Source: Bacteroidales bacterium UBA4360
Lineage (GTDB): Bacteria > Bacteroidota > Bacteroidia > Bacteroidales > UBA932
DNA length: 64,000 nt
Assembly: GCA_002393945.1 (NCBI GenBank)
Contig: DGSO01000020.1
Location: 38,517 to 102,516 of the forward strand
Direction of reading: 5' to 3'
How positions within the stretch are numbered: the stretch's first letter is position 1; each line of letters begins with the position of its first letter. The notes under the pieces were generated by a model. That model saw only the letters and a list, made by a program, of their open reading frames with translations. It was not told the origin of the DNA and searched no databases. Both the position numbers and the translations under genes were made by a program. This document shows positions 1 through 64,000 of the stretch, piece after piece.

Positions 1-503
1 TCCAGGTTCATCAGTATGTCTCCCTTGAGGACACCCGGTTTCAGGCAGTTGGCTCCGGTCATGCCGGTTTCCTCATCATAGGTTACAAGAACCTCTACCG
101 GACCGTGCTTTACGCTCTTGTCTTCAAGGACGGAAAGTCCCATCGCAACACCGATGCCGTTGTCTGCGCCAAGGGTTGTGCGGTCTGCGGTGACCCACTC
201 GCCGTCTACATAGGCATTGATAGGGTCCGTGAGGAAATTGTGGTCCGAGTCGGAAGTCTTCTGGGGAACCATATCCATGTGTCCCTGGAGAATAACACCC
301 TTGCGATTTTCGAAGCCGGGAGTTGCAGGAACGCGGATAATGATGTTACCGGTGTCGTCCTTGATTGTTTCAAAACCGTGGGATACACCCCAGTTGTAGA
401 GATATTCAATCACTTTTCCCTCATGCTTGGAGGGTCTGGGAATCTGGGTAAGTGCGTAGAAATTATTCCACACTACCTGGGGTTTAAGGTCTTTGATACT
501 CAT
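1..503 (-). CDS. pepD: Aminoacyl-histidine dipeptidase (M20 family); 3' part lies outside the window
   Basis: Absent from the ORF track. Manual translation from ATG at 503 gives MSIKDLKPQVVWNNFYALTQIPRPSKHE...LQGHMDMV...TLGADNGIG...DEETGMTGA, the PepD metal-binding motifs. Frame is open to the window edge. Confidence 0.93.
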   Translation of the reverse strand, partial: MSIKDLKPQVVWNNFYALTQIPRPSKHEGKVIEYLYNWGVSHGFETIKDDTGNIIIRVPATPGFENRKGVILQGHMDMVPQKTSDSDHNFLTDPINAYVDGEWVTADRTTLGADNGIGVAMGLSVLEDKSVKHGPVEVLVTYDEETGMTGANCLKPGVLKGDILMNL

Positions 504-518
504 AGTGTTATTGTTTGT

Positions 519-1535
519 TTATTGGTTTACGGGCATTTCGCTTTCCCTGCCCAGCTGATATACGGGGACACGGGTTTCCATGATTGGATTCCCGTCTTCC
601 AGTATCCTCAAGCGGCAGATAGCAGGAATGCGATAATGTATTGTATATGTCTTGTCACTTTTCTTTCTGGCATCCTGCTGGGAGGCATCGGACCTAACGT
701 CCGGAACGGATACCGGAGTGAATTCCAGTTCGTATGGCCTGGACTTTCCGCGGGCTTCCCTGGTTAGCGAACCGTCTTCTGAAAGGTAAAACGCCGTGTA
801 GCGGTTGGTGCGGGCAGTAGCCGACGGCATCACTTCAAAGTATGCCGTGAATTCCCTGGTGACGGAATAACCGGTGAACAGCTTCAGGTATTCCTCTTCC
901 ACCTTTGTGAGTTCTCCCAGTGCCGCCGCCATGGATTCCCCGCTGTATGAAGCATCCGTGTTGCCGATTGCGATATTGAACCGTTCCTCCCTTGCCTTGA
1001 GAATCATCTCTGCAGCCGCTGCAGCCTTGTCTTCAAGCGTTTTCGTGACAGTGACTACATTCTCTACCGGATAACGGACCTCGGCGGTGTCAGTCTTTAC
1101 CGTACGATAGGTGATATGCTTTTCCTGCTTCGTCGGCCCAGTAATGCCAGAGGCGGAGAAATCGGCCGATACCTCAGGCACGAAACGCCACTGCGCACTG
1201 CCGGACTTGTCGGAGAAGGAGATGAGTCCCTGGGCGGACATTTCCATCATGACGGGGCTCATTGCGGGGCAACTGTAACGGGGAGAGTAAGGATCGGCCT
1301 CTACCTTGGGGACGATCTTTATTTCCTTAACGTATGTGTCCTTGACGTCCATAGCAGGGACATTCAGATTGAGCATTTCCCTTGCGAACTGGGAATAAGG
1401 TCCGGCGAAATGGACAGTCTGTACGGCTGTCACCTCCAATGTAAATGAGGAATAAGGCAGTGAATATGTCACATCCTGGGCCTTGGACAAGGCGCAGGAC
1501 AATACAAGGGAGAAGAGAAGAACTGCTTTTCTCAT
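519..1535 (-). CDS. Secreted protein, DUF4831-like
   Basis: 338 aa, signal peptide ending SKA-Q, YSLP...GPYSQFA...L N-terminal pattern recalled for this Bacteroidota family. Confidence 0.6.
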   Translation of the reverse strand: MRKAVLLFSLVLSCALSKAQDVTYSLPYSSFTLEVTAVQTVHFAGPYSQFAREMLNLNVPAMDVKDTYVKEIKIVPKVEADPYSPRYSCPAMSPVMMEMSAQGLISFSDKSGSAQWRFVPEVSADFSASGITGPTKQEKHITYRTVKTDTAEVRYPVENVVTVTKTLEDKAAAAAEMILKAREERFNIAIGNTDASYSGESMAAALGELTKVEEEYLKLFTGYSVTREFTAYFEVMPSATARTNRYTAFYLSEDGSLTREARGKSRPYELEFTPVSVPDVRSDASQQDARKKSDKTYTIHYRIPAICRLRILEDGNPIMETRVPVYQLGRESEMPVNQ

Positions 1536-1536
1536 A

Positions 1537-2460
1537 TTATTTCCATCTTTTGTGTGTCCAGAGGTAGTTCCAGGGCTGTTCGCGCAGGTCTTCCTCGAGG
1601 AGTTTGTAGTACTGTGTCATGATATCGGAGACCGTAGACTCCGATGCATTTTCCGCAATGGGGACTGCCGTCATGGTGTAGCCGCCTTCCGGACGGGTGC
1701 GGTACCTCAGGTATACTGCCGACATGCCCATCTTCACTGCAAGCCCGGCGGCAGCGCTCATGGAATAAGTGTCCTGGTGCATGAAGTTGATTTTCATGTC
1801 TCCGGCTCCATGCTTATAGGGATACTGGTCCGTAATGAAAACATATACCATCTTTGCGGTCCTGTTTGAAAGAACGTGACGGAGTATATGGTTGAAGTCT
1901 ATATAGCCGTTGAAACCGGTATCCATGATGGGGGCTATACGGTTATTGGCGGTGAATGCATCCCAGAATGCATTTGCAAGCGGGGCATATGCAACGCTCA
2001 CTTCTGATGGGTCTATATCCAGAGGCTCCCCGTACGAATACTGCTTGACCCCGGCAATGAGTTCCCAGTTGCCTGCGTGGTTCTGCATCACCATCATCTG
2101 CGGATTGGCTCTGACAAGCCGGTTGAACTCTTCCGGATTGGTAAACTCCACGATATGGCTCTTCTCAAGACGCCTGCGGCCTCTGTCTCCGCGGCATGAG
2201 CCAAACCATATCATTTCCGACAGAACCGTAGCGAAATGAAGATAAAACCGCTTTTCAATGCGTTTTATCTCATCGTATGACTTTTCCGGAAAACTGCGGG
2301 CAAGATTCGTATACACCACGTCTACGCGGTAATGCAGCACTCCCCTGAGTATCCAGGCCAGGATGCGGGCCAGAAAGCGGTGATATTTAAGAGGAAGCAG
2401 GCCGTGAAGGCGTATAAGACCCTCCAGAATCCCGATTCCGGCATTTTTTTTCTTTTTCAT
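1537..2460 (-). CDS. Lipid A lauroyl/lysophospholipid acyltransferase (LpxL/HtrB family)
   Basis: H-AGNWE acyltransferase motif, DQ motif and C-terminal PWNYLWTHKRWK. Start moved to ATG 2460 because the longer ORF runs through the promoter region. Confidence 0.85.
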   Translation of the reverse strand: MKKKKNAGIGILEGLIRLHGLLPLKYHRFLARILAWILRGVLHYRVDVVYTNLARSFPEKSYDEIKRIEKRFYLHFATVLSEMIWFGSCRGDRGRRRLEKSHIVEFTNPEEFNRLVRANPQMMVMQNHAGNWELIAGVKQYSYGEPLDIDPSEVSVAYAPLANAFWDAFTANNRIAPIMDTGFNGYIDFNHILRHVLSNRTAKMVYVFITDQYPYKHGAGDMKINFMHQDTYSMSAAAGLAVKMGMSAVYLRYRTRPEGGYTMTAVPIAENASESTVSDIMTQYYKLLEEDLREQPWNYLWTHKRWK

Positions 2461-2464
2461 TTCA

Positions 2465-2499
2465 CTTACAAATATAAACAAAATTATTATCTTTGTAAG
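2465..2499. promoter_or_regulatory. Back-to-back Bacteroidota -7 promoter elements
   Basis: TATATTTGTAAG on - (2476-2465) and TATCTTTGTAAG on + (2488-2499) between divergent genes; match to TAnnTTTG. Confidence 0.7.
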
Positions 2500-2526
2500 A
2501 CTTGAATTTACTAAAATCTTAATAAT

Positions 2527-4050
2527 ATGTTTAAAGGACAACCTAAAGGACTGTTTGCTCTCGCACTGGCCAACACGGGCGAGCGCTTCGGTTACTACAC
2601 CATGATTGCGGTTTTCGCCCTCTTCCTGAGAGCCAATTTCGGCCTCTCCGCAGGAACAGCCGGAACCATCTACAGTTCATTCCTCATGCTGGTATACTTC
2701 TTCCCCCTCATCGGCGGTATCCTTGCCGATAAATTCGGTTTCGGGAAGATGGTCACCACGGGTATCATAGTCATGTTCCTGGGATATCTGCTCCTGTCGA
2801 TTCCCCTTGGCAGCGGCACCGTAGCACTTGTGGGAATGCTGGCGGCCCTGGTCCTGATAGGCTTTGGAACGGGACTGTTCAAAGGCAATCTCCAGGTAAT
2901 GGTGGGAGACCTCTACAACGATCCTCAGTACGCATCCAAGCGTGACTCCGGCTTCTCCCTCTTCTACATGGCAATCAATATCGGCGCACTGTTTGCCCCT
3001 ACTGCCGCCATCAAGATTCGCGAATGGGCTATGACCCTCGGATTCGACGGCAACTCCGCATACCATTTCTCCTTTGCCGTAGCATGCGCATCCCTTATCG
3101 TATCAATCGCCATCTACTACGCATTCAGAGGATGGTTCAAGCACGTTGAAGGCGGTACCAAAAAGGGTGAGAAAGCCGCTGTCGTGGACACCCTCACCCC
3201 CGAACAGACCAAAAAGCGCATGGTTGCACTGTTCCTGGTTTTCGCCGTGGTCATCTTCTTCTGGATGTCCTTCCACCAGAACGGCCTCACCCTCACCTAT
3301 TTTGCCGATGAGTTCACAGAGCGCAGCGCAGAAGGCATCGCCTCCATGCCGTTCAATGTATGGAACCTCGTCGCTGTAATCGCCATAGTATATGCCCTCT
3401 TCTCCATCTTCGAGAAGGATGCATCCAAGAAAGGAAAATGGATCGGCGTGGGCGTTGTCGTTCTCGCAGTCGCCTTCCTTATCTGGCAGTACACCCGCCT
3501 GAGCGGTTCCATCGAGATCAGCGCACCTATTTTCCAGCACTTCAACCCGTTCTACGTGGTAGCCCTCACCCCTGTTTCGATGGCCATTTTCGGCGCACTT
3601 GCAAACAAGGGCAAAGAGCCTTCAGCACCCCGCAAGATTGCATACGGCATGCTTGTGGCTGCAGTGGCTTTCGGCCTCATGGCTTTCGCATCCATCGGCC
3701 TCAATACTCCTGATGCACAGGCCGCCGCACGCGAAGCCGGACTTCCCGAGACCCTGGTTTCTCCCTACTGGCTCATCACCGTTTATCTGATTCTCACATT
3801 CGGCGAGCTTCTCCTCAGCCCTATGGGTATCTCATTCGTTTCCAAGGTAGCTCCTCCCAAGTACAAGGGTATGATGATGGGTATGTGGTTCGTGGCCACC
3901 GCCCTCGGCAACTTCCTCGTACAGGTTGGCGGACACCTCTGGGGCGGTCTTCCCCTCTGGGTTGTATGGGCAGTGTTCCTCGGCGTCTGCGTCATCTCTG
4001 CTATCTTCATGTTCTCCATGATGAAGAAACTTGAAGCGGCAACCGAATAA
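2527..4050 (+). CDS. Proton-dependent oligopeptide (POT/PTR) MFS transporter
   Basis: ExxERFGYY-type motif (NTGERFGYYTM), GTGLFKGN, FSLFYMAINIGAL, about 14 hydrophobic segments. Confidence 0.93.
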   Translation: MFKGQPKGLFALALANTGERFGYYTMIAVFALFLRANFGLSAGTAGTIYSSFLMLVYFFPLIGGILADKFGFGKMVTTGIIVMFLGYLLLSIPLGSGTVALVGMLAALVLIGFGTGLFKGNLQVMVGDLYNDPQYASKRDSGFSLFYMAINIGALFAPTAAIKIREWAMTLGFDGNSAYHFSFAVACASLIVSIAIYYAFRGWFKHVEGGTKKGEKAAVVDTLTPEQTKKRMVALFLVFAVVIFFWMSFHQNGLTLTYFADEFTERSAEGIASMPFNVWNLVAVIAIVYALFSIFEKDASKKGKWIGVGVVVLAVAFLIWQYTRLSGSIEISAPIFQHFNPFYVVALTPVSMAIFGALANKGKEPSAPRKIAYGMLVAAVAFGLMAFASIGLNTPDAQAAAREAGLPETLVSPYWLITVYLILTFGELLLSPMGISFVSKVAPPKYKGMMMGMWFVATALGNFLVQVGGHLWGGLPLWVVWAVFLGVCVISAIFMFSMMKKLEAATE

Positions 4051-4734
4051 GTGCCCAGACTCTACATCATATCAGGCTGCAACGGCTCCGGGAAAACTAC
4101 AGCATCATATGCTCTTCTCCCGGAGCTGCTTGATTGCAGCGAGTTCGTGAACTCCGACGAGTTTGCAAAACACCTTTCACCCTTTGCCCCTGAAGGCGCA
4201 GCCATCACCGCAAGCCGCCTCATGCTCAAAAAGGTGAAGTATCTATTCGAAAGGAGAGAAGATTTCTGCATAGAGACAACGCTGGCAACGCGCTCCCTCC
4301 TCAAAATGGTGCGGACAGCCCAGCAGCAGGGTTATCACGTGACAGTGCTGTATTTCTGGCTCAACAGTCCGGAACTTGCAATCGAAAGGGTTGCCGACAG
4401 GGTCCGTGCCGGCGGGCACGACATACCGGAAGAAACCATACGCAGAAGATATATCGTGGGACTGGGATACCTTTTCCACGACTACATGAAGGAGTGTGAC
4501 AAGTGGATACTTGCCGACAATTCCAATCCCCCGTTTGAAATAATAGCGGAGGGAACAAAGAAAGGCCTCATGATAACGGATATGGAAAGGTACAACAGAA
4601 TCCGTTCCCTTGTAGGCGATACTGACGGGCCCCAGCGCTCCGTCCAGAATGTTACGGAAGAAATAGTGAAGGAACTCAGCAAGGCTCCACTTGCGCACGA
4701 CGGAGTTCCGTTTTCAGGAAATGATATACAGTAA
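4051..4734 (+). CDS. Zeta-toxin-like P-loop NTPase/kinase
   Basis: GCNGSGKT Walker A, NSDEFA, ETTLA, RVRAGGHDIP; GTG start directly after the transporter stop. Confidence 0.8.
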   Translation: MPRLYIISGCNGSGKTTASYALLPELLDCSEFVNSDEFAKHLSPFAPEGAAITASRLMLKKVKYLFERREDFCIETTLATRSLLKMVRTAQQQGYHVTVLYFWLNSPELAIERVADRVRAGGHDIPEETIRRRYIVGLGYLFHDYMKECDKWILADNSNPPFEIIAEGTKKGLMITDMERYNRIRSLVGDTDGPQRSVQNVTEEIVKELSKAPLAHDGVPFSGNDIQ

Positions 4735-6160
4735 ACAGTATTATCTTGACATTTTCAAAGTGGACACCGCCACTCTGGACCGCCTTGTCCAGGAGGGACT
4801 TTCCCGCGGCGGAAACTACTGCGACATATTTTTCGAGAATACCTCTTACGGCAGCCTCCTTCTTAGGGACGGCGCCGTCACATCCGGTGGAAACCATATA
4901 GATTACGGCGTGGGAATCCGCGTCCTTGCCGGAGAAAAAACCGGCTACGCATATTCAGAGAGCACATCCCCTGCCGATATGCTCTCCTGCGCCAAAGCCG
5001 CCGCGAGAATCGCAGACGCCCCTTCCGAAGTAAGTCCATACGGAACCGGCAGCCCCTCCCGCGGTGAACCCAACCCCAATGCCGACCGATACCCCATGGC
5101 AACCCCGTGGGGAGACCTTCGCATGGACAGTTTCCTGCCGTTTCTGAGCAGTCTCGAGGCCAGGATCCGTGAAAAGGACAGACGGATCGTCAAAATAACG
5201 GTTTCTCTCGCCTTCCAGGTGAGCGACATCCTCATGTACAACTCCTTCCGCGAACTAAAATGGGACACCCGCCCCATGGGCAGCGTCTCTGCAACCGCCG
5301 TATTCTCCCAGAACGGCAAGACAGAGAACAAGTCCACCTCCAGGAGTTTCCGCACCGGCGCCGAAATGCTTTCCGATTCCCTTGCCGATGAAATAGCCTC
5401 AGAGGTTGTGAAAGGCATCGACAGCCGCTTCGAGGCAATCCGTCCCAAAGGCGGCAAAATGCCCGTGGTAATGGGTGCAGGCGCATCCGGCATACTCCTT
5501 CACGAAGCCATGGGCCACGCCTTCGAGGCCGATTTCAACCGCAAGGGCACATCCATCTTCTCAGACAAGATGGGCCAGCGCGTCTGCTCCTCCGGAATCA
5601 ACATCATCGACGATGCAACCATCCCCGGCGCACGCGGTTCCCTCAATTATGACGATGAGGGCGTCCCCGGCCAGAAGACCTACATGGTAGAAGACGGAAT
5701 CCTTACCTCCTACCTCCACGACAGGATCAGCGCCGCCCATTACGGCGTAAAATCCACAGGCAACGGCCGCCGTGAAAGCTTCCGCTATGCACCCCTTCCC
5801 CGCATGCGCACCACCTACATGGAAAGCGGCACCGCCCGTGCAGAAGACCTCGTCTCTTCCGTGAAGAAAGGCATCTATGTCGATGAATTCTCCAACGGCC
5901 AGGTTAAAATCGGCGAGGGAGATTTCACCTTCTTCGTAAAATCCGGCTTCCTCATCGAAAACGGCCGCCTGACCGCTCCAGTGAAGGATATCAACATAAT
6001 CGGCAACGGTCCCCGCGCCCTTGCCGACATTGAAGGCGTTGCCGATGACCTCGCAATAGACCCAGGCGCCTGGACCTGCGGCAAGGAGCAGAGCGCACCC
6101 GTGTCCTGCGGAATTCCAACGGTACTCATACGTGAACTAACAGTCGGAGGTGTAAAATGA
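4721..6160 (+). CDS. tldD: TldD metalloprotease subunit
   Basis: LLHEAMGH zinc motif, DDEG, STGNGRR, PRMRTTY, C-terminal CGK. ATG 4721 preferred over the upstream TTG. Confidence 0.92.
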   Translation: MIYSKQYYLDIFKVDTATLDRLVQEGLSRGGNYCDIFFENTSYGSLLLRDGAVTSGGNHIDYGVGIRVLAGEKTGYAYSESTSPADMLSCAKAAARIADAPSEVSPYGTGSPSRGEPNPNADRYPMATPWGDLRMDSFLPFLSSLEARIREKDRRIVKITVSLAFQVSDILMYNSFRELKWDTRPMGSVSATAVFSQNGKTENKSTSRSFRTGAEMLSDSLADEIASEVVKGIDSRFEAIRPKGGKMPVVMGAGASGILLHEAMGHAFEADFNRKGTSIFSDKMGQRVCSSGINIIDDATIPGARGSLNYDDEGVPGQKTYMVEDGILTSYLHDRISAAHYGVKSTGNGRRESFRYAPLPRMRTTYMESGTARAEDLVSSVKKGIYVDEFSNGQVKIGEGDFTFFVKSGFLIENGRLTAPVKDINIIGNGPRALADIEGVADDLAIDPGAWTCGKEQSAPVSCGIPTVLIRELTVGGVK

Positions 6161-7500
6161 AACTAACTGCCAACGAAATATCAATCGCCGAGTATTGCCG
6201 GGATTTCTGCCTCCGGAGCGGTGCGGACAAAGTGAGGGTTACGCTCACCAAAAGCCTGATGGACCTCACCGGTATCCTTAACGGAGAAATAGACAAGACC
6301 GCACGCGCCCTTGACAGGAGCATACAGCTTGCCATCTTTGCCGACGGCCGCTTCGGCACATTCTCGTCCAACAGACTCGACAAGGAAGGCCTCGAAGAGT
6401 TTATCCTGAAGGCGATATCCACGGTAAAAATGCTCGAGGCCGACCCCTTCCGCAACCTGCCAGCTCCGGAGCGTCTTGCAAAAGACGCCGCATCAGGAAA
6501 CGAACTGGAACTCTACGACCCGCACTATGAGAGCCTGGAGTCCAACTGGAGAAGGGATTTCTCGCTGGGAACATCAATCTGGGCAAGGAAGGAAAGCATC
6601 GAAAACGGGTTTAGGATAATAGCCGAGGAAGGAGAATACTCCGACAGCGTATTCGATTCCCTGACCATAGATTCCCAGGGGCTTTATGCCCGCCACATGG
6701 AAACCTCATTTGAGATAGGGTACGAAGTCACCGTCGAAGACAAGGATGGCAACCGGTATTCATCCTACTGGTGGGACGCAAGCCCTCTTCTCAAGGACCT
6801 GAAAGCCGTAGACTGCGCAGAGAAGGCAGCACTTAGGGCAGCGGCGCAAATCGGCCCGGAAGGCATCGGAAGCGGGAAATACGCCGTCGTAGTGGATGCA
6901 GAATGCGCTTCCAAGCTGCTCACGCCGGTTTTGAATGCGCTCGGAGGATATGCCCTTCAGCAGAAGAATTCCTTCCTGGAAGGAGCCCTGGAAAAGAAGA
7001 TATTCCCGGAAGTGCTGGATATCTGGGACTGCCCCAGGGAAAAGGGACAGACAGGCTCCCGTCTCTTTGACAGCGAAGGAGTCGGGACCAGGACCGCGCC
7101 CATAATAGAAAAAGGCGTCGTGAAGCAGTACTTCCTCAATACTTATGTCGCAGCCAAGATGGGCATGGAACCTACTGTAGAAGATGCCACACGCGTGGTT
7201 GTAAAGCCTATAGGCGAGTGCAAGACAGCCGATGACCTTCTTGCCAAGGTCCGGGACTGCATATATGTAACAGGCTTCAATGGCGGCAACTCGAACACGT
7301 CCACCGGCAATTTCTCCTACGGCATAGAGGGCTTCCTCGTGAAAGACGGAAAGATAGTATGCCCGCTCAGGGAGATGCTCATGACGGGCGATTTCATCAC
7401 CCTTTGGAACAGTATTTTTGCAACTGCCGATGACGCACGCCCTTGCATGTCCAAATTAATTCCTACCTTAGCCTTTGCAAACGTAGACATCAGCGCATGA
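6157..7500 (+). CDS. tldE: TldE/PmbA subunit
   Basis: Follows tldD with ATGA overlap; FDSEG, TGNFSYG, no HEXXH. Confidence 0.88.
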   Translation: MKLTANEISIAEYCRDFCLRSGADKVRVTLTKSLMDLTGILNGEIDKTARALDRSIQLAIFADGRFGTFSSNRLDKEGLEEFILKAISTVKMLEADPFRNLPAPERLAKDAASGNELELYDPHYESLESNWRRDFSLGTSIWARKESIENGFRIIAEEGEYSDSVFDSLTIDSQGLYARHMETSFEIGYEVTVEDKDGNRYSSYWWDASPLLKDLKAVDCAEKAALRAAAQIGPEGIGSGKYAVVVDAECASKLLTPVLNALGGYALQQKNSFLEGALEKKIFPEVLDIWDCPREKGQTGSRLFDSEGVGTRTAPIIEKGVVKQYFLNTYVAAKMGMEPTVEDATRVVVKPIGECKTADDLLAKVRDCIYVTGFNGGNSNTSTGNFSYGIEGFLVKDGKIVCPLREMLMTGDFITLWNSIFATADDARPCMSKLIPTLAFANVDISA

Positions 7501-8495
7501 AAACTGCGGTCGTCATACTGAATTACAATACAAGGGACTACCTCAGGCAGTTCCTCCCTCCCCTTTTGGATTCAGTAAAGGACATGGATGCGCAGGTCAT
7601 CGTTGCAGACAACGCCTCTAAGGACGGATCGGCAGACATGATGAAAGCCGAGTTCCCTTCCGTAAGGCTCATCGAACTGGACACCAACTACGGTTTTACC
7701 GGCGGCTACAACCGCGCCCTCAAAGGCCTGGGGGCCGATTATTACGTCCTCATCAATTCCGACATCGAAGTCCCCGCAAACTGGCTGTCTCCGCTTGTGG
7801 AATGGATGGATTCCCACCCTCACTGCGGTGCCTGCGGGCCAAAACTCATATCGTGGAATGACCGCAGTTCGTTCGAGTATGCAGGTGCCGCGGGCGGTTA
7901 CATCGACCGTTATGGCTATCCCTTCTGCCGGGGGCGCATCATGCAGAAACTGGAGAAGGACAACGGGCAGTATGACACTCCGGAGAATGTAATGTGGTGC
8001 AGCGGCGCCTGCCTCCTTGTAAGGAGTTCCGTATGGAATGAACTTGGCGGGCTGGATGAACGTTTCTTTGCGCACATGGAAGAGATAGACCTCTGCTGGA
8101 GAATGCAGTTAAGGGGCTGGAAAGTGACGAACGTACCGTCGTCGGAAGTGTATCACATCGGCGGCGGAACCCTTCCCAACGAATCCCCGTTCAAGCTAAG
8201 GCTAAATTTCAGGAACAACCTGCTCCTTCTTGAGAACAATCTCCCCGCCACTTTCAAAGCAGCCGGGTCAAAGTGTCCTCGCCTTCGCGCCAGAATGCGC
8301 ATTATTGCGAGAATGCTGTTGGACGGAGCTTCTGCCCTTGTATATCTGTTCAAAGGCAAAACAGCATTCTTCAAGGCAGTCTTGGAAGCTCATAGGGAAT
8401 ACAGGAAACTACGCCTGAAGGGCGAGATAAAAGAAAGCCCCTCCACACCGGAAGGGCTCTATAAAGGTTGGATTATTCCTAAAGGCCTGTTTTAA
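7497..8495 (+). CDS. Glycosyltransferase family 2
   Basis: VVILNYN, DNAS-DGS, NYGFTGGYN, INSD, EEIDLCWR; ATG overlaps the tldE stop. Confidence 0.9.
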   Translation: MKTAVVILNYNTRDYLRQFLPPLLDSVKDMDAQVIVADNASKDGSADMMKAEFPSVRLIELDTNYGFTGGYNRALKGLGADYYVLINSDIEVPANWLSPLVEWMDSHPHCGACGPKLISWNDRSSFEYAGAAGGYIDRYGYPFCRGRIMQKLEKDNGQYDTPENVMWCSGACLLVRSSVWNELGGLDERFFAHMEEIDLCWRMQLRGWKVTNVPSSEVYHIGGGTLPNESPFKLRLNFRNNLLLLENNLPATFKAAGSKCPRLRARMRIIARMLLDGASALVYLFKGKTAFFKAVLEAHREYRKLRLKGEIKESPSTPEGLYKGWIIPKGLF

Positions 8496-9262
8496 GGGCG
8501 CTTGAATCCGTCACGCTCGCAAAGAGCGGAAATGGTCTTGATACGGGTTGCCGTGTCGGGATGGGTAGAGAACAGGCTGCTTACAGGACCTGCTACAGAA
8601 GCGCCGCCGGAAACCTGCTGGAGCTTTTCGAAAGCCTCTACCATAACCCAGGGATTGCGTTTGGAAGCCACCAGGAACTCGTAGCTGAATTCATCGGCCT
8701 GGGATTCCTGCTTCTTGGAAAAATGATTGTTTATCATGGTCTGGCCGATGGCGCCGAGCTGTGAATCGGTGAGAACCGCCACCTTGTCAGAAGTTGCGGC
8801 AAGGCCTTCGAAAGCGGCGCTGGTAAGCATGCTGTTGCGCATCTGGTTGTACGTATGCTTGAGGGCCACATGGCCGATTTCATGTGCTATGACGGAAAGA
8901 AGCTGCTCGTCGTTCATGACGTCCATGATGCCGGTGTAAACGCGGACAGAGCCGTCTGCACAGGCGAATGCATTCACTTCCTTGTCCTGATAAACTTTGT
9001 AGTTTAGTTGTATGTCACCAACCTGTGTAAGCTTGGACGTAAGATTCCTCAGACGCTTTGTATATGCATTGGATTCGGGCAGAACAGTGCTTTTGGCATC
9101 GAGCGACGTGATATACTGCTGCACGTATGCAATGACATCTGTTTCAGGAAGCATGAGGGCCTGAGTGGCATATGCTGCACCCTGCATGAGGCGGGCGGTA
9201 TTGAGCGTTCCACAGGACACAAGCAGCAGAGAAGCTGCGGCAAGGCATAAAAAGCGTTTCAT
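8492..9262 (-). CDS. M48 family zinc metallopeptidase lipoprotein (LoiP-like)
   Basis: Lipobox LLVSC, NAFA, HEIGH, ESQAD, FSTHP. Confidence 0.9.
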   Translation of the reverse strand: MKRFLCLAAASLLLVSCGTLNTARLMQGAAYATQALMLPETDVIAYVQQYITSLDAKSTVLPESNAYTKRLRNLTSKLTQVGDIQLNYKVYQDKEVNAFACADGSVRVYTGIMDVMNDEQLLSVIAHEIGHVALKHTYNQMRNSMLTSAAFEGLAATSDKVAVLTDSQLGAIGQTMINNHFSKKQESQADEFSYEFLVASKRNPWVMVEAFEKLQQVSGGASVAGPVSSLFSTHPDTATRIKTISALCERDGFKRP

Positions 9263-9284
9263 GGTTACATATTGTTTTGGTCTT

Positions 9285-9316
9285 CAAAGTTACACAAAAA
9301 TTCTTATATTTGTAAG
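9285..9316. promoter_or_regulatory. Divergent -7 promoter elements
   Basis: TAACTTTG on - (9292-9285) and TATATTTGTAAG on + (9305-9316). Confidence 0.65.
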
Positions 9317-9337
9317 TTTTTAGGAAAAGCATTAGCA

Positions 9338-10705
9338 ATGAGAATCATTATTGAAGGCGCCGGTCAGGTGGGATCCCACCTCGCAAAGATGCTCTCGGCC
9401 GAAGGCAGCGAGGTCACCGTCATCGACCATGACCCCGGAAGAATCCGCTCCCTGAGCTCTTCCGCCGATGTTTCCACTATCGTAGGCGGTCCCTCCTCCA
9501 TTGCAAGCCTCAAGGATGCGGGCTGCTCCGATGCCGACCTTTTCATCGGCGTCAATCCCGGCGGTTCCCAGAGTTCGAACATCGTCAGTGCCCTTCTTGC
9601 CAAGAAACTGGGCACCAAGCGCGTAGTCGCCAGAGTGGACGACGAACATTTCCTCTCCCCTGAAAACAAGGTCCTCTTCAAGGACATGGGACTGGACATG
9701 CTCTTCTTCCCGGAGAAGATAGCGAGCGACGAGATTGTGGACATGCTGCGTCACAATGCCTCCACCGAATCCATGGATTTCGCCCGCGGAAAGCTTCAGA
9801 TGGCCGTTTTCAAACTGGATGACGACTCCCCTCTCCTGGACATGAACGTTGCCGAGTTCCACCATAAGGTAACCCAGGCAAACCAGACATCGGCATTCAG
9901 GATTGTCGCCCTTTCCCGTGAAGGCAAGACCATAATCCCCAAATTCGACACCTCTTTCAAATACGGCGACTACCTCTACATCATCGCCCTCCGGGATGGC
10001 ATGCCGGATCTTCTGAAGTATCTCGGGAAGGACCAGGTGAATATCAAGCGCGTGATGATAATGGGCGGTTCCGAGATTGCGCAGATGGTCGCTGAACGCC
10101 TTTCCGCTGCAGGAATGGACGAGGTGAAAATCATCGAATCGGATCCCGTACACAGCCGCGAACTTTCAGAACAGCTCCCGGAATCCATAAACGTCGCTAC
10201 CGGAGATGTCAGGAACACGGATTTCCTCATAGAAGAAGACCTGCTGGGATACCAGGCCGTCCTGGCAGTTACAGGCAATGACGAACTTAACATCCTCGCC
10301 TGCGTTGCAGCAAAGAAACTCGGGGTTCCCCGCGTCATAGCGCAGGTGGAAAACCTGGAGTACATACACCTCGCAGAAGAGATGGGAGTGGATTCGGTCG
10401 TAAACAAGAAACTCATTACAGCAAGCCGCATTTTCAAATTCACTCTCTCAGATAAGGTAAGAAGCGTCCGCTACATGAGCGGAACAAATGCCGAAGTTCT
10501 CGAATACACGGCAGCGCCGGGTTCCCGCATTACGAAAGGCACCTTGAAGGATATCACTTTCCCGGACAATGCCATCATTGGCGGCGTAATACGCGGAGGA
10601 GAGAGCTTCATAGCCGTGGGACACACCCGCATAGAACCTTACGACAGGGTGGCAGTTTTCGCCCTGCCGGAATCAGTGAAAGAAATTGATAAATTTTTCA
10701 GATAA
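9338..10705 (+). CDS. trkA: Trk K+ uptake regulatory subunit
   Basis: GAGQVG Rossmann motif, two RCK_N/RCK_C repeats; start set at ATG 9338. Confidence 0.93.
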   Translation: MRIIIEGAGQVGSHLAKMLSAEGSEVTVIDHDPGRIRSLSSSADVSTIVGGPSSIASLKDAGCSDADLFIGVNPGGSQSSNIVSALLAKKLGTKRVVARVDDEHFLSPENKVLFKDMGLDMLFFPEKIASDEIVDMLRHNASTESMDFARGKLQMAVFKLDDDSPLLDMNVAEFHHKVTQANQTSAFRIVALSREGKTIIPKFDTSFKYGDYLYIIALRDGMPDLLKYLGKDQVNIKRVMIMGGSEIAQMVAERLSAAGMDEVKIIESDPVHSRELSEQLPESINVATGDVRNTDFLIEEDLLGYQAVLAVTGNDELNILACVAAKKLGVPRVIAQVENLEYIHLAEEMGVDSVVNKKLITASRIFKFTLSDKVRSVRYMSGTNAEVLEYTAAPGSRITKGTLKDITFPDNAIIGGVIRGGESFIAVGHTRIEPYDRVAVFALPESVKEIDKFFR

Positions 10706-10708
10706 AAT

Positions 10709-12265
10709 ATGAGCATTCAATCCGAGAATATCAAAAAACTGGTAGAAAGAAGGGAGAAGGCCCGCCTTGGCGGCGGCCCAAAAAGAATTGAAGCCCAGCA
10801 TGCAAAAGGAAAGAAAACGGCCAGGGAGCGTCTTGAACTCCTCCTTGACCCGGGATCCTTCGAGGAAACGGACATGTTCCTCCAGCACCGCTGCACCAAC
10901 TTCGGCATGGACGCGAGTCATCCTGACGGGGACGGAGTCGTAACCGGTTTCGGCACAATCGACGGCCGCCTTGTATATGTTTACGCACAGGATTTTACCG
11001 TAAGCGGCGGCTCCCTGTCCAAGACCATGAGCGAAAAGATTTGCAAGATTCAGGATATGGCTCTCCGTGCAGGCGCTCCCTGCATCGCCCTTAACGATTC
11101 CGGCGGCGCCCGAATCCAGGAAGGCATCGACGCCCTTGCAGGTTACGGCGAGATTTTCGAGCGCAATATTCTCTCTTCCGGAGTCATTCCGCAGATAAGC
11201 GGTATTTTCGGCCCCTGCGCCGGCGGTGCCGTCTATTCTCCGGCACTTACGGACTTCACCCTCATGGTAAAGAATTCCTCCTATATGTTCCTAACCGGTC
11301 CCGCAGTCGTAAAGAGCGTGACAGGTGAGGTGGTAGACCAGGAAGAACTTGGAGGAGCGTCTGTCCACGCATCTAAGAGCGGTGTAGCCCACTTTGCAGC
11401 GGACAGCGAGGAAGACGGTATCCAGACCATAAAGAAACTCCTGAGCTTCCTCCCCCAGAACAATATGGAAACCGCCCCCGAAAAGCCCACGGAGGACTCC
11501 CCTTTCCGCCTGGACGATGAGCTGAATTCCATAATACCCGACAATCCCAACAAGTCCTACGACATGTACAAGGTCATAGGCAGCATTGTCGATGACGGCG
11601 AATTCTTCGAGATTCACAAGGACTATGCTAAGAACATCATCGTTGGCTTCGCTCACATGAACGGCCGCAGCGTAGGCATCGTCGCAAACCAGCCTGCAGT
11701 CCTGGCCGGTGTCCTTGACATCAACGCATCCCGCAAGGCTTCACGTTTCGTGCGTTTCTGCGACGCCTTCAACATCCCGCTCGTCACCCTCGTCGATGTT
11801 CCCGGCTTCCTCCCAGGCACCCAGCAGGAGTATGGCGCCATCATCACCAACGGCGCAAAGCTGCTGTACGCATACGGAGAAGCCACCGTCCCCAAGGTCA
11901 CGGTGACGCTCAGGAAGGGCTACGGCGGCGCCCACATCGTCATGAGCTGCAAACAGCTGCGCGGAGACATAAATTACGCATGGCCCTCTGCCCAGATAGC
12001 AGTCATGGGTGCCGACGGCGCAGTGAACGTCCTCTACGCCAAGGAACTCAAGGCCGATCCCGAACACGCCTCCGAAATCTTCGAGGAAAAGAAGAAGGAA
12101 TACGAAGATCTCTTCTCCAACCCCTATCAGGCAGCCCAGAAGGGATATATCGACGATATAATTGAGCCGCGCAACACCCGTTTCCGCGTAATCCGCGCCC
12201 TTGAGAGCCTTGCCGGCAAACGTCAGGAAATACCAGCCAAGAAACATGACAACCTCCCTCTATAG
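10709..12265 (+). CDS. mmdA: Acyl-CoA carboxyltransferase (methylmalonyl-CoA decarboxylase alpha subunit)
   Basis: GDGVVTG, DSGGARIQEG, GPCAGGAVYSPA, DVPGFLPG, KKHDNLPL; sits in an operon with Na+-pump subunits. Confidence 0.88.
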   Translation: MSIQSENIKKLVERREKARLGGGPKRIEAQHAKGKKTARERLELLLDPGSFEETDMFLQHRCTNFGMDASHPDGDGVVTGFGTIDGRLVYVYAQDFTVSGGSLSKTMSEKICKIQDMALRAGAPCIALNDSGGARIQEGIDALAGYGEIFERNILSSGVIPQISGIFGPCAGGAVYSPALTDFTLMVKNSSYMFLTGPAVVKSVTGEVVDQEELGGASVHASKSGVAHFAADSEEDGIQTIKKLLSFLPQNNMETAPEKPTEDSPFRLDDELNSIIPDNPNKSYDMYKVIGSIVDDGEFFEIHKDYAKNIIVGFAHMNGRSVGIVANQPAVLAGVLDINASRKASRFVRFCDAFNIPLVTLVDVPGFLPGTQQEYGAIITNGAKLLYAYGEATVPKVTVTLRKGYGGAHIVMSCKQLRGDINYAWPSAQIAVMGADGAVNVLYAKELKADPEHASEIFEEKKKEYEDLFSNPYQAAQKGYIDDIIEPRNTRFRVIRALESLAGKRQEIPAKKHDNLPL

Positions 12266-12653
12266 CGCACTTCTCACGGCCGGCTCAGACCGCATGGCCC
12301 AGACAGACCCGCACGGATGGACGCTTACCCTCATAAGCGTTGTCGTGGTTTTCACTGCGCTCATCATCCTGTATTTCGTTTACAGTTTCTCGGGTAAGGT
12401 CTTCTCCGGGGCTTTCAAGACAAAACGCCGCTCCGGGAAGAAAGCAGCCGCTCCGGACGGGGAAGTCGCAGCGGCCATTGCGGCAGCCATCGACATGGAA
12501 AACGGAGGCGAGACCTATGCCGCCATCGCAGCTGCGGTCCACATGTACCTCAGCGATGCCGTCCACGACCATGAGCCGCTGGTGCTCACTATCCGCCACA
12601 AGGACACTCCATGGGAAACAAAATCCCTTAATTTCAGAAAATTACCTAGATAA
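12246..12653 (+). CDS. OadG/MmdD family decarboxylase membrane subunit
   Basis: Single TM helix (ISVVVVFTALIILYFVY), AAIAAA repeats, C-terminal HD-E motif, operon position. Confidence 0.8.
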   Translation: MTTSLYSALLTAGSDRMAQTDPHGWTLTLISVVVVFTALIILYFVYSFSGKVFSGAFKTKRRSGKKAAAPDGEVAAAIAAAIDMENGGETYAAIAAAVHMYLSDAVHDHEPLVLTIRHKDTPWETKSLNFRKLPR

Positions 12654-12656
12654 GAT

Positions 12657-13079
12657 ATGAAAGAGTATAAATTTACCATCAACGGAAAGGAATATAACGT
12701 ATGCGTTGGTGAAGCAGAAGGAAAAATACTGCCAGTAAAGGTCAACGGGGCCGATTATGAGGTTCAGCTCGAAAACGCTCCTGCAGCAGCGCCTGCACCG
12801 GTTGTAAAAGCAGCAGCCGCTCCCGTACAGGAAGCAGCAAAGCCCGCTGCAGCGGCACCTGCCGGCGGCAAGACTGTCCAGAGCCCTCTTCCCGGCATCA
12901 TCATCAGCGTAGACGTAAAGGAAGGCCAGGCTGTAAAGCGCGGCCAGAAGGTTGCCGTAATCGAGGCAATGAAGATGGAAAACGACATCCTTGCCGAAGT
13001 TGACGGCACCATCACTGCCATCCACGTCGGAAAGGGCGATTCGGTACTCGAAGGGGCAGACATCGTAACCATTGGCTGA
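12657..13079 (+). CDS. mmdC: Biotin carboxyl carrier subunit
   Basis: Ala/Pro-rich linker, SPLPG, EAMKM biotinylation motif. Confidence 0.93.
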   Translation: MKEYKFTINGKEYNVCVGEAEGKILPVKVNGADYEVQLENAPAAAPAPVVKAAAAPVQEAAKPAAAAPAGGKTVQSPLPGIIISVDVKEGQAVKRGQKVAVIEAMKMENDILAEVDGTITAIHVGKGDSVLEGADIVTIG

Positions 13080-14239
13080 TGGATACTATAATTGACAGTC
13101 TGAGGCAGTTCTGGCAGTTCACTGGTTTTGCCAACTGCACATGGCAGCACCTTGCCATGATTGCAATCGGCCTCATCTTCATTACCCTTGGCATAGTCAA
13201 AAAGTGGGAACCGCTGCTTCTGGTGCCTATCGGCTTCGGCATGATCATAGGCAATATACCCCTTTTCTTTGACCCGGCCACGGGAGTCGGCCTGAAGATA
13301 GGCATATACGAGGAAGGGTCTGTCCTCAATATCCTGTACCACGGAGTGAGAAACGGCTGGTATCCGCCGCTGATCTTCCTTGGCATCGGCGCCATGACGG
13401 ACTTTTCGGCACTTATTTCGCAGCCGAGGCTGATACTTATCGGCGCGGCTGCACAGCTTGGCATTTTCGGGGCATATCTTCTCGCCCTGGCCCTTGGATT
13501 CGCGCCCAACGAGGCCGGAGCCATCGGCATTATTGGCGGTGCAGACGGTCCTACGGCCATTTTCCTGAGCTCCAAGCTGGCACCTGAACTGATGGGCGCC
13601 ATCGCGGTATCGGCATACTCATACATGGCTCTTGTCCCCGTTATCCAGAAGCCTATCATGCTGCTTCTTACAACGAAGAAAGAGCGTTTGATAAGGATGA
13701 ACAAGCCCCGTACGGTGAGCCAGAAGGAGAAGATCATCTTCCCTATCGTAGGCTTCATCTGCACGGCCTTCATAGTTCCGAGCGGCCTTCCCCTTCTGGG
13801 CATGCTCTTCTTCGGAAATCTTCTCAAGGAAAGCGGAGTCACGAAGCGCCTGGCAGCAACCGCCGGCGGCCCGCTTATCGACATCGTGACAACCCTCATC
13901 GGCCTCACGGTAGGCGCATCCACCCAGGCCGATGTGTTCCTGACCGGGAAATCAGTCCTCATCTTCGGACTCGGTCTCGTTTCCTTCGTGATCGCGACAT
14001 TCTTCGGCGTGAGTTTCGTCAAGTTCATGAACCTGTTCCTGCCGGAAGGCAAGAAGGTCAATCCGCTCATCGGCAATGCCGGCGTTTCGGCAGTTCCGGA
14101 TGCGGCGCGCGTATCCGAGACAGTCGGACTCGAGGCCGATCCTTCCAACCATCTTCTCACCCATGCAATGGCCCCCAACGTGGCCGGTGTGATCGGTTCC
14201 GCAGTTGCGGCAGGTATCCTTCTGGGATTCCTCGGTTAG
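13079..14239 (+). CDS. mmdB: Na+-translocating decarboxylase beta subunit
   Basis: IGIIGGADGPTAIF, GVSAVP, MAPNVAGVIGSA. Confidence 0.93.
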   Translation: MDTIIDSLRQFWQFTGFANCTWQHLAMIAIGLIFITLGIVKKWEPLLLVPIGFGMIIGNIPLFFDPATGVGLKIGIYEEGSVLNILYHGVRNGWYPPLIFLGIGAMTDFSALISQPRLILIGAAAQLGIFGAYLLALALGFAPNEAGAIGIIGGADGPTAIFLSSKLAPELMGAIAVSAYSYMALVPVIQKPIMLLLTTKKERLIRMNKPRTVSQKEKIIFPIVGFICTAFIVPSGLPLLGMLFFGNLLKESGVTKRLAATAGGPLIDIVTTLIGLTVGASTQADVFLTGKSVLIFGLGLVSFVIATFFGVSFVKFMNLFLPEGKKVNPLIGNAGVSAVPDAARVSETVGLEADPSNHLLTHAMAPNVAGVIGSAVAAGILLGFLG

Positions 14240-14261
14240 GTTTTTACAAAATACAGTCTTC

Positions 14262-14294
14262 AAACCGGCGTGATTTATTCATACCGGTTTTTTT
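14262..14294 (+). terminator. Intrinsic terminator after the decarboxylase operon
   Basis: AAACCGG...CCGGTTT stem followed by a T run. Confidence 0.7.
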
Positions 14295-14313
14295 ATAAAA
14301 ACGTTAATTAATT

Positions 14314-14347
14314 TTTGATTTTTGCTTAAAATTTTTAACTTTGTAAG
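14314..14347 (+). promoter_or_regulatory. iorA promoter
   Basis: TTTG at 14314 and TAACTTTG at 14336-14343 (18-nt spacer). Confidence 0.6.
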
Positions 14348-14392
14348 CAAATGGGCAATTAAAACAATAACCACAAGCCCTGATATAACACT

Positions 14393-15985
14393 ATGGCTGA
14401 AAAAAACCTATTGCTTGGAGACGAGGCACTTGCTCTGGGTGCCATCCATGCCGGCCTTTCCGGCGTTTACGCCTACCCCGGCACGCCTTCTACAGAGATT
14501 ACGGAGTATATCCAGGGACACCCCCTAACTCGTGAAAGAAACATCCACTGCGACTGGTCTTCAAACGAGAAGACTGCAATGGAAGGAGCCCTTGGAATGT
14601 CTTATGCAGGCAAGCGTGCACTCGTGTGCATGAAACACGTTGGCATGAACGTGTGCGCCGATCCTCTCATGGGTTCTGCAATGACAGGAGCGAACGGCGG
14701 TCTCATCATAGCCGCCTGCGACGATCCTTCCATGCACAGTTCACAGAACGAGCAGGATTCCCGCTTCTGGGGCACCTTCGGCATGCTGCCCGTATTCGAA
14801 CCTTCCAACCAGCAGGAGACCTATAATATGACCCGCGCGGCGCTGGATTATTCGGAAAAACGCGGCATCCCTGTCATCATGAGGCTGACTACCCGCATGG
14901 CCCACAGCCGCGCCGTGGTAGAAAGCGCCCCTATGCGCGAACAGAATCAGCTCCACTACCCGGAAAAAGCCCGCCAGTGGGTTACGCTTCCTGTCAATGC
15001 AAGGGTAAGGAACCGCGAACTCATCAAGGATTATGCGCTCTTCGAAGAGGATGCAGCCGCCTCCGAGTTCAACTGGCTCAAGGACGGCCCGGACAGGAGT
15101 CTCGGCATAATTGCCTGCGGTATAGGATACAACTACCTCATGGAGAACTATCCCGACGGCTGCCCGTTCCCGGTTCTCAAGGTGAGCCAGTATCCTTTCC
15201 CCAGGAAACTTGCGCTTGAACTAGCCTCGAAGGTGAAGGCCGTACTCGTCATAGAAGAAGGCCAGCCGCTGGTAGAGGAACGCATGAAGGGATACTTCCC
15301 CACTCCCGTACCTGTAAAGGGACGTCTTGACGGGACTCTTCCCAGGGATGGAGAACTCTCACCGGATGCCGTCCGCGCTGCAGTGGGCCTCCCTGCACTT
15401 CCGCAGTACAACACATCGGAAGTGGTGGTTCCGCGTCCGCCGGCACTTTGCCAGGGCTGCGGGCACAGGGACTTCTATACGGCTCTCAACAATGCCCTGA
15501 AGGATTATCCCGGAGCGAGGGTATTCGGCGATATCGGCTGCTACACCCTTGGCTGGATGCCTCCGTTCAACAGCCTTCATACCTGCGTGGAAATGGGCGC
15601 TTCATGCACCATGGCCCAGGGCGCCGCATTCAGCGGAACCTGGCCTGCAGTTGCCGTCATCGGCGATTCCACCTTCACCCACAGCGGCATGACAGGCCTT
15701 CTTGACGCAGTGAACAGCAAGGCCGATATAACCCTCTGCATATCCGACAACCTCACCACCGGCATGACCGGCGGCCAGGATTCTGCCGGCACAGGCCGCA
15801 TCGAAGCCATCTGCCAGGGACTCGGCGTCGAACCTGAGCATATCCGCACTATCGTCCCTCTCCCCAAGAACTATCCGGACATGGAGAAAGTCATCAAGGA
15901 GGAACTCGACTACCACGGCGTTTCCGTCATCGTATGCCGCCGCGAATGTATCCAGACACTTAGAAGACACGCTGCCAAAAAGTAA
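14393..15985 (+). CDS. iorA: Indolepyruvate ferredoxin oxidoreductase alpha subunit
   Basis: YPGTPSTEI, NEKTA, HSSQNEQDSR, LCQGCGHR, GDIGCY, IGDSTFTHSG (TPP binding), TGMTGGQ. Confidence 0.93.
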   Translation: MAEKNLLLGDEALALGAIHAGLSGVYAYPGTPSTEITEYIQGHPLTRERNIHCDWSSNEKTAMEGALGMSYAGKRALVCMKHVGMNVCADPLMGSAMTGANGGLIIAACDDPSMHSSQNEQDSRFWGTFGMLPVFEPSNQQETYNMTRAALDYSEKRGIPVIMRLTTRMAHSRAVVESAPMREQNQLHYPEKARQWVTLPVNARVRNRELIKDYALFEEDAAASEFNWLKDGPDRSLGIIACGIGYNYLMENYPDGCPFPVLKVSQYPFPRKLALELASKVKAVLVIEEGQPLVEERMKGYFPTPVPVKGRLDGTLPRDGELSPDAVRAAVGLPALPQYNTSEVVVPRPPALCQGCGHRDFYTALNNALKDYPGARVFGDIGCYTLGWMPPFNSLHTCVEMGASCTMAQGAAFSGTWPAVAVIGDSTFTHSGMTGLLDAVNSKADITLCISDNLTTGMTGGQDSAGTGRIEAICQGLGVEPEHIRTIVPLPKNYPDMEKVIKEELDYHGVSVIVCRRECIQTLRRHAAKK

Positions 15986-15991
15986 ACAGCC

Positions 15992-16576
15992 ATGAAAAAG
16001 GACATTATTCTTGCAGGCGTGGGAGGACAGGGTATCCTCTCCATCGCAACAGTTATCGGTTCTGCCGCTCTTGAGCAGGGCCTTTACCTCAAGCAGGCAG
16101 AAGTACACGGCATGAGCCAGAGGGGCGGCGACGTCCAGAGCCACCTCCGCCTGAGTTCAGAGCCCATATACAGCGACCTTATTCCCAAGGGCGGCGCAGA
16201 CCTCATCGTCTCCCTTGAGCCGATGGAGGCTCTCCGTTATGTCCCCTGCCTCGACCGGAACGGATGGATCATAACCAACACCGCTCCCTTAGTAAATATT
16301 CCCAATTACCCGGACATTGAGAAAGTAAAGGACGAACTGTCCTGCTATACCAATGTAATAGCGTTCGACGTCGACGCCCTGGCAAAGGACCTCGGCACGC
16401 CCCGCGGCGCAAACATGGTTCTTCTGGGCGCAACGGCTGCCGCTCTGGGCATTCTGGATGCAGACAAGCTCCGTGACGGTATACGCCGCGTATTTGCACG
16501 TAAAGGCGAGGCCGTGGTGGAATCCAACCTCAAGGCATTCAACGCAGGACTTGAGTATTCACTAAAGCAGAAGTAG
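15992..16576 (+). CDS. iorB: Indolepyruvate ferredoxin oxidoreductase beta subunit
   Basis: GVGGQG, EVHGMSQRGG, NMVLLGA. Confidence 0.93.
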   Translation: MKKDIILAGVGGQGILSIATVIGSAALEQGLYLKQAEVHGMSQRGGDVQSHLRLSSEPIYSDLIPKGGADLIVSLEPMEALRYVPCLDRNGWIITNTAPLVNIPNYPDIEKVKDELSCYTNVIAFDVDALAKDLGTPRGANMVLLGATAAALGILDADKLRDGIRRVFARKGEAVVESNLKAFNAGLEYSLKQK

Positions 16577-16577
16577 C

Positions 16578-17888
16578 ATGGAAAAACCCTTGGAAAAGAA
16601 AGTGCTGGACGAAGCCCTTGCAGAAATGGGCATTGAGGATGTTTCCCGCACTACCATACGCCAGTGCTCCATGCTTGGAAGCATGCTGGAGGAACGGGCC
16701 GGAGAGAAGTTCTCCCACCTGGAGTTCGGCGTCCCCGGTATTCCTGCCTGCCCTATCGGCATAGAAGCGCAGAAAAAGGCTCTTGACAACGGTATCCCTT
16801 CGATTTACCCGTCGGTCCAGGGCCTGCCTGAGCTGAAAAAGAACGCCGCCCGGTTCGTGAAGGCTTTCATTGACGTGGACATAGATCCAAAGGGCATAGT
16901 GCCCACCGTGGGCTCCATGCAGGGCAGCATGACAAGCATCCTGGAATGCTCTCAGCTCGATCCACGGAAAGACACAATCCTGTACATCTGCCCGGGTTTT
17001 TCCGCCCACGGCCGCCAGCCCGACATCCTCGGAATCAAGAACCTGACCTTCGACATATATGAATACAGGGCCGAAAAACTCCGCGAGAAACTGGAGTCCT
17101 ATTTCAAGGAAGGCAATATCGCCGCCATCCTGTATTCCAACCCCAACAACCCGGCCTGGATCTGCCTCACGGAAGAGGAACTCAAGATAATCGGAGACCT
17201 TGCAAACAAGTATGACGTAATAGTCCTCGAGGACATGGCATACCTATGCATGGACTTCAGAAAGGACATGTCAGTCCCCTTCCAGCCGCCGTTCCAAAGC
17301 ACTGTCGCCCGCTACACGGACAACTATGTCCTCCTCATTTCCGGCAGCAAGATATTCAGCTACGCCGGAGAGAGAATCGCCATCGTATGCATTTCAGACA
17401 AGCTCTATCACAGGGAGTATCCTGCGCTCAAGAAGAAATGGGGCATGGGAAAGTTCGGAGACAACTTCATTCTCAACTATCTCTATGTGAATACGTCAGG
17501 CGCTTCACATTCGGCGCAGTATGCCCTTTCGGCCATGTTCGAAGCTGCCGTAGACGGGAGATACAATTTCGTGAAGGAACTCAGGGACTACGGATTCAGG
17601 GCCCATCGCTCACGCGAAATCTTCGACCGCAACGGTTTCCATCTCGTGTATGACAAGGACATGGAACAGACCATTTCCGACGGCTTCTTCTATACGGTGG
17701 AATATAAGGATCTGAGCAACAAGGCTCTTCTTGAAGCCCTTCTCAGATGCGGCATCATTGCCATTCCGCTCAACACCACCGGAAGCGGCCAGTGCGGCAT
17801 CCGCGTCTGCGTTTCGCGCCTTCTCAGCGACGAAGACTTCGACCTTCTGGACAAGCATCTCAAGCTCTTTGTAAAACTCGTAAACTAA
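16578..17888 (+). CDS. PLP-dependent aminotransferase class I/II
   Basis: NPNNP, D-AY, SGSKIFSYAGERI (PLP lysine), IRV. Confidence 0.88.
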   Translation: MEKPLEKKVLDEALAEMGIEDVSRTTIRQCSMLGSMLEERAGEKFSHLEFGVPGIPACPIGIEAQKKALDNGIPSIYPSVQGLPELKKNAARFVKAFIDVDIDPKGIVPTVGSMQGSMTSILECSQLDPRKDTILYICPGFSAHGRQPDILGIKNLTFDIYEYRAEKLREKLESYFKEGNIAAILYSNPNNPAWICLTEEELKIIGDLANKYDVIVLEDMAYLCMDFRKDMSVPFQPPFQSTVARYTDNYVLLISGSKIFSYAGERIAIVCISDKLYHREYPALKKKWGMGKFGDNFILNYLYVNTSGASHSAQYALSAMFEAAVDGRYNFVKELRDYGFRAHRSREIFDRNGFHLVYDKDMEQTISDGFFYTVEYKDLSNKALLEALLRCGIIAIPLNTTGSGQCGIRVCVSRLLSDEDFDLLDKHLKLFVKLVN

Positions 17889-17894
17889 GCCCGA

Positions 17895-19187
17895 ATGAAA
17901 TATGTATCTGCCGACGAGGCCGTAAAACTCGTCCGAAGCGGCGACACCGTCGTCTGTCAGGGAGGAACCTCGGTTCCAGTCATCCTTCAGGAAGCACTTG
18001 CAAGAAGGCATGATGAACTCAGGGACGTCCAGATTGTCTGCGGCTTCAACATTACCGCCGGCGAAGCACCTTTCTGCAAGCCTGAATACAAGGACTCGTT
18101 CCTGGTGAACAGCATTTTCATCAGCGGCGACCAGCGCAAGCACATTGCCGCCGGTTACGGAACCATGACGCCGGCTTTCCTGGGAGAGGTTCCGGGGCTC
18201 TTCCGCCGCGGTGAAATCCCGGTGGACGTAGCCTTCATCAACTGCTCCCTTCCGGACGAGAACGGCTACTGCAGCTATGGTATTTCAGCCGATATCGCCG
18301 TATCGGCAGTGGAATGCGCGCGGGTAGTCATCGCCCAGGTGAGCCCCAACATTCCCTACCTGTACGGAAAGTGCCTCATACATGAGTCCAAGATAAGCGC
18401 GGCTGTATACTGCGAGGAGCCGCCCCTCGGCATGGTCTTCGGGGAGCCGACGCCCATCGAGGCGGCCATTGGCGCCAATGTCGCTTCCCAGATTCCGGAC
18501 GGCGCCTGCCTGCAGATAGGCGTCGGAGGCATCCCGAACGCCGTTTTGAACGGGATAAAGCACCATCAGCACCTGGGCCTTCACACTGAGGCCATGACCG
18601 ACGGCGTCATCCGCCTCATCAAGGAGGGCGTAATCGACAATTCGCTGAAGAAAGTGCATCCGGGAGTTAGCGTCGCGGCCCTTGCCATAGGCTCGGCGCC
18701 CATGTACAAGTACATAGACCACAACAAAACCATGGAGTTCTTCGACGTGGCCTATACCAACAATCCCTTCCTCATCGCCCAGAACCCCAGGGCCTGCGCC
18801 ATCAATTCGGCGATAGAGGTGGATCTTACAGGACAGGTCTGTGCCGATTCCATCGGCGAAATGATCTTCTCAAGCGTCGGCGGCCAGCATGATTTCATGT
18901 ATGGCTGCGCACTGGCCGAGGGCGGACGCACCTTCATCGCACTCCCCTCCCGCACATCCAAGGGAAAGGCCAAGATCGTCCCCACCCTGACACCCGGGGC
19001 CGGAGTGGTTACGACAAGGTTCCAGACACAATATGTTGCTACTGAATACGGTATAGTTTACCTGAGGAACCTTTCACTGGCCCAGCGGGCTAAAGCACTG
19101 ATTTCGATAGCTCACCCGGACGACCGGGATGAACTGGAAAAAGCCGCATGCAAGCGCTTCGGATACAGTTTTTTGAGACTCAAATAG
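17895..19187 (+). CDS. Acetyl-CoA hydrolase / acyl-CoA transferase family protein
   Basis: LQIGVGGIP, LHTE catalytic Glu, DLTGQVCADS, GGQHDF, ISIAHPDDR. Confidence 0.9.
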   Translation: MKYVSADEAVKLVRSGDTVVCQGGTSVPVILQEALARRHDELRDVQIVCGFNITAGEAPFCKPEYKDSFLVNSIFISGDQRKHIAAGYGTMTPAFLGEVPGLFRRGEIPVDVAFINCSLPDENGYCSYGISADIAVSAVECARVVIAQVSPNIPYLYGKCLIHESKISAAVYCEEPPLGMVFGEPTPIEAAIGANVASQIPDGACLQIGVGGIPNAVLNGIKHHQHLGLHTEAMTDGVIRLIKEGVIDNSLKKVHPGVSVAALAIGSAPMYKYIDHNKTMEFFDVAYTNNPFLIAQNPRACAINSAIEVDLTGQVCADSIGEMIFSSVGGQHDFMYGCALAEGGRTFIALPSRTSKGKAKIVPTLTPGAGVVTTRFQTQYVATEYGIVYLRNLSLAQRAKALISIAHPDDRDELEKAACKRFGYSFLRLK

Positions 19188-19196
19188 ATTCGAAAC

Positions 19197-19230
19197 AATC
19201 GGGCAGGTCCTCTTGCCCGATTATTTTTTT
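19197..19230 (+). terminator. Intrinsic terminator
   Basis: AATCGGGCA / TGCCCGATT stem followed by A and T7. Confidence 0.85.
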
Positions 19231-19235
19231 ATTGC

Positions 19236-19243
19236 TATATTTG
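19236..19243 (+). promoter_or_regulatory. -7 element of the V-ATPase operon promoter
   Basis: TATATTTG about 22 nt before the ATG at 19266. Confidence 0.55.
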
Positions 19244-19265
19244 TAAATTAACTAAATGCATTCAT

Positions 19266-19871
19266 ATGGACAAACTCCAGGAACTTACAGAGAAACTCTA
19301 TAACGAGGGACTTGCAAAGGGTAAAGAAGAGGGAGAGGCTCTCCTTCAGAAGGCTCGCGAAGAAGCCGCCCAGATAGTGAAAAAGGCCCAGGAAGAAGCA
19401 GAGGCCATTATTGCAGGGGCAAAGAAAGACGCCGAAAACTACCGCATCAAGGTGGAAGGAGATGTACGCATGGCATCTCAGAGCGCACTTCTCACCACCC
19501 GTAACGCCATCGAGAACCTTCTGGTTGCAGAAGCCACCGAAAAGGGTGTTGCCGGAGCCCTCTCTGAGGAAGAATACCTCAAGGGAATCATCTCTGCAGT
19601 GGCAAAGAATTTCTCTGCCCAGGAACCTGCAGACCTCGCCCTCGTTCTTCCGGAAAACCTAAAGGCCGGCCTCGAGCCCTATGTCAAGAACGAGCTTGCA
19701 AAGGCCGTAGGCAAGGGCGTGGAAGCCACTTTCTCCAAGAAAATCGGCGCTGGATTCAAGATCGGCCCCAAGGACGGCAGTTACTTCATCAGCCTTACCG
19801 ATGAGAGTTTCAAGACGCTCATCGGCGAATATCTCAGGCCTGCCACAAGGAAAATCCTCTTCGGTGAATGA
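19266..19871 (+). CDS. ntpE: V-type ATPase subunit E
   Basis: Coiled-coil N-terminus, AGFKIG motif, first gene of the operon. Confidence 0.85.
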   Translation: MDKLQELTEKLYNEGLAKGKEEGEALLQKAREEAAQIVKKAQEEAEAIIAGAKKDAENYRIKVEGDVRMASQSALLTTRNAIENLLVAEATEKGVAGALSEEEYLKGIISAVAKNFSAQEPADLALVLPENLKAGLEPYVKNELAKAVGKGVEATFSKKIGAGFKIGPKDGSYFISLTDESFKTLIGEYLRPATRKILFGE

Positions 19872-20512
19872 GTAATTTCGAGTATATAGTCTCCGGCCTT
19901 CCGGTCCTGACGTCGGATTACAAGTACGCCGCCGGTGAAAGCTTCAAAGAGACAGTGGAAGAAATCCGCAGCCTTCTTTCCGACAAGGATGCGGCCACGC
20001 TTGATTTCCTCCTGAAGGGGTTCGATGCCGACAGCCTCAATGAAGATTTCTACGCATCCGCACTTTCCCATCCGGATGCCTTCATTCGGGATTACTTCCG
20101 CTTCGACCTCAATCTCCGCAATGCCAAGGTACGTTACCTTAACCGCCAGATTGGCCGCCCGGAGAACTTGGACGTCATCACCGGAATGGGTTCGGAGGAT
20201 GACCTCAGCGTGGATATCGACGGATACCGCTTCAACCCCGGAGAATTCGCGGAAGCGGACAAAGTGGAATCAGTCCTGTCGCTTACAGACCTCCTTGCAC
20301 GTGAAAAGGGTCTGGATGACGTCTGCTGGGAAAAACTGGATGCACTGCAGGTATTCCACTATTTCGACCTCACGTCCGTCCTCTGTTTTGTGGCCAAGCT
20401 CCACATAGTGGACAGATGGCTCTCCCTTGACCACGAAAAGGGCAAGCAGCTGTTCCGCCGCCTTACAGACGAGGTGCGCGGAACCTTCAAAGGTGTAAAT
20501 TATACAGAGTAA
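19868..20512 (+). CDS. DUF2764 family protein (probable V-ATPase subunit C equivalent)
   Basis: Y..SGLP N-terminus, position between E and A. Confidence 0.75.
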   Translation: MSNFEYIVSGLPVLTSDYKYAAGESFKETVEEIRSLLSDKDAATLDFLLKGFDADSLNEDFYASALSHPDAFIRDYFRFDLNLRNAKVRYLNRQIGRPENLDVITGMGSEDDLSVDIDGYRFNPGEFAEADKVESVLSLTDLLAREKGLDDVCWEKLDALQVFHYFDLTSVLCFVAKLHIVDRWLSLDHEKGKQLFRRLTDEVRGTFKGVNYTE

Positions 20513-20516
20513 ATAT

Positions 20517-22259
20517 ATGAAAACTAAAGGAACAGTAACCGGTATCGTTTCCAACCTTGTCACCGTAGAGGTTGACGGTCCTGTGGCAGAAAACGAAATC
20601 TGCTACATCGACCTTCAAGGCGTGAAAATGATGGCCGAAGTTATCAAGGTAAACGGCAAGTACGCCTCCGTGCAGGTGTTCGAAAGCACCCGAGGCCTCC
20701 GCTGCGGAGATGCCGTGGAATTCGAGGGCAGGATGCTCGAGGCCACTCTTGGCCCGGGCCTTCTCTCCAGCGTCTATGACGGCCTTCAGAACAACCTTGC
20801 AACCATGGAGGAAGTGTTCCTCCAGAGAGGTGAATATACAGACCCCCTGGACCATGAGAAGCTTTGGGACTTCACTCCCATCGCAAAAGCCGGAGACAAG
20901 GTAATTGCCGCCGACTGGCTTGCCGAGGTAAAGGAAGGCTGGCTGCCCCACAAAATCATGGTGCCCTTCTCCTTCAAGGGAGAATTCACCGTAAAGAGTG
21001 TCAAGGAAGCCGGACAGTACAATATCGACACGGTAATCGCAGTCCTCGTCAATGATGAAGGCGAAGAAGTCCCGGTGACGATGACGCAGAAGTGGCCGGT
21101 GAAGGTTGCGGTTAAGAATTACCGCGAAAAACCCCGCCCGGAGCGCATCATGGAGACCGGCGTCCGCGTAATCGACACTCTGAACCCTATCGCTGAGGGC
21201 GGCACAGGCTTTATCCCCGGGCCTTTCGGCTGCGGAAAGACCGTTCTCCAGCATGCAATCGCAAAGCAGGGAGATGCCGACGTCATCGTCATGGCCGCCT
21301 GCGGTGAGCGTGCAAACGAGGTTGTGGAAATCTTCACGGAATTCCCCGAACTCATCGACCCTCATACCGGCCGTCACCTGATGGAGCGTACCACCATCAT
21401 CTGCAACACCTCGAACATGCCTGTAGCAGCGCGTGAGGCATCGGTTTACACCGCCATGACCATCTGCGAATACTACCGCGCAATGGGCCTCAAGTGCCTC
21501 CTCCTTGCCGACTCTACTTCCCGCTGGGCACAGGCCCTCCGCGAAATGAGCAACCGAATGGAAGAGCTCCCCGGTGCAGATGCTTTCCCTGTAGACCTTT
21601 CCGCCATCATCTCCAACTTCTACGCCCGTGCTGGCATGGTAGTTCTCAACAACGGAGAGAGAGGCGCCATCACATTCATAGGCACGGTATCCCCTGCCGG
21701 CGGTAACCTCAAGGAGCCGGTGACCGAATCCACAAAGAAGGCAGCCCGCTGCTTCTACGCCCTGGAACAGAGCCGTGCAGACCAGAAGCGCTACCCCGCC
21801 GTGGGCCCTCTGGAGTCCTATTCGAAGTATCTCGAGTATCCGGAAATCATCGAATACCTGGACGATACCATTGAAAAGGGCTGGGTAGAAAAGGTTATGA
21901 AGGCAAAGAACATAATCCGCCGTGGAAAGGAATCTGCCGAACAGATCAACATCCTCGGAGACGACGGTGTTCCAATGAGCTACCATATCAGTTTCTGGAA
22001 GTCGGAGCTTCTGGACTTCGTAATCCTCCAGCAGGATGCATTCGACTCAATCGACGCCCTCTGCCCTCTTGAGAGGCAGAAGTTCATGCTCGACCTGGTT
22101 CTTGGAATCTGCGACAAAGACTTCGAATTCGAAGACTTCGAGGCCTGCCGCAATTTCTTCAAGAACCTCATCAACGAACTCCGCCAGATGAACTACTCTC
22201 CTTACGAGAGTGAGCAGTTCTATGCCTACAACGAATCCGTCAACAAAATGATCGCATAG
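20517..22259 (+). CDS. ntpA: V-type ATPase subunit A
   Basis: GPFGCGKT Walker A, CGERANE, DSTSRWAQALRE; 580 aa, no intein. Confidence 0.96.
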   Translation: MKTKGTVTGIVSNLVTVEVDGPVAENEICYIDLQGVKMMAEVIKVNGKYASVQVFESTRGLRCGDAVEFEGRMLEATLGPGLLSSVYDGLQNNLATMEEVFLQRGEYTDPLDHEKLWDFTPIAKAGDKVIAADWLAEVKEGWLPHKIMVPFSFKGEFTVKSVKEAGQYNIDTVIAVLVNDEGEEVPVTMTQKWPVKVAVKNYREKPRPERIMETGVRVIDTLNPIAEGGTGFIPGPFGCGKTVLQHAIAKQGDADVIVMAACGERANEVVEIFTEFPELIDPHTGRHLMERTTIICNTSNMPVAAREASVYTAMTICEYYRAMGLKCLLLADSTSRWAQALREMSNRMEELPGADAFPVDLSAIISNFYARAGMVVLNNGERGAITFIGTVSPAGGNLKEPVTESTKKAARCFYALEQSRADQKRYPAVGPLESYSKYLEYPEIIEYLDDTIEKGWVEKVMKAKNIIRRGKESAEQINILGDDGVPMSYHISFWKSELLDFVILQQDAFDSIDALCPLERQKFMLDLVLGICDKDFEFEDFEACRNFFKNLINELRQMNYSPYESEQFYAYNESVNKMIA

Positions 22260-22263
22260 CACT

Positions 22264-23583
22264 ATGGCAAACAAAGCATACCAAAAGATATATACAAAAC
22301 TGGACGGAATCACCAAAGCGACGGTTTCCCTTCGCGCAAAGGGTGTATCCAACGATGAACTTGCCGTAGTAGGCGGAAAGCTCGCACAGGTGGTGCGCAC
22401 AAAAGGAGATGTTGTAACCCTGCAGGTATTCTCCGGCACCGAAGGCATCCCCACTAATGCAGAAGTTGCCTTCCTCGGAGAGCCCCCCACCCTGAAAGTG
22501 AGCGAGCAGCTCGCAGGCCGTTTCTTCGACGCCTACGGCCACCCTATCGACGGCGGCCCCGAAATCGAAGGAGAAGAGCGCCAGATCGGCGGTCCTTCAG
22601 TGAACCCTTACAAGAGGCGCCAGCCTTCAGAGCTCATCCCTACCGGCATCGCAGGCATCGACCTTAACAACACCCTGGTCTCCGGCCAGAAGATTCCCTT
22701 CTTCGCAGACCCCGACCAGCCCTACAACCAGGTCATGGCCGATGTAGCCCTCCGCGCCGACGTTGACAAGATCATCCTCGGCGGCATGGGCCTCACGAAC
22801 GACGACTACCTGATGTTCCGCCACAGCTTCGAAAGCGCCGGCGCCCTTCAGAAGATCATCTCCTTCGTGAATACCACGGAGAATCCCCCGGTAGAGCGCC
22901 TTCTCGTCCCTGACATGGCCCTCACCGCCGCGGAATACTTTGCAGTGGACAGGAATGAAAAGGTGCTCGTGCTCCTCACGGACATGACCCTCTATGCCGA
23001 TGCCCTCTCCATCGTCTCCAACCGTATGGACCAGATCCCTTCCAAGGACTCCATGCCCGGCTCCCTGTATTCCGACCTCGCAAAAATCTACGAAAAGGCC
23101 GTACAGCTGCCCACAGGCGGTTCCATCACCATCATAGCCGTTACAACCCTGAACGACGGTGACATCACCCACGCAATTCCGGACAACACCGGCTACATTA
23201 CCGAAGGCCAGCTCTTCCTTCGTGCCGATTCCGATACCGGCAAGGTGATCATCGACCCGTTCCGCAGCCTCTCCCGTCTGAAACAGCTGGTCCAGGGCAA
23301 GAAGACCCGCGAAGACCACTCCCAGGTCATGAATGCATCCGTGCGTCTTTATGCCGATGCCCAGAATGCAAAGACCAAGCTGGAGAACGGCTTCGACCTG
23401 TCAGACTACGACCACCGCTGCCTCGATTATGCAAAGGACTATGCACGCGACCTTCTGGCTATTGACGTAAACATCACCATTACGGAGATGCTCGACAGGG
23501 CCTGGAAGCTCTTCGGCAAGTATTTTACTCCTGCCGAAACCGGCATCAAGCAGGCACTTATTGACAAGTATTGGGTAAAATAG
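22264..23583 (+). CDS. ntpB: V-type ATPase subunit B
   Basis: SGQKIPFF, PDNTGYITEGQ, PFRSLSRL. Confidence 0.96.
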   Translation: MANKAYQKIYTKLDGITKATVSLRAKGVSNDELAVVGGKLAQVVRTKGDVVTLQVFSGTEGIPTNAEVAFLGEPPTLKVSEQLAGRFFDAYGHPIDGGPEIEGEERQIGGPSVNPYKRRQPSELIPTGIAGIDLNNTLVSGQKIPFFADPDQPYNQVMADVALRADVDKIILGGMGLTNDDYLMFRHSFESAGALQKIISFVNTTENPPVERLLVPDMALTAAEYFAVDRNEKVLVLLTDMTLYADALSIVSNRMDQIPSKDSMPGSLYSDLAKIYEKAVQLPTGGSITIIAVTTLNDGDITHAIPDNTGYITEGQLFLRADSDTGKVIIDPFRSLSRLKQLVQGKKTREDHSQVMNASVRLYADAQNAKTKLENGFDLSDYDHRCLDYAKDYARDLLAIDVNITITEMLDRAWKLFGKYFTPAETGIKQALIDKYWVK

Positions 23584-23585
23584 TG

Positions 23586-23637
23586 TTTGTCATTTCGAGC
23601 AATCCCTTTGTCATTTCGAGCAAAGTCGAGAAATCTC
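23586..23637. repeat. Tandem 17-bp direct repeat with an imperfect hairpin (REP-like)
   Basis: TTTGTCATTTCGAGCAA at 23586-23602 and 23607-23623; the second copy continues AGTCGAGAAATCTC, forming an imperfect stem. Confidence 0.75.
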
Positions 23638-23645
23638 AACATTGA

Positions 23646-24254
23646 ATGGCTATAAAATTTCAATATAACAAAACATCCCTGACGGAGCTTGGCAAGCAGC
23701 TGAAAGTCCGGCAGAGGGCTCTCCCTACCCTTCAGAACAAGGAAAGCGCCCTCCGCCTGGAAGTCCGTAAAGCCAAGGCGGACAGTGAACGTCTGCTGAC
23801 CGAACTGGAAGCCGCCCTTGCAAGTTACGACTACCTTGCAGCCCTCTGGAATGAATTCGAACCCGGTCTTATAGCAATCACGGACGTTGATCTGTACACC
23901 AAGAAAGTTGCGGGGGTCAAAACTCCTGCACTCGGCGAGATCCATTACGAGATACGTCCTTTCAATGCCTTCACCAAGCCCGCCTGGTATGCCGACGGAA
24001 TCGCCATCCTCAAGGAGTTGTCGCGCCTTGGAATAGAGTCCGAAGTATATAAGGAAAAGGCACGGATACTTGACTGGCAGCGAAAGAAGACCACCCAGAA
24101 GGTAAACCTGTATGAAAAGGTTCAGATTCCGGGCTACCAGGAGGCTATCCGCAAAATCAAACGATATATGGAAGACGAGGAGAACCTGTCCAAAGCTTCT
24201 TCCAAGATAGTCAAGAACCGTCACCAAGAGGAGGAGGAGGCCTCAGAGCTATGA
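23646..24254 (+). CDS. ntpD: V-type ATPase subunit D
   Basis: LPTLQNKE, TTQKVNLYEKVQIP. Confidence 0.93.
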   Translation: MAIKFQYNKTSLTELGKQLKVRQRALPTLQNKESALRLEVRKAKADSERLLTELEAALASYDYLAALWNEFEPGLIAITDVDLYTKKVAGVKTPALGEIHYEIRPFNAFTKPAWYADGIAILKELSRLGIESEVYKEKARILDWQRKKTTQKVNLYEKVQIPGYQEAIRKIKRYMEDEENLSKASSKIVKNRHQEEEEASEL

Positions 24255-26050
24255 TAACCCCGATGACCAAATACTCCTTCATCCTTCTGAACGGACAGCA
24301 GGAAGAACTCCTTGAGAAGCTTCAGGACCTTGGTTTGATGGATATTACCCGCGGGACAAAACCCGTGGACGACACCTCACGCCAGATTGTTTCAGACATT
24401 GAGCTCGTCAGCGGACTCATCGAAGCCCTTAAAAAGGCTGAAATCCCTGAAGGCACCGTCCCCGAAAGGATAGACGGAGATATCATACGCCTTGCCGGCG
24501 GCATGATAATGCGCTACAGCGAGGACACCGACGCCATCAAGGCACTGGAGAAGGAAATCAACTCCACCAAAGTATGGGGCAAATTCGATCCTGACATCGT
24601 CGCAAAACTAAAGGATGCAGGTATCCCCCTTCACTTCCATGTAATCGGCAAAAAGCTTTTCAAGCAGGAATGGGCCGACGAATATGCACTTTCCGTCGTA
24701 GATGAGGACAAGAACAGCGTCTGGTTTGCCGTCGCCGGGGAGGACAATCTCCCTGGAGAAATTGCAGCCCCTGCCGCAGATGTCACATCAAAGGAAAAGG
24801 AGCTTGAGGAGAAGAAGAAGCATTTCGAAAAGGTGCTTGCACGCATGGCAGGTGCAAAAGAGCGCATCGGCGAGCTTGAAGCCTACAAGGCAGAAAAGCT
24901 GTCTGAACTTGACCTGCACCTCGCAACCGTTGCTGCTGCTCCCGCCGCAGAAGGCACCATCGTCACGCTTGAGGGTTACGCTCCCACGGAGAATGACGGC
25001 AAAATCACCGAAACCGTCGACTCCCTTGGCGTATTCTACCTGAAGGAAGAAGCAAAGACCGCAGACAACCCGCCTGTGAAACTCAAGAACAACTGGTTCG
25101 CCCGTCAGTTCGAGGTGCTCACAGACATGTACGGCCGTCCCGTCTACGATGAATTCGACCCTACGCCAATCCTGGGCCCCTTCTTCCTGCTGTTCTTCGC
25201 CATGTGTATGGGAGATGCCGGATACGGCATACTTCTCGTTCTCATAGGCTGGTTCCTCAAGAAGAAAGTTCCCTCCATGGCCGACATGGCACCTCTGGTG
25301 ATGATCCTGGGCGTTGGAACATTCATTGTGGGCATCGTCCTGCACACCTTCTTCGGAATTAACCTGTATGAGGCGGCATGGGTACCGTCATGGCTCAAGA
25401 AAGTCATGATAAGCGGCACTGTGGCCGGTTACGATGCACAAATGGTCCTTGCCGTAGGCGTGGGTATTTTCCACATCTGCCTGGCAATGGTCGTCAAGTG
25501 CATTTGCTACACGAAGCGTTTCGGCTTCGCAAAGACCATCAGCAGCTGGGGCTGGACCCTGCTTATTGTAGGAGCCGTAATTACAGGAGGCCTTGCGCTT
25601 CTTGGAATCATCGACATGCCCGCCGTCAAGATAATACTTATCGTCCTTGGCATAGTGTCAGGACTTGGGATATTCATTCTCAACGACCTGCACCGCAATC
25701 CCCTTCTCAACATCGGCTCCGGCCTATGGGACACCTACAATACGGCAACAGGCCTCATGGGCGACGTCCTCAGCTACCTGAGACTCTACGCCTTGGGACT
25801 TGCCGGAGGCATGCTGGGAAGCACATTCAACATGCTCGCAGGCATGACGCTTGGCATAAACATCCCAGTCGTCAACTGGCTTCTGTTTGCCTTCATCATT
25901 CTCATAGGGCATATCCTTAACCTCGCACTTTCCTGCCTTGGCGCGTTCGTGCATCCTCTGCGTCTTACTTTCGTAGAGTATTTCAAGAACAGCGGCTTCG
26001 AGGGCACGGGAAGATTCTACAGACCTTTGAATAAACAACAAACAAAATAA
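24251..26050 (+). CDS. ntpI: V-type ATPase subunit I
   Basis: PPVKLKNN, DPTP, FFAMCMGDAGYG, DVLSYLRLYALGLA, HPLRLTFVEYF. Confidence 0.95.
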   Translation: MITPMTKYSFILLNGQQEELLEKLQDLGLMDITRGTKPVDDTSRQIVSDIELVSGLIEALKKAEIPEGTVPERIDGDIIRLAGGMIMRYSEDTDAIKALEKEINSTKVWGKFDPDIVAKLKDAGIPLHFHVIGKKLFKQEWADEYALSVVDEDKNSVWFAVAGEDNLPGEIAAPAADVTSKEKELEEKKKHFEKVLARMAGAKERIGELEAYKAEKLSELDLHLATVAAAPAAEGTIVTLEGYAPTENDGKITETVDSLGVFYLKEEAKTADNPPVKLKNNWFARQFEVLTDMYGRPVYDEFDPTPILGPFFLLFFAMCMGDAGYGILLVLIGWFLKKKVPSMADMAPLVMILGVGTFIVGIVLHTFFGINLYEAAWVPSWLKKVMISGTVAGYDAQMVLAVGVGIFHICLAMVVKCICYTKRFGFAKTISSWGWTLLIVGAVITGGLALLGIIDMPAVKIILIVLGIVSGLGIFILNDLHRNPLLNIGSGLWDTYNTATGLMGDVLSYLRLYALGLAGGMLGSTFNMLAGMTLGINIPVVNWLLFAFIILIGHILNLALSCLGAFVHPLRLTFVEYFKNSGFEGTGRFYRPLNKQQTK

Positions 26051-26485
<435 letters not shown>

Positions 26486-26524
26486 CGGCGTGAAATGCAA
26501 ACGGCTGTTTATCAGCCATTTAAA

Positions 26525-26560
26525 CAAAAGGCTTTCCTCGTTTTCGGGGAAAGCCTTTTG
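26525..26560. terminator. Bidirectional intrinsic terminator (V-ATPase operon / yggS)
   Basis: CAAAAGGCTTTCCTCG-TTTT-CGGGGAAAGCCTTTTG; a second weaker hairpin lies at about 26499-26521. Confidence 0.85.
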
Positions 26561-26584
26561 CTTAATCACGTATATATCAATAAA

Positions 26585-27388
26585 TTACATTTCACGCGGT
26601 CCAAAGATATCCGTGCCGATGCGCACCATCGTGGCACTGTGCCTTACCGCCACCTGCCAGTCTGACGACATTCCTATGGACAGTTCACGTATATGCGGAT
26701 TCACAGCCTGAATCCTCTTGAACAGCCTCTCAATCCTTGCAAAATCCCTCTCCACCACATCCATGTCATCAGTATTGGTAGCCATGCCCATGATACCAAT
26801 GATATTGACGTTCGGCAAAGAGGAAGACTGTGCTTCTGAAAACCTCGGACCTTCGGTCCTCGTCCCTCCCATTGCCGTCAGGGCCTGTGTGAAAGCAAGC
26901 TTTCCCCCATTCCCTGCCGCCAACGGGCCCCTCCCACTCATGTGCCGTGGGCGGCAACAGTTTTCTGAAGCACAGTCTTCCTCTTTGCCGATCAACGAAA
27001 CAATCTCCTCTTCCGTGAATCCTTGTTTGGTTTCTTCTGCACCAAGGTGAAGTTCAAGAAGGACGTTGATGACCTTGCCATTCTGAGCACCCCAGTTATT
27101 GATCGCTTCCAGGAGATGGAAGGAATCTACGGACTGGACAAGGGAGACATAAGGGAGAACAAGTTTGAGCTTATTGGTCTGGAGATGGCCGATGAAGTGC
27201 CATTCTATGTCTGCGGGAAGCTGCGGAACCTTGGCTGCAAGCTCCTGGGGGCGGCTTTCGGCAAAAATGCGCTGGCCGGCATCATAAGCCTCCTGCAGCC
27301 TTTCTGCAGGATGGAACTTGGATACTGCAACGAGGGCCACCCCCTGGGGGATGGCCGCTCTGAGATTATTCAAGGCTTCAGCTATCAT
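26585..27388 (-). CDS. yggS: YggS/PLPBP PLP-homeostasis protein carrying an in-frame insertion
   Basis: VAVSK (PLP Lys), WHFIGHLQTNK, LSIGMSSD, VRIGTDIFG; residues 134-192 derive from a palindromic element. Confidence 0.93.
   Translation of the reverse strand: MIAEALNNLRAAIPQGVALVAVSKFHPAERLQEAYDAGQRIFAESRPQELAAKVPQLPADIEWHFIGHLQTNKLKLVLPYVSLVQSVDSFHLLEAINNWGAQNGKVINVLLELHLGAEETKQGFTEEEIVSLIGKEEDCASENCCRPRHMSGRGPLAAGNGGKLAFTQALTAMGGTRTEGPRFSEAQSSSLPNVNIIGIMGMATNTDDMDVVERDFARIERLFKRIQAVNPHIRELSIGMSSDWQVAVRHSATMVRIGTDIFGPREM
26813..26990. mobile_element. MITE-like palindromic element, 178 bp, 31-bp terminal inverted repeats, in frame within yggS
   Basis: 26813-26843 CGGCAAAGAGGAAGACTGTGCTTCTGAAAAC matches the reverse complement of 26960-26990 with 1 mismatch; internal hairpins GGACC-TTC-GGTCC and GAAAGC-AA-GCTTTC. 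Mobility is inferred. Confidence 0.8.
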
Positions 27389-29250
27389 TACTTACGTCCT
27401 TTCTGCTGCTGTTTCTGCATTTCACGCTGCATCTTCTGGGCTTCTTCAAGCCTCTGCTGCCACTTGCTCTTAGGTGCAGGCTTGTTCTCTGCAGCCTTGA
27501 GCTTGGCGATAACCTTTTCGGGCTTTACGATCCACTTGCGGATTACCCATGTCTCTACCATCGTAATGAGGTTGGACAGCAGGTAGTAGTAGCTGAGACC
27601 GGAAGAAAGGTTGTTACAGACGAAGAACATCATGACAGGCATCATGTAGAGGCTCATCGCACGCATCATCTTGGCGTTGGGATCATCTCCTGTATTCTGG
27701 CCCTGCATGGTAATCTTGCTGTAGAAGAACATGGATGCAGCCATGAGAAGGGCGAAGAGAGAGATATGGTCCATGCCCAGGATGCTGGTTCCCCAGTGAA
27801 TCACATCGTCATACGCAGAAAGGTCTTCTGCCCAGAGGAAGGGTTCCTGACGGAGCTCGATGGATGCCGGGAAGAAACGGAACATGGCCCAGAGGATAGG
27901 CAGCTGGAGGAGCATCGGGAGACAGCCTCCCATCATGTTCACTCCGGCCTTCCTGTACAGTTCCATGGTCTCCTGCTGCTTCTTCATGGCATCTTCCTGC
28001 TTGGGATACTTGGCGTTGATCTTGTCGATGTACGGCTTCAGCGCCTGCATCTGTGCCGATGAAGAATAACTCTTGTATGCGAACGGAAGCACGACAATCT
28101 TGATGAAGATCGTCATTATGAGGATGATGATGCCGAAGTTCGAAATAAAGCGGCTGAGCCAGTCGAACAGGGGTATGATCACGTATTTCGTGAATACGCC
28201 GATAATCTTACCGCCCAGAGGAATCACCTTCTCATACGCATGATCATAAGCCTTCAGGCCCTTGTAGTTGTTGGGGCCGAAGTAGAATTCGAAGTTGGCG
28301 GTACCGTCGCCTCCTGTCAGTTTAAGGTCTGCCTGCATCTGAGCGCTGCAGTTCATAAGGTCATGGCTGGGGCTGTCCTTGGGAACGAAATCGATGGCGA
28401 ACTCGCCGTAGGAGAAGTTTTCTGGAGCACGCATGATGGCGCTGAAGAACTGCTGCTGGAAAGCGAACCACTCGATATTGTTGTTGAAACGCTTGGAACC
28501 CTTGCGGCCGTTGCCGATGTTCTCGGGCTTCTTGTCGTCCGGGAAGTAATAGTTAAGGCGGGAGTACTGAGTCTCGTTCTTGTAGCCCTTTTCAAGGCGG
28601 GCGATTGTAGCTTCGAAATCCACGGAAATGCTCCTGGAGCGGCTGGGATCAAGGTTCATGCCCACGAATGAAAGAGCCTCATTCATGGAGTAGGAGTCCT
28701 TGAGGAGCGTATATTTCTGCTCGATGTAACCGCCGCCTACAGGAAGGCGCATGACCACTGTCGAATCCGAAGAGGCCTCAGGAATATACTGGAAGGTGAA
28801 CTTCCTGGTGTCGATAGCCGTAGGGGCATAAACCGTAAAACCAAGGCTGGTCTTCTCCGGCTGAAGGAGAACAAGGTCTTCCTTGCTGTAGGTTGTATAG
28901 TCCTTGACCTTTACTGAATACGGCTGTGCGCCGCGGGTAGTAAAGGTAACCTGAAGCTTTTCATTTTCCAGAGTTACCAGCTGAGACTCGGCTGCTGCAG
29001 CCTTGTTCAGAAGGGAATCGGAATAGACAGGAGCAGCTTGCGCGGACGGAACTGCAGCTTCGGCAAGTTCGGGATGTTCGGCCCTGTAGGCGCTGTCAAT
29101 AAGCCATTGTGCATGTTCTTCTGCCCGTTTTGCCGAGTCAAGCTGAGCCTGGATTGCCTGCTGTTTCTGGACCTGGCGGCTCTGGTAGCCCATGAAGCCG
29201 AACAGGATGAGTGCTATAAGTACAAATCCGATAATTGAATTCTTATCCAT
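27388..29250 (-). CDS. yidC: Membrane protein insertase
   Basis: N-terminal TM, large periplasmic domain, NFGIII, GGCLPMLLQLP, LRQEPFLWA-DLS, SGLSYYY. Confidence 0.96.
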   Translation of the reverse strand: MDKNSIIGFVLIALILFGFMGYQSRQVQKQQAIQAQLDSAKRAEEHAQWLIDSAYRAEHPELAEAAVPSAQAAPVYSDSLLNKAAAAESQLVTLENEKLQVTFTTRGAQPYSVKVKDYTTYSKEDLVLLQPEKTSLGFTVYAPTAIDTRKFTFQYIPEASSDSTVVMRLPVGGGYIEQKYTLLKDSYSMNEALSFVGMNLDPSRSRSISVDFEATIARLEKGYKNETQYSRLNYYFPDDKKPENIGNGRKGSKRFNNNIEWFAFQQQFFSAIMRAPENFSYGEFAIDFVPKDSPSHDLMNCSAQMQADLKLTGGDGTANFEFYFGPNNYKGLKAYDHAYEKVIPLGGKIIGVFTKYVIIPLFDWLSRFISNFGIIILIMTIFIKIVVLPFAYKSYSSSAQMQALKPYIDKINAKYPKQEDAMKKQQETMELYRKAGVNMMGGCLPMLLQLPILWAMFRFFPASIELRQEPFLWAEDLSAYDDVIHWGTSILGMDHISLFALLMAASMFFYSKITMQGQNTGDDPNAKMMRAMSLYMMPVMMFFVCNNLSSGLSYYYLLSNLITMVETWVIRKWIVKPEKVIAKLKAAENKPAPKSKWQQRLEEAQKMQREMQKQQQKGRK

Positions 29251-29256
29251 CTTCTC

Positions 29257-31032
29257 TTATTCCTCCTTGGTTTCAAGATCGCGGATTTTCACCTTAAGGG
29301 CATCAAGGCGCTCCTTGGCCGCGTCAATCTTTTCCTGCATCTGCGCTTTGAGCTTTTCCGCACCCTTGGAGAGCGAGAAGAAGCCGATATTGTTCTCGTA
29401 AGTCTGGATTTCCTGCTGGAGGGCGTTGAACTGCTCCTTGAGCTTGTCCTTCTCCGTCATTGGCTTGCCGGAAGGTCTCTGGGAACCACCCTGACGGCGC
29501 TGTCCCCTGCCGCCGAAGCCGGGGAACTTTTCTGCCATGGCCTCACGGTATGCGGCGTTGACAGCGTCTTTCTCCTTGAAAGGAACAAAGCCTATTTCGT
29601 TCCACTTCTTGGCAAATTCAGCGGCTGCGCTCTCATCTCCTTCAAATGCCTTGATTTCCTCAATGAGCGCCTGCTTTGCGGCAAGGTTTGCCGAAAGGTT
29701 GCCCTGGCCGGCCGGACGGTTGTCCCTGGCTGTAAAGAATTCATCGCAGGCGGCACGGAAGCGTTTCCATATCTGCTCGGACTTCTTGCGGGGAACAGCT
29801 CCGATCTCCTTCCACTGCTTCTGCAGTTCGATGAGACGGTCTGTGGTGGCCTTCCAGTCCGTGCTGGTCTTGAGGGATTCGGCCTCTTCGATGATGGCCA
29901 TCTTCTTCTCAAGGTTTGCATTCATGCTGTCCTTGAATTCGGTCAGGGATGCCCTCTTTCTTTCAAAGAACTTGTCGCATGCCGCGCGGAAGCGGTCGTA
30001 TATTTTCTGATTGTCCTTGCGGGTGGCAAAGCCGATAGTCTTCCACTTTGCCTGGATATCTTCTATTTCCTTGCTCAGCGTGTTCCACTGGGTCGAAGAA
30101 GTGATTCCCTTTTCGGCAATGGCTTCGACCTGCTCGCAAAGGGCGGTCTTGGCTTCGAGGTTCTTCACCTGCTGCTCCTTGAGGCCTTCAAAATGGGCCT
30201 GGTAGCGCTTGTTGATAACCGAAGTCGCGGCACGGAAGCGCTCCCAGATTTCGTCGCGGTACTCCTTGGCAACGGGGCCGAGATCCTTCCACTGCTCATG
30301 GAGTTTCTGAAGTTCCTTGAAGGCTTCCACAACGTTCTCGTTCTCTGCGAGGGCTTCGGCCTGTTCGCAGAAAGCGGTCTTGGCCTCGAGGTTCTTCTTG
30401 AAGTCAAGGTCGCGGAGTTCGCGGTTGATGTCTACGAGGTCGTAGAACTTGGTGATATGGAGCTGGTAGGTATCGTTGATGTCGCGGAAATTCTGCTGCG
30501 GAACGGGGCCCACCTCCCTCCAGCGGTTCTGGATGTCCCTGAACTTGGGGAAGGCATCCTTCATGTCGCCGGGGTCCTCGACAAGGGCCTTCAGCTCTTC
30601 GATTATGGCCTGCTTGGTTGCAAGATTCTCCTCGCGGAGGGCGTCCTGCTGCTTATTGTATTCGGCACGTTCTTTCTTATACTCGACATAGAGGGACTTG
30701 AAGCCGGCCTCGATGGCGGCAAAGGGGCTCAGGGAACGGCTCTGCAGGGGGACGGTGCTCTCTACCTCCAAGGTATTCTCATCGGGCTCCTCCACGGTAT
30801 CCTCCTCGCCGGCGTCGGCCTTTTCCTTGGAGAGACGCTTGTAGAAGGCCGATTTGATAGCCTCCGCCTCTTTTGACCTTTTCATGCGGTCCTCGCTGTC
30901 CTTGAGGGACTGGAAAAGCTCTGTGAGCTCTGCAAGATTCTTGTCTGCATAGTTCACGGCCGTCTCTTTTACCTCCTGTACTACATCTGCGGTTTCTGCA
31001 GGGATAACCTCAGGCTTGATTTCTTCACTCAT
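29257..31032 (-). CDS. DUF349 repeat protein
   Basis: Repeated K-xx-I...LQxxWKxxGxVP...IWxRFRAA helical units. Confidence 0.88.
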   Translation of the reverse strand: MSEEIKPEVIPAETADVVQEVKETAVNYADKNLAELTELFQSLKDSEDRMKRSKEAEAIKSAFYKRLSKEKADAGEEDTVEEPDENTLEVESTVPLQSRSLSPFAAIEAGFKSLYVEYKKERAEYNKQQDALREENLATKQAIIEELKALVEDPGDMKDAFPKFRDIQNRWREVGPVPQQNFRDINDTYQLHITKFYDLVDINRELRDLDFKKNLEAKTAFCEQAEALAENENVVEAFKELQKLHEQWKDLGPVAKEYRDEIWERFRAATSVINKRYQAHFEGLKEQQVKNLEAKTALCEQVEAIAEKGITSSTQWNTLSKEIEDIQAKWKTIGFATRKDNQKIYDRFRAACDKFFERKRASLTEFKDSMNANLEKKMAIIEEAESLKTSTDWKATTDRLIELQKQWKEIGAVPRKKSEQIWKRFRAACDEFFTARDNRPAGQGNLSANLAAKQALIEEIKAFEGDESAAAEFAKKWNEIGFVPFKEKDAVNAAYREAMAEKFPGFGGRGQRRQGGSQRPSGKPMTEKDKLKEQFNALQQEIQTYENNIGFFSLSKGAEKLKAQMQEKIDAAKERLDALKVKIRDLETKEE

Positions 31033-31069
31033 AACTTATAGTTTATAAAGGTTTGTCAATTCTATATAG

Positions 31070-31100
31070 CTTACAAATATAAGAATTATTACTATTTTTG
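31070..31100. promoter_or_regulatory. Divergent -7 elements (DUF349 / trmD)
   Basis: TATATTTGTAAG on - (31081-31070), TATTTTTG on + (31093-31100). Confidence 0.65.
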
Positions 31101-31122
31101 CAAAACAAAACAAGACCCAAGC

Positions 31123-31797
31123 ATGCGCATAGATATTCTCTCCGTAGTACCCGAACTTCTTGACTCTCCCCTCAGCCATTCAATACCCGGCCGCGCCGTA
31201 AAGAAAGGGCTTGTGGAAATACATGTCCACAACCTCAGGAAATACGGCCTTGGGCCGCGCCAGACAGTAGATGACTACTCCTACGGCGGTGACGCCGGAA
31301 TGGTAATGATGGTGGAACCCGTTTTCAGGTACATAGAGGAGCTCACGGCAGAACGCCATTACGATGAAATCATCTATATGGCTCCTGACGGTGAAATCCT
31401 TAATCAGGGAATCGCCAACGAACTTTCCCTGAAGGAGAACATCATAATCCTCTGCGGCCATTACAAAGGAATTGACGAGCGCATCCGCGAACATCTTATA
31501 ACCCGCGAAATCTCCGTCGGAGACTTCGTGGTCTCCGGAGGCGAAATTCCCGCCGCCCTTCTTGCCGACAGCATCATCCGCCTCATCCCGGGAGTCCTCA
31601 CCGATGAGACATCTGCCCTGTCCGACTCATTCCAGGACGGGCTTGTCTCCCCTCCGGTCTATACGCGTCCGGCATCTTTCAACGGATGGGACGTACCTGA
31701 AGTCCTGCTGAGCGGGAACCCGAAACTGATACGAGCCTGGCAGGACGAAAAGGCCGTAGAACGCACCCGTGAACGCCGTCCGGAGCTTCTGAAATAG
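31123..31797 (+). CDS. trmD: tRNA (guanine37-N1) methyltransferase
   Basis: DDYSYGGDAGMVM, LCGHYKGIDER, EISVGDFVVSGGE, VPEVLLSGN. Confidence 0.97.
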   Translation: MRIDILSVVPELLDSPLSHSIPGRAVKKGLVEIHVHNLRKYGLGPRQTVDDYSYGGDAGMVMMVEPVFRYIEELTAERHYDEIIYMAPDGEILNQGIANELSLKENIIILCGHYKGIDERIREHLITREISVGDFVVSGGEIPAALLADSIIRLIPGVLTDETSALSDSFQDGLVSPPVYTRPASFNGWDVPEVLLSGNPKLIRAWQDEKAVERTRERRPELLK

Positions 31798-31813
31798 TTT
31801 TTATAATTTACAC

Positions 31814-31849
31814 AGAAAAACAGCCCGCAATCGCTGCGGGCTGTTTTCT
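31814..31849. terminator. Bidirectional intrinsic terminator
   Basis: AAAACAGCCCGCA-ATCGC-TGCGGGCTGTTTT, a 13-bp perfect stem including the A/T tracts. Confidence 0.9.
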
Positions 31850-31920
31850 GGTTAGTTAGTAGTGTATTCTTAACTTAAGAAGGTTAATTTGTTGGTTAGA
31901 AGAAGCGTTTCATTTTCTGA
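31816..31920 (-). ncRNA. Candidate small RNA (about 105 nt) containing the 5-codon ORF MKRFF
   Basis: Consensus promoter at 31953-31923 points into about 100 nt with no gene and ends at the 31814-31849 terminator; A/C-rich body. Confidence 0.6.
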
Positions 31921-31922
31921 TG

Positions 31923-31953
31923 CAAATATATGAATACTTTTTCGAAACGCAAA
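31923..31953 (-). promoter_or_regulatory. Consensus Bacteroidota promoter, orphan
   Basis: TTTG (31953-31950), 19 nt, TATATTTG (31930-31923). Confidence 0.8.
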
Positions 31954-31987
31954 ATTTTTCTAACTTTTCCTTCATTAATAAAAATTT

Positions 31988-34189
31988 TTAAAAATTGAGC
32001 GCCAACTTCACCGTCCAGTTGCGTGGAGCCTGAGGATAAACGCCGATTCCGGAAGAGACCGTATCCGTAGCCGGATCGTAGCTCTCCCATCTCCACCCGG
32101 AGGCATAGTAAAGGTTATTGAGGAGATTGTTCACATACGCAGAAACTACAAGGGACGAGCGGCCGATGAAAGATACGGTGCGCTGCACCATCAGGTTCAT
32201 CACCCCATAGGCCGGAACGGTCATTTCCTCACGCATGGAATTGTCGAGGTACTGTTTTCCCACATATTTGTAATCGGCCGTGACTAGCCATTTCCTGGAA
32301 GGTGATGCTGAAAGACGTACCATTCCCACCGTGGAAGGAGACATAAGCATGGTGGTCTTCCCGTAATGGACAGCGTGAGTCGCTGAGTAATCCTCATACG
32401 GGACATAGGAGGTATAATCGGCAATCTCGTTGACTGATAGCGTAAGGTTGCCGTCGGCACGGAGCCAGCGGCTCATCTGCCAGGCGCCGGCAAGTTCAAC
32501 TCCCCTTCTCCAGGCGCGGGGGACGTTCTCCTTGATGGCATATCCCGAAGACGAGAGCTTTCCCGTTTCAAGCAGCATGTCCGTATACTCCATCAGGTAT
32601 ACGTTTGCCGATGCAGAGAGCCTCCTGCCCCCGAACTGCCAGCCCAGTTCGATGTCGGTCATCTTTTCGGGGACTATATCGGCCCCGTCACCTTTGACGT
32701 TCTCCTTGATGTCTCCCCTGCCGGGCTCGCGGTTGCCGAGGGCGACGGACGCAAAGAAACTGTGCCGGCCGAAGAGCGCCTTGACGCCTGCCCTGGGGTT
32801 GAAGAAATCCCACTTCCTGTGATAATCGAGCATATCGGCAGGGTTTGAGCCGTATTCGATGAAATCGTCGTCCCGGCCGTCAAGATCGTAGCCGATGGTT
32901 CTGTATTGGAGGTCGGCATAGGCGGTGAGCCATGCGAAGGGATGGTATTCCGCCCTTGCAAAAACGTTGGCTTCCTTTTTCCAACCAGTGTTTCCGTACC
33001 AGTCCACATCCCCGTAATTGTAGGACGAGCCAAGCTGTTTTGTCCAAAGGAGTTCTCCCCAGTGGCCTCCCCTGTATTTGGAGAAGTTCACGCCCGCAGT
33101 GAGATCTAGCCCGCGCGTGCTGTAGCGGAGATTCGAATTCAGGACCCACAGGTCGTTGTCCATCATCTTGCGGTAAGTCATGTCGGAACGGGCGGGCGTT
33201 CCTTCCGGGAGGTCCGTAAAGCCGTAATTCTTCAGTTTCTTATTGCTTTTATAATACTCGTCGTAGCCTTCTCCATTGGTATAATTGAGAGTGGTGCTCC
33301 AAGCGAGGTTCGGCCTCAGGGCACGCGTGTAATTGCCCTGGAAATGGTTCTGGACGTAATTGTCTGTCTGGTTGGGATAATAATACACATTCCCCAAATC
33401 ATCGTAATACTCTCCGGCACCGTTATATGTCCTGTCCTTCTTGTACTGCTCTATGTCTATGCCGTCCCAGGTGATTCCGCTACGCTGTTTTCCCCTCAGA
33501 TAAGTAAAACGGAGGGACTGCCCGCGTCCAAGCCAGCCCAGCATGAAAAATGCCGAATTCGACTGCACGAATGCATTCCGGATATAACCGTCAGTGGTTC
33601 CCTTTGCATACGCCGCGCTTGCATACAGCCCGTGCCTGCTAATTCCGGTCGAACCCGAATGCGTGACCATCTGCGTATCGTATGAGCCCCAGCTGTGTTC
33701 CGTCCTGCCCCAGCCATTAGGCGTTGCAAATGCGGTGTTCATATTGATGCTGGCGCCGAAGGCACCCGCGCCGTTTGCGCTTGTGCCAAGGCCTCTCTGG
33801 ACCTGTACGCCGGAAATCAGCGCCGTCAGCGCCGGAATATTAACCCAGAAGACTTCCTGGGACTCGGCGTCATTCAGGGTGATTCCGTTGAGAGTGACGT
33901 TAATCTGGGAGCCTTTGCTGCCGCGGATAGTCATTGCAGAATTGCCGAGACCGGTACCGCCTTCATTGTAAGTAACCACGGAAGGCAGCAGGTTAAGCGT
34001 CATCGGAATTGAATTGGATGGATTCTGGGACTCGAGCTGAGCCTTGCCCATTTCGGAAAAAGTGACAGGAGTGTTCTTTCCTGCACGGGATGCAGATACA
34101 ACAACGGAGTCCAGGCGTTCAACCTTCTCCTGTGCCGATGCAACGGCACACACGGCAGCCAGAACTGCCACAAAGCATAGTTTTTTCAT
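31988..34189 (-). CDS. TonB-dependent receptor, probably for thiamine
   Basis: Signal peptide ASA-Q, DSVVVSA TonB box, RGSKGSQINVTLNGI plug, C-terminal Phe; TPP riboswitch directly upstream. Confidence 0.9.
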   Translation of the reverse strand: MKKLCFVAVLAAVCAVASAQEKVERLDSVVVSASRAGKNTPVTFSEMGKAQLESQNPSNSIPMTLNLLPSVVTYNEGGTGLGNSAMTIRGSKGSQINVTLNGITLNDAESQEVFWVNIPALTALISGVQVQRGLGTSANGAGAFGASINMNTAFATPNGWGRTEHSWGSYDTQMVTHSGSTGISRHGLYASAAYAKGTTDGYIRNAFVQSNSAFFMLGWLGRGQSLRFTYLRGKQRSGITWDGIDIEQYKKDRTYNGAGEYYDDLGNVYYYPNQTDNYVQNHFQGNYTRALRPNLAWSTTLNYTNGEGYDEYYKSNKKLKNYGFTDLPEGTPARSDMTYRKMMDNDLWVLNSNLRYSTRGLDLTAGVNFSKYRGGHWGELLWTKQLGSSYNYGDVDWYGNTGWKKEANVFARAEYHPFAWLTAYADLQYRTIGYDLDGRDDDFIEYGSNPADMLDYHRKWDFFNPRAGVKALFGRHSFFASVALGNREPGRGDIKENVKGDGADIVPEKMTDIELGWQFGGRRLSASANVYLMEYTDMLLETGKLSSSGYAIKENVPRAWRRGVELAGAWQMSRWLRADGNLTLSVNEIADYTSYVPYEDYSATHAVHYGKTTMLMSPSTVGMVRLSASPSRKWLVTADYKYVGKQYLDNSMREEMTVPAYGVMNLMVQRTVSFIGRSSLVVSAYVNNLLNNLYYASGWRWESYDPATDTVSSGIGVYPQAPRNWTVKLALNF

Positions 34190-34191
34190 AA

Positions 34192-34264
34192 ATCCTTACG
34201 GCGGTATCAACCGCATCAAGTTCAAAGGGTGTAATCTCAATCGGGAGTTTCCCGATACCCCTAT
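34192..34264 (-). ncRNA. TPP riboswitch
   Basis: Minus strand reads AGGGGTATCGGGAAACTCCCGA-TTGAGA-TTACACCCTTTGAACTTGATGCGGTTGATACCGCCGTAAGGA, with TPP consensus blocks (UGAGA, ACCC, GAAC-UGAU, P5 GCGG/CCGC, GUA-GGA). Confidence 0.9.
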
Positions 34265-34269
34265 ATAAT

Positions 34270-35022
34270 TTATTTTTTCAATTCAATCCTATACATCCGC
34301 GGCCAGTTCTTGCCCGTCAGGTAGACATGGCCCTCCGAATCCACGGCTATGCCGTTAAGCACATCTGTATCCTTGGTCCTGAGACTCGCGGGCAGAAGTC
34401 CCCTGCAGTCTACCGTTGCCTCCACCTTGCCGTTTGAGGGATTGATGATGGCAATCATGTCTGACGTATAGACATTGGCCCAGATCTTCCCGTCTATCCA
34501 TTCCAGTTCGTTAAGGTACTGAAGGCTTCTGTCACGGAGTGTCACGCGAAGACGCTTCTGAACCTTGAGGTTGCTGTCAAGGAAATAGAGCGTAGAGGTG
34601 CCGTCGCTTGCGATGAGCTGTTTTCCGTCGGTGGTGAGTCCCCATCCTTCACGCGGATATGCCAGCGTAGCCTTGTAGGTGAGCGTTTTCGCATCGTACC
34701 TGAAGGCCAGCTTGTTTGTCCAGGTGAGGACATAAAGGTCATCGCCAAGGATCACGGAGCCCTCACCGAAATACTTCGATGACAGCTTCTTGATTGCCGT
34801 CACTTCCCCGGTCTCAAGGTCCACGGTACGGATTGAACTCTCTCCCCACTGCCCGGTGGTCTCGTACAGCACCCCGTCATGGAAGAACAGCCCCTGCGTG
34901 TAAGCATGGACATCGTGAGGGTACTCTGCCGTCACCTTTACCTTATACTCCTTCACCTGCGCACTTGAACAGGCGGAAATCAGGAGCCCGGCAACCAGGC
35001 CTATTATGCTGTTGATTCTCAT
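34270..35022 (-). CDS. Glutaminyl-peptide cyclotransferase, type I (beta-propeller), lipoprotein
   Basis: Lipobox LISAC; YTQGL, ETTG, FGEG, LTW, EGWGLT, LNELE, VLNGIA. Confidence 0.9.
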   Translation of the reverse strand: MRINSIIGLVAGLLISACSSAQVKEYKVKVTAEYPHDVHAYTQGLFFHDGVLYETTGQWGESSIRTVDLETGEVTAIKKLSSKYFGEGSVILGDDLYVLTWTNKLAFRYDAKTLTYKATLAYPREGWGLTTDGKQLIASDGTSTLYFLDSNLKVQKRLRVTLRDRSLQYLNELEWIDGKIWANVYTSDMIAIINPSNGKVEATVDCRGLLPASLRTKDTDVLNGIAVDSEGHVYLTGKNWPRMYRIELKK

Positions 35023-35031
35023 AAGCGGTCA

Positions 35032-35087
35032 CAAATTTAGCAAACTTTGGGACTATTTGCAAAATCGGTGCGGTTTAAGTAACTTTG
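35032..35087. promoter_or_regulatory. Divergent promoters sharing a TTTGCAAA palindrome as -33 element
   Basis: TAAATTTG on - (35039-35032) and TAACTTTG on + (35080-35087), each 20 nt from TTTGCAAA at 35056-35063. Confidence 0.7.
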
Positions 35088-35100
35088 CCACGCTAAAAAA

Positions 35101-35406
35101 GGCAGGACGATCTGTCGCGGCGCTTCGGCGCTGAGGAAAGTCCGCACAGGAAAGGGCGCCCGTCTGCGGAAAGCGCAGCAGGGAGTAATCTTTGGCACGC
35201 GATAACAGAAAACAACCGCCGCAAGGCAAGGGTGAAAACGCGGGGTAAGAGCCCACGACTATGCATGGCGACATGCAAAGGGTATCGCACACGGGCCTGC
35301 AAGACCAAATATACCGGCAGATTAAGGGCTGCCCGCTCTTTGCCGGGGGGTAGGTTGCGAAGATAAATGACAGATTCAAAAACAGAAAGCGGCTTACGGC
35401 CCTGCC
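35101..35406 (+). ncRNA. rnpB: RNase P RNA, bacterial type A
   Basis: GAGGAAAGTCC, AAGGGTGAAA, CAAGACCAAATA, AGATAAATGAC, ACAGAAAGCGGCTTAC; P1 GGCAGG/CCTGCC; compensatory P4 CCGC/GCGG. Confidence 0.95.
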
Positions 35407-35438
35407 TTTTTTGTAAAGAAACAGTTAACTTATACAAT

Positions 35439-36776
35439 ATGGTAACAATTGATGTAAAAGGCTGCGCATCCTTTGCCGATGCCGCCTCCCTGAAAGCCTA
35501 CACCGCCAAGGCCCTCGAAGCCTTTGACGTTCTCGAATCAGAAAAAGGCGCAGGCAACGACTTCCTTGGCTGGAAGCACCTCCCCTCTGAAATCCCCGCT
35601 GAGATGCTCAATGACATTGACACCATCTGCAAAAACTGGAAAGCAAAAGGCGTAGACCTCGTGATTGCCATCGGCATCGGAGGAAGCTACCTTGGAGCAA
35701 AGTGCGTCATCGAGGCCCTTAGCCACAATTTCGCAAAGCAGCTCAAAAAGAAGGACGCCCCCGAGGTCGTCTTCGCCGGAAACAACCTCTCCGAGGAATA
35801 TCTCGCCGAACTCATGGACCTTGCTGCAGAACGCAACGTTGCAGCCATTGTCATATCCAAGAGCGGTACCACAACCGAACCCGCCGTCGCCTTCCGTATC
35901 GTCAAGCAGTATATCGAAGAGCGTTACGGCAAGGCAGATGCAGCATCCCGCATCGTAGCCATTACCGATGCAAAGAAGGGTGCTCTCAAAACCCTTTCCA
36001 CCCAGGAGGGATACAAGACTTTTGTCGTTCCTGACAATGTGGGCGGCCGTTTCTCGGTTCTCACCCCGGTGGGACTCCTTCCCATCGCAGCCGCCGGCCT
36101 CGACGTCAAGGGACTCATCGAAGGCGCCCTCGAAGCAGAGAAAGCCCTCGCCGTCAAATCTGAAGAGAACCCCGCAGTCGTATATGCCGCTGTGCGCAAT
36201 ATGCTTCATTCCCAGTGCGGCAAGTCAATTGAAATCCTCGTGAACTACAACCCCAAGCTCACTTATGTGGCAGAATGGTGGAAGCAGCTCTACGGCGAAT
36301 CAGAAGGCAAGGACGGCAAGGGCATCTTCCCCGCCAGCGTCAACAACACCGCAGACCTTCACTCCATGGGTCAGTTCATCCAGGAAGGCTCCAGAGTCAT
36401 GTTTGAAACCGTCCTCCACGTAGAAAAGGCCCAGAGGAACGTCGTTATCGGCACGGATGAGCAGAATCTCGACCAGCTCAACTTCCTTGCAGGAAAGCAC
36501 GTCGAGCACTGCAACCACATGGCAGAACTGGGCACCAGGCTCGCCCACATCGACGGTGGAGTTCCCCAGATAAGCATATGCATGGAAAAGGTGGACGCAA
36601 AGAACCTCGGTTCACTCCTCTATTTCTTCGAGTTCGCATGCGGCATCAGCGCATACACCCTTGGCGTGAATCCTTTCAACCAGCCCGGTGTAGAGGCCTA
36701 CAAGAAGAACATGTTCGCGCTTCTGGAAAAGCCCGGCTACGAAGAAGCCACAAAGGCAATCAAGGAGAGAATCTAA
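35439..36776 (+). CDS. pgi: Glucose-6-phosphate isomerase
   Basis: GIGGSYLG, SKSGTTTE, VGGRFSVLT, QLYGESEGK, PFNQPGVEAYK; the true start ATG 35439 lies downstream of rnpB. Confidence 0.96.
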   Translation: MVTIDVKGCASFADAASLKAYTAKALEAFDVLESEKGAGNDFLGWKHLPSEIPAEMLNDIDTICKNWKAKGVDLVIAIGIGGSYLGAKCVIEALSHNFAKQLKKKDAPEVVFAGNNLSEEYLAELMDLAAERNVAAIVISKSGTTTEPAVAFRIVKQYIEERYGKADAASRIVAITDAKKGALKTLSTQEGYKTFVVPDNVGGRFSVLTPVGLLPIAAAGLDVKGLIEGALEAEKALAVKSEENPAVVYAAVRNMLHSQCGKSIEILVNYNPKLTYVAEWWKQLYGESEGKDGKGIFPASVNNTADLHSMGQFIQEGSRVMFETVLHVEKAQRNVVIGTDEQNLDQLNFLAGKHVEHCNHMAELGTRLAHIDGGVPQISICMEKVDAKNLGSLLYFFEFACGISAYTLGVNPFNQPGVEAYKKNMFALLEKPGYEEATKAIKERI

Positions 36777-37234
36777 TCCTCCCCCTTCATAACGGAATCT
36801 ACGGCGGCGGCAACGTCGCCGTATTCGTATCCCCTCGAGAGTGCAAACTTCAGGAGCTTGAGCCTGCACTGAGGATCTCCCTTGAGGGAACGATACTTTG
36901 CAGCAACCACGCTTTCAAGCTTTCGCGCCGCCTTGGGCTCCTCGATCTCTGACATTCCTGAAGCGATGTCGGCATCGGAAATGCCCTTTGAGCGAAGCTG
37001 GAAGCGGATTTTCACCGGTCCCCAGCCCTGGATGGACGCCTTTTCACGGGCGAAGGCAGAGGCATAGCGCGCATCGTCTACGTATTTATCGGCAACGAGG
37101 GAGTCTACCACGCGCTTTGCCGCCGACGTGTCCCCTTCCAGGTCCCTGAGGGCCTTGGTATACATCTGGCTCCTGCAGTATTCAGCCTTGGAGCAAAGCC
37201 GCTGCAAACGGGAAAGACACTTTTCGTAATCCAT
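36773..37234 (-). CDS. recX: RecX regulatory protein
   Basis: YVDDARYA, GWGPVKIRFQLRSKGI, KLLKFALSRGY. Confidence 0.9.
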   Translation of the reverse strand: MDYEKCLSRLQRLCSKAEYCRSQMYTKALRDLEGDTSAAKRVVDSLVADKYVDDARYASAFAREKASIQGWGPVKIRFQLRSKGISDADIASGMSEIEEPKAARKLESVVAAKYRSLKGDPQCRLKLLKFALSRGYEYGDVAAAVDSVMKGED

Positions 37235-37239
37235 GCGTA

Positions 37240-39612
37240 TCAGAAATTGAATCCAAGGGCGAAGTACGCACCTATCTTCTCAGAAAGCGAATTGTAGTGG
37301 AGAGTGAGCCTGACAGGGCCGATAATGGTATTGTATGCATACGAGATGCCGGCACCCCAGAGGAGTTCACCCTCCGAAATAGCTTTAAATGCATCGAAAT
37401 CGTAGCATACGTTGCCTGTCGCAGTCAGATAATGATTACTGCCAAGCCTGAGCCTAGTATCCATCCTGCCCACAGCCATGTTGTTTCTTCTGAAAGCGGC
37501 GTTGTTTATGCCGATGAAAGGAACCTGCTGGTCTATATACCTGCCGCGGAATTCGCTTCCTATGACATTTGCGTACGGTAGGGGTATGTTTTCTCCGATA
37601 ATGGACCTGCCATATACCTGAGGGATGAAAGCCAGTCTGCCAAGGGTCAGGGGCAGCTTCGCATCAAAGGACACGACGCCGAAATAGTTCTTCTCCGAGG
37701 AGAAAAGATCCGTAAGGACCTCTGCACCTATTCCTGCCGACATTCCCCTCTCAGGGAAATACCCGTTGTCCAGACTTTCTTTCCTTACCGATGCGAAGAG
37801 GCTCTGCCAGTCCCCTTCCATCGCCGCGGCGTCATATTGTCCGACTACGGTGTCCGCCACCAGCTTTGTAGTATTATGGTAGGAATTCCTGATACCCAGG
37901 CTGTATTCGTTGCGTCCCTCGAACTTGTTGGAGATATACAGTTCCTGGAACGTGTTCAGGAACGTAGTATTGAAATAATTGGTACCGAGTATGACCGATG
38001 TCCTGTCCGTCCAGCGCAACTGTCCCCTCAGATGCACTGACGGGAAATTGGGCGTCACATAGGATGCATGCACATCCAGATAAGGATTGGTGCCGATTTT
38101 TGCAGTGACGTCCAACGAAGGGCCGCCCAGCGCATTCGTATTCAGGCCGAAGTTCAACAAGGCCGACACTATCTCCTCCGTATCTATCCTCATGCCGATT
38201 CCGAAACGGTGCACAGGGCCCTTCTGGCAGTGAATCCTAAGCCGATAAGGTTCCTCCGTGCCAAGGAGTTCGTAATTGATAAAATCAAATACGCCGCTGC
38301 CGAAAACAGCCGCCACGTCATCGTCCAGAATCCTGGTATTCACCAGCGAGCTGTCCTTGATATAAAGCTGCCTCCGGATATAGTTTGCGTCCTTCTCCCT
38401 GAGTCCCGTTATCTCTACCCTGTCGATGAGAACCGGCTTCCGGGAGATGTCCCTTGCAGGTTTTCCATGAAGTTTCAAGCCCTCGCCGCCGATAATGCGC
38501 CTGAGCGAATCCAGCTGCGGAGCGCAGGCTTCCGCGGCATTGTAGCCCCTCAGGAGCATGAACTCCACGGCCGTATCGTCGAAGCTCATCATGTTGAACT
38601 CCTTAAGATCCGGCTTTATCGTCAGGTCCACCGATGCCATGCTCCTTTCGAAGGAATCCACAGAGTACATCCTTATGGCACCCTGGACGATGCTCATTAT
38701 GCTTTTTGCATTGCCACGGCTGGCTGCAGGTACATCCCGGAGCTCGATGCCGATAACGATATCGGCCCCAAGGTCCTTTGCAATGTCGGCAGGGAAATTG
38801 TTCCTCATGCCGCCGTCAACCAGCACCATGCCGCCGGTCTGAACCGGAGCGAAGAGGCCAGGGATGGACATCGTAGCCCTCAGGGCCATGTTGATGTTTC
38901 CGCTGTGCCAGACCTTGGCCTTTCCGGAGATAAGGTCTGTGGAGACGCATGCAAACGGAATGGGGAACTTGAAGAAATCCGTCGAGTCGGAATAGCCCAC
39001 TGTCCTCGAGGAAATGATATGATTGACATTCTCTCCATAAGCGACTCCGGTAGGGAGACTGGAGATAAGGTTGTCCAGAACCATGCTGGTGGCATCTTCA
39101 ATTGCAGTTGCGCTCGTGAACATGCCGTCCGTTATGTCTGAAATACTCTGTGAAAGGTCCTCGTGACGGTAATAGAAAGGGAAAGACAGGGCATACTTTT
39201 CCTTGTAGGCCTTGCGGTGATATGGAACGAACTGCGGGTCTACTTTGTCAGAAAGGGCCATCGACCAGTCTATCTCACGTATCAGTTCTTCCAGTTCCCC
39301 GGGGGTATAGCCGAGTGCGTAGAAACCGCCCAGAAGGCCTCCCACGCTGGTTCCAAGGACCATATCTATAGGGAAATTGTACTGCTCCATATACTTCAGT
39401 GCGCCCACGGTTGCCGCTCCCTTGGCGCCGCCTCCGGACAGGACCAGGGCAACGACGGGACGGTGCCGGCGGATGCTGTCTGAGCGGGCGCGCATGTATG
39501 CAACGGCTGCATCATCGGAGGGATCCAGGCCAAAGCCTGCCGATGAGAGTTCCTGGGCCACGGCGGCTGCGGCCGTAAATGACAGGAATATGGATAGCAG
39601 TATCTTTTTCAT
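37240..39612 (-). CDS. Patatin-like phospholipase with POTRA-like and beta-barrel domains (PlpD-like)
   Basis: GGGAKG, GTSVG, DGG; C-terminal ...YFALGFNF; signal peptide AVA-Q. Confidence 0.85.
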   Translation of the reverse strand: MKKILLSIFLSFTAAAAVAQELSSAGFGLDPSDDAAVAYMRARSDSIRRHRPVVALVLSGGGAKGAATVGALKYMEQYNFPIDMVLGTSVGGLLGGFYALGYTPGELEELIREIDWSMALSDKVDPQFVPYHRKAYKEKYALSFPFYYRHEDLSQSISDITDGMFTSATAIEDATSMVLDNLISSLPTGVAYGENVNHIISSRTVGYSDSTDFFKFPIPFACVSTDLISGKAKVWHSGNINMALRATMSIPGLFAPVQTGGMVLVDGGMRNNFPADIAKDLGADIVIGIELRDVPAASRGNAKSIMSIVQGAIRMYSVDSFERSMASVDLTIKPDLKEFNMMSFDDTAVEFMLLRGYNAAEACAPQLDSLRRIIGGEGLKLHGKPARDISRKPVLIDRVEITGLREKDANYIRRQLYIKDSSLVNTRILDDDVAAVFGSGVFDFINYELLGTEEPYRLRIHCQKGPVHRFGIGMRIDTEEIVSALLNFGLNTNALGGPSLDVTAKIGTNPYLDVHASYVTPNFPSVHLRGQLRWTDRTSVILGTNYFNTTFLNTFQELYISNKFEGRNEYSLGIRNSYHNTTKLVADTVVGQYDAAAMEGDWQSLFASVRKESLDNGYFPERGMSAGIGAEVLTDLFSSEKNYFGVVSFDAKLPLTLGRLAFIPQVYGRSIIGENIPLPYANVIGSEFRGRYIDQQVPFIGINNAAFRRNNMAVGRMDTRLRLGSNHYLTATGNVCYDFDAFKAISEGELLWGAGISYAYNTIIGPVRLTLHYNSLSEKIGAYFALGFNF

Positions 39613-40634
39613 TTCTCTTTGTGTTTTCCGGCAAGAAGGCCGCAGGCCGCATAGATATCCTCTCCCCTTGAGGCTCTTATCGTTGCCATTACCCCAAGAG
39701 CGTTGAGACGGTCACGGAAGGCGGTCATTTCGGCCTCGGAAGCCGGTGAATAAGGGAAATCGGGAATCTTATGGAAACGGATCAGATTCACCCTGCACTC
39801 AAGGCCGCGGAGCAGTTTCGACAGCTCCTTGGCATGGGCGGGAGTATCATTCCATCCCTTGAATACAGTATATTCGAAACTCACACGGCGCTGGCCGGTG
39901 AAATCATACTTGCGAATGAGGTCGAGTATCTCCCTCGTAGGGAAAGCTTTCTCCACAGGCATCATTTCCACCCTCTCTACCGGATAGGGATTGTGAAGGC
40001 TCACTGCCAGATGGCACTTGGACTGGTCCAGGAACTCCTTCAGGCGCGGAAGTACGCCGATGGTGCTCAGCGTGATGCGCTTCGGACTCCATGCAAAGCC
40101 CCATGGTGCCGTTAGTATTTCCAGCGTCTTCTTCACGTTCTCCCAGTTGTCAAGAGGCTCTCCCATGCCCATGAAAACGGTTCCGGTGAGCTCTTCGGCC
40201 TCATCTACGGCAAGAAACTGGGAGATGATATCGGCAACGGAAAGACTGCCGTGAAAGCCCTGGCGGCCTGTCATGCAGAATTTGCAGCCCATTTTGCAGC
40301 CGGCCTGGGAACTGACGCAAAGGGTTTTGCGGTCCCCGTCGGGAATCATCACGGCCTCCACCGCATTGGAAGGGTCGCCGTCTACCGGGAACAGGTATTT
40401 GCGGGTGCCGTCGGATGAAGTGCGCACATCGACAGGCATGGCGATTCCCACCTCATATTTCTCGGAGAGTTTCTCCCTTGCAGCCTTGGAAAGATTGGTC
40501 ATGGCATCCAGGGATGAAGCCCTTTTATGGTATATCCACTCCCCTATCTGCCTCCCGGCAAAAGCCGGCAGGCCTTCCGAAACGGCAATACTTACAAGCT
40601 CATCGGGAGTTTTCCCGCAAAGTCGAATTTTCAT
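39609..40634 (-). CDS. rlmN: 23S rRNA (A2503-C2) methyltransferase, radical SAM
   Basis: CxxxCxxC (GCKMGCKFC), MGMGEP, AACG. Confidence 0.96.
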   Translation of the reverse strand: MKIRLCGKTPDELVSIAVSEGLPAFAGRQIGEWIYHKRASSLDAMTNLSKAAREKLSEKYEVGIAMPVDVRTSSDGTRKYLFPVDGDPSNAVEAVMIPDGDRKTLCVSSQAGCKMGCKFCMTGRQGFHGSLSVADIISQFLAVDEAEELTGTVFMGMGEPLDNWENVKKTLEILTAPWGFAWSPKRITLSTIGVLPRLKEFLDQSKCHLAVSLHNPYPVERVEMMPVEKAFPTREILDLIRKYDFTGQRRVSFEYTVFKGWNDTPAHAKELSKLLRGLECRVNLIRFHKIPDFPYSPASEAEMTAFRDRLNALGVMATIRASRGEDIYAACGLLAGKHKEK

Positions 40635-40638
40635 GTTG

Positions 40639-40679
40639 CAAATTTACGATAATTCGGGAGATTTTCATATCTTTGTAAG
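40639..40679. promoter_or_regulatory. Divergent -7 elements (rlmN / recA)
   Basis: TAAATTTG on - (40646-40639), TATCTTTGTAAG on + (40668-40679). Confidence 0.65.
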
Positions 40680-40728
40680 TGCGGTTTTACAGGATGCCCG
40701 CAAATGAAGAACTATTAAAAGAACCAGT

Positions 40729-41748
40729 ATGGCAAAAGCACCAGAAGAAATCAATGCAGCCAAGCTCAAAGCACTGCAGGCTACCATTGACAAGATTGAG
40801 AAAGATTACGGGAAAGGCACCATCATGAAGCTGGGAGACCAGCCTGAATGGGATTCCTCACAGGTCATCCCCAGCGGTTCCATTTCACTGGACCACGCAC
40901 TCGGAATCGGCGGATATCCCAAAGGCCGCATCATCGAAATCTACGGACCGGAATCCTCCGGTAAGACCACCCTCGCAATCCATGCAATTGCAGAGGCCCA
41001 GAAGATGGGTGGCATCGCAGCTATCATCGACGCAGAACACGCCTTTGACCGCAGCTATGCAAAGGCCCTCGGAGTAGACCTCGACACCCTCCTCATCTCC
41101 CAGCCGGACAACGGCGAACAGGCCCTCGAAATTGCCGACAACCTCATCCGCAGCGGCGCCGTGGATATCATTGTCATCGACTCCGTGGCAGCCCTTACCC
41201 CCAAGGCCGAGATTGAAGGCGAAATGGGCGACAACAAGGTAGGCCTCCAGGCCCGCCTCATGAGCCAGGCCCTCCGCAAGCTCACGGCAAACATCTCGAA
41301 AACAAACACTTGCTGCATATTCATCAACCAGCTCAGGGAGAAAATCGGCATCATGTTCGGAAATCCCGAGACCACAACCGGCGGCAACGCCCTCAAGTTC
41401 TATGCTTCGGTGCGTCTGGACATCCGCCGCACCACCCAGATCAAGGACGGCGAGGACGCCCTCGGCAACCACGTAAAGGTGAAAGTTGTAAAGAACAAGA
41501 TGGCTCCGCCTTTCAAGAAGGCCGAATTCGACATCGTCTTCGGTGAAGGCATTTCCAGGAGCGGAGAAATCGTTGACCTCGGAGTTGAACTGGACATCAT
41601 CAAGAAGTCCGGCTCATGGTTCTCCTACAACGACACCAAACTGGCCCAAGGCCGCGAGGCTGTGAAGAAGCTCATGATCGACAATCCTGAGCTCGCCGAA
41701 GAAATCGAAGCCCGCATCCGCGAGGCCATGACTAAGGTTCAGGACTGA
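40729..41748 (+). CDS. recA: Recombinase A
   Basis: [34 protein letters not shown]. Confidence 0.98.
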
Positions 41749-43646
41749 TGGTGAAAAGACACCTTTCCACATTTGCATCACTCGCATGGAACATCCTGCT
41801 GGTGATGCTTCTTTTTACCCTGTGCCGTCTCACATTCTTTGCCCTGAACAAGGGATTGTATCCTGAAGTGGGGGCGCCCGAGCTGCTCAGAATGTGCCTC
41901 GGAGGGCTGCGGTTTGATATATCGGCAATACTCTACACCAACTCCGTCCTGGTGCTTCTCTGGCTCCTTCCGCTTCCTGTCCGTGAGAAGGAGTGGTACA
42001 GGAAAACCCTGAAGATACTGTTCGTCGCGGCAAATTTCATCTGCCTGGCTGCAAATCTCGGGGATTCCGTCTATTTCCCTTATGTGAGTCACAGGACAAC
42101 TATGGGAGTGTTTCAGGAGTTCCAGGGAGACGGACAGGTATTCAAGATTCTCCTGAATGAAACTGTCAGCCACTGGTATCTTCTTCTCGAAGGGCTCCTC
42201 ATGCTGGCCGCGCTCATATGGCTTTATGCCGAGCCCGGAAAAGACAAAGCAAGATGGGTGGCAGCCGACTACATTCTCTCACTCGCCATCATCGCCGCCG
42301 TTCTCTATCCCTTTGTCGGAGGCCTCAGGGGCGGATTTGGTATCACGACGCGCCCCATTGCGCCTAATGACGCCAATCTCTATACCGACAAACCTCTCCA
42401 GACCGGTATAGTACTCAATACTCCGTTCTGCATGTACAGGACAATCGGAGAACAGCCTTATCCGGAGTTCAATTTCCTTGAAGACCCATCGGCAATATTT
42501 CCCACAAGGAAACACTATGCTTCCGAAGGCATGCGTAAAAAGAATGTAGTCATTCTCATTCTCGAGAGCTTTTCTGCCTCTTACAGCGAATATCTCACCG
42601 GTTTGCAGGGGCATCCGCAGCCGGGTTATATGCCGTTTCTGGATTCGCTCATGAAGGAATCCCTCATATTCCGCCACTCCTACGCCAACGGCCGCATCAG
42701 CATAGATGCCCTGCCGTCGGTCATGTGCTGCATACCTGCGATAACAGAACCGTTTTTCCTGAGCCTGTACAGCCAGAACATGATAAGTGGCATGGCGGCC
42801 GAACTGGGCAGGGAAGGCTATTCCAGCGCATTCTACCACGGTGCAAACCGTTCTTCACTTGCACTTGCAGGCTTTGCTCACCGCTGCGGTTTCCAAAGGG
42901 AATACTCCCGGGAAGACTATGCCGATGAGACCGACTTTGACGGCACGTGGGGAATCTGGGATGCCCCTTTCCTGCAGTACTTCAGGGAAGGTATCAGTAA
43001 TCTCCCGGAGCCTTTCCTTGCAACAGTCTTTACACTCAGTTCCCACAATCCGTTCGCTCTTCCGGAAGGCGTATCATACCCGGAGGGCTCTCTTCCCATA
43101 CACCGTGTAATCCGGTATTCCGACGATGCCCTCAAGGCGTTTTTCAGAGAAGCCCAGAAAGAGCCCTGGTTCAATAACACGCTGTTTGTAATCACGGGTG
43201 ACCATACAGGAGTGACAGACGTGGACGAATATAAGACCGACAACGGACGCTACCTTATTCCCATTCTCTTTTACACTCCGGACGGATCCCTGAAAGGACT
43301 GAGGGAAGGAACCGCCCAGCAGCTGGACATAAAGCCCACGGTATATGGCTACCTCGGTTATGACAAGCCGTTCATGAGCATGGGTGTCAATCTTCTTGAA
43401 ACGCCGGATGAAGAGACTTGTGCATTCTACTACAACGGGCTGTACGAGTTTGTCTCAAACGGATATCTCCTGACATTCAATGGAACCGGTTTCAGCGGCC
43501 TGTACCATTACACCACTGATCCTTTTCTGAATGAGAATCTGATATCTGTGGAAACGGAAGTGGCAGAAGATATGGAAATCCGTTTCAAGGCTCGCCTTCA
43601 GCAGCTTAACAGCCGCATGATCAACAATCAATTGACAGAAGACTGA
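41748..43646 (+). CDS. LTA synthase / sulfatase family membrane protein
   Basis: Five N-terminal TM helices; ILESF, TLSSHNPF, TGDH. Confidence 0.88.
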   Translation: MVKRHLSTFASLAWNILLVMLLFTLCRLTFFALNKGLYPEVGAPELLRMCLGGLRFDISAILYTNSVLVLLWLLPLPVREKEWYRKTLKILFVAANFICLAANLGDSVYFPYVSHRTTMGVFQEFQGDGQVFKILLNETVSHWYLLLEGLLMLAALIWLYAEPGKDKARWVAADYILSLAIIAAVLYPFVGGLRGGFGITTRPIAPNDANLYTDKPLQTGIVLNTPFCMYRTIGEQPYPEFNFLEDPSAIFPTRKHYASEGMRKKNVVILILESFSASYSEYLTGLQGHPQPGYMPFLDSLMKESLIFRHSYANGRISIDALPSVMCCIPAITEPFFLSLYSQNMISGMAAELGREGYSSAFYHGANRSSLALAGFAHRCGFQREYSREDYADETDFDGTWGIWDAPFLQYFREGISNLPEPFLATVFTLSSHNPFALPEGVSYPEGSLPIHRVIRYSDDALKAFFREAQKEPWFNNTLFVITGDHTGVTDVDEYKTDNGRYLIPILFYTPDGSLKGLREGTAQQLDIKPTVYGYLGYDKPFMSMGVNLLETPDEETCAFYYNGLYEFVSNGYLLTFNGTGFSGLYHYTTDPFLNENLISVETEVAEDMEIRFKARLQQLNSRMINNQLTED

Positions 43647-44542
43647 ATCCTGCATCCAGACAGTTTGCCGGCGTGTTCCTCAGAGAGTACGCCGGCTTTT
43701 CTGAGCCCTTCAACGGTACACTCCCCTGCCGGATGATGCTTCCTGTAGAGCACAATTCCGTGAGCTTCGCTTTTTGAGATATATGGATGCTTGGAGAGTT
43801 CCTCCTCCGGAAGGGACCACAGAGGATAAGGTTCCGGCCTGGAACAGATTATCAGGTCTTTGAGCCCGTCGTACTTCTCCCTGTCGAAATTCCGTATCTC
43901 CATCAGCTGTTCAGGCCTGGAAAAGCCTCCGAGGGCTTCCCTGTAAGAGACAATCCTGGAAGCGAACCACGGGCCGATTCCGGGAAGCTCGACAAGGGCG
44001 GCGCTGTCGGCCTTGTTGATATCTGTCCTCGGGATGTCGATGAACGGTTCGAGGCGGCTGAAGACTGAATCGGCAACGACGAAGGACCTGGCAAAATCTT
44101 CCGGTTTTCTGAAACGTCCGCCCTTTTTTCTGTAATTGTCGATGGCCTTCGCCTGCTTTTCAGAAAAGCCAAGGCGCTGAAGGTCAGTCACTGAAACGGT
44201 GTTTGGATCGAATCGGAAGGATTCCGCCTTACGGGGGACAATCCTGTCCCTTGCACTTGCCACGGATGCCTCCCTTGCAGATTCCCTGCGGATAACTACC
44301 GGGGAATCGTCCTTTACTTCCTCTGCTTCAGATTCCTCAAGGATACGCCTTGCGAGTGCGGCATCAACCACGTAGACCGTATCGGGACGGTCCCGGTCTG
44401 CCGCAAGTTTCAGTGAGGCAGCCCTGTGAATGAACAGGGCAACCTGATAGCCGATGATAAGGAAAACGAGCGCTATGGCTCCGACCGTGAAACTTCCTGA
44501 GAGCCCGCTATGAGTTTTCCCCTTCTTCCTCTCCTTCTCCAT
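43628..44542 (-). CDS. Helix-hairpin-helix DNA-binding protein (ComEA-like)
   Basis: N-terminal TM; FDPNT...LGFS, DINKAD...LPGIG HhH motifs. Confidence 0.82.
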   Translation of the reverse strand: MEKERKKGKTHSGLSGSFTVGAIALVFLIIGYQVALFIHRAASLKLAADRDRPDTVYVVDAALARRILEESEAEEVKDDSPVVIRRESAREASVASARDRIVPRKAESFRFDPNTVSVTDLQRLGFSEKQAKAIDNYRKKGGRFRKPEDFARSFVVADSVFSRLEPFIDIPRTDINKADSAALVELPGIGPWFASRIVSYREALGGFSRPEQLMEIRNFDREKYDGLKDLIICSRPEPYPLWSLPEEELSKHPYISKSEAHGIVLYRKHHPAGECTVEGLRKAGVLSEEHAGKLSGCRIQSSVN

Positions 44543-45242
44543 ATCTCTGCTTCTTTCGGGGTTTTGAAGGCTCTGCGCCTTCCACTACTATTACAATCTC
44601 GCCCTTGGGGGCATGTTCATCATACCATGCGGCCACCTCTTCCAAGGTACCGCGGCGGTGTTCTTCATGGACTTTCGAAATCTCCCTGGCTACGGAACAG
44701 CGCCTCGACGGGCCGAAGAACTCTGCCATCTGCTGCAGGGTCTTGACAAGGCGGAACGGCGATTCATAGAAAACCATGGTCCGTGTTTCGTGGGAAAGCT
44801 GCTCCAGAAGGGTCTGGCGACCCTTTTTCTGAGGGAGGAAGCCCTCAAACACAAAACGGTCGCAGGGAAGGCCGGAGGAAACGATGGCCGGGATACAGGC
44901 CGTGGGCCCGGGAAGCGTCTGGACCTCGATTCCTTCATCGGCACAGGCACGGGCAAGGAGGAAACCGGGGTCCGAGATGCCGGGGGTTCCGGCGTCTGAG
45001 ACGAGCGCTACCTTGAGCCCGGATGCTATCCTTTCCTTGACGGCCTGGACCTTTTCGTGTTCGTTATACTTGTGGTGGCTTTCCAGCCTGCCGTGAATGT
45101 CATAATGCTTGAGAAGCACCGACGTAGTACGGGTGTCCTCTGCAAGGATGAGATCCGCCTCCCTGAGGATGCGGATCGCCCTCAGGGTCATATCTTCAAG
45201 GTTTCCTACCGGAGTGGGAACTATGTACAGGATTCCTGGCAT
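44508..45242 (-). CDS. rsmI: 16S rRNA (C1402-2'-O) methyltransferase
   Basis: VPTPVGNLEDMT, AEDTR, SDAGTPGISDPG, YESP, REISK. Confidence 0.97.
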   Translation of the reverse strand: MPGILYIVPTPVGNLEDMTLRAIRILREADLILAEDTRTTSVLLKHYDIHGRLESHHKYNEHEKVQAVKERIASGLKVALVSDAGTPGISDPGFLLARACADEGIEVQTLPGPTACIPAIVSSGLPCDRFVFEGFLPQKKGRQTLLEQLSHETRTMVFYESPFRLVKTLQQMAEFFGPSRRCSVAREISKVHEEHRRGTLEEVAAWYDEHAPKGEIVIVVEGAEPSKPRKKQRYGEGEEEGENS

Positions 45243-45244
45243 GG

Positions 45245-45454
45245 TCAGTCAAAGAGAGAACCGGTAAAATTATCCTCGGGTTCCTGGGGTTCGGCAGTTA
45301 TGTCGAGACCGGTGAAATCCACTTCCTCATCCTCCTGCGCCTGAAGTTCGGCGGAATACTCCTTGAGTTTCTTCTCAAGGGCATAAATCTGTTTCTTCAA
45401 TCCGAAGAGTTCTTTTTCGAAATCTTTCAGTTTTTCTGCGTGCGTTTTGTCCAT
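45245..45454 (-). CDS. Small coiled-coil protein with an acidic tail
   Basis: 69 aa; abuts the rsmI start; heptad pattern followed by a D/E-rich tail. Confidence 0.65.
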   Translation of the reverse strand: MDKTHAEKLKDFEKELFGLKKQIYALEKKLKEYSAELQAQEDEEVDFTGLDITAEPQEPEDNFTGSLFD

Positions 45455-45495
45455 AAATGACTATCTTTGTCAAGTCAACATAACAAATTAAGGAA

Positions 45496-46071
45496 ATGTT
45501 TTTGGAAAATGCAAAAAAAGCAGGCTGCATTGAAGTAATTTGCGGCTCAATGTTCTCAGGAAAGACCGAAGAACTCATCAGAAGGCTCAAAAGGGCACAG
45601 TTTGCAAAGCAGAAGATAGCCACCTTCAAGCCCACCATCGACAAGAGATACTCAGACCTCGACGTAGTCTCGCACGATTCCCACAGCATTTCCTGTACTC
45701 CTATAAAGTCTCCCTCCCGCATGCTCCAGATTGAGCCTGACGTTCAGGTCGTGGGAATTGACGAGGCCCAGTTCTTCGACGACAGCATCGTCGACGTGTG
45801 CCAGGAACTCGCAAAGAGAGGCGTACGCGTTATCATCGCCGGCCTTGACACGGACTTTATGGGCAAGCCCTTCGGCCCCATGCCGGGTCTCATGGCAATC
45901 GCCGAGGACGTACAGAAGGTACACGCCATCTGCGTCCGCTGCGGTTCCCTTGCAAACCATTCACACCGCCTGTCAGACAGCAAGAAACTGGTAGTCCTCG
46001 GAGAGAAGGAGTCCTATGAGCCCCTATGCCGGGAGTGCTATTACAAGGCGATAGAAGAGGACAAGGCATGA
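45496..46071 (+). CDS. tdk: Thymidine kinase
   Basis: [20 protein letters not shown], CxxC...CxxC. Confidence 0.96.
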
Positions 46072-47273
46072 GTTTCAAGGAGTATATAAACGAACACATC
46101 AAACCCTATATCTACATCTATGGTGATGTGGATACCGTGAGTGCGGCAGAAAGGATCAAGTCCGGAATCTGGTTCAAAGGGCCTAACGCCTGGATTCTGG
46201 CCTTTGCCATCATTCTGGCCTCGGTGGGCCTGAATGTAAATTCCACGGCAGTTATCATCGGCGCCATGCTCGTTTCCCCGCTCATGGGGCCTATCATCGG
46301 CATGGGACTCGCCCTGGGGACGAACGACCTGGACCTTCTCAAATCGGCGGCGAAGAACCTCCTGGTGATGGTTGTGATTTCGCTGCTGGCATCGGCACTG
46401 TTCTTCCTTATCTCTCCCCTGTCACTTGTAAATCCCACGGAACTTGAAGCGAGGACGAGCCCTACCATATATGATGTGCTCATCGCCCTGTTCGGCGGCC
46501 TTGCAGGGATACTGGAGAACAGCCGCAAGGAAAGGGGCACCGTGCTTTCGGGTGTAGCCATTGCGACGGCCCTCATGCCGCCGCTGTGTACAGCAGGCTA
46601 CGGCCTTGCCAATCTGAATGCGCATTTCTTCTTCGGCGCCCTGTACCTTTTCATAATCAACAGCGTATTTATAGCCCTGGCCACTTATCTCATGGTGAAA
46701 TACCTGAGATTCAGGACGGTTACGGGCATAGACGAAAATACAGCCAAGAAACGCCGCAATTTCATAACGGCAGCCCTTGTAATAGTGCTTGTGCCAAGTA
46801 TCTGGTCGGCATTCAATCTCATAAGGGAGAACAATTTCGAAAGGAACCTGCGAAGCTTTGTAGAGGATAACCGCCTGGTGGGTCCCCGCAGCTACATATA
46901 CGAATACAATGTACGCGGCCGCCACGCGAACCTCTCGATCGCAGGAGAAAACCTTACCGACAGCCTCAGGCAGGAGTTTTTCAAATCGGCGGCGAAGTAT
47001 AAGATAAAGCAGTCGCAGATTACTCTGGCAGAGCATTCCATCGGCCTGTCCCAAAATGAGATGGACGCCATCATTGCCGAAATTTACGACAAGACGGACG
47101 CCGAACTCACGGAAAACCAGTCTATGATTGAGGCCATGCAGGCACGCATAGACGAGCTGTCATCCATGGTGGAAGAGCTCAGACAAAAAACTGACTCCCT
47201 CAGCGAGGAAGTCAGTCTGAATGAATATTTGGAGAGTCCTATTTCAGAACCCCAAGCTCCTTTCCAACCTTAA
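46068..47273 (+). CDS. DUF389 (TIGR00341-like) membrane protein
   Basis: [26 protein letters not shown]; ATG overlaps the tdk stop. Confidence 0.88.
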
Positions 47274-48429
47274 TAAAGGCTGCGATGGCCTTGTCAAGGT
47301 GAGACCTCTCGTGTGCGGCGGAAAGCTGCACGCGGATACGGGCCTGCCCCTGAGGAACTACGGGATAGTAGAAGCCGGTCACGAAAATACCTTCTTCAGC
47401 CATTCTGGCCGCGAATTTCTGGGAAAGAGGAGCATCATAGAGCATAACTGCACAGATGGCACTCTGGGTGGGCTTGATGTCAAAGCCCGCGGCCATCATC
47501 TTCTCACGGAAGTAAACCACGTTCTCCATTAGTTTGGTGTGGAGTTCGTCGGACTCTTCGAGGATGTTGAAGGTCTCGATTCCGGCGGCGGCGATCATCG
47601 GAGGAATGGAGTTGGAAAACAGATAAGGACGGGAGCGCTGACGGAGCATGTCGATAATCTCCTTGCGGCCGGTCGTGAAACCGCCCACGGCGCCTCCGAA
47701 GGCCTTTCCAAGGGTTCCTGTGAAGATGTCGATGCGGCCGTAGCAGTCAAACTTTTCTGCAACGCCATGACCGTGCTCGCCTACCACGCCGGCGCTGTGG
47801 CTTTCATCAACCATCACCAGGGCGTCGTATTTTTCGGCAAGGTCACAGATTTTGTCCATAGGGGCGACGTTGCCGTCCATTGAGAATACACCGTCGGTCA
47901 CGATGATGCGGAAACGGCATTTCTGCGCTTCCTGAAGCTTGGCTTCGAGGTCGGCCATGTCGGCATTGGCATAGCGGAAGCGCTGGGCCTTGCAAAGGCG
48001 GACGCCGTCAATGATGGATGCATGGTTCAGGGAATCCGAGATGATGGCGTCGTCTGCGGTGAAGAGGGGTTCGAATACGCCGCCGTTTGCATCGAAGCAG
48101 GCAGCGTAGAGGATGGTGTCCTCTGTATGGAAGAACTTGGATATCCTGGCCTCAAGTTCCTTGTGAAGGTCCTGGGTGCCGCAGATGAAGCGGACGGACG
48201 ACATGCCGTAGCCGCGGTCTTCCATAGCTTTCTTTGCCGCTACTGCAAGTCTGGGATTGTCGCTCAGTCCAAGATAGTTGTTGGCGCAGAAGTTAAGTGC
48301 CCTGGAGCCGTCCTGGAGGGTTATTTCGGCACTTTGGGGCGATGTAATTATACGTTCTTTCTTGTAAAGTCCTGCATTTTCAATACTATTAAGTTCCTGC
48401 TGCAGGTGCTGCTGAAATTTTCCGTACAT
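47239..48429 (-). CDS. kbl: Glycine C-acetyltransferase (2-amino-3-ketobutyrate CoA ligase)
   Basis: NFCANNYLGL, SVRFICGT, NHASIIDG, TDGVFSMDG, GTLGKA. Confidence 0.96.
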   Translation of the reverse strand: MYGKFQQHLQQELNSIENAGLYKKERIITSPQSAEITLQDGSRALNFCANNYLGLSDNPRLAVAAKKAMEDRGYGMSSVRFICGTQDLHKELEARISKFFHTEDTILYAACFDANGGVFEPLFTADDAIISDSLNHASIIDGVRLCKAQRFRYANADMADLEAKLQEAQKCRFRIIVTDGVFSMDGNVAPMDKICDLAEKYDALVMVDESHSAGVVGEHGHGVAEKFDCYGRIDIFTGTLGKAFGGAVGGFTTGRKEIIDMLRQRSRPYLFSNSIPPMIAAAGIETFNILEESDELHTKLMENVVYFREKMMAAGFDIKPTQSAICAVMLYDAPLSQKFAARMAEEGIFVTGFYYPVVPQGQARIRVQLSAAHERSHLDKAIAAFIKVGKELGVLK

Positions 48430-48530
48430 GGTATATAGTTTTTTGTGTTTTCAAATTTAGTAAATTAATATTGATTTTATACAAAAAAGCCGCTAAATTT
48501 GCAAAACATTAAGTAACAAACCGCATTATA

Positions 48531-49484
48531 ATGACAAACGTACTAGTTATAGGTTCCACCGGACAGATTGGCTCCGAACTCACGATGAAGTTACGCAGGG
48601 AAATTCCCGGCAGCACGGTTGTAGCCGGTTACATCCCCGGCGCAGAACCCAAAGGCGAACTTCTTGAAAGCGGCCCGGCAGAGATAGCCGACGTAAGGGA
48701 TGCAAAGGCCCTTGCCGATATCGTTTCAAAGTATAAGATAGATACCATATATAATCTTGCGGCGCTGCTGTCTGCAGTTGCAGAGCGCAAGCCTCTCCTC
48801 GCCTGGGACATCCAGATGAACGGACTCCTCAATATCCTTGAGGTTGCACGCGAGAAAGGCGTAGCCGTTTTCACGCCCTCGTCAATCGGCTCCTTCGGCC
48901 CGGAAACCCCTCATCAGGGAACTCCGCAGGACACCATCCAGCGCCCCCGCTCAATGTACGGCGTTACCAAGGTTGCCACAGAACTTCTCAGCGACTATTA
49001 TTTCCACAAATACGGCGTTGACACCCGTTCCGTACGTTTCCCGGGCCTTATCTCCTACACTACCCTTCCCGGCGGCGGCACCACGGATTACGCCGTTGAA
49101 GTTTACTATTCCGCAGTCAAAGGAGAAGAATTCGTATGCCCCATCGCCCCCGGCACATTCATGGACATGATGTACATGCCTGATGCCCTCAAGGCCGCCG
49201 TAGACCTCATGCAGGCCGATCCCTCCCGCCTCAAGCACCGCAATTCCTTCAATATCGCATCCATGAGTTTCGAGCCCGAACAGCTCTTCGCAAAGATCCG
49301 CGAATACGTACCCGGACTCCGCGTCCGCTACGAGGTGGATCCCGTGCGCCAGGCAATCGCAACCTCATGGCCGGACAGCATGGATGACAGCTGCGCCCGT
49401 GAGGAATGGGGTTGGAAACCGTCATATACACTTGACCAGATGACACAGGATATGCTGCTTCATCTGAGAGAAAAATTATTGTAA
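48531..49484 (+). CDS. tdh: L-threonine 3-dehydrogenase, SDR/epimerase type
   Basis: GSTGQIG, LSAVAE, PSSIG-FG, YGVTK, PGGGTTDY; divergent from kbl. Confidence 0.88.
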   Translation: MTNVLVIGSTGQIGSELTMKLRREIPGSTVVAGYIPGAEPKGELLESGPAEIADVRDAKALADIVSKYKIDTIYNLAALLSAVAERKPLLAWDIQMNGLLNILEVAREKGVAVFTPSSIGSFGPETPHQGTPQDTIQRPRSMYGVTKVATELLSDYYFHKYGVDTRSVRFPGLISYTTLPGGGTTDYAVEVYYSAVKGEEFVCPIAPGTFMDMMYMPDALKAAVDLMQADPSRLKHRNSFNIASMSFEPEQLFAKIREYVPGLRVRYEVDPVRQAIATSWPDSMDDSCAREEWGWKPSYTLDQMTQDMLLHLREKLL

Positions 49485-49528
49485 TCGTTTGTATTTTTAG
49501 AATCGAAACATATTATAACACATTTAAA

Positions 49529-49543
49529 TATTGATAATCAATA
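49529..49543. promoter_or_regulatory. 7-1-7 palindrome, possible operator
   Basis: TATTGAT-A-ATCAATA, about 48 nt upstream of the orphan promoter. Confidence 0.4.
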
Positions 49544-49590
49544 GATTAGCATATTTTTTAAAAAATATTCAAAAAAATCTTTATAAAAAA

Positions 49591-49621
49591 TTTGCAAATC
49601 AAAGAAATTGTCGTACCTTTG
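49591..49621 (+). promoter_or_regulatory. Consensus Bacteroidota promoter, orphan
   Basis: TTTG (49591-49594), 19 nt, TACCTTTG (49614-49621). Confidence 0.8.
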
Positions 49622-49624
49622 TAT

Positions 49625-49743
49625 CCGGATTGAGGAAGTAAGGGTTCTCCTCACGGAATCAATCTATTGGTTATTAGTTTTAGTGTTATTAATTATGTGG
49701 TTAGTAGGAGCGTCCGCCTGTGAAGGTCGACGCTTTCTGTTTT
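49625..49743 (+). ncRNA. Candidate trans-acting sRNA (about 120 nt)
   Basis: Own promoter; 5' hairpin (CCG/CGG plus TGAGGA/TCCTCA); G/U-rich unstructured core 49665-49707; terminator GAGCGTC-C-GCCT-GTGA-AGGT-C-GACGCTT followed by TCTGTTTT. Confidence 0.7.
49707..49743 (+). terminator. Intrinsic terminator with a GNRA (GUGA) loop
   Basis: Stem 49707-49735 plus a U-rich tail. Confidence 0.75.
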
Positions 49744-49771
49744 ATATAATATCTGCAGCACGAATGGGAAC

Positions 49772-49797
49772 AAAAAAAGGCGCCTTGGAAGGCGCCT
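49772..49797 (-). terminator. tRNA-Cys terminator
   Basis: AGGCGCCT-TGGA-AGGCGCCT stem; continues as a T run on the minus strand. Confidence 0.8.
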
Positions 49798-49801
49798 GAA
49801 G

Positions 49802-49872
49802 AGGTGCGAAGCGGAATCGAACCGCTGTAGCAGGTTTTGCAGACCTGTGCCTGACCACTCGGCCATCGCACC
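49802..49872 (-). tRNA. trnC: tRNA-Cys (GCA), CCA not encoded
   Basis: GGTGCGA/TCGCACC acceptor stem, anticodon arm CAGGT-CTGCAAA-ACCTG, GGTTCGATTCC, U73 discriminator. Confidence 0.97.
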
Positions 49873-49883
49873 GTAAGGGAATG

Positions 49884-49914
49884 CAAAGTTAAGCCCTTTT
49901 TTGAAATATACAAA
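49884..49914 (-). promoter_or_regulatory. tRNA-Cys promoter
   Basis: TTTG, 19 nt, TAACTTTG on the minus strand. Confidence 0.8.
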
Positions 49915-49915
49915 A

Positions 49916-50383
49916 TTATTTTTCCGGCTTCTTCTTGTTGAAGATTACAAACTCCGACATGTAGAAATTGAAGAGGCCGGAGAAGCACAGACCTATCATG
50001 TTACATATCACCGGTTCGATGGAGTAGTCCTGCAGCCAGTCAATGCTAACGAAGAGGAAGTGGACACCCTGCATCACGATGAACTTTATGATGAACGCCC
50101 CTACCCCGGCTGCGTTATAACCGGCAAAATGGCGCCAGAAGGACCTGGCTCCGCGATAGGACACCCTCTCTTTCCAAACGAAGAAATACGCTATGATGAA
50201 ATTCGTCATGGCGGCGACTTCGAAGGAGATGACCGGAGCTATCCAGTAACTTCCCCAGTAATTGCCGCTGAAAACATAATGGGAGAGAATCCAGTGAAGT
50301 CCAAGGTCTACGATTGTCCCCGCCAACGACGTCAGCGAAAACAATACCAGTTTTTGGAGGATTTCCTTGAAACTTCTGCTCAT
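49916..50383 (-). CDS. GtrA family membrane protein
   Basis: Four TM helices, GTIVD, TNF..AYFFVW; real start MSRSFKE at 50383, just downstream of TACCTTTG (50399-50392). Confidence 0.85.
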   Translation of the reverse strand: MSRSFKEILQKLVLFSLTSLAGTIVDLGLHWILSHYVFSGNYWGSYWIAPVISFEVAAMTNFIIAYFFVWKERVSYRGARSFWRHFAGYNAAGVGAFIIKFIVMQGVHFLFVSIDWLQDYSIEPVICNMIGLCFSGLFNFYMSEFVIFNKKKPEK

Positions 50384-50461
50384 AGCAAAGACAAAGGTAC
50401 AATTATTTTTGGGATTGTCAGCATTTTCATCTAAATTAGCACCACTAAAACCCAAACCCAA

Positions 50462-51268
50462 ATGCCCGACTATACTATTAGTGTAGAGAAAATGTTCAAG
50501 GCGAAGTTCGGCCCCAAAACGCCGAAGCTTCTTATCAGCCTTGGCCGCAAACTCCTTCATGAGGATTGGCTGAACGAATTCTTCCGCCGCGGTTATACCG
50601 GTGTGGAATTTGCCGAAGAGACCCTCAAGTATCTGAACGTCACAATCAACGTCGAAGGCCTCGAGAATCTGAAGAAGGACGGCACTCTCTACACAATCGC
50701 CGGGAACCATGCCCTAGGCGGAATCGACGCCATAACTATGATTGCGGTTTTCGGCCGGCATTTCGACAGCAATCTCAAGTGCATGGTGAACGATTTCCTC
50801 ATGAACCTCCACCAACTGGACGGTTTCATGATTGCCGTAAACAAGGTATCACACGTACAGGCCCGTGAACTTGCCAGGGAGACAGATGAAATCTACTCCT
50901 CCGACAACCAGATTTTCATGTTCCCGGCCGGAAAAGTCTCCAGAAAGATCAAGGGTAAAATCCAGGACGACGTCTGGACCAAGACTTTCCTCACCAAGAG
51001 CATAAAATACCACCGGGACATAGTTCCAATGCACTTTTACGGCAGGAACACGTGGCGCTTCTACTTCGTTGACTGGATTGGAAAAGTGACCGGCATCAAC
51101 AAGAAATTCCCACTAGCGATGGCACTTCTTGTCGATGAGCTCTACCGTGCCCAGGGCAACACTTACAGGCTGGTTATAGGCAAGCCGATTCCCTGGAGTC
51201 ATTTTGACAGTTCAAAACGCCCCATCGAATGGGCACAATGGGTAAGGGAGAAAGTGTACGAGTTATGA
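50462..51268 (+). CDS. PlsC-superfamily acyltransferase (GlsA/OlsA-like)
   Basis: NHALGGID, FPAGKVSR, IVPMHFYGRN. Confidence 0.85.
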   Translation: MPDYTISVEKMFKAKFGPKTPKLLISLGRKLLHEDWLNEFFRRGYTGVEFAEETLKYLNVTINVEGLENLKKDGTLYTIAGNHALGGIDAITMIAVFGRHFDSNLKCMVNDFLMNLHQLDGFMIAVNKVSHVQARELARETDEIYSSDNQIFMFPAGKVSRKIKGKIQDDVWTKTFLTKSIKYHRDIVPMHFYGRNTWRFYFVDWIGKVTGINKKFPLAMALLVDELYRAQGNTYRLVIGKPIPWSHFDSSKRPIEWAQWVREKVYEL

Positions 51269-52251
51269 AAACTATAATTTCCCCTGTAGACAAGGCCCTT
51301 CTGAAGGCCGAACTTAATGAAAAGACATTCCTACGTGAAACAAACCGCGCAGGCAACCACCTCTATGTAGTGGGGCCCGAATCGGTCAATGTAATACGCG
51401 AAATCGGCAGGCTGCGCGAGATCGCCTTCAGGGACGGAGGCGGCGGAACCGGAGAAGAACTCGACATCGACCAGTTCGACACCGACCCCGCATACGGATA
51501 CAGGCAGCTTGTCCTCTGGGATCCGGAGGCCGAGGAAATCATCGGCGGCTACCGCTTCTGCCTGTGCGACAGGGCGGTCTACACAAGGGAAGGCCAGCCG
51601 ATTCTCACATCGTCCCACATGTTCGAGTTTTCGAGGAAGTTCCTCAATGATATACTGCCTTATACCCTTGAACTCGGCAGGTCGTTCATCTCCCTGGATT
51701 ACCAGAGCTCGAAGGCGGGTTCAAAGATGCTCTATGCCCTTGACAACCTGTTTGACGGCATTGCGGCCCTGGGTGTACTCTACCAGAACCGCATCAAGTT
51801 CCTGTTCGGCAAGATGACCATATACAGGGAGTATCCTCAGGAAGCGCGTGAGATGATTATGGTCTTCCTGAAAAAGTACTTCGGCAAAGGCCGCCGCCTC
51901 ATCCATATCAGGAAGGAAGTGAAGGTGGAGAATCCCAGGAAGTATTTAAAGCTGTTCAAGTCCGGGAACTTCAAGGATGATTATAAGATACTCAAGACCG
52001 AGGTAATGAAATTCGGAGTTTCAATCCCTCCTCTTGTGAATACCTACATGAACCTGTCCCCTACCATGATTTATTTCGGGACCGGCATCAACGATGAGTT
52101 CGGAGATATCTACGATTCAGGTATCCTCCTTGCCTTCGACGAGTTGTATCCCGAGAAAATTGACAGGCACTCGAAGTCCTTTGCCCGCCAGGGTCTGAGG
52201 AAAATCAAGGCCATCCTCAAGAATTTCCAGAAAATCCACAAGGTAAAGTAG
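51265..52251 (+). CDS. GNAT N-acyltransferase (GlsB/OlsB-like)
   Basis: EIGRLREIAFR-GGGG, DIDQFD, LELGRSF, YMNLSP; ATG overlaps the previous stop. Confidence 0.85.
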   Translation: MKTIISPVDKALLKAELNEKTFLRETNRAGNHLYVVGPESVNVIREIGRLREIAFRDGGGGTGEELDIDQFDTDPAYGYRQLVLWDPEAEEIIGGYRFCLCDRAVYTREGQPILTSSHMFEFSRKFLNDILPYTLELGRSFISLDYQSSKAGSKMLYALDNLFDGIAALGVLYQNRIKFLFGKMTIYREYPQEAREMIMVFLKKYFGKGRRLIHIRKEVKVENPRKYLKLFKSGNFKDDYKILKTEVMKFGVSIPPLVNTYMNLSPTMIYFGTGINDEFGDIYDSGILLAFDELYPEKIDRHSKSFARQGLRKIKAILKNFQKIHKVK

Positions 52252-52252
52252 C

Positions 52253-52954
52253 CTACTCCCTCACCGTGATGTGGAAGCAGGTCTGTTTCCTCTCGTATTT
52301 GACATAACAGGCTTTCCGGTCGTGAAGATCCTTCAGGACCTGTGAAAGCACGGCCCTCAGGTATTCCGGAGGGACGTCTTCATACGGACGGCCGCGAAGG
52401 TCCGGCACTTTGACATAATGCCAGTAAGATATGTCGAATGTGGTCCCGTAACGGTGGGTGGAATTCTCAGACGCATTGGTATTGCCCCTGCGCAGTTTCT
52501 TGACATCCTCTTCCGTCCTGAGTACGGACGTGATTACCAGTTTGTTGGGATTAAGGCCCTTGGAGGCCAGTGAGTCCAGGAAATTGGCGCCTATCCTGTC
52601 CAGAAGGGCCTTGGCGTTTGGAATCAGATAAGGGATGGAATGGGTAAGCGAGTCCACCACGTAAGAGTCGGTGTCTTCAAGAAGGACAAGTTTCTTCTTT
52701 GCATGCTCTGCAGCGGCCCTGTCTGCCACCGGAGGCACTCCGATTGCCTGGGCCATGCGAAGCTGCACATCGTTCAAATCTGCGAACTCGCGCGCAAACT
52801 TTACATCGTAAACCCTCTTTGGATGATTTTCTATCGGCCCGAGCGCAAGCCACCTTTTTTCCTGGATGCAACTCCTTGCGGAGAAGAAAGCCCAGGCCAG
52901 CAGGATAATAGCGGCCACAAGTAAAGAAACGCGGAAATAAGCAGTCTTTTTCAT
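52253..52954 (-). CDS. DUF5715-like protein, probable M15-type zinc peptidase fold
   Basis: N-terminal TM; ITSVLRT, STHRYGTTFDIS (H-x6-D), CFHITV. Confidence 0.7.
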   Translation of the reverse strand: MKKTAYFRVSLLVAAIILLAWAFFSARSCIQEKRWLALGPIENHPKRVYDVKFAREFADLNDVQLRMAQAIGVPPVADRAAAEHAKKKLVLLEDTDSYVVDSLTHSIPYLIPNAKALLDRIGANFLDSLASKGLNPNKLVITSVLRTEEDVKKLRRGNTNASENSTHRYGTTFDISYWHYVKVPDLRGRPYEDVPPEYLRAVLSQVLKDLHDRKACYVKYERKQTCFHITVRE

Positions 52955-53042
52955 ACACTACAAATGTAGCAATTAATTGTCTTTTCTTAAAATCTTTACT
53001 AACTTTGTAAGTTACGGGATAAAATGTCCTATGAATGATAAT

Positions 53043-53759
53043 ATGAGTGAAGAGAAAACACAAGCAAAAAGAATCCAAACTTCAATCCTTAACGGAGTTG
53101 AAAGAAAAATCCTGATCGCAATAGCGAACAAACTCCCCCACTGGGTTACATCGGACATGCTCACTTTCGTGGGTTTTTTGGGCGCCCTCATTATAGCAAC
53201 TGGTTTTGCGCTGTCCAACCTCAATCTCAACTGGCTATGGCTCACATGCTTCGGCCTTTTTGTCAACTGGTTCGGCGACTCCCTTGACGGAAGCCTCGCC
53301 AGGGTGCGCGGCACTCAGAGAAAAACTTACGGGTTCTATATTGACCACAATGTAGATGTCATCAACGAAACCATCATGTTCGTCGGTGCAGGTACAAGCC
53401 CCCTGGTAAACATGTCGTTTGCCATGCTGGCTCTAACCGCGTACTTCATGCTCAGCATTTATGTCTACATCAACTGCCACCTCAAGGGAGAGCACAAGCT
53501 TACCTATGCAGGGCTGGGACCCACTGAATTCCGTATCATCGTAGCCATAGTGTGCATTCTGTTCATGTACATTCCCTGGTTCAGTGAATGGAAAAAGGAC
53601 ATCGTCCTCTTCCACAACCAGTTCAGCGTGGGCCTCTTTGACTATATTACCGTAGCCATCGCACTTCTGATTTTCGGTTTCTATCTCATCAGTTTCCTCA
53701 AGGATGCCGCATATTTCAAGAAGATAGACCCCATCAAAAAACCTGAAGACAATAAGTAA
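53043..53759 (+). CDS. CDP-alcohol phosphatidyltransferase family protein
   Basis: DSLDGSLAR...GFYIDHNVD signature; promoter TAACTTTG at 53000; start may be 53031 or 53043. Confidence 0.9.
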   Translation: MSEEKTQAKRIQTSILNGVERKILIAIANKLPHWVTSDMLTFVGFLGALIIATGFALSNLNLNWLWLTCFGLFVNWFGDSLDGSLARVRGTQRKTYGFYIDHNVDVINETIMFVGAGTSPLVNMSFAMLALTAYFMLSIYVYINCHLKGEHKLTYAGLGPTEFRIIVAIVCILFMYIPWFSEWKKDIVLFHNQFSVGLFDYITVAIALLIFGFYLISFLKDAAYFKKIDPIKKPEDNK

Positions 53760-53762
53760 AGA

Positions 53763-54623
53763 ATGGTAATAACCCCGGAACAGGCTCCGCAGCTTCATCC
53801 AGTATTTGGAAAGAAAGGAGGCAAAACCCTTTTCAAACTGGCTTTGAAACTCACGGGGATAGACAAGGTAAACGCCCTGCACGACCGTGTAGAGAAACTT
53901 GGCGTATCACCGGGGCCTGATTTTGCGAAAGCCATTCTGGACGAAGTCGGAGTCGATTTCAATATCGGCAATGCCGATCGCCTGGACAATCTGCCGGACG
54001 GGCCGTTCATCTTCATAGCCAATCACATCTATGGCCATCTGGACGGCATCTGCCTGGTGGATTTGTTCGGACACAAGCGCCCTGCATCGAAGGTCATGGT
54101 GAACGAGTTTCTGATGTGGATTCACGGTCTCGCACCGAATTTCATCTCTGTCAATCCCTCTACAGACACTTCCAAGGGCACTACAGCGACCAGCATCAAC
54201 GGAGTAAAAGCGGCCTTGCTTCAGATTCGCGGCGGAGAACCCCTTGGAATCTTCCCTGCCGGAGCCGTTGCAGACCTCAAGCCAAAGGAAGGATGGACCG
54301 TAAGTGAAAGGGACTGGCAGGACGCGGCAATCCACCTGATACGAAAAGCAGGCGTTCCCATAGTTCCTGTCCGATTTTTTGACGGCAACTCAAAGTTCTA
54401 CTACCTTCTTGGCCTCATCCACTACAAGGTGCGTTTCCTGCGGCTGTTCCACGAACTGTTCAACAAGAAAGGGACCTCACCCCGGGTAGGAATCGGAGAG
54501 ACTATAACAGTAGAGCAGCAGAAAGCTGTTCCGGACGATGAATTCAAACAATTCCTCAGAAGCAGCGTCTACGACATGCCGCTTCCGAAGGAGTTCACAA
54601 AAAGATCTGAACTATGGAAGTAA
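53763..54623 (+). CDS. Second PlsC-superfamily acyltransferase
   Basis: NHIYGHLDG, FPAGAVA, IVPVRFFDGN. Confidence 0.85.
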   Translation: MVITPEQAPQLHPVFGKKGGKTLFKLALKLTGIDKVNALHDRVEKLGVSPGPDFAKAILDEVGVDFNIGNADRLDNLPDGPFIFIANHIYGHLDGICLVDLFGHKRPASKVMVNEFLMWIHGLAPNFISVNPSTDTSKGTTATSINGVKAALLQIRGGEPLGIFPAGAVADLKPKEGWTVSERDWQDAAIHLIRKAGVPIVPVRFFDGNSKFYYLLGLIHYKVRFLRLFHELFNKKGTSPRVGIGETITVEQQKAVPDDEFKQFLRSSVYDMPLPKEFTKRSELWK

Positions 54624-55420
54624 AGACAGTGCTTCTAACAGGAGGAAGCAGCGGAATTGGCGCTGCAACGGCAATCTTGCTCGCTAAAAACGGGATCAAG
54701 GTCTATGCCGGGTCCCGCCGCGGCACCGTAGCCGATTCCCACCCCAACATAGTTCCCGTCAAACTGGACGTGAATGATGCCGAAACCACAAAACTGGTGG
54801 TTGAGCGCATCGTCCAGGAAGAGGGCCGTCTCGATGCCGTAATCTGCAATGCCGGCGCCGGAATATACGGTCCGCTCGAAGGCACGACGGAGGAAGAAGC
54901 CCGTGAACAGTTCGAAACCACCTACTTCGGTTCATTCAAGACCATCGAAGCCTGCCTGCCGGTTTTCAGGAAACAGAATTTCGGCCGCATCATAACCGTC
55001 ACCTCCGTGATGGCCGTCCTGCAGCTTCCGTTCCAGGGCTTGTACTCCAGCGCAAAGGCCGCCCTCCTCTCCCTCTCGCAGTCCCTGTCACTGGAGCTGA
55101 AGGGAACCGGCATCGAATGCTGCAGCATACTTCCCGGAGACGTATCCACCGGTTTCACATCGGCAAGAAAGAAGACAGAGGCAGCACGGAGGGAAGATTC
55201 GCCCTACAGGGAGAGAATGGAGAAAAACCTGGCCAAAATCGAAAAGGATGAACTGGGCGGCATGGCCCCGTCCGTGATCGCAAACGCCATCTTCAGGCAG
55301 CTCGGGCGCCGTCACATGGCAGTCAGGGTCATCCCCCGCATAGACTACAAGGCAGTAGGATTCCTTGTAAGGGTCCTGCCTGCAAAGTGGGTTCTCTCGA
55401 TACTTAATCTCATCTATTGA
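54614..55420 (+). CDS. Short-chain dehydrogenase/reductase
   Basis: TGGSSGIG, NAG, YSSAK. Confidence 0.9.
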   Translation: MEVKTVLLTGGSSGIGAATAILLAKNGIKVYAGSRRGTVADSHPNIVPVKLDVNDAETTKLVVERIVQEEGRLDAVICNAGAGIYGPLEGTTEEEAREQFETTYFGSFKTIEACLPVFRKQNFGRIITVTSVMAVLQLPFQGLYSSAKAALLSLSQSLSLELKGTGIECCSILPGDVSTGFTSARKKTEAARREDSPYRERMEKNLAKIEKDELGGMAPSVIANAIFRQLGRRHMAVRVIPRIDYKAVGFLVRVLPAKWVLSILNLIY

Positions 55421-57888
55421 AAAGGTTTGCCCTCATATTGGCTCTTGTTCTCGCCGGCATCAACGCAGTGGCGCAGAGCACCCGTGTGAGAGGTAATGTC
55501 TTTGACGCAGAAACAGGCGAACCCATCCCCTTTGCAAGCGTATACTTTGACGGCACCACAATAGGAGTTTCAACAGACCTCGAAGGCCACTTCAGCCTTG
55601 AGACACGTTCCCCGGAGGCAAAGGTCCTGTCGGCCTCACTCATTGGGTATTTCTCCGAATCCCATAAAGTTACGCCAGGCTCATTCTCGGAGCACAGTTT
55701 TTATCTGAAGCCCGACATAAGCCAGCTGAATGCCGCCCTCGTAAAGCCAGACAACCGCTACATCAAGTCCATACTGAAAAAGATCGACGCCGCGCGCCAG
55801 ATCCACAATCCGGACAATCTGGAGGACTGGACGTCCGGACTGTATTCCAAAATAGAACTTGACGCCACCAACCTGGACGAGATAATGAGGGTTCCGGTCC
55901 TGAAAAAGAATCTCGGCTTCATCATGGAGTTTGCCGACACTTCCGTCGTCACCGGCAAGGCAACCTTCCCTTTCATGATATCCGAAAGCAGGTCCGAACT
56001 CTACCATTCCAAAGAAAGGGGAATAAACAAGGAGAAGATCATTGCAAACCGCATTTCCGGCTTCCAGGAGGACAATACAATCAGCCAGTTCACCGGTGCA
56101 TTCCTTCTGAAAACCAACTTCTACGACTCCTCCATCGACATCTTCAAGGTGAGGATTCCGAATCCCATTGCCGAAAGTTCCCATATCCTGTACAACTACT
56201 ATCTTGTAGACAGCCTGGAGGTAGAAGGCCGGAAGACCTATGTCCTCCGATTCCACCCCAAAAAGCTCGTCACGTCTCCGACCTTCGACGGCCAGATGAT
56301 GATAGATGCACAAGACTTCGGAATCAGGAACGTGCAGGCTACGCTCTCCACGGAATCGTCAGTGAACTGGATACGGCATATCTACCTGGATATCCGCAAT
56401 ACGCGCCTCCCGGACGGGCATTGGTTCCCCAAGGAGGAAGAGCTGTTCATGAACCTGTCCCTGTCCCTGAACGAAGAATCCAGGATCATCTCTGCCGTAG
56501 CCAACAGAAACCTCGTATACGACACGCCACGGTTCGGAAGGGTATCGGACTCCCCTATCATGGATGAGAAACCTTCCGTCATCGTGCCGAAGAACATAGC
56601 CCGCAGCGAGGAAATGTGGGATGCGCTCCGTCCGTATGCTCTCACGCAAAGGGAGAAGGACATCTACACCATGGTGGAGACCGTCCAGGATACACGCACA
56701 TACAAAGTGCTGTATGCCATTGCCCGCATGCTTGCCGTAGAGTATCTCGAAATCAAGCCTCTCAAATTCGAATTCGGCATGTGGGACCACACCATTGCCA
56801 TGAATGACGTAGAAGGCGTCAGGCTGCAGTTGGGAGGACGCACCACCCATGACCTTACGGAAAGATTCCGGCTGGGAGGCTATCTCGCCTATGGTACAAG
56901 GGATAACGGATTCAAATGGTACGGACAGTTTGAATGGATGCTCAACCGTCAGACATGGAGGAAACTCGACATCTGGGCCAAGAGGGATTTCGAACAGCTC
57001 AGCGGCGGAAACAATATTTTCAATTCGCAGAATTTTTTCTCTTCATTCCTCACCCAAAATGGCCCTTCCATGCAGAGCATGGTCAGGTCGGCCGGCATCA
57101 GGTACGAACATGAGTTCTCTCCGGACTTTACTGCATCCCTCCAGTACAGCAACCAGAGAATCTGGAGCAACGAAAGCGTCCAGCTGACGCGGAAAGACGG
57201 CTCCCTGGCAGAGAGCATCGGCAGCGACGAAATCAACCTTGGAATGCGGTTCTCCCATGATGAGAAAGCCACACGCAACTATTTCAAAAAGACATACCTT
57301 TACACGCCATATCCCATCGTTTCCCTTAACATGCGCTATGCTTTCAAGGGCTTTGAACAGGATGCATCCCCGTACCTGAGACTTGACGGAAACGTAACAT
57401 GGAATACTCCCACCTTCCTCCTTGGAACAGGCAAGATGCTCTTTGGCGGCGGTTATATATACGGCAGTGTGCCATACCTCGTACTCAAACTGCACGAAGG
57501 CAATGCAAGTTATTTCGGAACCAGGCTTGCCTTCTCCTGCATGGATTACTACGAGTTCATTTCAGACAGCTGGCTGAACTTCTTCTATGAACACAACTTC
57601 AACAGCTTCTTCCTTGGGAAGATTCCGCTGGTAAAGGAACTTGACCTCAGGGAGGTCGTCACCTTCAGAGGGGCCTGGGGAACGCTCTCGGAGGCAAATA
57701 AAGAAAACGCTCCGTTCGTATTGCCATATAGTGCCGGAACTCTCGAAACGCCATACATCGAGGCAGGCGTAGGCATAGCCAACATATTCCATTTCCTGCG
57801 TATAGACGCCATCTGGCGCCTCACTCACCGCAGTGAAGAAAGAGGAAGGAACTTTACTTTAAACTTCGGAATAAACGTGGATTTCTAG
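55417..57888 (+). CDS. Outer-membrane protein with N-terminal carboxypeptidase-regulatory-like domain (DUF5686-like)
   Basis: TTG start, signal peptide AVA-Q, GNVFDAETGEPIPFASV, C-terminal FGINVDF. Confidence 0.82.
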   Translation: MKRFALILALVLAGINAVAQSTRVRGNVFDAETGEPIPFASVYFDGTTIGVSTDLEGHFSLETRSPEAKVLSASLIGYFSESHKVTPGSFSEHSFYLKPDISQLNAALVKPDNRYIKSILKKIDAARQIHNPDNLEDWTSGLYSKIELDATNLDEIMRVPVLKKNLGFIMEFADTSVVTGKATFPFMISESRSELYHSKERGINKEKIIANRISGFQEDNTISQFTGAFLLKTNFYDSSIDIFKVRIPNPIAESSHILYNYYLVDSLEVEGRKTYVLRFHPKKLVTSPTFDGQMMIDAQDFGIRNVQATLSTESSVNWIRHIYLDIRNTRLPDGHWFPKEEELFMNLSLSLNEESRIISAVANRNLVYDTPRFGRVSDSPIMDEKPSVIVPKNIARSEEMWDALRPYALTQREKDIYTMVETVQDTRTYKVLYAIARMLAVEYLEIKPLKFEFGMWDHTIAMNDVEGVRLQLGGRTTHDLTERFRLGGYLAYGTRDNGFKWYGQFEWMLNRQTWRKLDIWAKRDFEQLSGGNNIFNSQNFFSSFLTQNGPSMQSMVRSAGIRYEHEFSPDFTASLQYSNQRIWSNESVQLTRKDGSLAESIGSDEINLGMRFSHDEKATRNYFKKTYLYTPYPIVSLNMRYAFKGFEQDASPYLRLDGNVTWNTPTFLLGTGKMLFGGGYIYGSVPYLVLKLHEGNASYFGTRLAFSCMDYYEFISDSWLNFFYEHNFNSFFLGKIPLVKELDLREVVTFRGAWGTLSEANKENAPFVLPYSAGTLETPYIEAGVGIANIFHFLRIDAIWRLTHRSEERGRNFTLNFGINVDF

Positions 57889-58544
57889 TCCCCGTAGGAG
57901 ACAACCTCAAGAATATTGCCCGAGACCTTGAACCTAAGGTCTTTTCCGTCATATTTCATGGCATAAATCCTTGAAGGATCATCCTGATATGCAGGACGGG
58001 GATCAAGGGCAAGGACCTTTGCAAGTGCCGCTTTCTGCTTCTCAGAAAGGCCGATATTATCCGGGATAATGACATTCAGCACAGCCCGGGGCGACTCCCG
58101 GGCAAATCCGCATGCGGCATCGGGAACGGAATCGGCATAGGCGATATACGGTTTGATGTCGTAGATGGGGGTGCCGTCGGCAAGGTCTGCACCGGAAACC
58201 ACAAGTTCCATGTCCTCTATCCTTTGAAGGCGTACACAGGAAAGGCCCAGAGAATTGGGATGGTATGGGGAACGGGTAGCAAAAACGCCAAGGGCGGTGT
58301 TCCCGCCAAGACGGGGCGGCCTCACCGTAGGCTGCCAGCTGCCTTTTGCAGGCTTGTTTGCACTGAAACCCCAAATGAGCCAGATATGGCTGAAATCTTC
58401 AAGTCCCCTCAGCGCTTCCCTGACCCTGAATCCATCTTCGAAGACAATACGCCCTTCCAGTTCCTCAACCAGCAAGCTCTGGCGCGGAATACAGAACTTT
58501 GAGCCAAAAGAGCCGCGGTAATGAGCAATGGGCGTAATTTCCAT
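57885..58544 (-). CDS. tsaA: tRNA m6t6A37 methyltransferase TrmO/TsaA
   Basis: KFCIPRQS, TVRPPRLGGN, GVFATRSP, DGTPIYDIKPY, DPRPAYQ. Confidence 0.93.
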   Translation of the reverse strand: MEITPIAHYRGSFGSKFCIPRQSLLVEELEGRIVFEDGFRVREALRGLEDFSHIWLIWGFSANKPAKGSWQPTVRPPRLGGNTALGVFATRSPYHPNSLGLSCVRLQRIEDMELVVSGADLADGTPIYDIKPYIAYADSVPDAACGFARESPRAVLNVIIPDNIGLSEKQKAALAKVLALDPRPAYQDDPSRIYAMKYDGKDLRFKVSGNILEVVSYGD

Positions 58545-59770
58545 CAGGAAAGGTATTTTCCGTGACAGCGGCAGTATCGAAGACCGCTGCCGCAGGGACA
58601 GGGATCATCGGCAGCCACATGAGGGATAGAAAAGCCGATGGGAAAGTCCGAATCAATGGCCCAATAGCCGCTTGAGACAGTGGGCTCGGGCATTTTCCAG
58701 GCTGGATATTCGTCTGAATGGGCCTCCTGGTGCTCATTAGGGCCTTCATCCGGCATTTTCCAGGAGTTGCGGTCGCACAGGCACTCCCCTGTTTCATTGG
58801 CACTGCGGCCGCGAAGACACCACTTGGGGATGCTGTCGGCATAGTCGCACACAATCTTGCAGTATTCTTCCCAGGCCGATTGAGGGACTTCGGCAGCACG
58901 CGGAGCATAGAAGATAGAATCAAACAGTACCGGATTGGGAGCATCCATGTACTGCGCCTCTATCCAGGTGTCATGTTCTGCCTTCACGAGCGAGAATCCG
59001 CTGTATCCCAAGCGTTTATAAAGCTCTTCCAAGGCCTTCCCCTCAGGTGTGGACATCCCCACCAGGAAGTAAGGGGCGCCGGTTCCGGCTTCAAGTACGC
59101 TGGAAAGCGGGAAATGCTTCAGGCCCCTTTTTACCTTGTGTCCTTCACGCATCTCAAAGAGAAGGGGCACGTCATCGATGCTCGGCGACACAAGGTTGTC
59201 TCCCCATTCATTTTCGTAGCGGCAGAGCTTGATCAGAGGGCTTCTGGTTATCATTTCCTCAAGGGAGCGAAAGTCCTTGTTGCTGTGTTTTTCGTACCAT
59301 GAGAACACGACGTCAAGGAAGGACTCGGTAGAGAGGATGCCATACAGGTTCAGATACCCGAGGCTTATTTTTTCAAATTCGTACTGCCCGCATCTTTCCA
59401 TCCTGCCAAAGACGGAATCGATTTCAGGAGAGACTATCTCATAAATTTCGCGGCTAATCCACACTTTGTGGAAGTTCTCGTCGGAATCATCATATTCCAC
59501 GATTCCGGACACCTCCACGATAGAGGGATAATCCGCATAGTCCATATAGCGCACCCTTTCCGGACCGGCATGAACGAGGTCCTTCAGAAGGCAGATGTCC
59601 CTTTCCATAAGATGTGACATCCACCTTCCGGGTTCCTCTTTGATGTAGCCGCACAGTTTGTCAAGCATCTGGGACTTCCTGAGGCGCGACGGAAGGTCGC
59701 TCCCCAGGATATCCCCTATATCCTGAAGCTGGGCTTTTTCAAACCGGTCCAGTATGGTGCGAAGAGCCAT
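58544..59770 (-). CDS. SEC-C motif protein, function unknown
   Basis: C-terminal DDPCPCGSGLRYCRCHG. Confidence 0.8.
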   Translation of the reverse strand: MALRTILDRFEKAQLQDIGDILGSDLPSRLRKSQMLDKLCGYIKEEPGRWMSHLMERDICLLKDLVHAGPERVRYMDYADYPSIVEVSGIVEYDDSDENFHKVWISREIYEIVSPEIDSVFGRMERCGQYEFEKISLGYLNLYGILSTESFLDVVFSWYEKHSNKDFRSLEEMITRSPLIKLCRYENEWGDNLVSPSIDDVPLLFEMREGHKVKRGLKHFPLSSVLEAGTGAPYFLVGMSTPEGKALEELYKRLGYSGFSLVKAEHDTWIEAQYMDAPNPVLFDSIFYAPRAAEVPQSAWEEYCKIVCDYADSIPKWCLRGRSANETGECLCDRNSWKMPDEGPNEHQEAHSDEYPAWKMPEPTVSSGYWAIDSDFPIGFSIPHVAADDPCPCGSGLRYCRCHGKYLS

Positions 59771-59772
59771 TG

Positions 59773-61179
59773 TTAAAGCGTATCCTGATACTTTAGAATA
59801 GGGTTACGTGCCGCTGCAGTCTCGTCGGGACGGGAAATCGGCGCATTGTGAGGTGCACCCTGCAGGATGGCGGGATCCTGGGCTGCTTCTGCCGCAATCT
59901 TCCTCATCACCTCGATAAAGGCGTCCAGAGTCTCCTTGGACTCGGTTTCCGTCGGCTCTATCATGAGGGCCTGGTGGAAAAGGAGCGGGAAATAGATTGT
60001 GGGGGCATGGAAGCCGTAATCGAGAAGACGCTTAGCAATATCCAGGGTTGTAGCTCCGTGAACGTCGTCATGACCGCCGTCGTTGATGAGGCCGTCATAT
60101 ACGAATTCATGCTTGCAAACTCCGTCAATGGGAAGTTTGTACAGATCCTTGAGGCTTTCCTTGATGTAATTGGCATTGAGGACTGAGTACTCGCCCACCT
60201 TCCTGAGATTCTGCCTGCCCAGTGAAAGGATGTATGCATAGGCCTTCAGGATAACGCCGAAGTTTCCGTGGAAACCTGAGACGGTGATATCGGGAAGACA
60301 GTCTTCGAGCCTCTGTGCAACTCCTACGGGACCGCTTCCGGGACCTCCGCCGCCGTGAGGGGTAGAGAAGGTCTTGTGCAGGTTCAGGTGCATGATGTCG
60401 AATCCCATGTCTCCCGGACGCACGACGCCCATGAGAGGATTCATGTTGGCACCGTCGTAGTAGAGAAGACCGCCGGCATCATGAACGAGCTTTGCTATGG
60501 TCTCAATCTCAGTCTCAAACAGGCCAAGGGTGTTCGGATTGGTCATCATGATACCTGCAATGCTGTCGTCCAGAAGGGCTTTGAGGGCCTCTACGTCAAT
60601 CCTGCCGTTGGGAAGGGATTTGACTTCCACAACCTGCAGGCCGCATACAGCAGCCGAAGCCGGATTGGTTCCGTGGGCGCTGTCCGGGACGATGACCTTG
60701 GTACGGCCATAATCTCCGCGGTTCATGTGGTACTGGCGCATTATCATGAGGCCGGTGAGCTCTCCGTGAGCACCTGCGCAGGGATCGAAAGTGAAGGCGT
60801 ACATGCCGGTAATGGCAGCAAGCGCCTTGTTCATCTCCTGATAAACCTTGAGTGCGCCCTTAGCGAGACCTGCGTGCACCAGAGGGTGCAAGCCGGAGAA
60901 TCCGGGCAGCGAAGCCACTTCCTCGTTGATCTTGGGATTGTACTTCATAGTACATGAACCAAGAGGATAGAATCCGGTATCTACGCCGAAGTTCATCTGG
61001 GAGAGATTCGTGTAATGACGTACAACATCCGGTTCGCTTGCCTCCGGAAGAAGGAGCTTGCTCTCCCTCCTGAGTGAAGCCGGAATCTCTTCATGTGCCG
61101 GGTAGCGGTTCTCGGGAAGGGAGTAACCGGTACGTCCTTCCCTGGATACTTCGAATATGAGTTTGTCGTAGTATTTCAT
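59773..61179 (-). CDS. gcvPB: Glycine dehydrogenase subunit 2
   Basis: YPLGSCTMKYN, AGAHGE, HLNLHKTFSTPHGGGGPG. Confidence 0.96.
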   Translation of the reverse strand: MKYYDKLIFEVSREGRTGYSLPENRYPAHEEIPASLRRESKLLLPEASEPDVVRHYTNLSQMNFGVDTGFYPLGSCTMKYNPKINEEVASLPGFSGLHPLVHAGLAKGALKVYQEMNKALAAITGMYAFTFDPCAGAHGELTGLMIMRQYHMNRGDYGRTKVIVPDSAHGTNPASAAVCGLQVVEVKSLPNGRIDVEALKALLDDSIAGIMMTNPNTLGLFETEIETIAKLVHDAGGLLYYDGANMNPLMGVVRPGDMGFDIMHLNLHKTFSTPHGGGGPGSGPVGVAQRLEDCLPDITVSGFHGNFGVILKAYAYILSLGRQNLRKVGEYSVLNANYIKESLKDLYKLPIDGVCKHEFVYDGLINDGGHDDVHGATTLDIAKRLLDYGFHAPTIYFPLLFHQALMIEPTETESKETLDAFIEVMRKIAAEAAQDPAILQGAPHNAPISRPDETAAARNPILKYQDTL

Positions 61180-61181
61180 GG

Positions 61182-62510
61182 CTAGCCCTCCTTGATTACC
61201 TTAACAAGTTCATCGATTTCTTCCTTGCTGCGCTTTTCGGTGACGCAGAAGCTCACATAACCTTCCTCGGTATCAAGCGCTGCAAAGAATCCGGCTTCTT
61301 CAAGCCTCTTCTGCATGTGTCCCGGGAAGGACTTGGGCTTGAGGACGAACTCCTTGAGGAAAGGCTTGGAGGGGAATACTTCCTCGAACTTTCCGGTCTT
61401 CATGAGTTCGGAATAAAGGTAATGCGCACCGTCAGAGCTCAGACGGTTCACTTCCTTCATGCCCTGAGGGCCCATGAGTGAAAGGTAAACCGTAACCCAG
61501 AGCGCCATTAGCGACTCATTTGAGCAGATATTGGAGCTTGCCTTCTCCCTCTTGATATGCTGTTCCCTGGCCTGGAGAGTGAGGACGAAGGCGCGGCGGC
61601 CTTCCTTGTCGGCAGTCTGGCCTACAATGCGGCCGGGCATCTTTCTCACATGCTCCTTCTTTACGGCCATGAAGCCGACATAAGGACCGCCGTAGCTAAG
61701 AGGTAGTCCAAGGGACTGTCCGTCACCAACGGCAATATCGGCACCCCATTCGCCCGGAGTCTTTACAACTGCAAGGGCGGAAGGGTCGCAGTACTGCACG
61801 AAAACGGCGCCTGCGGCATGGATCGCATCGGCAAAACCTTCCAGATTCTCTATGATGCCGTAGCGGTTGATTGAAGGGAGAATCACACCGGCGACATCCC
61901 CGACGGCGAGCTCCGCCTTGAGGGAATCGATGGAGGATTCGCCATCCTGCTGCTCTACATAGCCGATTTCCACACCGTGGAAGCGTGCATAGTTGGCAAC
62001 CACCTTGAGCACATGAGGAAGGAGGGTCCTGGACAGGAGCACTCTTGTCTTTTTCCTTGCGATTGCAGGGCACATCATCATTGCCTCTGCGGCAGCTGTG
62101 GGGCCGTCATACATGGAGGCGTTAGATACATCCAACCCGGTGAGGGCGCAGATCATGCTCTGGTATTCGAAAATATAACGGAGCGTTCCCTGCGAAATCT
62201 CACATTGATATGGTGTATATGCCGTAAGGAATTCGGAGCGGGAGGTGATATACGGAATCACCGAGGGGGTGAAATGGTCGTACGCACCGGCGCCCACAAA
62301 CACCTTGAGGCGGCTGTTCATCGCATCAAGGGCATTGAAATAATCCCTGATTTCCTGCTCCGACATGGCATCGGGAAGGGCATAGGCGCCCTTTTTCCGG
62401 CAGGAAGCGGGAACGTCGGAATAAAGATCGGCGAGCTCTTTTACGCCGATCTTATCCAACATTGCCTTTATATCCGCATCAGTATGCGGAATGTAAGGAT
62501 TCCGGGCCAT
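61182..62510 (-). CDS. gcvPA: Glycine dehydrogenase subunit 1
   Basis: EFLTAYTPYQCEISQG, NASMYDG, REQHIKREKASSNIC; start set at ATG 62510. Confidence 0.96.
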   Translation of the reverse strand: MARNPYIPHTDADIKAMLDKIGVKELADLYSDVPASCRKKGAYALPDAMSEQEIRDYFNALDAMNSRLKVFVGAGAYDHFTPSVIPYITSRSEFLTAYTPYQCEISQGTLRYIFEYQSMICALTGLDVSNASMYDGPTAAAEAMMMCPAIARKKTRVLLSRTLLPHVLKVVANYARFHGVEIGYVEQQDGESSIDSLKAELAVGDVAGVILPSINRYGIIENLEGFADAIHAAGAVFVQYCDPSALAVVKTPGEWGADIAVGDGQSLGLPLSYGGPYVGFMAVKKEHVRKMPGRIVGQTADKEGRRAFVLTLQAREQHIKREKASSNICSNESLMALWVTVYLSLMGPQGMKEVNRLSSDGAHYLYSELMKTGKFEEVFPSKPFLKEFVLKPKSFPGHMQKRLEEAGFFAALDTEEGYVSFCVTEKRSKEEIDELVKVIKEG

Positions 62511-62511
62511 A

Positions 62512-62892
62512 CTATTCGCCGATAAATGCCTTGTATGCAGCTGCATCCATGAGAGCGTCAAGCTCTGATGCGTCGCTCATTTCAACCTTGATGATCCAGC
62601 TGGCGAATGCATCCTCATTGACCTTTTCAGGAGCGTCTTCAAGCTCTCCGTTAACTTCTACCACGGTGCCGGAAACGGGGCTGATGAGGTCTGAGGAGGC
62701 CTTTACGCTCTCGAGGGCGCCGAATTCTTCACCTGCCTTTACAGCGTCGTCAACTTCGGGCATGTCCACATAGGTGATGTCGCCCATTTCTTTCTGTGCG
62801 AAATCGGAAACTCCGATAACTGCGATATTTCCTTCAACTTTTACCCATTCGTGGGACTCGGAATACTTGAGTCCTTCAGCAATTTTAGACAT
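62512..62892 (-). CDS. gcvH: Glycine cleavage H protein
   Basis: SHEW, ESVKASSD lipoyl-Lys. Confidence 0.96.
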   Translation of the reverse strand: MSKIAEGLKYSESHEWVKVEGNIAVIGVSDFAQKEMGDITYVDMPEVDDAVKAGEEFGALESVKASSDLISPVSGTVVEVNGELEDAPEKVNEDAFASWIIKVEMSDASELDALMDAAAYKAFIGE

Positions 62893-62900
62893 AGTACGTG

Positions 62901-63998
62901 TTATTTTTTATAGTTAGTTTGATAAAATCTTTTCTTGACGACCTTTCCGGGGAAAGTCTTCTTGCGGATTCTGATCTGGAGGGGTGTATCCAGTGCAGAA
63001 TATGCCTTGTCTACAAGCGCGAAGCAGACGCTCTTGTCAAGGGATATGGAATGATAGCCTGTGGTTACAACGCCGACGGGCTGCTCATCCAGAGTCTCCA
63101 CGGGATAACCCGCACGCGGAATGGCCTTGTCTTCAATCTCAATGCCGACGAGTTTCCTGTCGATTGCGCCGGCCTTCTGTGCGAGAAGCGCCTCCTTGCC
63201 GATAAAATCCTTGTCGTATTTGCAGAACATACCAAGGCCAGCCATCACAGGGCTGATTTCGGGGCTGAGTTCGTCTCCATACAGAGGAAGTCCTGCCTCG
63301 AAACGGAGAGTGTCGCGGCAGCCAAGCCCGCAGGGTGCGACTCCGGCGGCGAGGAAAGTCTTCCAGAGCTCCACTATGATTTCAGGAGCGGTATAGATTT
63401 CAAACCCGTCCTCTCCGGTATAGCCTGTGCGGCTGAGTATAAGGCGCTTACCCTTGTATTCGAGGTCGCAGAAGGTGTAGAACTCAAGTTTCTCGGCCTC
63501 TTTCATTCCAAGCACCTTGATGAGGGTGTTCTCTGCATCGGGGCCCTGGAGTGCGATCTGGCCCCATGCCGGGGACTCATTGCGCACCGTGCAGTCAAAG
63601 CCCTTTGCATGCTCCTGGATCCATGCGAAATCCTTGTCTATGTTCGCAGCATTCACGACGAGAAGGAACGATTCCGGCTTGAATTCCCTGTAGACCAGAA
63701 GGTCGTCCACTACGCCGCCTTTAGGGTAGCACATCATTCCGTAAAGGACCTTTCCGGGCTGGAAACTGCGGATCTCGTTCGTAAAAATATAGTTCACGAA
63801 ATCCTCCGCTCCGGGGCCTTCCACAAAGATTTCTCCCATGTGCGACACGTCAAACATACCCACTTTCTGCCTTACGGCAAGGTGCTCCTCTGTAATTGAG
63901 GAATACTGGATGGGCATCATGAATCCGGCAAAGGGACTCATCTTGGCTCCAAGGGCGATGTGCTCTCCATAGAGGCACGTCCTCTGAAGATCATCGAT
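62901..63998 (-). CDS. gcvT: Glycine cleavage T protein (aminomethyltransferase); start outside the window
   Basis: FDVSHMG, SRTGYTGEDGFE, GLGCRDTLRFEAG; frame stays open upstream of the track's ATG (IDDLQRTCLYGEHIALGAKM) to the window edge. Confidence 0.96.
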   Translation of the reverse strand: MDDLQRTCLYGEHIALGAKMSPFAGFMMPIQYSSITEEHLAVRQKVGMFDVSHMGEIFVEGPGAEDFVNYIFTNEIRSFQPGKVLYGMMCYPKGGVVDDLLVYREFKPESFLLVVNAANIDKDFAWIQEHAKGFDCTVRNESPAWGQIALQGPDAENTLIKVLGMKEAEKLEFYTFCDLEYKGKRLILSRTGYTGEDGFEIYTAPEIIVELWKTFLAAGVAPCGLGCRDTLRFEAGLPLYGDELSPEISPVMAGLGMFCKYDKDFIGKEALLAQKAGAIDRKLVGIEIEDKAIPRAGYPVETLDEQPVGVVTTGYHSISLDKSVCFALVDKAYSALDTPLQIRIRKKTFPGKVVKKRFYQTNYKK

Positions 63999-64000
63999 AA

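Follow-up and report, generated by a model that had tools for sequence, protein, structure and literature searches.

The window of 64,000 nucleotides analysed here, a stretch of the genome of Bacteroidales bacterium UBA4360, contains on its forward strand an operon of four open reading frames (14393..19187) that are separated by gaps of 1-6 nt. Its first gene, iorA (14393-15985), carries the Pfam domains POR_N and TPP_enzyme_C and is followed on the same strand by iorB (15992-16576; Pfam POR), an aminotransferase (16578-17888; Pfam Aminotran_1_2) and a CoA-transferase (17895-19187; Pfam AcetylCoA_hydro). In NCBIfam, the product of iorB passes the equivalog cut-off for IorB (299 vs 222), and IOR_alpha tops the list for iorA but stays below its cut-off (492 vs 651 bits). 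With its TPP-binding domains and the adjoining IorB, the gene matches the alpha subunit of an indolepyruvate:ferredoxin oxidoreductase. The operon turns aromatic amino acids into arylacetates (for example indole-3-acetate and phenylacetate), and the enzyme is able to work in the opposite direction in rumen anaerobes, where it generates aromatic amino acids.

The gene upstream of iorA stops at 14239, and beyond it lie a hairpin that resembles a terminator and a run of T. A putative Bacteroidota promoter of the operon (14314..14343, + strand) displays a TTTG motif at -33 (14314-14317) and the -7 box TAACTTTG (14336-14343), which is also found upstream of many iorA orthologues. Judged from the promoter motif alone, transcription of iorA would start near 14348-14350, resulting in a leader of about 45 nt in which an in-frame TGA (14381-14383) is located upstream of the ATG. 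RNAfold predicts a small hairpin in this leader (14353..14380, + strand), where GGGC (14353-14356) pairs with GCCC (14377-14380) in a weak stem of 4 bp that encloses a loop of 20 nt.

A candidate sRNA of Candidatus Cryptobacteroides

On the same strand, the window harbours a candidate sRNA of about 115 nt (49627..49743), in which a C-free core (49667-49704) lies between a 5' hairpin (approximately 49627-49665) and a terminator hairpin (49707-49736) with a U run after it. Its predicted promoter (49591..49621, + strand) combines TTTG at -33 (49591-49594) with the -7 box TACCTTTG (49614-49621), which is kept in all 28 sRNA homologues listed. Homologues were identified in 31 of 37 genomes of the same genus, with both flanking hairpins being variable and the 38-nt core being invariant. 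The exact core is present in each of the 56 sampled high-quality genomes of Candidatus Cryptobacteroides and is missing from all 345 genomes sampled in 36 further genera of this family. Public genomes labelled as Candidatus Cryptobacteroides or uncultured Bacteroidales contain at least 120 exact copies, and the core is unchanged in every copy seen, in more than 100 species. With a canonical TAnnTTTG promoter, a terminator and conservation at a locus without an open reading frame, the sRNA looks real and constrained.

In Rfam, neither a search of the whole window at gathering thresholds nor one of 49480-49810 at permissive E-values returned a family for this sRNA. Matches to rteR, GibS and the L20-leader were weak and far below threshold and were rejected as family assignments, and GcvB was not matched. 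Diverged versions of the sRNA were searched for in sister genera, where we detected only short fragments resembling 5' leaders (best E = 0.002). RNAalifold did not provide useful information on 18 sRNA copies aligned with MAFFT, with hairpins that differ by indels and some minus-strand copies that are incomplete; since the core is invariant, no covariation is obtainable from it.

Predicted pairing at the iorA translation start

Two short elements of the iorA leader are complementary to the sRNA core. They had been described in the first-pass annotation as a bipartite target site, and this description is accurate to the letter: box 1 (UAACCACA; 14368..14375, + strand), which reads TAACCACA in the window, is the reverse complement of sRNA 49696-49703 (TGTGGTTA), and box 2 (AUAACACUA; 14385..14393, + strand), reading ATAACACTA, is that of sRNA 49681-49689 (TAGTGTTAT). 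The order of the boxes allows both helices to fit into one antiparallel duplex with an internal loop of 9 nt (14376-14384) opposite 6 nt (49690-49695), and the last base of box 2 (14393) coincides with the first base of the iorA start codon ATG, again as annotated. Box 2 spans -8 to +1, and the pairing site overlaps the start region of the gene. The core segments used on this leader (49681..49703, + strand) encompass UAGUGUUAU (49681-49689), AUUA (49692-49695) and UGUGGUUA (49696-49703), of which AUUA could form an optional bridge of 4 bp, including one G.U pair, with UGAU at 14381..14384 (+ strand).

The annotated duplex has a calculated hybrid energy of -18.3 kcal/mol, with values of -10.6 kcal/mol for the helix of box 1 and -9.4 kcal/mol for that of box 2 taken alone. 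RNAduplex alone yielded inflated duplexes over the full length (crude rank 39/2017), and we have used the heterodimer ensemble free energy instead, which amounts to a binding energy of -14.8 kcal/mol when 113 nt of mRNA are combined with the complete sRNA. In the full-length cofold ensemble, whose model has no means to represent loop-loop contacts, the annotated pairs form with a probability of 0.77-1.0 (0.83-0.99 for box 1 and 0.77-1.0 for box 2). The bridge between 14381-14384 and 49692-49695 is part of the minimum-energy duplex, has a probability of 0.39-0.47 and adds only 0.1 kcal/mol. An alternative register for the same leader (AAUAACCA with 49668-49675) has an ensemble probability of 0 and was discarded. 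Both partners are predicted to be accessible at the pairing site: the boxes appear unpaired in the mRNA, with opening costs of 0.03 kcal/mol for box 1 and 0.12 kcal/mol for box 2, and the opening of 49681-49703 within the full-length sRNA would require 3.3 kcal/mol.

Judged in its own genome alone, the iorA match is unremarkable and only moderately unusual. Exact matches to the core complement of at least 9 nt are found in 38 of 2017 start regions, compared to 29.9 +/- 7.7 in dinucleotide shuffles, and matches of at least 8 nt in 110 of 2017, compared to 96 +/- 16. Two collinear exact blocks with a sum of at least 17 nt are observed in 2 genes, whereas shuffled cores yield 0.47 +/- 0.63 per genome. 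The iorA site itself reaches p = 0.045 against target shuffles and p = 0.010 against sRNA shuffles (z of approximately -2.2) and ranks 21st of 2017 start regions by ensemble binding energy. The claim that it would be the strongest single predicted target consequently does not hold with respect to energy, where it is also third within the window after gcvH and a tdh-like gene; it does hold with respect to conservation among the four genes tested, where iorA surpasses kbl, glyA and tdh by a wide margin. The shuffle-level frequency of single 8- and 9-mers, the expected number of two-block matches and the modest z and rank of the site all are in line with the view that an A/C-rich and G-poor leader is complementary by chance to a C-free, G/U/A-rich and wobble-prone core of 38 nt, and that nothing is regulated.

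Complementarity to the core in iorA leaders of related genomes

The predicted complementarity is far above chance only once orthologues are compared. For this comparison, 61 leaders of close iorA orthologues within the genus, termed type-1, were grouped into 20 sequence classes at 70% identity and analysed in a window of -45 to +20, which in short leaders includes some untranscribed promoter DNA. Significant pairing with the core (p <= 0.05) is found in 13 of the 20 classes relative to target shuffles (binomial 7e-13) and in 12 of 20 relative to sRNA shuffles, where the phylogenetic independence of the classes is incomplete and the shuffle statistics ignore shared ancestry. Mean class z values are -2.26 and -2.09, and 34/61 and 39/61 of the single leaders are significant. 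Significant pairing is missing in 7 of the 20 type-1 classes, with the largest class (25 leaders) being among the non-significant ones (median p of 0.21 for target shuffles and of 0.06 for sRNA shuffles).

The controls show a different behaviour. Leaders of close iorA genes (67-82% amino acid identity) from sister genera without the sRNA are significant in 1/20 and 0/20 cases, even though these leaders are equally A-rich and have their promoter and leader style in common with Cryptobacteroides. A distant iorA lineage (59-63% identity) in sRNA-bearing genomes, which is told apart from the close one by the level of identity only, contains the site in 0 of 22 leaders, and 300 random leaders of the own genome have a mean z of +0.17 with 5.3% at p <= 0.05. 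Among other candidate targets, significant leaders number 3/22 for tdh, 6/22 for kbl and 7/39 for glyA. The tdh and kbl genes, which are neighbours of the sRNA, were dismissed for weak or no conservation, and glyA, although its exact match of 14 nt is the longest one genome-wide, does not distinguish the genus from its sister genera (Mann-Whitney p = 0.48). With 13 of 20 classes exceeding shuffles and four kinds of controls being null, we count the predicted complementarity between seed and target as above chance. Fortuitous complementarity, although it would readily explain why the exact boxes are missing from most orthologues, appears unlikely in view of these controls and of the success against shuffles of either partner in classes that look independent.

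What is retained is the pairing with the core and not the letters of the boxes. The exact 8- and 9-mers are not kept in most orthologues, and the register on the core differs by lineage, with the three sub-seeds GGUU, GUUUUAGUGU and GUGGUU being combined in different ways. In the leaders L062-64, the pairing involves 49668-49700 instead. Across orthologues, the core positions used most are 49669-72, 49677-86 and 49697-49702, and the predicted pairing is found mostly on -20 to +1, with a peak in probability at -20 to -1. An ACCAC element resembling box 1 and an ACACU element resembling box 2 are found together and in unchanged order in 7 of 20 classes compared to 0.6% of background leaders, for motifs that were defined post hoc. 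The ACCAC element often resides in a hairpin loop with a covarying stem: RNAfold places box 1 entirely or mostly in a loop in L034 (stem GGAGGG/CCCTCC), in L210 (GGGAAAG/CTTTTCCC) and in L212 and L216 (GGAGG/CCTCC in both).

Such loops could provide contacts for a protein or the ribosome, and CA-rich enhancers are known in other bacteria. It is thus conceivable that ACCAC and ACACU(A/G)AAAC serve as protein site, translational enhancer or part of a leader structure, and that their fit to the sRNA is incidental. We consider this very improbable, since the elements shift, differ in register and give way to alternative stretches complementary to the core, as in L062-64, leaving core complementarity as their only common denominator, and since close orthologues in genera that lack the sRNA do not possess them despite the common promoter and leader style.

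Among 60 genomes with type-1 iorA, 52 contain the exact core and the sRNA was undetected in 8; one genome with type-1 iorA but without the sRNA, which is 96% complete, retains CTAACCAC beside the ATG. The comparison shows that leaders of iorA orthologues have selectively kept their complementarity to the core, and that they have done so only in the presence of the sRNA. The annotated two-box site on the iorA translation start is thereby supported and passes the check named in the annotation, its conservation in front of orthologues, and the persistence of pairing in related species together with its absence in sister genera that lack the sRNA points to what is probably a real RNA switch.

Proposed regulation of iorA and its relation to known sRNAs

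We consider it probable that the genus-specific sRNA acts directly, as an antisense RNA, on the leader of the iorA operon and thereby blocks the initiation of iorA translation. In the proposed mechanism, two neighbouring segments of the single-stranded core would bind two accessible elements of the leader, with box 1 being displayed in the loop of the small 5' hairpin and box 2 reaching the first base of the AUG. Both boxes would jointly form a clamp of approximately 17-21 bp over -25 to +1. Bacteroidota initiate translation on unstructured A-rich leaders and not on a Shine-Dalgarno sequence, and for that reason the duplex should exclude the 30S subunit and repress iorA, and probably also the tightly packed downstream genes. 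We infer transcription of both partners in the predicted form, their encounter in vivo and a repressive effect of the duplex.

The same complementarity and conservation would be expected if the pairing was real but had another direction or outcome, with an abundant iorA leader acting as sponge for the sRNA, or with the mRNA being stabilised or activated. All sampled genomes of the genus encode the sRNA but only about 15% (58/401) possess type-1 iorA, and the sRNA must therefore have additional roles; several leaders also contain a stable 5' hairpin. We nevertheless regard either outcome as rather unlikely. The predicted pairing concentrates on -20 to +1, a region required for initiation, and the start region of the own leader is already unstructured, which leaves no inhibitory fold that pairing could open. 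Additionally, the characterised sRNAs GibS and FopS of Bacteroides thetaiotaomicron act as repressors that base-pair with the translation initiation regions of their targets (Ruttiger et al., 2025; PMC11697453).

The GibS/FopS family offers the closest resemblance in several respects, as its members are trans-acting Bacteroidota sRNAs with a TAnnTTTG promoter, a long conserved single-stranded seed and a terminator, which occur in several copies in some genomes. The two-box site on iorA is also reminiscent of GibS, which employs a pair of seeds (R1 and R2) on a single target (PMC11697453). The candidate sRNA differs from this family by its extra 5' hairpin and by its restriction to Candidatus Cryptobacteroides, GibS and FopS being found in Bacteroidaceae, and the covariance model of GibS (RF04182) scores it at 17.7 bits compared to a gathering threshold of 115, which places it outside that family. 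The targets differ as well, with susC or glycoside hydrolase genes in one case and an amino-acid catabolic operon in the other. Work on these Bacteroides sRNAs reportedly also includes Ryan et al. 2020. An RRM-type RbpB partner appears not to be encoded in the own genome (94% complete), where PF00076 (RRM-1) found no match, whereas a control search detected one in B. thetaiotaomicron. To our knowledge, Bacteroidota as a rule lack Hfq.

Parallels extend to sRNAs of other phyla. In enterobacteria, GcvB employs a G/U-rich seed on C/A-rich stretches just upstream of start codons, with redundant or alternative sites, and targets mRNAs of amino-acid metabolism and transport; the relation is one of analogy only, as promoter, architecture and phylogenetic range differ. 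In E. coli, OxyS contacts two short elements of the fhlA leader, one exposed in a loop and one at the ribosome-binding region, and thereby blocks initiation. The iorA site similarly involves one sRNA and two separate short elements of one leader, but OxyS establishes two loop-loop contacts by two of its hairpins, whereas the two sRNA segments used at iorA belong to the same unstructured region, and of the target elements box 1 alone is displayed, weakly, in a loop.

More speculatively, and with considerable reservation, the sRNA may be viewed as frozen and its target as moving. In such a scenario, iorA would be a principal, selected client, whose leader re-invents complementarity to the core, the clamp would form in two steps, with a loop contact preceding the occlusion of the start codon, and the system would govern the fermentation of aromatic amino acids in Cryptobacteroides of rumen and gut. 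The iorA site also illustrates the turnover of target sites versus an immutable seed.

Riboregulation in Bacteroidota is known for a handful of sRNAs from cultured Bacteroides and Segatella, and we have found nothing published on it for Candidatus Cryptobacteroides, an abundant uncultured genus of rumen and gut. With iorA, a newly seen genus-wide sRNA would gain a target that is backed by cross-species comparison, with the sister genera as built-in negative control, and its function thus becomes directly testable in a surrogate host. Post-transcriptional control of the iorA operon would bear on the nitrogen economy of the rumen and on the microbial output of arylacetates.

The iorA start region and its predicted duplex

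The proposed site precedes an open reading frame of 530 residues (14393-15985, with 14393 being the A of its ATG). An in-frame stop is located four codons 5' of this ATG. The encoded protein combines the domains POR_N and TPP_enzyme_C and finds its top NCBIfam match in IOR_alpha, at a score under the cut-off of that model. The ORF directly following clears the IorB equivalog cut-off and is succeeded by an aminotransferase and a CoA-transferase, with intergenic gaps of 1-6 nt. In light of these domains, matches and neighbors, the name iorA assigned in the first-pass annotation is a fair one, and the site stands at the head of a four-gene operon. A putative promoter, defined by a TTTG / TAACTTTG motif pair, is located at 14314-14343. 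Transcription would start near 14348-14350, thus placing both boxes of the site within a leader of about 45 nt.

These boxes were proposed to form a bipartite target of a putative sRNA encoded on the forward strand (49627-49743). The letters agree with those quoted: box 1 (TAACCACA, 14368-14375) is the reverse complement of sRNA positions 49696-49703 and box 2 (ATAACACTA, 14385-14393) of 49681-49689, and their order suits a single antiparallel duplex with 9 nt opposite 6 nt between the helices. For this duplex, a hybrid energy of -18.3 kcal/mol was calculated. In the mRNA, the two boxes are predicted to be unpaired, and a small hairpin with a GGGC/GCCC stem holds box 1 in its loop. In the ensemble with the full-length sRNA, the proposed pairs form with P = 0.77-1.0 at a binding energy of -14.8 kcal/mol. 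As modelled, the iorA duplex itself is sound, within a cofold approach that cannot represent loop-loop contacts. An alternative register on the same leader was rejected, with P = 0 in presence of the full-length sRNA.

Complementarity of this kind could in principle be purely a matter of chance, for which 2017 ORF starts of the UBA4360 genome, obtained from a crude ORF caller, served as background. Exact matches of at least 9 nt to the complement of the sRNA core (49667-49704) are found in 38 start regions compared to 29.9 ± 7.7 in dinucleotide shuffles, and matches of at least 8 nt in 110 compared to 96 ± 16. Two collinear exact blocks with a sum of at least 17 nt are present in 2 genes compared to 0.47 ± 0.63 after shuffling. 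Besides iorA, the sole start region with such blocks (ATAACAC ... AAAACTAACC, summing to 17 nt) belongs to a SusC-like gene of 1067 aa outside the window (contig C17:96560-99761, minus strand), which ranks 11 by binding energy. When the heterodimer ensemble free energy was calculated between sRNA 49661-49706 and start regions from -45 to +20, iorA (-17.0 kcal/mol) occupied rank 21 of 2017, with gcvH and the tdh-like gene scoring slightly better within the window. Compared to composition-matched shuffles, the site is distinguished at p = 0.045 (target shuffled) and p = 0.010 (sRNA shuffled). Within this genome alone, the match barely exceeds chance.

A putative genus-specific RNA with an invariant core

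The partner sRNA is served by a TTTG / TACCTTTG promoter and consists, from 5' to 3', of a hairpin, a stretch free of C that is for the most part unpaired in the predicted fold, and a GC-rich terminator with a U run. No Rfam family matches it at threshold, with GibS reaching 17.7 bits at a gathering score of 115. Homologues were identified in 31 of 37 genomes of the same genus, the uncultured Candidatus Cryptobacteroides of rumen, caecal and faecal origin; 24 other families yielded none. The 38-nt core (49667-49704) is the same in every aligned copy, with both hairpins being variable, and at least 120 exact copies were found. A 36-nt core pattern allowing up to 2 mismatches is contained in 56/56 sampled genomes of the genus and in 0/345 genomes spread over 36 other genera of this family. 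The exact core is found in 52 of 60 genomes carrying a close orthologue of iorA (type 1), the 8 misses being metagenome-assembled genomes of 64-96% completeness. A literature search revealed nothing published on either sRNA or site; the sRNA is genus-specific and previously undescribed, while sites of this type, at which an sRNA pairs with the translation start of an mRNA, are already known.

In relatives, 1-6 copies of the sRNA are found per genome (as in genomes G008, G240 and G093), frequently at the ends of contigs. Assemblies thus seem to be broken by repeated copies, and this may be why the sRNA is 'missing' from some metagenome-assembled genomes. Of about 150 sRNA loci (L001-L030, L076-L195), about 22 have tdh-like and kbl genes as neighbors of the sRNA, so that the synteny in the window is common to a minority of species only. 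A tRNA (anticodon GCA as read from the alignment) is located on the opposite strand 60 nt past the sRNA terminator (49802-49872). The window further contains a TPP riboswitch (34175-34272, minus strand, 68 bits) and a class A RNase P RNA (35099-35412, plus strand, 180 bits).

Complementarity in orthologous leaders

Within the genus, iorA is present in only part of the genomes and in two lineages, with type-1 proteins (58/401 genomes) sharing 71-97% and a distant lineage 59-63% amino acid identity with the window protein. The 61 type-1 leaders collected are very diverse and form 20 classes by single linkage at 70% identity. The score of each leader was compared with two separate sets of 150-200 dinucleotide shuffles, one of the target and one of the sRNA. 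Among the classes, which are not strictly independent phylogenetically, 13/20 reach p ≤ 0.05 in target shuffles (binomial 7e-13) and 12/20 in sRNA shuffles (mean z -2.26 and -2.09), leaving 7/20, including the largest class, individually non-significant. For single leaders, the counts are 34/61 and 39/61 (mean z -2.16 and -2.17). Conversely, none of 22 leaders of distant iorA genes (11 from within the genus and 11 from outside the family) is significant in either test (mean z +0.27 and +0.46; Mann-Whitney against the type-1 classes p = 6e-6 for target and 2e-6 for sRNA shuffles), and 300 random genes of the UBA4360 genome, each preceded by at least 80 nt free of ORFs, yield 5.3% at p ≤ 0.05 (sRNA shuffles only, mean z +0.17). 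The most telling control is provided by type-1 iorA from sister genera lacking the sRNA, where a pattern search found 0 copies and blastn only short leader-like fragments. Their proteins are 76-82% and 67-73% identical to the window protein and the leaders share the TAACTTTG promoter, but only 1/20 (target) and 0/20 (sRNA) are significant, with a mean z around 0. With random, distant and sister-genus leaders all null, pure chance is disfavored. The type-1 excess together with these controls thus identifies predicted core complementarity as a feature of type-1 iorA leaders that is confined to the range of the sRNA.

This comparison, which the first-pass annotation had suggested as a check, supports its bipartite-target interpretation at the level of core pairing, which is retained in the 13/20 classes, whereas neither the exact 8-mer nor the exact 9-mer is conserved. 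Its view of iorA as strongest single target holds for conservation among the four genes tested and fails for energy. In the genus, significance is reached by 3/22 (target) and 2/22 (sRNA) leaders of tdh (mean z -0.16 and +0.15), 6/22 and 4/22 of kbl (-0.50 and -0.24), and 7/39 and 3/39 of glyA (-0.35 and -0.18).

The pairing register differs between lineages. It comprises sRNA 49681-49703 and leader positions -25 to +1 in the UBA4360 genome, 49668-49690 and AAUAACAC-G-AAAAC...AACCA in the groups of leaders L036, L037 and L065, and 49668-49700 and -36 to +1 in leaders L062-64 (z -5 to -6.5). On class average, the core parts used most are GGUU (49669-72), GUUUUAGUGU (49677-86) and GUGGUU (49697-49702), which face mainly -20 to -1 of the mRNA. 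An ACCAC-type element is located 5' of an ACACU-type element in 7/20 classes, compared to 0.6% of background leaders and 0/22 controls; since these motifs were defined after the data had been seen, it is the energy test that is unbiased. Five lineages (the UBA4360 genome and leaders L034, L210, L212 and L216) have the ACCAC element in, or mostly in, a predicted hairpin loop, on a stem of different sequence in each case, and there are hints that the presentation of box 1 in such a loop is conserved. The leader motifs might alternatively serve another function, which is unlikely because core complementarity is the sole feature common to the lineages.

Further candidate targets and presumed mode of action

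In the UBA4360 genome, the longest exact match to the core complement (AACACTAAAACTAA, 14 nt at -19 to -6) precedes glyA, encoding serine hydroxymethyltransferase (Pfam SHMT; contig C31:10777-12121, minus strand, outside the window). As a conserved target, glyA was rejected, its leaders in the genus not differing in pairing from sister-genus leaders (Mann-Whitney p = 0.48). A dihydrolipoyl-dehydrogenase-like gene (Pyr_redox_2, Pyr_redox_dim; C32:305381-306710, minus strand, outside the window) has a 13-nt exact match (TAATTAATAACAC) abutting its ATG. By binding energy, this gene takes rank 4 of 2017 and gcvH rank 10, which may point to glycine and one-carbon units as a theme among predicted targets. 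A putative pepD, named from its sequence (start at about 501-512; C29:37561-39019, minus strand), shares with iorA the 10-nt match AATAACACTATG to the core complement, ending at the ATG. In a genome of sister genus g48, which is devoid of the sRNA, the leader CTAACTACCTAATTAATAACACAAATG of a small lipoprotein-like gene (L259, G313:C95, around 1500) has about 24 of 27 bases as in the core complement (blastn 89% over 27 nt) and extends to the start codon. Both a relic target and a coincidence are conceivable (E = 0.002, one genome).

The best-supported reading of the complementarity at iorA is an antisense clamp, in which the sRNA would directly cover the translation initiation region and repress iorA, and probably also the tightly coupled genes downstream. 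That the same pairing would instead act as a sponge or activate expression appears improbable to us. GibS and FopS from Bacteroides thetaiotaomicron likewise repress by pairing with the translation initiation region, GibS with two seeds on one of its targets (PMC11697453). The likeness concerns the mode of action and not family membership, as the GibS and FopS Rfam models are unmatched by the sRNA, whose genus range is different. Unlike in the GibS/FopS system, no RbpB protein is encoded: a search for RRM_1 (PF00076), positive in B. thetaiotaomicron, detected no such protein in the whole UBA4360 genome, and a chaperone, if the sRNA needs one, is no RbpB homologue.

Aminotransferase, IOR and CoA-transferase together turn aromatic amino acids into arylacetates. 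The IOR of rumen anaerobes can also operate in reverse, yielding aromatic amino acids. By acting on this known pathway, the sRNA would gate the flux between aromatic amino acids and arylacetates.

Follow-up and report, generated by a model that had tools for sequence, protein, structure and literature searches.

The four-gene operon described here would convert aromatic amino acids to arylacetates in the catabolic direction, with the thioester kept; we put the probability of this reading, with substrates and direction that we infer, at about one half. The operon lies in the window (the 64,000-nucleotide stretch of DNA that was analysed) and belongs to a Cryptobacteroides-like rumen Bacteroidales whose genome is 94% complete. 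The aminotransferase would turn Phe, Tyr or Trp into the arylpyruvate, which IorAB would oxidatively decarboxylate to arylacetyl-CoA, CO2 and reduced ferredoxin. The transferase would hand the CoA, via Glu232, over to a short-chain acid, which is most probably acetate. Phenylacetate, 4-hydroxyphenylacetate or indoleacetate would thereby be set free, and the thioester would be conserved in acetyl-CoA. The host genome contains ackA, a PTA/PTB-family gene and rnfC; acetyl-CoA could thus yield ATP via the acetate kinase-phosphotransacylase pair, and reduced ferredoxin could be used by Rnf. All steps would be reversible, with a net flux that is more likely catabolic. More tentatively, the transferase may be an uncharacterised Cat1-type arylacetyl-CoA:acetate CoA-transferase, and gut Bacteroidales may swap two ior cassettes that set the direction of flux, the ligase type consuming and the transferase type making arylacetates.

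Organization of the operon

Four intact open reading frames on the + strand, encoding IorA, IorB, an aminotransferase and a family I CoA-transferase, are separated by gaps of 6, 1 and 6 nt (Table 1). The first-pass annotation had described four genes with 1-6 nt gaps between one promoter and one terminator, and this description was borne out by the -7 box and by the terminator found downstream of the last gene. The predicted upstream hairpin is the element that closes the preceding Na+-decarboxylase operon and marks the 5' boundary of the ior unit. A TAnnTTTG box was present close 5' of iorA in many relatives. A sigma-70 scan, whose model does not cover Bacteroidetes promoters, gave no promoter above chance, and an Rfam search of 14000-19500 gave no match.

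Table 1. Features of the ior unit and its boundaries (positions in the window)
Feature	Position	Strand	Remarks
Upstream-operon terminator-like hairpin	14262..14291	+	-13.3 kcal/mol, z = -4.07, T tail
Bacteroidetes-type promoter, predicted	14314..14343	+	TTTG 14314-14317; -7 box TAACTTTG 14336-14343
iorA, indolepyruvate:ferredoxin oxidoreductase alpha, 530 aa	14393..15985	+	PF01855, PF02775, TIGR03336 below cut-off, TPP motif
iorB, indolepyruvate:ferredoxin oxidoreductase beta, 194 aa	15992..16576	+	NF005324 above cut-off
PLP class I/II aminotransferase, 436 aa	16578..17888	+	PF00155; PDB 3G0T family
Family I (Cat1-type, 4-hydroxybutyrate CoA-transferase fold) CoA-transferase, 430 aa	17895..19187	+	PF02550+PF13336
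Intrinsic terminator, 11-pair stem, T tail	19197..19232	+	hairpin prediction at 19197-19222, z = -4.9

Contigs from RNA libraries of three studies begin at 14359, 14360 and 14359, and in one RNA run (X1) contigs span all three gene junctions. Since these are contigs, not reads, and DNA carry-over is possible, co-transcription is hinted at rather than proven. RNA contig coverage was absent over 13900-14359 and 19070-19285, gaps that carry no evidential weight. The same gene order was found in two other families, and the genes flanking the cassette differ in most relatives; conservation of the order amid varying flanks shows that the adjacency is not due to chance. Taken together, the sequence features of the predicted four-gene operon confirmed it as real and intact.

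Genes similar to mmdA (Na+-decarboxylase) lie directly upstream of the unit and V-ATPase genes lie downstream. A functional tie to either group was ruled out by the separate boundaries and the variable flanks.

The encoded proteins

IorB passes the curated model NF005324 (298.8 bits, cut-off 222). IorA scored 492 bits with TIGR03336, below the cut-off of 651, which was also missed by 1 of 3 matching control genomes. The match covers model positions 2-541 of 595, the last ~55 positions being absent, and all aligned IorA relatives are ~530-540 aa long. The TPP-binding motif GDSTF...N453 and the cysteines C353, C356, C383 and C519 were invariant in six aligned proteins. IorAB would interconvert arylpyruvates and arylacetyl-CoA, a chemistry known for the family.

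The aminotransferase matched PDB 3G0T over its full length (E 6e-131) and has the PLP lysine motif SGSK258 as well as D219, Y222, R266 and R409. None of the NCBIfam specificity models came near its cut-off. Elsewhere, members of the same family adjoin vor genes, PaaK and ADP-forming ligases. At 11 loci of one clade the aminotransferase has been lost and iorA-iorB-transferase retained.

The predicted structure of the transferase superimposes on 2OAS and 3GK7 with a TM score of 0.94, and it has the catalytic glutamate and the QxGhG loop, E232 and V210 being invariant in 108 sequences. The predicted fold and this catalytic residue show the class of the enzyme, which would move CoA via a Glu232 intermediate. 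It is a single enzyme without Fe-S clusters. Phe51, Phe75 and Phe95 are likewise invariant. The specificity models TIGR03948 (butyryl-CoA:acetate), TIGR03458 and ScpC (succinate) were all missed (292 vs 675, 78 vs 659 and 62 vs 500 bits). In AbfT, His31 contacts the 4-hydroxyl group of the substrate (PMC3180442); the aligned residue, Met31 in RipA, is Gly23 here and Gly in all 108 orthologs, which is not the residue of a 4-hydroxybutyrate CoA-transferase. Gly23 was considered as proof of an aromatic pocket and rejected: a Thermus butyrate transferase has the same Gly at the His31 site, so the residue is not diagnostic.

All five genomes checked, with both cassette types represented, have a separate transferase paralog, which is therefore another candidate for general short-chain CoA transfer. 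A weak third PF13336 match, on contig C32, presumably represents a protein like citrate lyase alpha, judged by its sequence and a neighbour gene. The protein homolog search returned only relatives of at least 80% identity.

Transferase-type and ligase-type cassettes

Among the 50 iorA-bearing genomes of the genus, 27 had the transferase only, 21 a PaaK-type ligase only, two had both and none had neither; 64 of the 71 genomes lacking iorA had neither gene. The transferase thus sits in the slot of the ligase, and the survey supports near mutual exclusivity of the two at the genome level. The survey genomes are MAGs, in which contigs can be mis-binned, and the order-wide set covered 1.5 kb on each side of iorB, so that partners 5' of iorA may be missed. 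In the iorA tree and in the aminotransferase tree alike, a single change separates the sequences by partner. On the rpoB tree the cassette types are scattered: six changes are needed, and a single ligase clade was rejected (p-AU 4e-69). These topologies indicate two exchangeable cassettes, and the six changes show that the mutual exclusivity is more than one inherited split.

No PaaK-type ligase was found in the locus or elsewhere in the 94%-complete genome, and searches of this genome for a PaaI thioesterase, an ADP-forming ligase and SucCD were also negative; no alternative enzyme for arylacetyl-CoA was thus found in the host. Two proposals of the first-pass annotation are supported, namely that Bacteroides ior loci are typically paired with a phenylacetate-CoA ligase, since a pairing with an AMP-forming arylacetate-CoA ligase has been published and assayed (PMC13285125), and that a CoA-transferase replaces the ligase in this bacterium. 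The synteny survey that it had suggested revealed a conserved order, variable flanks and, in the genus, a transferase in the position of the ligase.

The two types also differ in their surroundings. Most ligase-type cassettes carry an ACT gene, whereas transferase-type cassettes have neither ACT gene nor leader attenuator; no conserved Phe/Tyr/Trp-rich leader peptide was detected within 300 nt 5' of iorA in either type, and the host cassette has neither an ACT gene nor a transporter nor an aromatic leader peptide. Biosynthetic genes were more frequent in ligase than in transferase genomes in the case of ilvD (17/21 vs 2/27), hisD (18/21 vs 10/27) and argC (21/21 vs 14/27). Similarly, trpA was commoner in ligase genomes and was not found in 24/27 transferase genomes; among genomes without ior it was present in 3/64. 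Prephenate dehydratase did not differ (transferase 18/27, ligase 17/21, without ior 48/64). Relatives are not independent in these raw counts, and independent pairs for ilvD (3:0) were not significant. When transferase genomes were compared with genomes without ior, p was 0.049 for ilvD, and hisD and argC were not significant. The lifestyle signal is mainly an enrichment in ligase genomes, transferase genomes being close to those without ior. That the cassette compensates for missing de novo pathways was rejected, given the lack of a difference in prephenate dehydratase and the higher frequency of trpA in ligase genomes.

Direction of the pathway

Acetate is far more abundant than arylacetates in the rumen; with acetate as its partner, a transferase that works near equilibrium would therefore be drawn toward release of the arylacetate. 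Taking into account that ligase genomes are prototrophic and have ACT, while transferase genomes are not and lack both ACT and attenuator, the two cassette types probably run in opposite net directions, and the ligase type looks biosynthetic. The same contrast weakens the earlier proposal that the transferase is a like-for-like, ATP-sparing substitute.

The same enzymes and substrates could also work in a net anabolic direction, in which arylacetates from the rumen are activated at the expense of acetyl-CoA and then converted to Phe, Tyr or Trp by reductive carboxylation. This corresponds to the ATP-sparing salvage of the first-pass annotation, and we regard it as rather unlikely. The transferase occupies the slot of a ligase that is read as biosynthetic in PMC13285125, for benzoate a CoA-transferase is known to stand in for a ligase at lower cost (PMC10818641), trpA was found neither in the host nor in 24/27 transferase genomes, and prephenate dehydratase was not found in 9/27 of these. 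In the host, trpA, ilvD, hisD and argC were not found, but the genome encodes aroC, prephenate dehydratase and prephenate dehydrogenase and so makes Phe and Tyr de novo. Salvage of Phe and Tyr is therefore unneeded, and salvage of Trp may still have a role because trpA was not found. Against the anabolic direction, genomes without ior mostly lack trpA too, so that there is no compensation pattern; the cassette has no transporter, ACT gene or attenuator, and the ratio of acetate to arylacetate would oppose activation.

That the operon is a broad 2-oxoacid module acting mainly on branched-chain amino acids or methionine, with aromatics secondary, appears still less probable. It would fit the rarity of ilvD in transferase genomes, the frequent association of the aminotransferase family with vor genes, and five genomes (88-99% completeness) that keep the aminotransferase and the transferase with no iorA found, where VOR could provide the acyl-CoA. 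However, hisD and argC are biased as ilvD is, which makes the pattern a general one rather than one of branched-chain synthesis, and in Bacteroides the enzyme that the transferase displaces is an arylacetate-CoA ligase (PMC13285125). The host moreover has its own butyrate kinase-ilvE-vor cluster elsewhere in the genome, and the branched-chain role proposed at first is weakened for this reason. We consider it improbable that the transferase is unrelated to IOR products, an ordinary short-chain enzyme that travels with the cassette or works for the adjacent Na+-decarboxylase genes. Among solved structures, the nearest are those of 4-hydroxybutyrate and butyrate transferases (33-41% identity), all characterised close structural relatives use short-chain acids, mmdA-like genes are directly upstream, and a few orthologs are solitary. 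Yet a promoter and terminators of its own set the unit apart, the flanks vary, no iorA genome lacks both partners (0/50), the paralog could do the housekeeping, and methylmalonyl-CoA mutase was not found in the host genome.

If arylacetate release is correct, IOR products could be discharged not only by kinase, ADP-forming ligase or thioesterase but also by this transferase, and the partner gene would indicate which uncultured species of the rumen and the human gut produce phenylacetate, 4-hydroxyphenylacetate and indoleacetate. The individual steps otherwise follow well-known chemistry, so the surprise is limited. p-Cresol, skatole and phenylacetylglutamine derive from arylacetates. Whether the IOR of Bacteroidales makes or consumes arylacetates is left open in PMC13285125, and iorA counts serve as a proxy for arylacetate production (bioRxiv 10.64898/2026.09.28.754936). 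If the partner gene marks direction, iorA counts from metagenomes should be separated by cassette type.

Comparison with known systems

Literature searches, with subscription literature mostly outside their reach, on an IOR-aminotransferase-CoA-transferase cluster, on Cryptobacteroides and indolepyruvate, and on a phenylacetyl-CoA transferase of P. gingivalis yielded no relevant paper. In Pyrococcus furiosus the third step of peptide fermentation is carried out by an ADP-forming acyl-CoA synthetase. No such synthetase was found in the host, and the host IorA does not reach the length of the TIGR03336 model. The first two steps and the catabolic logic of this archaeal fermentation are alike (IOR role as cited in PMC13285125).

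The Bacteroides locus with iorAB and an AMP-forming arylacetate-CoA ligase (BT0430 locus; PMC13285125; bioRxiv 10.64898/2026.09.28.754936) shares the Bacteroidetes-type IorAB and the arylpyruvate/arylacetyl-CoA node; in B. thetaiotaomicron, BT0430 is needed for phenylacetate formation from Phe (same preprint), a point in favour of the catabolic reading. Here a family I CoA-transferase replaces the ligase and the ACT gene, giving a reversible step without ATP. Sister ligase cassettes in the genus often have the same aminotransferase family as the host operon. The HpdDEFG-HpdJ-HpdK system of C. scatologenes and the IOR clusters of C. difficile (PMC13285125) also lead from amino acid via 2-oxoacid and acyl-CoA to arylacetate with conservation of the thioester energy, but their exit is by phosphotransacylase plus kinase or by an ADP-forming ligase; the exits surveyed in the accessible part of that paper include no CoA-transferase.

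AbfT of C. aminobutyricum (3GK7), the Shewanella protein 2OAS, RipA of Y. pestis and CoAT of T. thermophilus (9VAG) share with the host transferase the Cat1-type fold, the catalytic Glu, the QxGhG loop and a Phe-lined pocket. Apart from the Gly at the His31/Met31 site, the host enzyme differs from them by an insertion of roughly two residues around position 50. Bct of G. metallireducens (Gmet_2054, succinyl-CoA:benzoate; PMC10818641) is likewise a CoA-transferase that serves an aromatic acid at lower cost than an AMP-forming ligase; it acts on another substrate in another pathway, unlinked to IOR, and the likeness is one of role.

Structure and transcription of the operon

As the first-pass annotation had described, the four genes lie 1-6 nt apart between a promoter and a terminator; the gaps are 6, 1 and 6 nt, and the promoter is of Bacteroidetes type. 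RNA-library contigs from three studies began at 14359, 14360 and 14359, and contigs of one RNA run crossed all three operon junctions, which fits a single transcript of the four genes, short of proof. Upstream (10709-14239) is a gene cluster for an mmdA-like Na+-translocating decarboxylase; neither methylmalonyl-CoA mutase nor SucCD was found in the genome of the window or in four related genomes.

Features of the iorA operon and its flanks (window positions)
Feature	Position	Strand	Remark
Hairpin with T tail, 5' of operon	14262-14291		beats 200/200 shuffles in folding
Promoter: TTTG, then TAACTTTG	14336-14343 (TAACTTTG)		direct sequence reading
iorA	14393-15985	+	
iorB	15992-16576	+	
Aminotransferase	16578-17888	+	
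CoA-transferase	17895-19187	+	
Hairpin with T tail, 3' of operon	19197-19222		beats 200/200 shuffles in folding
Second TAnnTTTG box (TATATTTG)	19237-19244		just 3' of terminator, ahead of V-type ATPase operon

IorB scored over the cut-off of its curated model. IorA matched TIGR03336 at positions 2-541 of 595 with a score below the cut-off; the TPP motif and four cysteines are conserved in its relatives, which are equally long. The aminotransferase matched PDB 3G0T along its full length and retains the PLP lysine motif, and it reached none of the specificity models among the profiles.

Distribution of transferase and ligase cassettes

iorA was present in 50 of the 121 genomes of the genus. The proposal that a CoA-transferase replaces the usual ligase was borne out: 27 of these MAGs, whose cassette distribution may in part reflect mis-binning, had, across the whole genome, the transferase only, 21 the ligase only, two both and none neither, and the genome of the window (94% complete) yielded no match to PaaK, PaaI, an ADP-forming ligase or SucCD. 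Without iorA, 64 of 71 genomes had neither enzyme. One transferase copy tallied as present (G114, L046:7362-8648) has two in-frame stops and is a pseudogene or an assembly error. In G097 each of the two cassettes is complete and sits on its own contig (L037, L070), through either real duplication or mis-binning.

The suggested synteny survey gave the order iorA-iorB-aminotransferase-transferase at loci whose iorA is at least 63% identical to that of the operon. Among 80 fetched transferase loci, 60 had this order, 11 lacked only the aminotransferase and one was rearranged; the identical order occurred in four genomes from two other families. At most other loci the partners of iorAB were a PaaK-type ligase together with either a PaaI thioesterase or an ACT gene, and the aminotransferase was present at some of these and absent from others; two loci had iorAB alone, with ligases elsewhere in the genome. 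A third form, iorA-iorB-PaaK-aminotransferase-PaaI thioesterase (L052, L055, L057, L058), holds an activating and a releasing enzyme together. Of 350 other genomes in the order, among which iorB is common, only 6 yielded a close ortholog of the transferase. The close relatives come from MAGs of the ruminant gut, one of which bears the name Candidatus Cryptobacteroides, and more distant ones (~74% identity) are human gut assemblies.

In unrooted trees of both iorA and the aminotransferase, transferase-linked and ligase-linked copies part with one change, whereas the host rpoB tree, which is one gene and lacks the genome of the window (rpoB not found), needs six, which is not below the number for shuffles, and a single clade of ligase hosts is rejected. 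This difference argues that the swap arose once and that two whole cassettes are now scattered among species, rarely together, through transfer or differential loss.

Five genomes (88-99% complete) keep the aminotransferase and transferase with no iorA detected. Seven loci have the pair without adjacent iorAB (L154, L156-L159, L163, L164), and five of them form one clade. The thioester could come from VOR in these genomes, since an archaeal VOR is 45% active with phenylpyruvate (PMC13285125). In other Bacteroidales families, vor genes and ligases are also neighbours of the 3G0T aminotransferase family: it lies directly 5' of vor-type genes (L015, L017, L019, L021, L027, L029) and 3' of ADP-forming ligase-like genes (L014, L023).

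Proposed route and direction of flux

In the proposed route an aromatic amino acid would be converted to the arylpyruvate, IOR would form arylacetyl-CoA and reduced ferredoxin, and the transferase would hand CoA to acetate, releasing free arylacetate. We put the probability that the transferase acts on IOR's arylacetyl-CoA at about 0.7; that it does so with net catabolic flux has roughly an even chance. The overall route and every class of enzyme in it have been described before, and for benzoate a transferase is a known cheaper substitute for a ligase (PMC10818641). No publication describing a CoA-transferase as the exit from IOR turned up in our literature search, with many journals outside its coverage; the present analysis contributes the counts of how exclusive the two enzymes are, the history of two cassettes, the contrast in lifestyle and the hint from RNA.

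The CoA-transferase has the fold of 4-hydroxybutyrate CoA-transferase (TM 0.94) with Glu232 invariant; it did not reach the cut-offs of the butyrate and succinate transferase models. Where AbfT His31 and RipA Met31 shape the acyl pocket (PMC3180442), all 108 aligned sequences have Gly, and three phenylalanines are invariant, which would allow room for a larger acyl group. The Gly is not diagnostic, because the Thermus butyrate transferase shares it. That the protein is a short-chain CoA-transferase unrelated to IOR seems very improbable. A paralog of 47% identity lies elsewhere in the genome, and such paralogs occurred in 5/5 genomes checked, of both cassette types.

Anabolic salvage by the operon is unlikely, if less so. 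The Bacteroides ligase was assayed as an arylacetate-CoA ligase and a biosynthetic role suggested (PMC13285125), and the B. thetaiotaomicron ior locus BT0430 is required to form phenylacetate from Phe (bioRxiv 10.64898/2026.09.28.754936). Phe and Tyr biosynthesis genes are present in the genome of the window; the transferase cassette lacks a transporter, an ACT gene and a leader peptide. ilvD was found in 17/21 ligase genomes, 2/27 transferase genomes and 17/64 without ior (hisD 18/21, 10/27 and 16/64; argC 21/21, 14/27 and 42/64). The lifestyle signal is mainly prototrophy of the ligase genomes; for ilvD the independent pairs split 3:0, a number too small to reach significance. Because trpA, ilvD, hisD and argC had no matches in the genome of the window, the host probably lives on imported peptides. 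Acetate far exceeds arylacetates in the rumen, and a reversible transferase would therefore be pulled toward acid release. The genome also has acetate kinase, rnfC and a PTA/PTB-family gene; ackA is followed by a PTB-like gene (G000:C30:38551-40675). A strong Pta match was seen in two ligase-type genomes and 0/3 transferase-type genomes, a tiny sample.

That the substrates are mainly branched-chain amino acids or methionine is less probable than salvage, though not as remote as the short-chain assignment. The genome has a separate butyrate kinase-ilvE-vor cluster for branched-chain acids (L178:5096-10200, G000:C17), which also holds a TPR-like gene and, in this genome without ilvD, could serve to interconvert branched-chain acids and amino acids.

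Follow-up and report, generated by a model that had tools for sequence, protein, structure and literature searches.

A structured palindromic repeat in frame within yggS represents an apparently undescribed repeat family of rumen Bacteroidales

Introduction

In-frame palindromic repeats have so far been viewed chiefly as a peculiarity of Rickettsia and some other reduced genomes. The Rickettsia palindromic elements (RPEs), of which RPE-1 to RPE-8 were reportedly described by Ogata et al. in 2000, are palindromic sequences of about 100 to 150 bp that occur in multiple copies, lack a transposase of their own, and lie to a large extent in frame within housekeeping genes. Classical bacterial MITEs (Correia/NEMIS, Nezha, Chunjie, ERIC, and RUP) carry conserved TIRs shared with a parent insertion sequence and are usually flanked by target-site duplications. 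RPEs are mentioned in PMC1458961 and PMC3733652, and REP and REPIN sequences act as single-stranded DNA that is recognized by its structure (PMC8049555; bioRxiv 10.1101/2021.07.10.451892; PMC3733652). Here we analyze a palindromic element within the yggS gene of a 64-kb window, by which we mean the whole stretch of Bacteroidales DNA under study, together with its relatives in ruminant-gut metagenomes and Bacteroidales metagenome-assembled genomes (MAGs).

Results

The element lies within an intact yggS gene, and its inverted-repeat arms are 32 nt each, carry one mismatch, and are spaced 116 nt apart (Table 1). The element is therefore 180 bp long, 2 bp more than the 178 bp (with 31-bp repeats) given in a first-pass annotation of the sequence, which was right about the palindrome and its single mismatch. 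No match as good as this inverted repeat arose in 100 shuffles, and apart from it the window contains no long spaced inverted repeat other than one terminator-like hairpin. TTCTGAA, present once in each arm, is itself a small palindrome, so that its two copies are both inverted and direct repeats. The element folds with -108 kcal/mol as RNA (z = -8.6) and with z = -9.8 as DNA, and its G-rich, structure-bearing strand is here the minus strand, the sense strand of yggS. Covariance model R1 matched the element with 42 bits (E = 8e-12) as the sole copy in the window, where neither short-word BLAST nor the covariance model with filters off recovered a second one.

Table 1. Features of the palindromic element and its host gene (window positions)
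Feature	Position	Strand	Remarks
yggS (PLP homeostasis protein, 267 aa), intact	26585..27388	-	ORF; Pfam PF01168
Whole palindromic element (outer stem P1 + core)	26812..26991	-	180 bp = 60 codons
P1 arm	26812..26843	.	Gene strand encodes ..FSEAQSSSLP; 97% complementary to 26960-26991
P1 arm	26960..26991	.	Gene strand encodes GKEEDCASEN; prolongs protein helix 126-139
TTCTGAA copy 1	26834..26840	+	Centre is the single arm "mismatch"
TTCTGAA copy 2	26963..26969	+	Partner of 26834-26840
hp1, short hairpin GGACC-TTC-GGTCC	26844..26862	-	Stem covaries among copies
Conserved box TCCCTCCC (G-rich strand: GGGAGGGA)	26863..26870	-	(Nearly) invariant columns in the 77-copy alignment
hp2, variable hairpin closed by CCC...GGG	26868..26927	-	About 55 nt inside here
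Most conserved core part: GGGCCCCTCCC, then S2 interleaved with S1	26925..26959	-	Basis of copy scans
Helix S2, CCCAC/GTGGG	26933-26937 with 26947-26951	-	Paired in 100% of 77 copies
Helix S1	26941-26946 with 26953-26959	-	3 covarying pairs

Within the host gene, the element occupies nt 398 to 577 of the coding sequence and specifies residues from about 133 to 193, between EEEIVSL and NVNIIGIMGM. Solved PLPHP/YggS chains in the PDB align on both sides of the insert (residues 11 to 129 and 189 to 262), and in the alignment to PDB 6kzw the insert stands in place of 7 residues. This YggS has retained the PLP lysine along with every other invariant column. Together with the ORF and its Pfam domain, these alignments bear out the initial view of an in-frame insertion that leaves the PLP motifs intact. 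AlphaFold, a structure prediction of the kind suggested for checking that view, models the 60 extra codons as a disordered loop outside the barrel, between helix 126-139 and the next barrel strand (194-201), with a pLDDT below 50 for insert residues 137 to 189 and above 90 for the barrel; translation of the insert is inferred. As had also been noted from the sequence, the yggS frame and its mirror frame on the plus strand are both free of stops and both read GKEEDCASEN...FSEAQSSSLP, and the natural orthologues P0002 to P0004 (locus L001) read the mirror frame.

A pattern scan of ruminant-gut metagenomes and Bacteroidales MAGs recovered more than 120 related copies, and the metagenome scan alone, with more than 119 stretches, is a lower bound. 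Rumen MAGs each contain one to three exact-core matches, and in a single-organism run (X2) the word depth within the element is 4 to 11 times that of the flanks, with at least six different flanks joined to it. Cattle, sheep, goat, deer, and giraffe samples all yielded the same sequence, across independent assemblies, MAGs, and runs; exact junction-spanning pieces are present in independent assemblies and in Logan contigs of several runs, and unitigs overlap through the element. No Rfam 15 family (including twister, hammerhead, pistol, hatchet, HEARO, GOLLD, and ROOL) matches it, the only Rfam matches being spurious ones to long-hairpin miRNAs far below gathering scores. No tRNA or tmRNA was detected in it, collections of plasmid, phage, and viral contigs hold no match, and literature searches by topic and by literal motif found no description of the family. 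This large repeat family of rumen Bacteroidales is thus apparently undescribed.

Units of the family are 85 to 190 bp long. The outer stem, P1, has 14 to 37 bp, differs in sequence among copies, is almost always paired, and always ends on the core-proximal side in ..YNGAAAC / GTTTCNR..; it encloses a conserved multi-helix core of about 60 to 75 nt with 28 invariant columns. On the G-rich strand the core reads rUGGCC-A-CCCUC-GGCCnyG-UAAGA-GGGAGGGGCCC-[hp2]-GGGAGGGG-[hp1], and its alignment contains two invariant GGGAGGG(G) boxes. The interior of hp2, long in the window copy, measures 4 to 20 nt in most others. Near-identical cores are found in unrelated genes, and copies whose cores are 97 to 100% identical have P1 stems that are about 50% identical, the random level; a common P1 is seen only in some subfamilies (L108/L111 and L041/L131), and CGTC at the P1/hp1 junction is likewise restricted to some subfamilies. 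Two comparisons indicate that P1 travels with the core between loci: a truB copy and a yggS copy from one MAG (L026 and L027) have cores that are 97% identical and P1 stems that are 70% identical with mirrored changes, and L108 and L111 have an identical P1 in different flanks. The outer repeats are a sequence-variable, pairing-conserved stem that closes a structured core, not a conserved transposase-type TIR.

The 77-copy alignment supports three covarying helices in the core besides P1, two of which overlap like a pseudoknot. Paired cells make up 94% of those observed, compared with 76% after shuffling and 38 to 53% with partners slid, and none of 500 shuffles reached the observed value. Covariation is seen in S2 (UA/GC/AU and CG/UA), in hp1, whose stem is GGACC/GGTCC, GGGGC/GCCCC, or GCTGTC/GACAGC in different copies, and in hp2, where alignment pairs 48-53/78-83 are 97% paired with three covarying and pair 51-80 is G.U in 27 sequences. 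Wobbles fall mainly on the G-rich strand, with G.U outnumbering A.C by 55 to 11 in outer P1 and by 69 to 17 in the core helices (p = 1e-8), and this strand folds better in 101 of 107 copies. The excess persists in coding copies whose host mRNA is the C-rich strand (17 versus 2), and the folded strand is therefore not the host mRNA. The conserved core resembles a nucleic acid whose folding is confined to a single strand.

About 40 of the 132 copies (∼30%) span long ORFs in frame, and the remainder include copies in intergenic DNA. The hosts belong to 17 gene families in all, with Pfam confirmation for MurB, TrmB, TruA, TruB, PolA, PmbA/TldD, DsbD, HemN-like, GltD, CutC, AroK, TilS, a THUMP-like methyltransferase, an aminotransferase, and others. 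These coding copies were selected by their open frame, and the screen is blind to frame-breaking copies. Pfam domains of intact genes were recovered in all 18 host ORFs tested, mostly on both sides of the insert, in line with the coding compatibility that had been expected of in-gene copies. Copies in coding sequences have on average 3.6 of 6 frames open versus 2.1 elsewhere, a signature of selection for read-through. The first-pass annotation had further held that the element keeps a frame in either orientation. This is true of all seven yggS copies but of only 21 of the 34 coding copies overall, the other 13 of which would gain stops when flipped, and we dropped it as a family-wide property.

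Orthologous sites hold several states of the element. Among YggS homologues, the core is present in 78 (36 in one orientation and 31 in the other), a stem relic in 29, and neither in 12. At L001 the interior is inverted between homologous arms, and only relics of the stem are left at L004 and L157; removal of the 129 nt (43 codons) that separate the TTCTGAA copies gives exactly the 224-aa allele P0012/L004, whose relic DNA reads ..GACAGTTCTTCAGAAGTACTGTC... The loop of empty TrmB has the length of the filled alleles minus P1 and core, and since the trmB alleles differ by exactly these parts, the element is there a pure addition; in yggS, the same loop-length arithmetic leaves open whether some arm-encoded residues replace native ones. 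Comparison of orthologous alleles shows that the core flips between the P1 arms, that the interior is lost by deletion, for example between TTCNGAA repeats in the arms, and that the arms evolve by mirrored, compensatory substitutions. Within one population, the contigs, from which rare variants are dropped, showed no polymorphism in presence/absence or orientation, and eight runs contained no strand-changing joint.

The core is far better conserved than its hosts. Orthologous cores are 98 to 100% identical where third codon positions are 45 to 78% identical, and they stay identical between orthologues with saturated third codon positions, whereas P1 divergence rises gradually with host divergence; in trmB copies L089 and L153, for instance, third codon positions are 45% identical, P1 is 42% identical, and the core matches at 71 of 71 nt. 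The occurrence of identical cores with unrelated stems had prompted the idea that stems derive from the target. As a general rule, a stem made by inverted duplication of the host flank, or a core homing into preexisting hairpins, was rejected because the trmB arms are nonnative, P1 diverges gradually, and P1 travels with the core.

Within 2.5 kb of 107 copies, no gene for a transposase, integrase, or reverse transcriptase was seen repeatedly; the recurring neighbors are the host genes themselves. No direct repeats flank the stems among the copies listed, and no terminal sequence is conserved among copies, so the absence of a target-site duplication and of a nearby transposase, first remarked on at the yggS locus, extends to these copies. 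Orientation shows no bias relative to GC skew (42 positive, 46 negative) or to long ORFs of the locus or adjacent genes. The only positional trend is a mild excess of copies downstream of genes. In two metatranscriptomes, shared element words add up to only about the depth of the yggS flanks, despite a 5- to 10-fold higher depth in DNA; RNA contig depth, which is weak evidence, thus gives no support to an abundant small RNA.

Discussion

We consider it probable, with good though not complete confidence, that the yggS element is one copy of a nonautonomous family of structured, palindromic repeats in ruminant-gut Bacteroidales whose behavior resembles that of the RPEs. The first-pass annotation had inferred a coding-compatible MITE family by analogy with the RPEs; the family and the analogy hold, and MITE-like transposition has not been shown. 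It had named a single copy without empty-site orthologues, or an assembly fold-back, as findings that would refute the proposal. Multiple copies, YggS orthologues that lack the element or keep only its relic, and exact overlaps through the element in independent assemblies rule these out.

Copies of the family lie at many unrelated loci, and where a loop is tolerant, the frame is kept, and no stop is introduced, the host gene stays intact. As the orthologues show, after insertion the core flips between the P1 arms, the interior is lost by deletion, and the arms change compensatorily. The active form is inferred to be the single-stranded G-rich strand, more likely as DNA (a transposition or recombination intermediate of an unidentified trans-acting enzyme) than as RNA, because wobbles gather on this strand whatever the direction of host transcription and because conservation of the core far exceeds that of the host gene. 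The mobilizing enzyme has not been identified, and our best reading remains an RPE-like element that acts through a single-stranded G-rich form. Perfect cores in old vertical copies exceed what is expected of a decaying selfish element, and either host-level selection or gene conversion is therefore needed.

The strongest rival, which we regard as possible but distinctly less likely, is that the core is a functional structured nucleic acid under host-level selection, either a new noncoding RNA or ribozyme or a site that serves replication, recombination, or repair as single-stranded DNA, and that genic copies are merely tolerated. The 28 invariant columns, the four covarying helices (two of them overlapping, as a pseudoknot or as alternatives), the strand-specific wobbles, the invariant GGGAGGG(G) boxes, and the persistence of orthologous cores while third codon positions diverge all fit this proposal. 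However, random orientation and the lack of a conserved promoter do not ensure a defined transcript, element words in the two metatranscriptomes reach only about the depth of the yggS flanks, many YggS lineages have let the element decay freely, and Rfam holds no matching family. This rival overlaps with the preferred explanation and differs from it only in the beneficiary. A more far-reaching possibility, to which we give about the same limited credence, is that the core represents a new kind of nucleic acid that folds on a specific strand. It could be a single-stranded module, DNA or RNA, that processes itself or recruits proteins and for which P1 serves only as a sequence-free clamp; it would be under purifying selection even within genes and be used or mobilized by an unrecognized Bacteroidales enzyme system. 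On that reading, the interleaved helices and the GGGAGGG(G) boxes may alternate with a G-quadruplex.

Much less likely is a programmed intragenic inverton, in which an invertase would flip the segment between the 32-nt repeats and yield two YggS isoforms by phase variation. Close orthologues do carry both orientations with arms retained, all seven yggS copies are open both ways, and intragenic invertons have been described in Bacteroides (PMC10028968), but no fewer than 17 other gene families, as well as intergenic DNA, harbor the same element, the difference between the isoforms would be limited to a loop for which disorder is predicted, and flipping would introduce stops in the 13 coding copies noted above. 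Nor does the conserved yidC-yggS-V-ATPase neighborhood contain an invertase or recombinase gene, and the eight runs (contigs only) gave no strand-changing joint.

Removal of the insert before the mature protein, by RNA excision, ribosomal bypass, or protein splicing, would make frame compatibility incidental, and we find it still harder to credit. The hairpin would be very stable in mRNA, and bypassed hairpin elements are known in yeast mitochondria. Yet RNA contigs, which bear on the RNA-level removal raised in the first pass, carry the element and run exactly through both yggS junctions, with no joint that skips it; Pfam and Rfam comparisons found no intein or intron motifs, the 18 host ORFs (chosen, as stated, for open frames) read through the element with intact-gene domains, and coding copies have an excess of open frames. 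An assembly fold-back artefact, or a lineage-specific native YggS loop without mobile origin, rests only on the a priori suspicion attached to perfect hairpins in metagenome assemblies and can be set aside given independent assemblies, MAGs, and runs from five ruminant hosts, exactly overlapping unitigs, and near-identical cores in unrelated genes.

The in-frame habit is here found in abundant free-living rumen Bacteroidales and in at least 17 housekeeping gene families, and the allele series, with both orientations, stem-only, and empty states in one loop, is unusually rich. The entry of such elements into genes and their exit, the origin of new protein segments, and the maintenance of the elements become testable. 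A near-invariant core, a paired stem free in sequence, and strand-specific wobbles suggest that the element is not simply junk DNA and direct attention to an unrecognized single-strand-specific enzyme or function. In practice, the inserts inflate or split protein families in the annotation of rumen MAGs and break short-read assemblies.

Among known systems, the RPEs are the closest: they too are short, palindromic, multicopy repeats without a transposase of their own, many of them in frame in housekeeping genes and others intergenic, and they add a peptide in a loop while the gene stays functional. For YggS only, this last likeness extends to the AlphaFold model, in which the peptide lies in a loop and the barrel is undisturbed. 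By analogy, the rumen element can be said to work like the RPEs, and we do not claim it as a member of an RPE family. RPEs belong to reduced intracellular genomes, whereas its hosts are free-living gut anaerobes of ∼53% GC in another phylum; its terminal stem varies around a nearly invariant, branched core whose covarying helices overlap; at one orthologous site it is found either way round and as stem-only relics; and it has strand-specific wobbles and orthologous cores conserved beyond the host gene. The REP/REPIN-RAYT system shares hairpin formation, nonautonomy, long vertical persistence, a sometimes intragenic location, and, on the reading inferred here, action as structure-recognized single-stranded DNA, but REPs are mostly extragenic 20- to 40-nt hairpins tagged GTAG/CGTC and REPINs are their doublets, whereas the rumen unit carries a multi-helix core of ∼70 nt, has no RAYT (Y1/HUH) gene beside any of 107 copies (within 2.5 kb), and is intragenic in ∼30% of cases. 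With MITEs it shares a length below 300 bp, terminal inverted repeats, a lack of coding capacity, multiple copies, occasional in-frame insertions, and presence/absence at orthologous sites (in yggS and trmB); unlike them, it has outer repeats that differ among copies, no duplication was seen, and no parent insertion sequence is known. The Bacteroides invertons (PMC10028968) likewise have inverted repeats in coding sequence around a segment that is open and found in both orientations, but they are locus specific and flipped by an invertase within a population, whereas this is a dispersed repeat whose orientations differ between species. Unlike single-strand transposons of the IS200/IS605 type, it lacks an orientation bias relative to GC skew or neighboring genes. 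Integron attC sites, finally, also conserve structure over sequence, fold and act on one strand, and vary in central length; the rumen copies differ from them in being solitary, without cassette arrays or a nearby integrase, and in having, by inspection of the alignment, AAAC/GTTT at the core-proximal end of P1 in place of RYYYAAC/GTTRRRY boxes at the base of the stem.

A palindromic element within yggS

The element, whose outer stem (P1) encloses a conserved interior (the core), is the only copy in the window and its sole long spaced inverted repeat in 64 kb, a terminator-like hairpin excepted; no shuffle of the window contained a matching inverted repeat. Folded as RNA, the 180 bp reach -108 kcal/mol (z = -8.6 versus shuffles), and folded as DNA they give z = -9.8. 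The element forms nucleotides 398 to 577 of the yggS coding sequence, exactly 60 codons, and both the gene frame and its mirror on the opposite strand are open, with identical starting and ending peptides, while the catalytic lysine and the remaining invariant positions are retained. The first-pass annotation, which described an in-frame palindrome, stop-free in both orientations and leaving the PLP motifs intact, was correct in all but length, given as 178 bp and thus 2 bp short. The yidC-yggS-V-ATPase gene order is conserved, and this neighborhood lacks a recombinase gene.

Window coordinates of the yggS element and adjacent features
Feature	Position	Strand	Description
Element	26812-26991	-	180 bp
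P1 arms	26812-26843, 26960-26991		32 nt, 97% complementary; 116 nt between arms
yggS	26585-27388	-	267 aa, YggS/PLPHP protein, PF01168
V-ATPase K-subunit gene	26063-26485	+	Convergent with yggS
Intergenic inverted repeat	26520-26565		21 nt, 90% complementary, 4-nt loop; looks like a bidirectional terminator; lies between the K-subunit gene and yggS
Word depth peak	27148-27228		Depth 180-590 versus 5-7 alongside
Logan unitigs	26400-26865, 26843-26953, 26936-27400		Tile the element exactly

AlphaFold (50 homologues) predicted a confident TIM barrel (pLDDT >90) in which residues 137 to 189 form a structureless loop (pLDDT <50) between helix 126-139 and strand 194-201, so that this check, proposed with the original claim, placed the insert in a low-confidence loop outside the barrel. 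From general knowledge of TIM barrels, we take this helix-to-strand loop to lie on the face opposite the PLP site. PDB 6kzw aligns with residues 11 to 129 and 189 to 262, the insert standing in place of 7 residues.

Assembly artefact can be set aside, as unitigs from independent runs (two metagenomes and a single-organism run) cover the element exactly. RNA-level removal, also raised earlier, found no support: in two metatranscriptomes from the same sample, contigs extend out of yggS into the element at either junction, and none of these contigs contained a joint skipping it. RNA contig depth did not point to an abundant transcript. Inside the element, word depth was 5 to 10 times that of its flanks in the metagenomes and 4 to 11 times in the single-organism run (X2), with at least six different flanks joined to its inner parts; the element is therefore repeated in its source genome, and the single-copy state that would have refuted the first-pass annotation does not apply. 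The separate depth peak at the conserved yggS stretch around WHFIGHLQTNK, seen in two unrelated ruminant metagenomes (X7 and X8), reflects words common to many species and not the element.

A dispersed family with a covarying core

Exact matches to a core 17-mer occurred at nine loci across four rumen Bacteroidales MAGs, among them the yggS orthologue and, within that MAG, another copy in truB, and a degenerate core pattern matched at least 119 stretches of ruminant-gut metagenome contigs, with no match in viral contigs; the expectation of a multicopy family is thus met. A covariance model recovered six copies missed by the scan pattern. Searches of Rfam, tRNA, plasmid, and phage records with the element gave no match, and literature searches found no published description of the family.

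The same plan is found in all copies. P1 is nearly perfect and 14 to 37 bp long, differs in sequence in most copies, and has core-proximal ends of the form ..YNGAAAC/GTTTCNR... The core, with 28 invariant columns in an alignment of 77 copies, reads rUGGCC-A-CCCUC-GGCCnyG-UAAGA-GGGAGGGGCCC-[hp2]-GGGAGGGG-[hp1] on its G-rich, structure-bearing strand, where hp1 and hp2 are hairpins. Across four covarying helices, 94% of cells were paired, compared to 76% in column shuffles and 38 to 53% with slid partners. Helix S2 (CCCnn/nnGGG) was paired in all 77 copies, and its two variable positions show 3 and 2 pair types; interleaved with it is helix S1 (nGCC/GGCn and outwards), the two forming either a pseudoknot or alternative hairpins.

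Several loci carry two copies within 0.3 to 4 kb (L046, L058, L129, L064, L067, L094, L073, L089, and L106); those of L046 (329-429 and 963-1062) belong to different core subfamilies within one THUMP-like methyltransferase gene. One subfamily sharing the stem AGAACTTTTTGGGGTATCAGTATC (about 185 bp, or 130 bp where hp2 is short) is nested within further flank inverted repeats, with a conserved right flank (GTGCACCT.. at L099, L111, L144, L155, and L074), and flanks continue the palindrome at L131, L108, and L088; this subfamily may be the center of a larger composite repeat. Many stems (L032, L061, L089, L092, L095, L105, L106, L137, L148, L154, and the window) carry GGCAG/GGCAA, with ..CTGCC on the opposite arm, at their outer end or close to it; purine-rich GGAGG/GAGGTA follows in several copies, and this may be a weakly conserved terminus.

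Copies inside other genes

In about 40 of 132 copies, an open frame runs through the element and for at least 50 codons beyond it on each side. Checked against Pfam, 18 of 18 host ORFs proved to be recognizable intact genes, most with domain matches flanking the insert or split by it: MurB (two orthologues), TrmB, TruA, TruB, PolA (between the 5'-3' and 3'-5' exonuclease domains), PmbA/TldD, DsbD, a HemN-like radical-SAM enzyme, GltD, CutC, shikimate kinase, TilS, the THUMP-like methyltransferase (two copies in one gene), an APH-RapZ_C protein, an aminotransferase, and a ComEA-like protein. The core is read on both strands (C-rich in about 22 coding copies, G-rich in about 9) and in several frames. 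In coding copies, 3.6 of 6 frames are open, versus 2.1 for the remaining copies and 1.7 for shuffles, as expected if read-through-compatible copies are the ones that survive. Empty TrmB alleles read DVYS, 7 residues, and VTxVQTFYE, which gives a loop as long as that of the filled alleles once P1 and core are subtracted. The unit was therefore added as a whole, without a native arm on either side.

RNA-modification enzymes (TrmB, TruA, TruB, TilS, and the THUMP-like methyltransferase) are frequent hosts, which could be chance or reflect insertion-tolerant loops. A second, shorter in-frame insert family (CHSERSEES, CHAERSEESV, HSGLDPESL, and VIPSGAKESL-type peptides), sometimes in tandem, occupies the same genes and even the same TrmB loop (murB loci L084 and L100; YggS proteins P0037, P0042, and P0111; TrmB proteins P0144-P0166 and P0209); a consensus DNA search of the window found none. 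Some TrmB alleles look hybrid, the left half a C-rich-strand reading and the right half a G-rich-strand reading, and others hold two elements in tandem in one loop (both among P0195, P0232, P0190, P0168, and P0233), suggesting partial inversions and repeated insertion.

Change at orthologous sites

In the 119 best anchorable YggS homologues (54 to 95% identity), the loop contains a core read from the C-rich strand in 36, from the G-rich strand in 31, and in unclear orientation in 11; 29 keep only a stem relic, and 12 have 9 to 14 residues, like solved homologues, which supplies the element-free sites sought among orthologues. In L001 (82% identical), the arms are homologous and the interior is inverted, including the arms' unpaired base. 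The 224-residue allele L004 is an exact deletion of 129 nt between two copies of TTCTGAA; TTCNGAA is itself a palindrome and hence both a direct and an inverted repeat in the arms. L157, an "empty" allele, consists of a perfect 11-bp stem closed by a GTA loop; this stem matches the outer portion of the 27-bp P1 in its filled relative L158. Arms of orthologues differ by mirrored substitutions (e.g., GGGCGGGCACACCC/GGGTGTGCCCGCCC versus GGAGCAGGCACACCC/GGGTGTGCCTGCTCC) that alter encoded residues and keep pairing.

TrmB loci L089 and L153 share 45% of third codon positions and 42% of P1 but 71 of 71 core nucleotides; for yggS in the window and L027, the values are 78% (third positions), 92% (P1), and 98% (core). 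P1 thus changes roughly as fast as neutral sequence as long as pairing is kept, and the core is under extreme constraint, held either by selection or by gene conversion between copies. Loci that are unrelated, with unrelated stems but identical cores, fit a near-neutral P1 and a held core without a special mechanism; in some subfamilies P1 is common to loci with different flanks, as expected from recent spread of the whole unit.

Counted on the G-rich strand, non-Watson-Crick pairs were far more often G.U than A.C in outer P1 (55 versus 11), in the core helices (69 versus 17; p = 1e-8), and in coding copies transcribed with the C-rich strand as mRNA (17 versus 2), and the G-rich strand had the stabler fold in 101 of 107 copies. 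Because of this wobble asymmetry and stabler fold, we conclude that the folded molecule is the element's G-rich strand and not host mRNA. Orientation showed no bias relative to GC skew, locus coding strand, or adjacent genes.

Proposed mechanism and relation to known systems

The element belongs to a dispersed multicopy family in which P1 and core are purely added, the reading frame is preserved in intact host genes, inversion and internal deletion occur at orthologous sites, arms evolve in compensation, and a strand-specific structural signature is present. We infer that inserts are translated as loops, that inversion proceeds by recombination between arms, and that deletion proceeds through slippage between direct repeats carried in the arms. 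The active form would be single-stranded, with DNA favored because orientation is unrelated to transcription, and an enzyme would act in trans. No mobilizing enzyme was found near copies, no target duplication (as already remarked for the yggS copy) or conserved termini among copies, and no within-population polymorphism in contigs, which drop rare variants.

An intragenic inverton (PMC10028968), a segment inverting within its gene, is unlikely, as the element is a dispersed repeat. The MITE family inferred in the first-pass annotation stands as a dispersed, coding-compatible family but not as a classical MITE, whose defining conserved TIRs and target duplication are missing. The element likewise fails the defining tests of attC sites and those of every Rfam family, and it does not fit the 20-40 nt hairpin with a GTAG or CGTC tag that defines REPs, although in the REP/RAYT comparison the search for a transposase-like neighbor covered only 2.5 kb around 107 copies, where none recurred; it resembles REPINs in persistence (PMC8049555; 10.1101/2021.07.10.451892). 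We see a substantial, though minority, chance that the core represents a new class of folded nucleic acid with a function of its own. The analogy with Rickettsia palindromic elements holds at the functional level, with in-frame copies in host ORFs that were intact in all 18 cases tested. Literature searches returned no comparable description of such elements outside Rickettsiales, and to our knowledge this element is their closest functional counterpart beyond that order.

Follow-up and report, generated by a model that had tools for sequence, protein, structure and literature searches.

The RNA1 gene and its surroundings

The stretch of DNA analysed here (the window, 64,000 nt) contains a short intergenic region (31798-31987) between two convergent genes, trmD on the plus strand (31123-31797; PF01746) and a TonB-dependent receptor gene on the minus strand (31988-34189). 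A TPP riboswitch stands ahead of the receptor gene (34175-34272, 68 bits). On the minus strand of the intergenic region lies the gene of a predicted small RNA, here called RNA1; a second small RNA, 18 kb away at 49.6 kb, is called RNA2 (Table 1). A sequence-only reading of the window had proposed a minus-strand promoter and a strong terminator for RNA1. Both are present: TTTG and TATATTTG are separated by a 19-nt spacer, and the RNA is about 100 nt long. The terminator has the stem CAGCCCGCA / UGCGGGCUG at 31843-31821, the loop GCGAUU, and a run of five U residues (31820-31816). There is no terminator between the receptor stop codon and RNA1.

The body of RNA1 (minus strand, CAUCAGAAAAUGAAACGCUUCUUCUAACCAACAAAUUAACCUUCUUAAGUUAAGAAUACACUACUAACUAACCAG) is G-poor and mostly unstructured. 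In the minimum free energy fold it is single-stranded except for one small hairpin and the terminator. The single-stranded part forms two blocks, A and B, which flank the middle hairpin. Three CUAAC(C/U) repeats lie in the unstructured regions, and the second CUAACCA, pointed out by the sequence-only reading, is found at 31899-31893. A mini-ORF was considered and rejected: the AUG at 31913-31911 opens the frame MKRFF*, it is ACG in one ortholog (L104), and the frame relative to block A differs elsewhere.

Table 1. Features of the RNA1 locus and of the partner RNA2, in window positions.
Feature	Position	Strand	Remarks
RNA1 -33 element TTTG	31953-31950	-	Read directly; kept in orthologs L094 and L104
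RNA1 -7 element TATATTTG	31930-31923	-	Read directly; Bacteroidota TAnnTTTG type
RNA1, predicted ~100-nt small RNA	31816..31917	-	Predicted start near 31914-31918; 3' end is the U run
Block A and linker (AAACGCUUCUUCUAACCAAC AAAUUAA)	31884..31912	-	Predicted pairing with RNA2 49689-49714
Middle hairpin (UUCUUAA G UUAAGAA)	31867..31881	-	Between both pairing blocks; unpaired in the RNA1:RNA2 model
Block B (AAUACACUACUAACUAACCAG)	31848..31868	-	Predicted pairing with RNA2 49667-49690, 18-19 bp, 3 bulges
RNA1 intrinsic terminator	31816..31847	-	Bidirectional, shared with convergent trmD
TonB-dependent receptor gene with TPP riboswitch, upstream of RNA1	31988..34272	-	Plug domain
RNA2 promoter TTTG-N19-TACCTTTG	49591..49621	+	Read directly; TTTG 49591-49594, -7 element 49614-49621
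RNA2: 5' hairpin, C-free single-stranded core, terminator	49623..49743	+	
RNA2 region predicted to be covered by RNA1	49667..49713	+	Modules UUGGUUAUUAG, UUUUAGUGUUAUUAAUUAU, GUGGUUAGUAG and GAGCGU (first bases of the terminator 5' arm)

The RNA1 family and its transcription

The sequence-only reading had described RNA1 as an orphan, and this description does not hold. A metagenome scan with the 18-mer AATACACTACTAACTAAC found at least 119 loci of a trmD-linked family, with about 95 distinct members among the matches listed. The alignment comprises 89 distinct sequences, including that of the window, and the sources are rumen and human-gut assemblies. The TrmD proteins at the family loci are labelled as Candidatus Cryptobacteroides, Bacteroidales or Rikenellaceae MAGs, and the nearest RecA relatives in GTDB point to the same host group, the Cryptobacteroides-type Bacteroidales. 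Bacteria of this type are common in the rumen and gut, and are uncultured. The trmD gene lies within 3 kb in 89 of the 119 loci (among the matches listed). In most members trmD precedes the element on the same strand, at a distance of 150-260 nt; in the clade of the window the RNA1 gene is flipped, and follows the receptor gene rather than trmD. The element retains its own promoter even in the flipped orientation.

The aligned members share an architecture: a variable 5' part, often with a hairpin, is followed by (C)UUCUAACCAAC, AAUAAUUA, a small hairpin, AAUACACUACUAACUAACC, and the terminator. The small hairpin is typically ACCUU…AAGGU. It is the most variable part of RNA1 in metatranscriptome contigs, and homologs carry other stems at this site (ACCUU/AAGGU, GCC/GGC, UUACC/GGUAA). 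The terminator shows compensatory changes in 8 of 10 consensus pairs (89 sequences) and has a GNRA-like loop. In block A, UCUAAC-A is more than 90% conserved across the family. Because the metagenome scan used the first 18 nt of block B (31868-31851) as its exact pattern, they are bound to be invariant in that set; the same 18 nt are also identical in three orthologs found independently via neighbouring proteins. Two orthologs from such look-ups, L094 and L104, belong to two other species, and have equal promoter spacing, both single-stranded blocks, and a different small hairpin. The final bases of block B vary (CCAG in the window, CUAG in L104, CCGA in L094). Across genomes whose TrmD proteins are only 76-94% identical, more than 80 distinct homologs keep the single-stranded blocks, the promoter position and the hairpins.

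Metatranscriptome contigs match only the core 31849-31910 and then diverge on both sides, which suggested a conserved element in differing contexts. Strain-level contigs identical to the window are uninformative for conservation. A profile built without the window sequence (nhmmer) matches 31912-31847 at an E-value of 5e-12 when all members are used; the clade-B profile gives 1.6e-17. By profile, architecture and synteny, RNA1 belongs to a trmD-linked Cryptobacteroides sRNA family.

In Rfam 15, no family reached threshold in the window or in 11 homolog loci; the best weak match of RNA1, BTnc060 (RF04184), scored 35 bits against a gathering threshold of 228.9 and was rejected. The literature searched, by sequence and by topic, gave no description of RNA1 or RNA2. 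In a GTDB RecA-centred comparison with ±10 kb flanks, synteny was gone beyond about 3 kb, and neither RNA was found in the species returned. A phage or mobile origin was also rejected: there was no match in a phage collection, and four block-B matches in IMG/VR were chance occurrences inside unrelated sequence. The RNA1 family, which Rfam does not list, is large, widespread and abundant, and its carriers are uncultured Bacteroidales of the rumen and gut.

Transcription was assessed from promoter conservation and from metatranscriptomes. In 83 of 86 distinct members, the RNA strand carries a TAnnTTTG -7 box at a distance of 25-115 nt upstream from block B; the opposite strand has one in 2 of 86. 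The full promoter, with the -33 TTTG at a spacing of 18-22 nt, is present in 60 of the 86, and never on the opposite strand (0/86). The depth of contigs over conserved cores pools k-mers of many species and is a poor measure of expression; species-specific mapping (at ≥97% identity, the data being assembler contigs) to one ortholog, L138, was used instead. In two sheep-rumen metatranscriptomes, L138 gave adapter-bounded inserts of 107–113 nt (3171-3277 in X1 at 36.5x; 3165-3277 in X23 at 50.6x). These inserts are the sole coverage of the region, and 700 nt of the upstream receptor gene are at 0x. The L138 promoter is TTTG (3121-3124)-N19-TATCTTTG (3144-3151), and the insert 5' ends fall 9-15 nt past the expected start, which is assumed to lie about 5 nt after the -7 box. 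The adapter orientation differs (the RNA 5' side adjoins the read-2 primer in X1 and the read-1 primer in X23), so the inserts carry no strand signal. At its 3' side the L138 RNA seems to stop shortly before the terminator, at a point that corresponds to 31851.

A bovine RNA contig matching the window's own sequence (31869-32020) extends from the receptor coding sequence across the stop codon and the promoter into RNA1. Since it spans the promoter, receptor read-through or DNA carry-over also occurs. That the region might be only the 3' UTR of the receptor had been set out beforehand by the sequence-only reading as the point against a separate gene. The conservation of the -7 box (83 of 86 members), and an ortholog that is expressed while the gene upstream of it is silent, argue that RNA1 is a gene of its own and not merely a receptor 3' UTR. 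RNA1 is an intergenic Bacteroidota sRNA with its own promoter, whose 5' end in the window is a predicted one. A real, conserved and independently promoted sRNA is very probably what the locus encodes.

Complementarity between RNA1 and RNA2

The partner RNA2 has the same type of promoter, which is identical in L244/L245 and conserved in L237. Seven homologs with differing 5' hairpins and terminators share its core GUUAUUAGUUUUAGUGUUAUUAAUUAUGUGGU unchanged, an identity partly forced by the search patterns. In rumen contigs, to which no pattern constraint applied, no variants were listed in 49663-49707, and the depth over the RNA2 core, pooled from many species, was 150-400. Known Bacteroidota sRNAs were rejected as identities for RNA2: GibS (RF04182) scored 17.7 bits against a cut-off of 115, with no GibS match at RNA1; rteR (RF04181) scored 21-32 bits against a threshold of 72; and FopS was ruled out by a covariance model.

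The sequence-only reading had aligned the plus strand at 31849-31868 (TGGTTAGTTAGTAGTGTATT) with 49668-49690 (TGGTTATTAGTTTTAGTGTTATT) at 19 positions, and had proposed that the minus-strand RNA could pair with the seed of the 49.6-kb sRNA. The alignment was reproduced, with three small gaps. RNAduplex predicts a longer interaction of about 40 pairs in three blocks, which are co-linear and antiparallel and take in nearly all of the single-stranded body of RNA1; the middle hairpin loops out. In block A, RNA1 5'-ACGCUUCUUCUAACCA (31908-31893) pairs at 15 of 16 positions, one G-U included, with RNA2 5'-UGGUUAGUAGGAGCGU (49698-49713). The linker AAAUUAA pairs with UUAAUU of RNA2. In block B, RNA1 31868-31849 forms 18-19 pairs with RNA2 49667-49690, with three bulges. 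The strongest block reaches into the 5' arm of the RNA2 terminator, a stem that is normally closed.

The energy of the whole-body duplex is -35.9 kcal/mol, compared with -20.3±3.3 for dinucleotide shuffles, and was reached by 0 of 1000 shuffles. With intramolecular structure included, the cofold ΔΔG is -20.4 compared with -12.0±2.9, and was reached by 2 of 300. By duplex energy, the RNA2 locus ranks about tenth among non-self windows of the 64-kb background, where GC-rich coding windows score alike. When 25,584 windows of the 64 kb are scored against block A, the top non-self partner is RNA2 (-24.6; next -20.1; background -7.7±3.0 kcal/mol). For block B, RNA2 scores -14.5 kcal/mol and is only at rank 6 among the 25,584 windows, a weak match by itself; the bulges of this duplex are themselves conserved. 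No complement to block B, perfect or with up to 4 mismatches, was found in about 3 Mb of related DNA. The complementarity of RNA1 to the RNA2 seed is supported as beyond chance in this genome. The pairing proposed by the sequence-only reading therefore stands against shuffles, and over a greater length than claimed, but the 20-nt block that it emphasised is unexceptional.

The conservation of the pairing was analysed with homologs from look-ups by RecA, TrmD and epimerase, which gave L094 and L104 for RNA1, L237 for RNA2, and one true second pair, L244/L245. In this second genome about 16 kb separate the two genes; the pairing blocks within the transcripts are the same as in the window, and the flanks have diverged. 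Since the blocks are invariant, the pair provides no linked covariation; the pattern is consistent with selection on both RNAs. Across the family, duplexes with the RNA2 core of the window exceed composition-matched shuffles only marginally, with a median z of -1.7 for the whole body and -0.9 outside the search pattern, and in the clade of the window the z-scores are −2.6 to −3.9. The antisense of RNA2 is the best non-self match of the clade-B profile, but with E=0.7; the all-family and clade-A profiles did not find it. The block A variant ACGCUUUUUCUAACCA (seven loci) would fit UGGUUAGUAAAAGCGU of L237, and AUGCUCUUCUAACCA of L094 would fit UGGUUAGUAGAGCGU of an X13 contig, with a 1-nt shortening on both sides; in both cases the source genomes are not linked. 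L104 and L238 are different species (78% nucleotide identity), so they cannot serve as a same-genome pair. If RNA1 is a sponge of RNA2, the within-genome partners should be ACGCUUCUUCUAACCA/UAGGAGCGU, ACGCUUUUUCUAACCA/UAAAAGCGU and AUGCUCUUCUAACCA/UAGAGCGU, with compensation at 31902/31903 versus 49707/49708 and a matched 1-nt indel.

Candidate mRNA sites of RNA2 were compared by duplex energy. The RNA2 core scores -24.2 kcal/mol at the start region of an iorA-like, TPP-dependent gene at 14393 (AAUAACCA…AUAACACUAUG), -22.4 at gcvH (start at 62892, minus strand), and -18.1 at pepD (ATG 503-501, minus strand), compared with −12.1±2.9 for gene interiors. The heptamer ATAACAC is found within 15 nt upstream of a start codon in 3 of its 6 non-self copies in 128 kb of sequence. 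The start regions are no better sites for RNA1 itself (mean -8.5; gene interiors, mean -9.5). RNA1 carries look-alikes of the predicted RNA2 sites (AAUACACUA, CUAACCA, ACUAACUA), and its resemblance to the pepD start region AAUAACACUAUG, claimed in the sequence-only reading, was borne out. In silico, the start-region matches together with the look-alikes would fit a model in which RNA2 represses mRNAs and RNA1 mimics their target sites.

Candidate role of RNA1 and comparison with known systems

RNA1 resembles a composite of the predicted mRNA sites of RNA2, and a decoy is therefore the most likely role. We tentatively propose that RNA1 acts as a sponge for RNA2 and relieves the repression of RNA2 targets. 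RNA1 would be transcribed from its own Bacteroidota-type promoter, and transcripts that read through from the receptor gene, which the TPP riboswitch controls, may contribute as well. Its two G-poor blocks, spaced by the hairpin, would pair with the whole C-free seed of RNA2 and with the first bases of the terminator stem. By prediction, amino-acid catabolism genes (iorA-like, gcvH, pepD) are complementary to this seed at their translation-initiation regions. By occupying RNA2, and possibly by destabilising it or opening its terminator stem, RNA1 would derepress these genes. We infer from the predicted duplexes that the two RNAs would pair in vivo, that RNA1 would titrate RNA2 rather than the reverse, and that derepression would follow.

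The pairing with RNA2 might also be a by-product of opposite base composition, RNA1 being a genuine trans-acting sRNA with other RNA targets. UAAC recurs in RNA1, which is rich in C, A and U; GUUA recurs in RNA2, which is free of C. The weak family-wide z-scores, the profile matches that are non-significant outside the clade of the window, and the rank of block B in the window point in the same direction, as does the preservation of a 19-nt block as an imperfect match with its bulges retained. On the other side, shuffles that preserve dinucleotide composition are still beaten in this genome, both blocks are co-linear on one partner, and the best site of block A in the 64 kb is RNA2. The related DNA contains no complement of block B to within 4 mismatches, and RNA1 pairs worse at start regions than in gene interiors. 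Other RNA targets, with an incidental match to RNA2, are somewhat unlikely.

A stronger version of the sponge reading would regard RNA1 and RNA2 as trans-encoded antisense partners whose genes co-evolve; no earlier switch made of an sRNA and its anti-sRNA would then be known from Bacteroidota. RNA1 would cover all three seed modules of a GcvB-like regulator of amino-acid catabolism, and its 5' end would invade the terminator stem of RNA2, which would be inactivated or destabilised. The unlinked variant pairs described above are suggestive of such co-evolution. On this reading RNA1 may have originated as an inverted copy of an RNA2-like gene, and in the clade of the window its output may be partly tied to thiamine status through read-through from the receptor gene. 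We consider this version unlikely.

It is quite unlikely that RNA2 instead binds the element to control the mRNA whose 3' UTR contains it (that of the receptor gene in this clade, that of trmD in most other genomes), with the short RNA as a by-product. The missing terminator after the receptor stop, the contig that spans the receptor coding sequence into RNA1, and the usual position at 150-260 nt behind a co-oriented trmD would all fit such a target. Against it, a dedicated promoter is kept in 83 of 86 members, and also where the orientation to trmD is flipped, and the short L138 RNA is abundant at zero coverage of the upstream receptor.

Titration of an RNA-binding protein (e.g. an RRM-type Rbp of Bacteroidota) through the CUAAC(C/U) repeats, in the manner of CsrB/RsmY, is improbable. 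The repeats do lie in unstructured regions, and RbpB of B. thetaiotaomicron prefers single-stranded sRNA regions (PMC11697453). However, there are only three repeats, and the invariance of block B over 18-19 nt far exceeds the need of a short protein motif. That the locus has no function of its own, being only a bidirectional terminator and UTR that two convergent genes share, with a sequence that resembles a promoter by chance, is hardly credible: the terminator does serve trmD too and the contig-level RNA data are unstranded, but more than 80 distinct homologs keep the blocks, promoter position and hairpins, and an ortholog gives a discrete, abundant RNA species.

RNA1 represents a new family of sRNAs, for which acting as a sponge is a candidate role. 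Post-transcriptional control in Bacteroidota is poorly understood; to our knowledge, the phylum is without Hfq and ProQ, and few of its sRNAs have known targets. No report of an sRNA-sRNA pair or sRNA sponge in Bacteroidota was found in a literature search. RNA1 and RNA2 provide a defined sRNA-sRNA pair that is open to testing, with iorA-like, gcvH and pepD genes as the candidate regulon, and the promoter and structure of the RNA1 family may be used for RNA family databases and for MAG annotation. If the sponge reading is true, target-mimic sponges and GcvB-like amino-acid regulons would have evolved independently in an Hfq-less phylum. If the pairing fails, the near-invariant single-stranded block of 18-19 nt would still imply a conserved partner for the RNA1 family.

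By analogy, the functionally closest systems appear to be SroC-GcvB, AgvB, AsxR and RosA, and the architecturally closest GibS and FopS. SroC, which acts on GcvB in Salmonella and E. coli, is, like RNA1 on the proposed reading, a short RNA with two sites against the G/U-rich seed of an amino-acid/peptide regulator, where it competes with C/A-rich mRNA sites; the candidate regulon of RNA2 has a GcvB-like theme. There are also clear differences. SroC is cut from the gltIJKL mRNA, itself a GcvB target, whereas a conserved promoter of its own precedes RNA1; SroC works together with Hfq and RNase E, whereas Bacteroidota are without Hfq. The two RNAs have no sequence relationship, and the pairing predicted for RNA1, with about 40 bp over three blocks, is far longer.

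AgvB and AsxR from EHEC prophages, and RosA from Bacillus subtilis (a sponge of RoxS and FsrA), each have, like RNA1, a gene to themselves, equipped with a promoter and a terminator. Their products mimic target sites and sequester a core-genome sRNA; RosA is controlled by CcpA. Unlike the prophage-borne AgvB and AsxR, RNA1 is chromosomal, syntenic with trmD, and without a match in the phage collection. Among Bacteroidota sRNAs, BTnc060 weakly covers RNA1 and rteR weakly covers RNA2, the matches being mainly to terminators and AU-rich stretches. GibS and FopS of Bacteroides thetaiotaomicron resemble RNA2 especially, with a sigma-ABfr -33/-7 promoter, a long AU-rich single-stranded seed, and a Rho-independent terminator. 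Both pair across the start codons of their mRNA targets (PMC7366714, PMC11697453). Whereas GibS and FopS target mRNAs, the proposed target of RNA1 is itself an sRNA.

Orientation and possible thiamine coupling of RNA1

The RNA1 gene has opposite orientations in different clades, as seen in the loci L106-L224 and in the window (31123-31990). The gene of this predicted sRNA lies downstream of trmD on the same strand in most genomes, whereas in the clade of the window it lies downstream of the receptor gene and is convergent with trmD. The gene retains its own promoter in both orientations. The receptor is controlled by a TPP riboswitch and is probably a thiamine outer-membrane transporter. Since no terminator was found in the window between the receptor stop codon and RNA1, and the junction is bridged by one RNA contig (31869-32020), the amount of RNA1 produced may depend in part on thiamine status. 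RNase P RNA is located nearby, and is likewise close to the RNA1 homologue in L117.

Features of the two sRNA loci, their neighbours and the viral-database homologues
Feature	Source	Position	Strand	Remark
pepD start region	window	501-530	-	complementary to RNA2 core
iorA-like TPP enzyme start region	window	14360-14395	+	complementary to RNA2 core
Terminator loop, RNA1	window	31829-31835
Mini-ORF, AUG AAA CGC UUC UUC UAA	window	31913-31896	-	5' end of RNA1
TonB-dependent receptor gene	window	31988-34189	-	under TPP riboswitch
TPP riboswitch	window	34175-34272	-	68 bits
RNase P RNA, class A	window	35099-35412	+	180 bits
RNA2 core in complementarity	window	49660-49707	+
Terminator loop, RNA2	window	49719-49725
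tRNA-Cys(GCA)	window	49801-49872	-	tail-to-tail with RNA2
gcvH start region	window	62892-62925	-	complementary to RNA2 core
RNA2 homologue	L228	5540-5650		IMG/VR-labelled contig
RNA2 homologue	L229	780-895		IMG/VR-labelled contig
RNA2 homologue	L235	13070-13185		IMG/VR-labelled contig

Ends and terminators of the sRNAs

Adapter-bounded inserts of the RNA1 orthologue L138 (3165-3277) have an identical 3' end in two runs. This end is the last base of block B (window equivalent ~31851), upstream of the terminator hairpin, and may reflect either processing there or biased priming at the hairpin. At the 5' end, a GAAAUGAAAC-like motif is recurrent in several RNA1 subfamilies. The mini-ORF of RNA1 is probably noncoding, because the orthologue L104 has ACG for AUG and the frame differs among other members. 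Alignments of both sRNA families (A3 and A4) showed that GNRA-type terminator loops (GUGA, GCGA or GAGA) are usual, with a closing pair that covaries between A-U and U-A.

RNA2 homologues and candidate targets

The RNA2 homologues on three IMG/VR-labelled contigs each follow a gene, starting about 15 nt past its stop codon. The end of the encoded protein reads …GIPILTMDEF…, and we guess the gene to be putatively ligA-like. In contrast to RNA2 of the window, these homologues have no obvious promoter of their own, and the arrangement looks like a 3'-UTR type. In the closely related genome L244/L245, which carries both sRNAs, the two genes are ~16 kb apart, compared with 18 kb in the window; the sulfatase-family gene adjoining recA (window 41748-43646, +) is missing there.

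In silico, the start regions of the iorA-like TPP enzyme, gcvH and pepD show complementarity to the C-free core of RNA2. Three of the six non-self copies of the ATAACAC heptamer have a start codon ≤15 nt downstream. Together, this complementarity and placement suggest a putative amino-acid regulon for RNA2, similar to that of GcvB.
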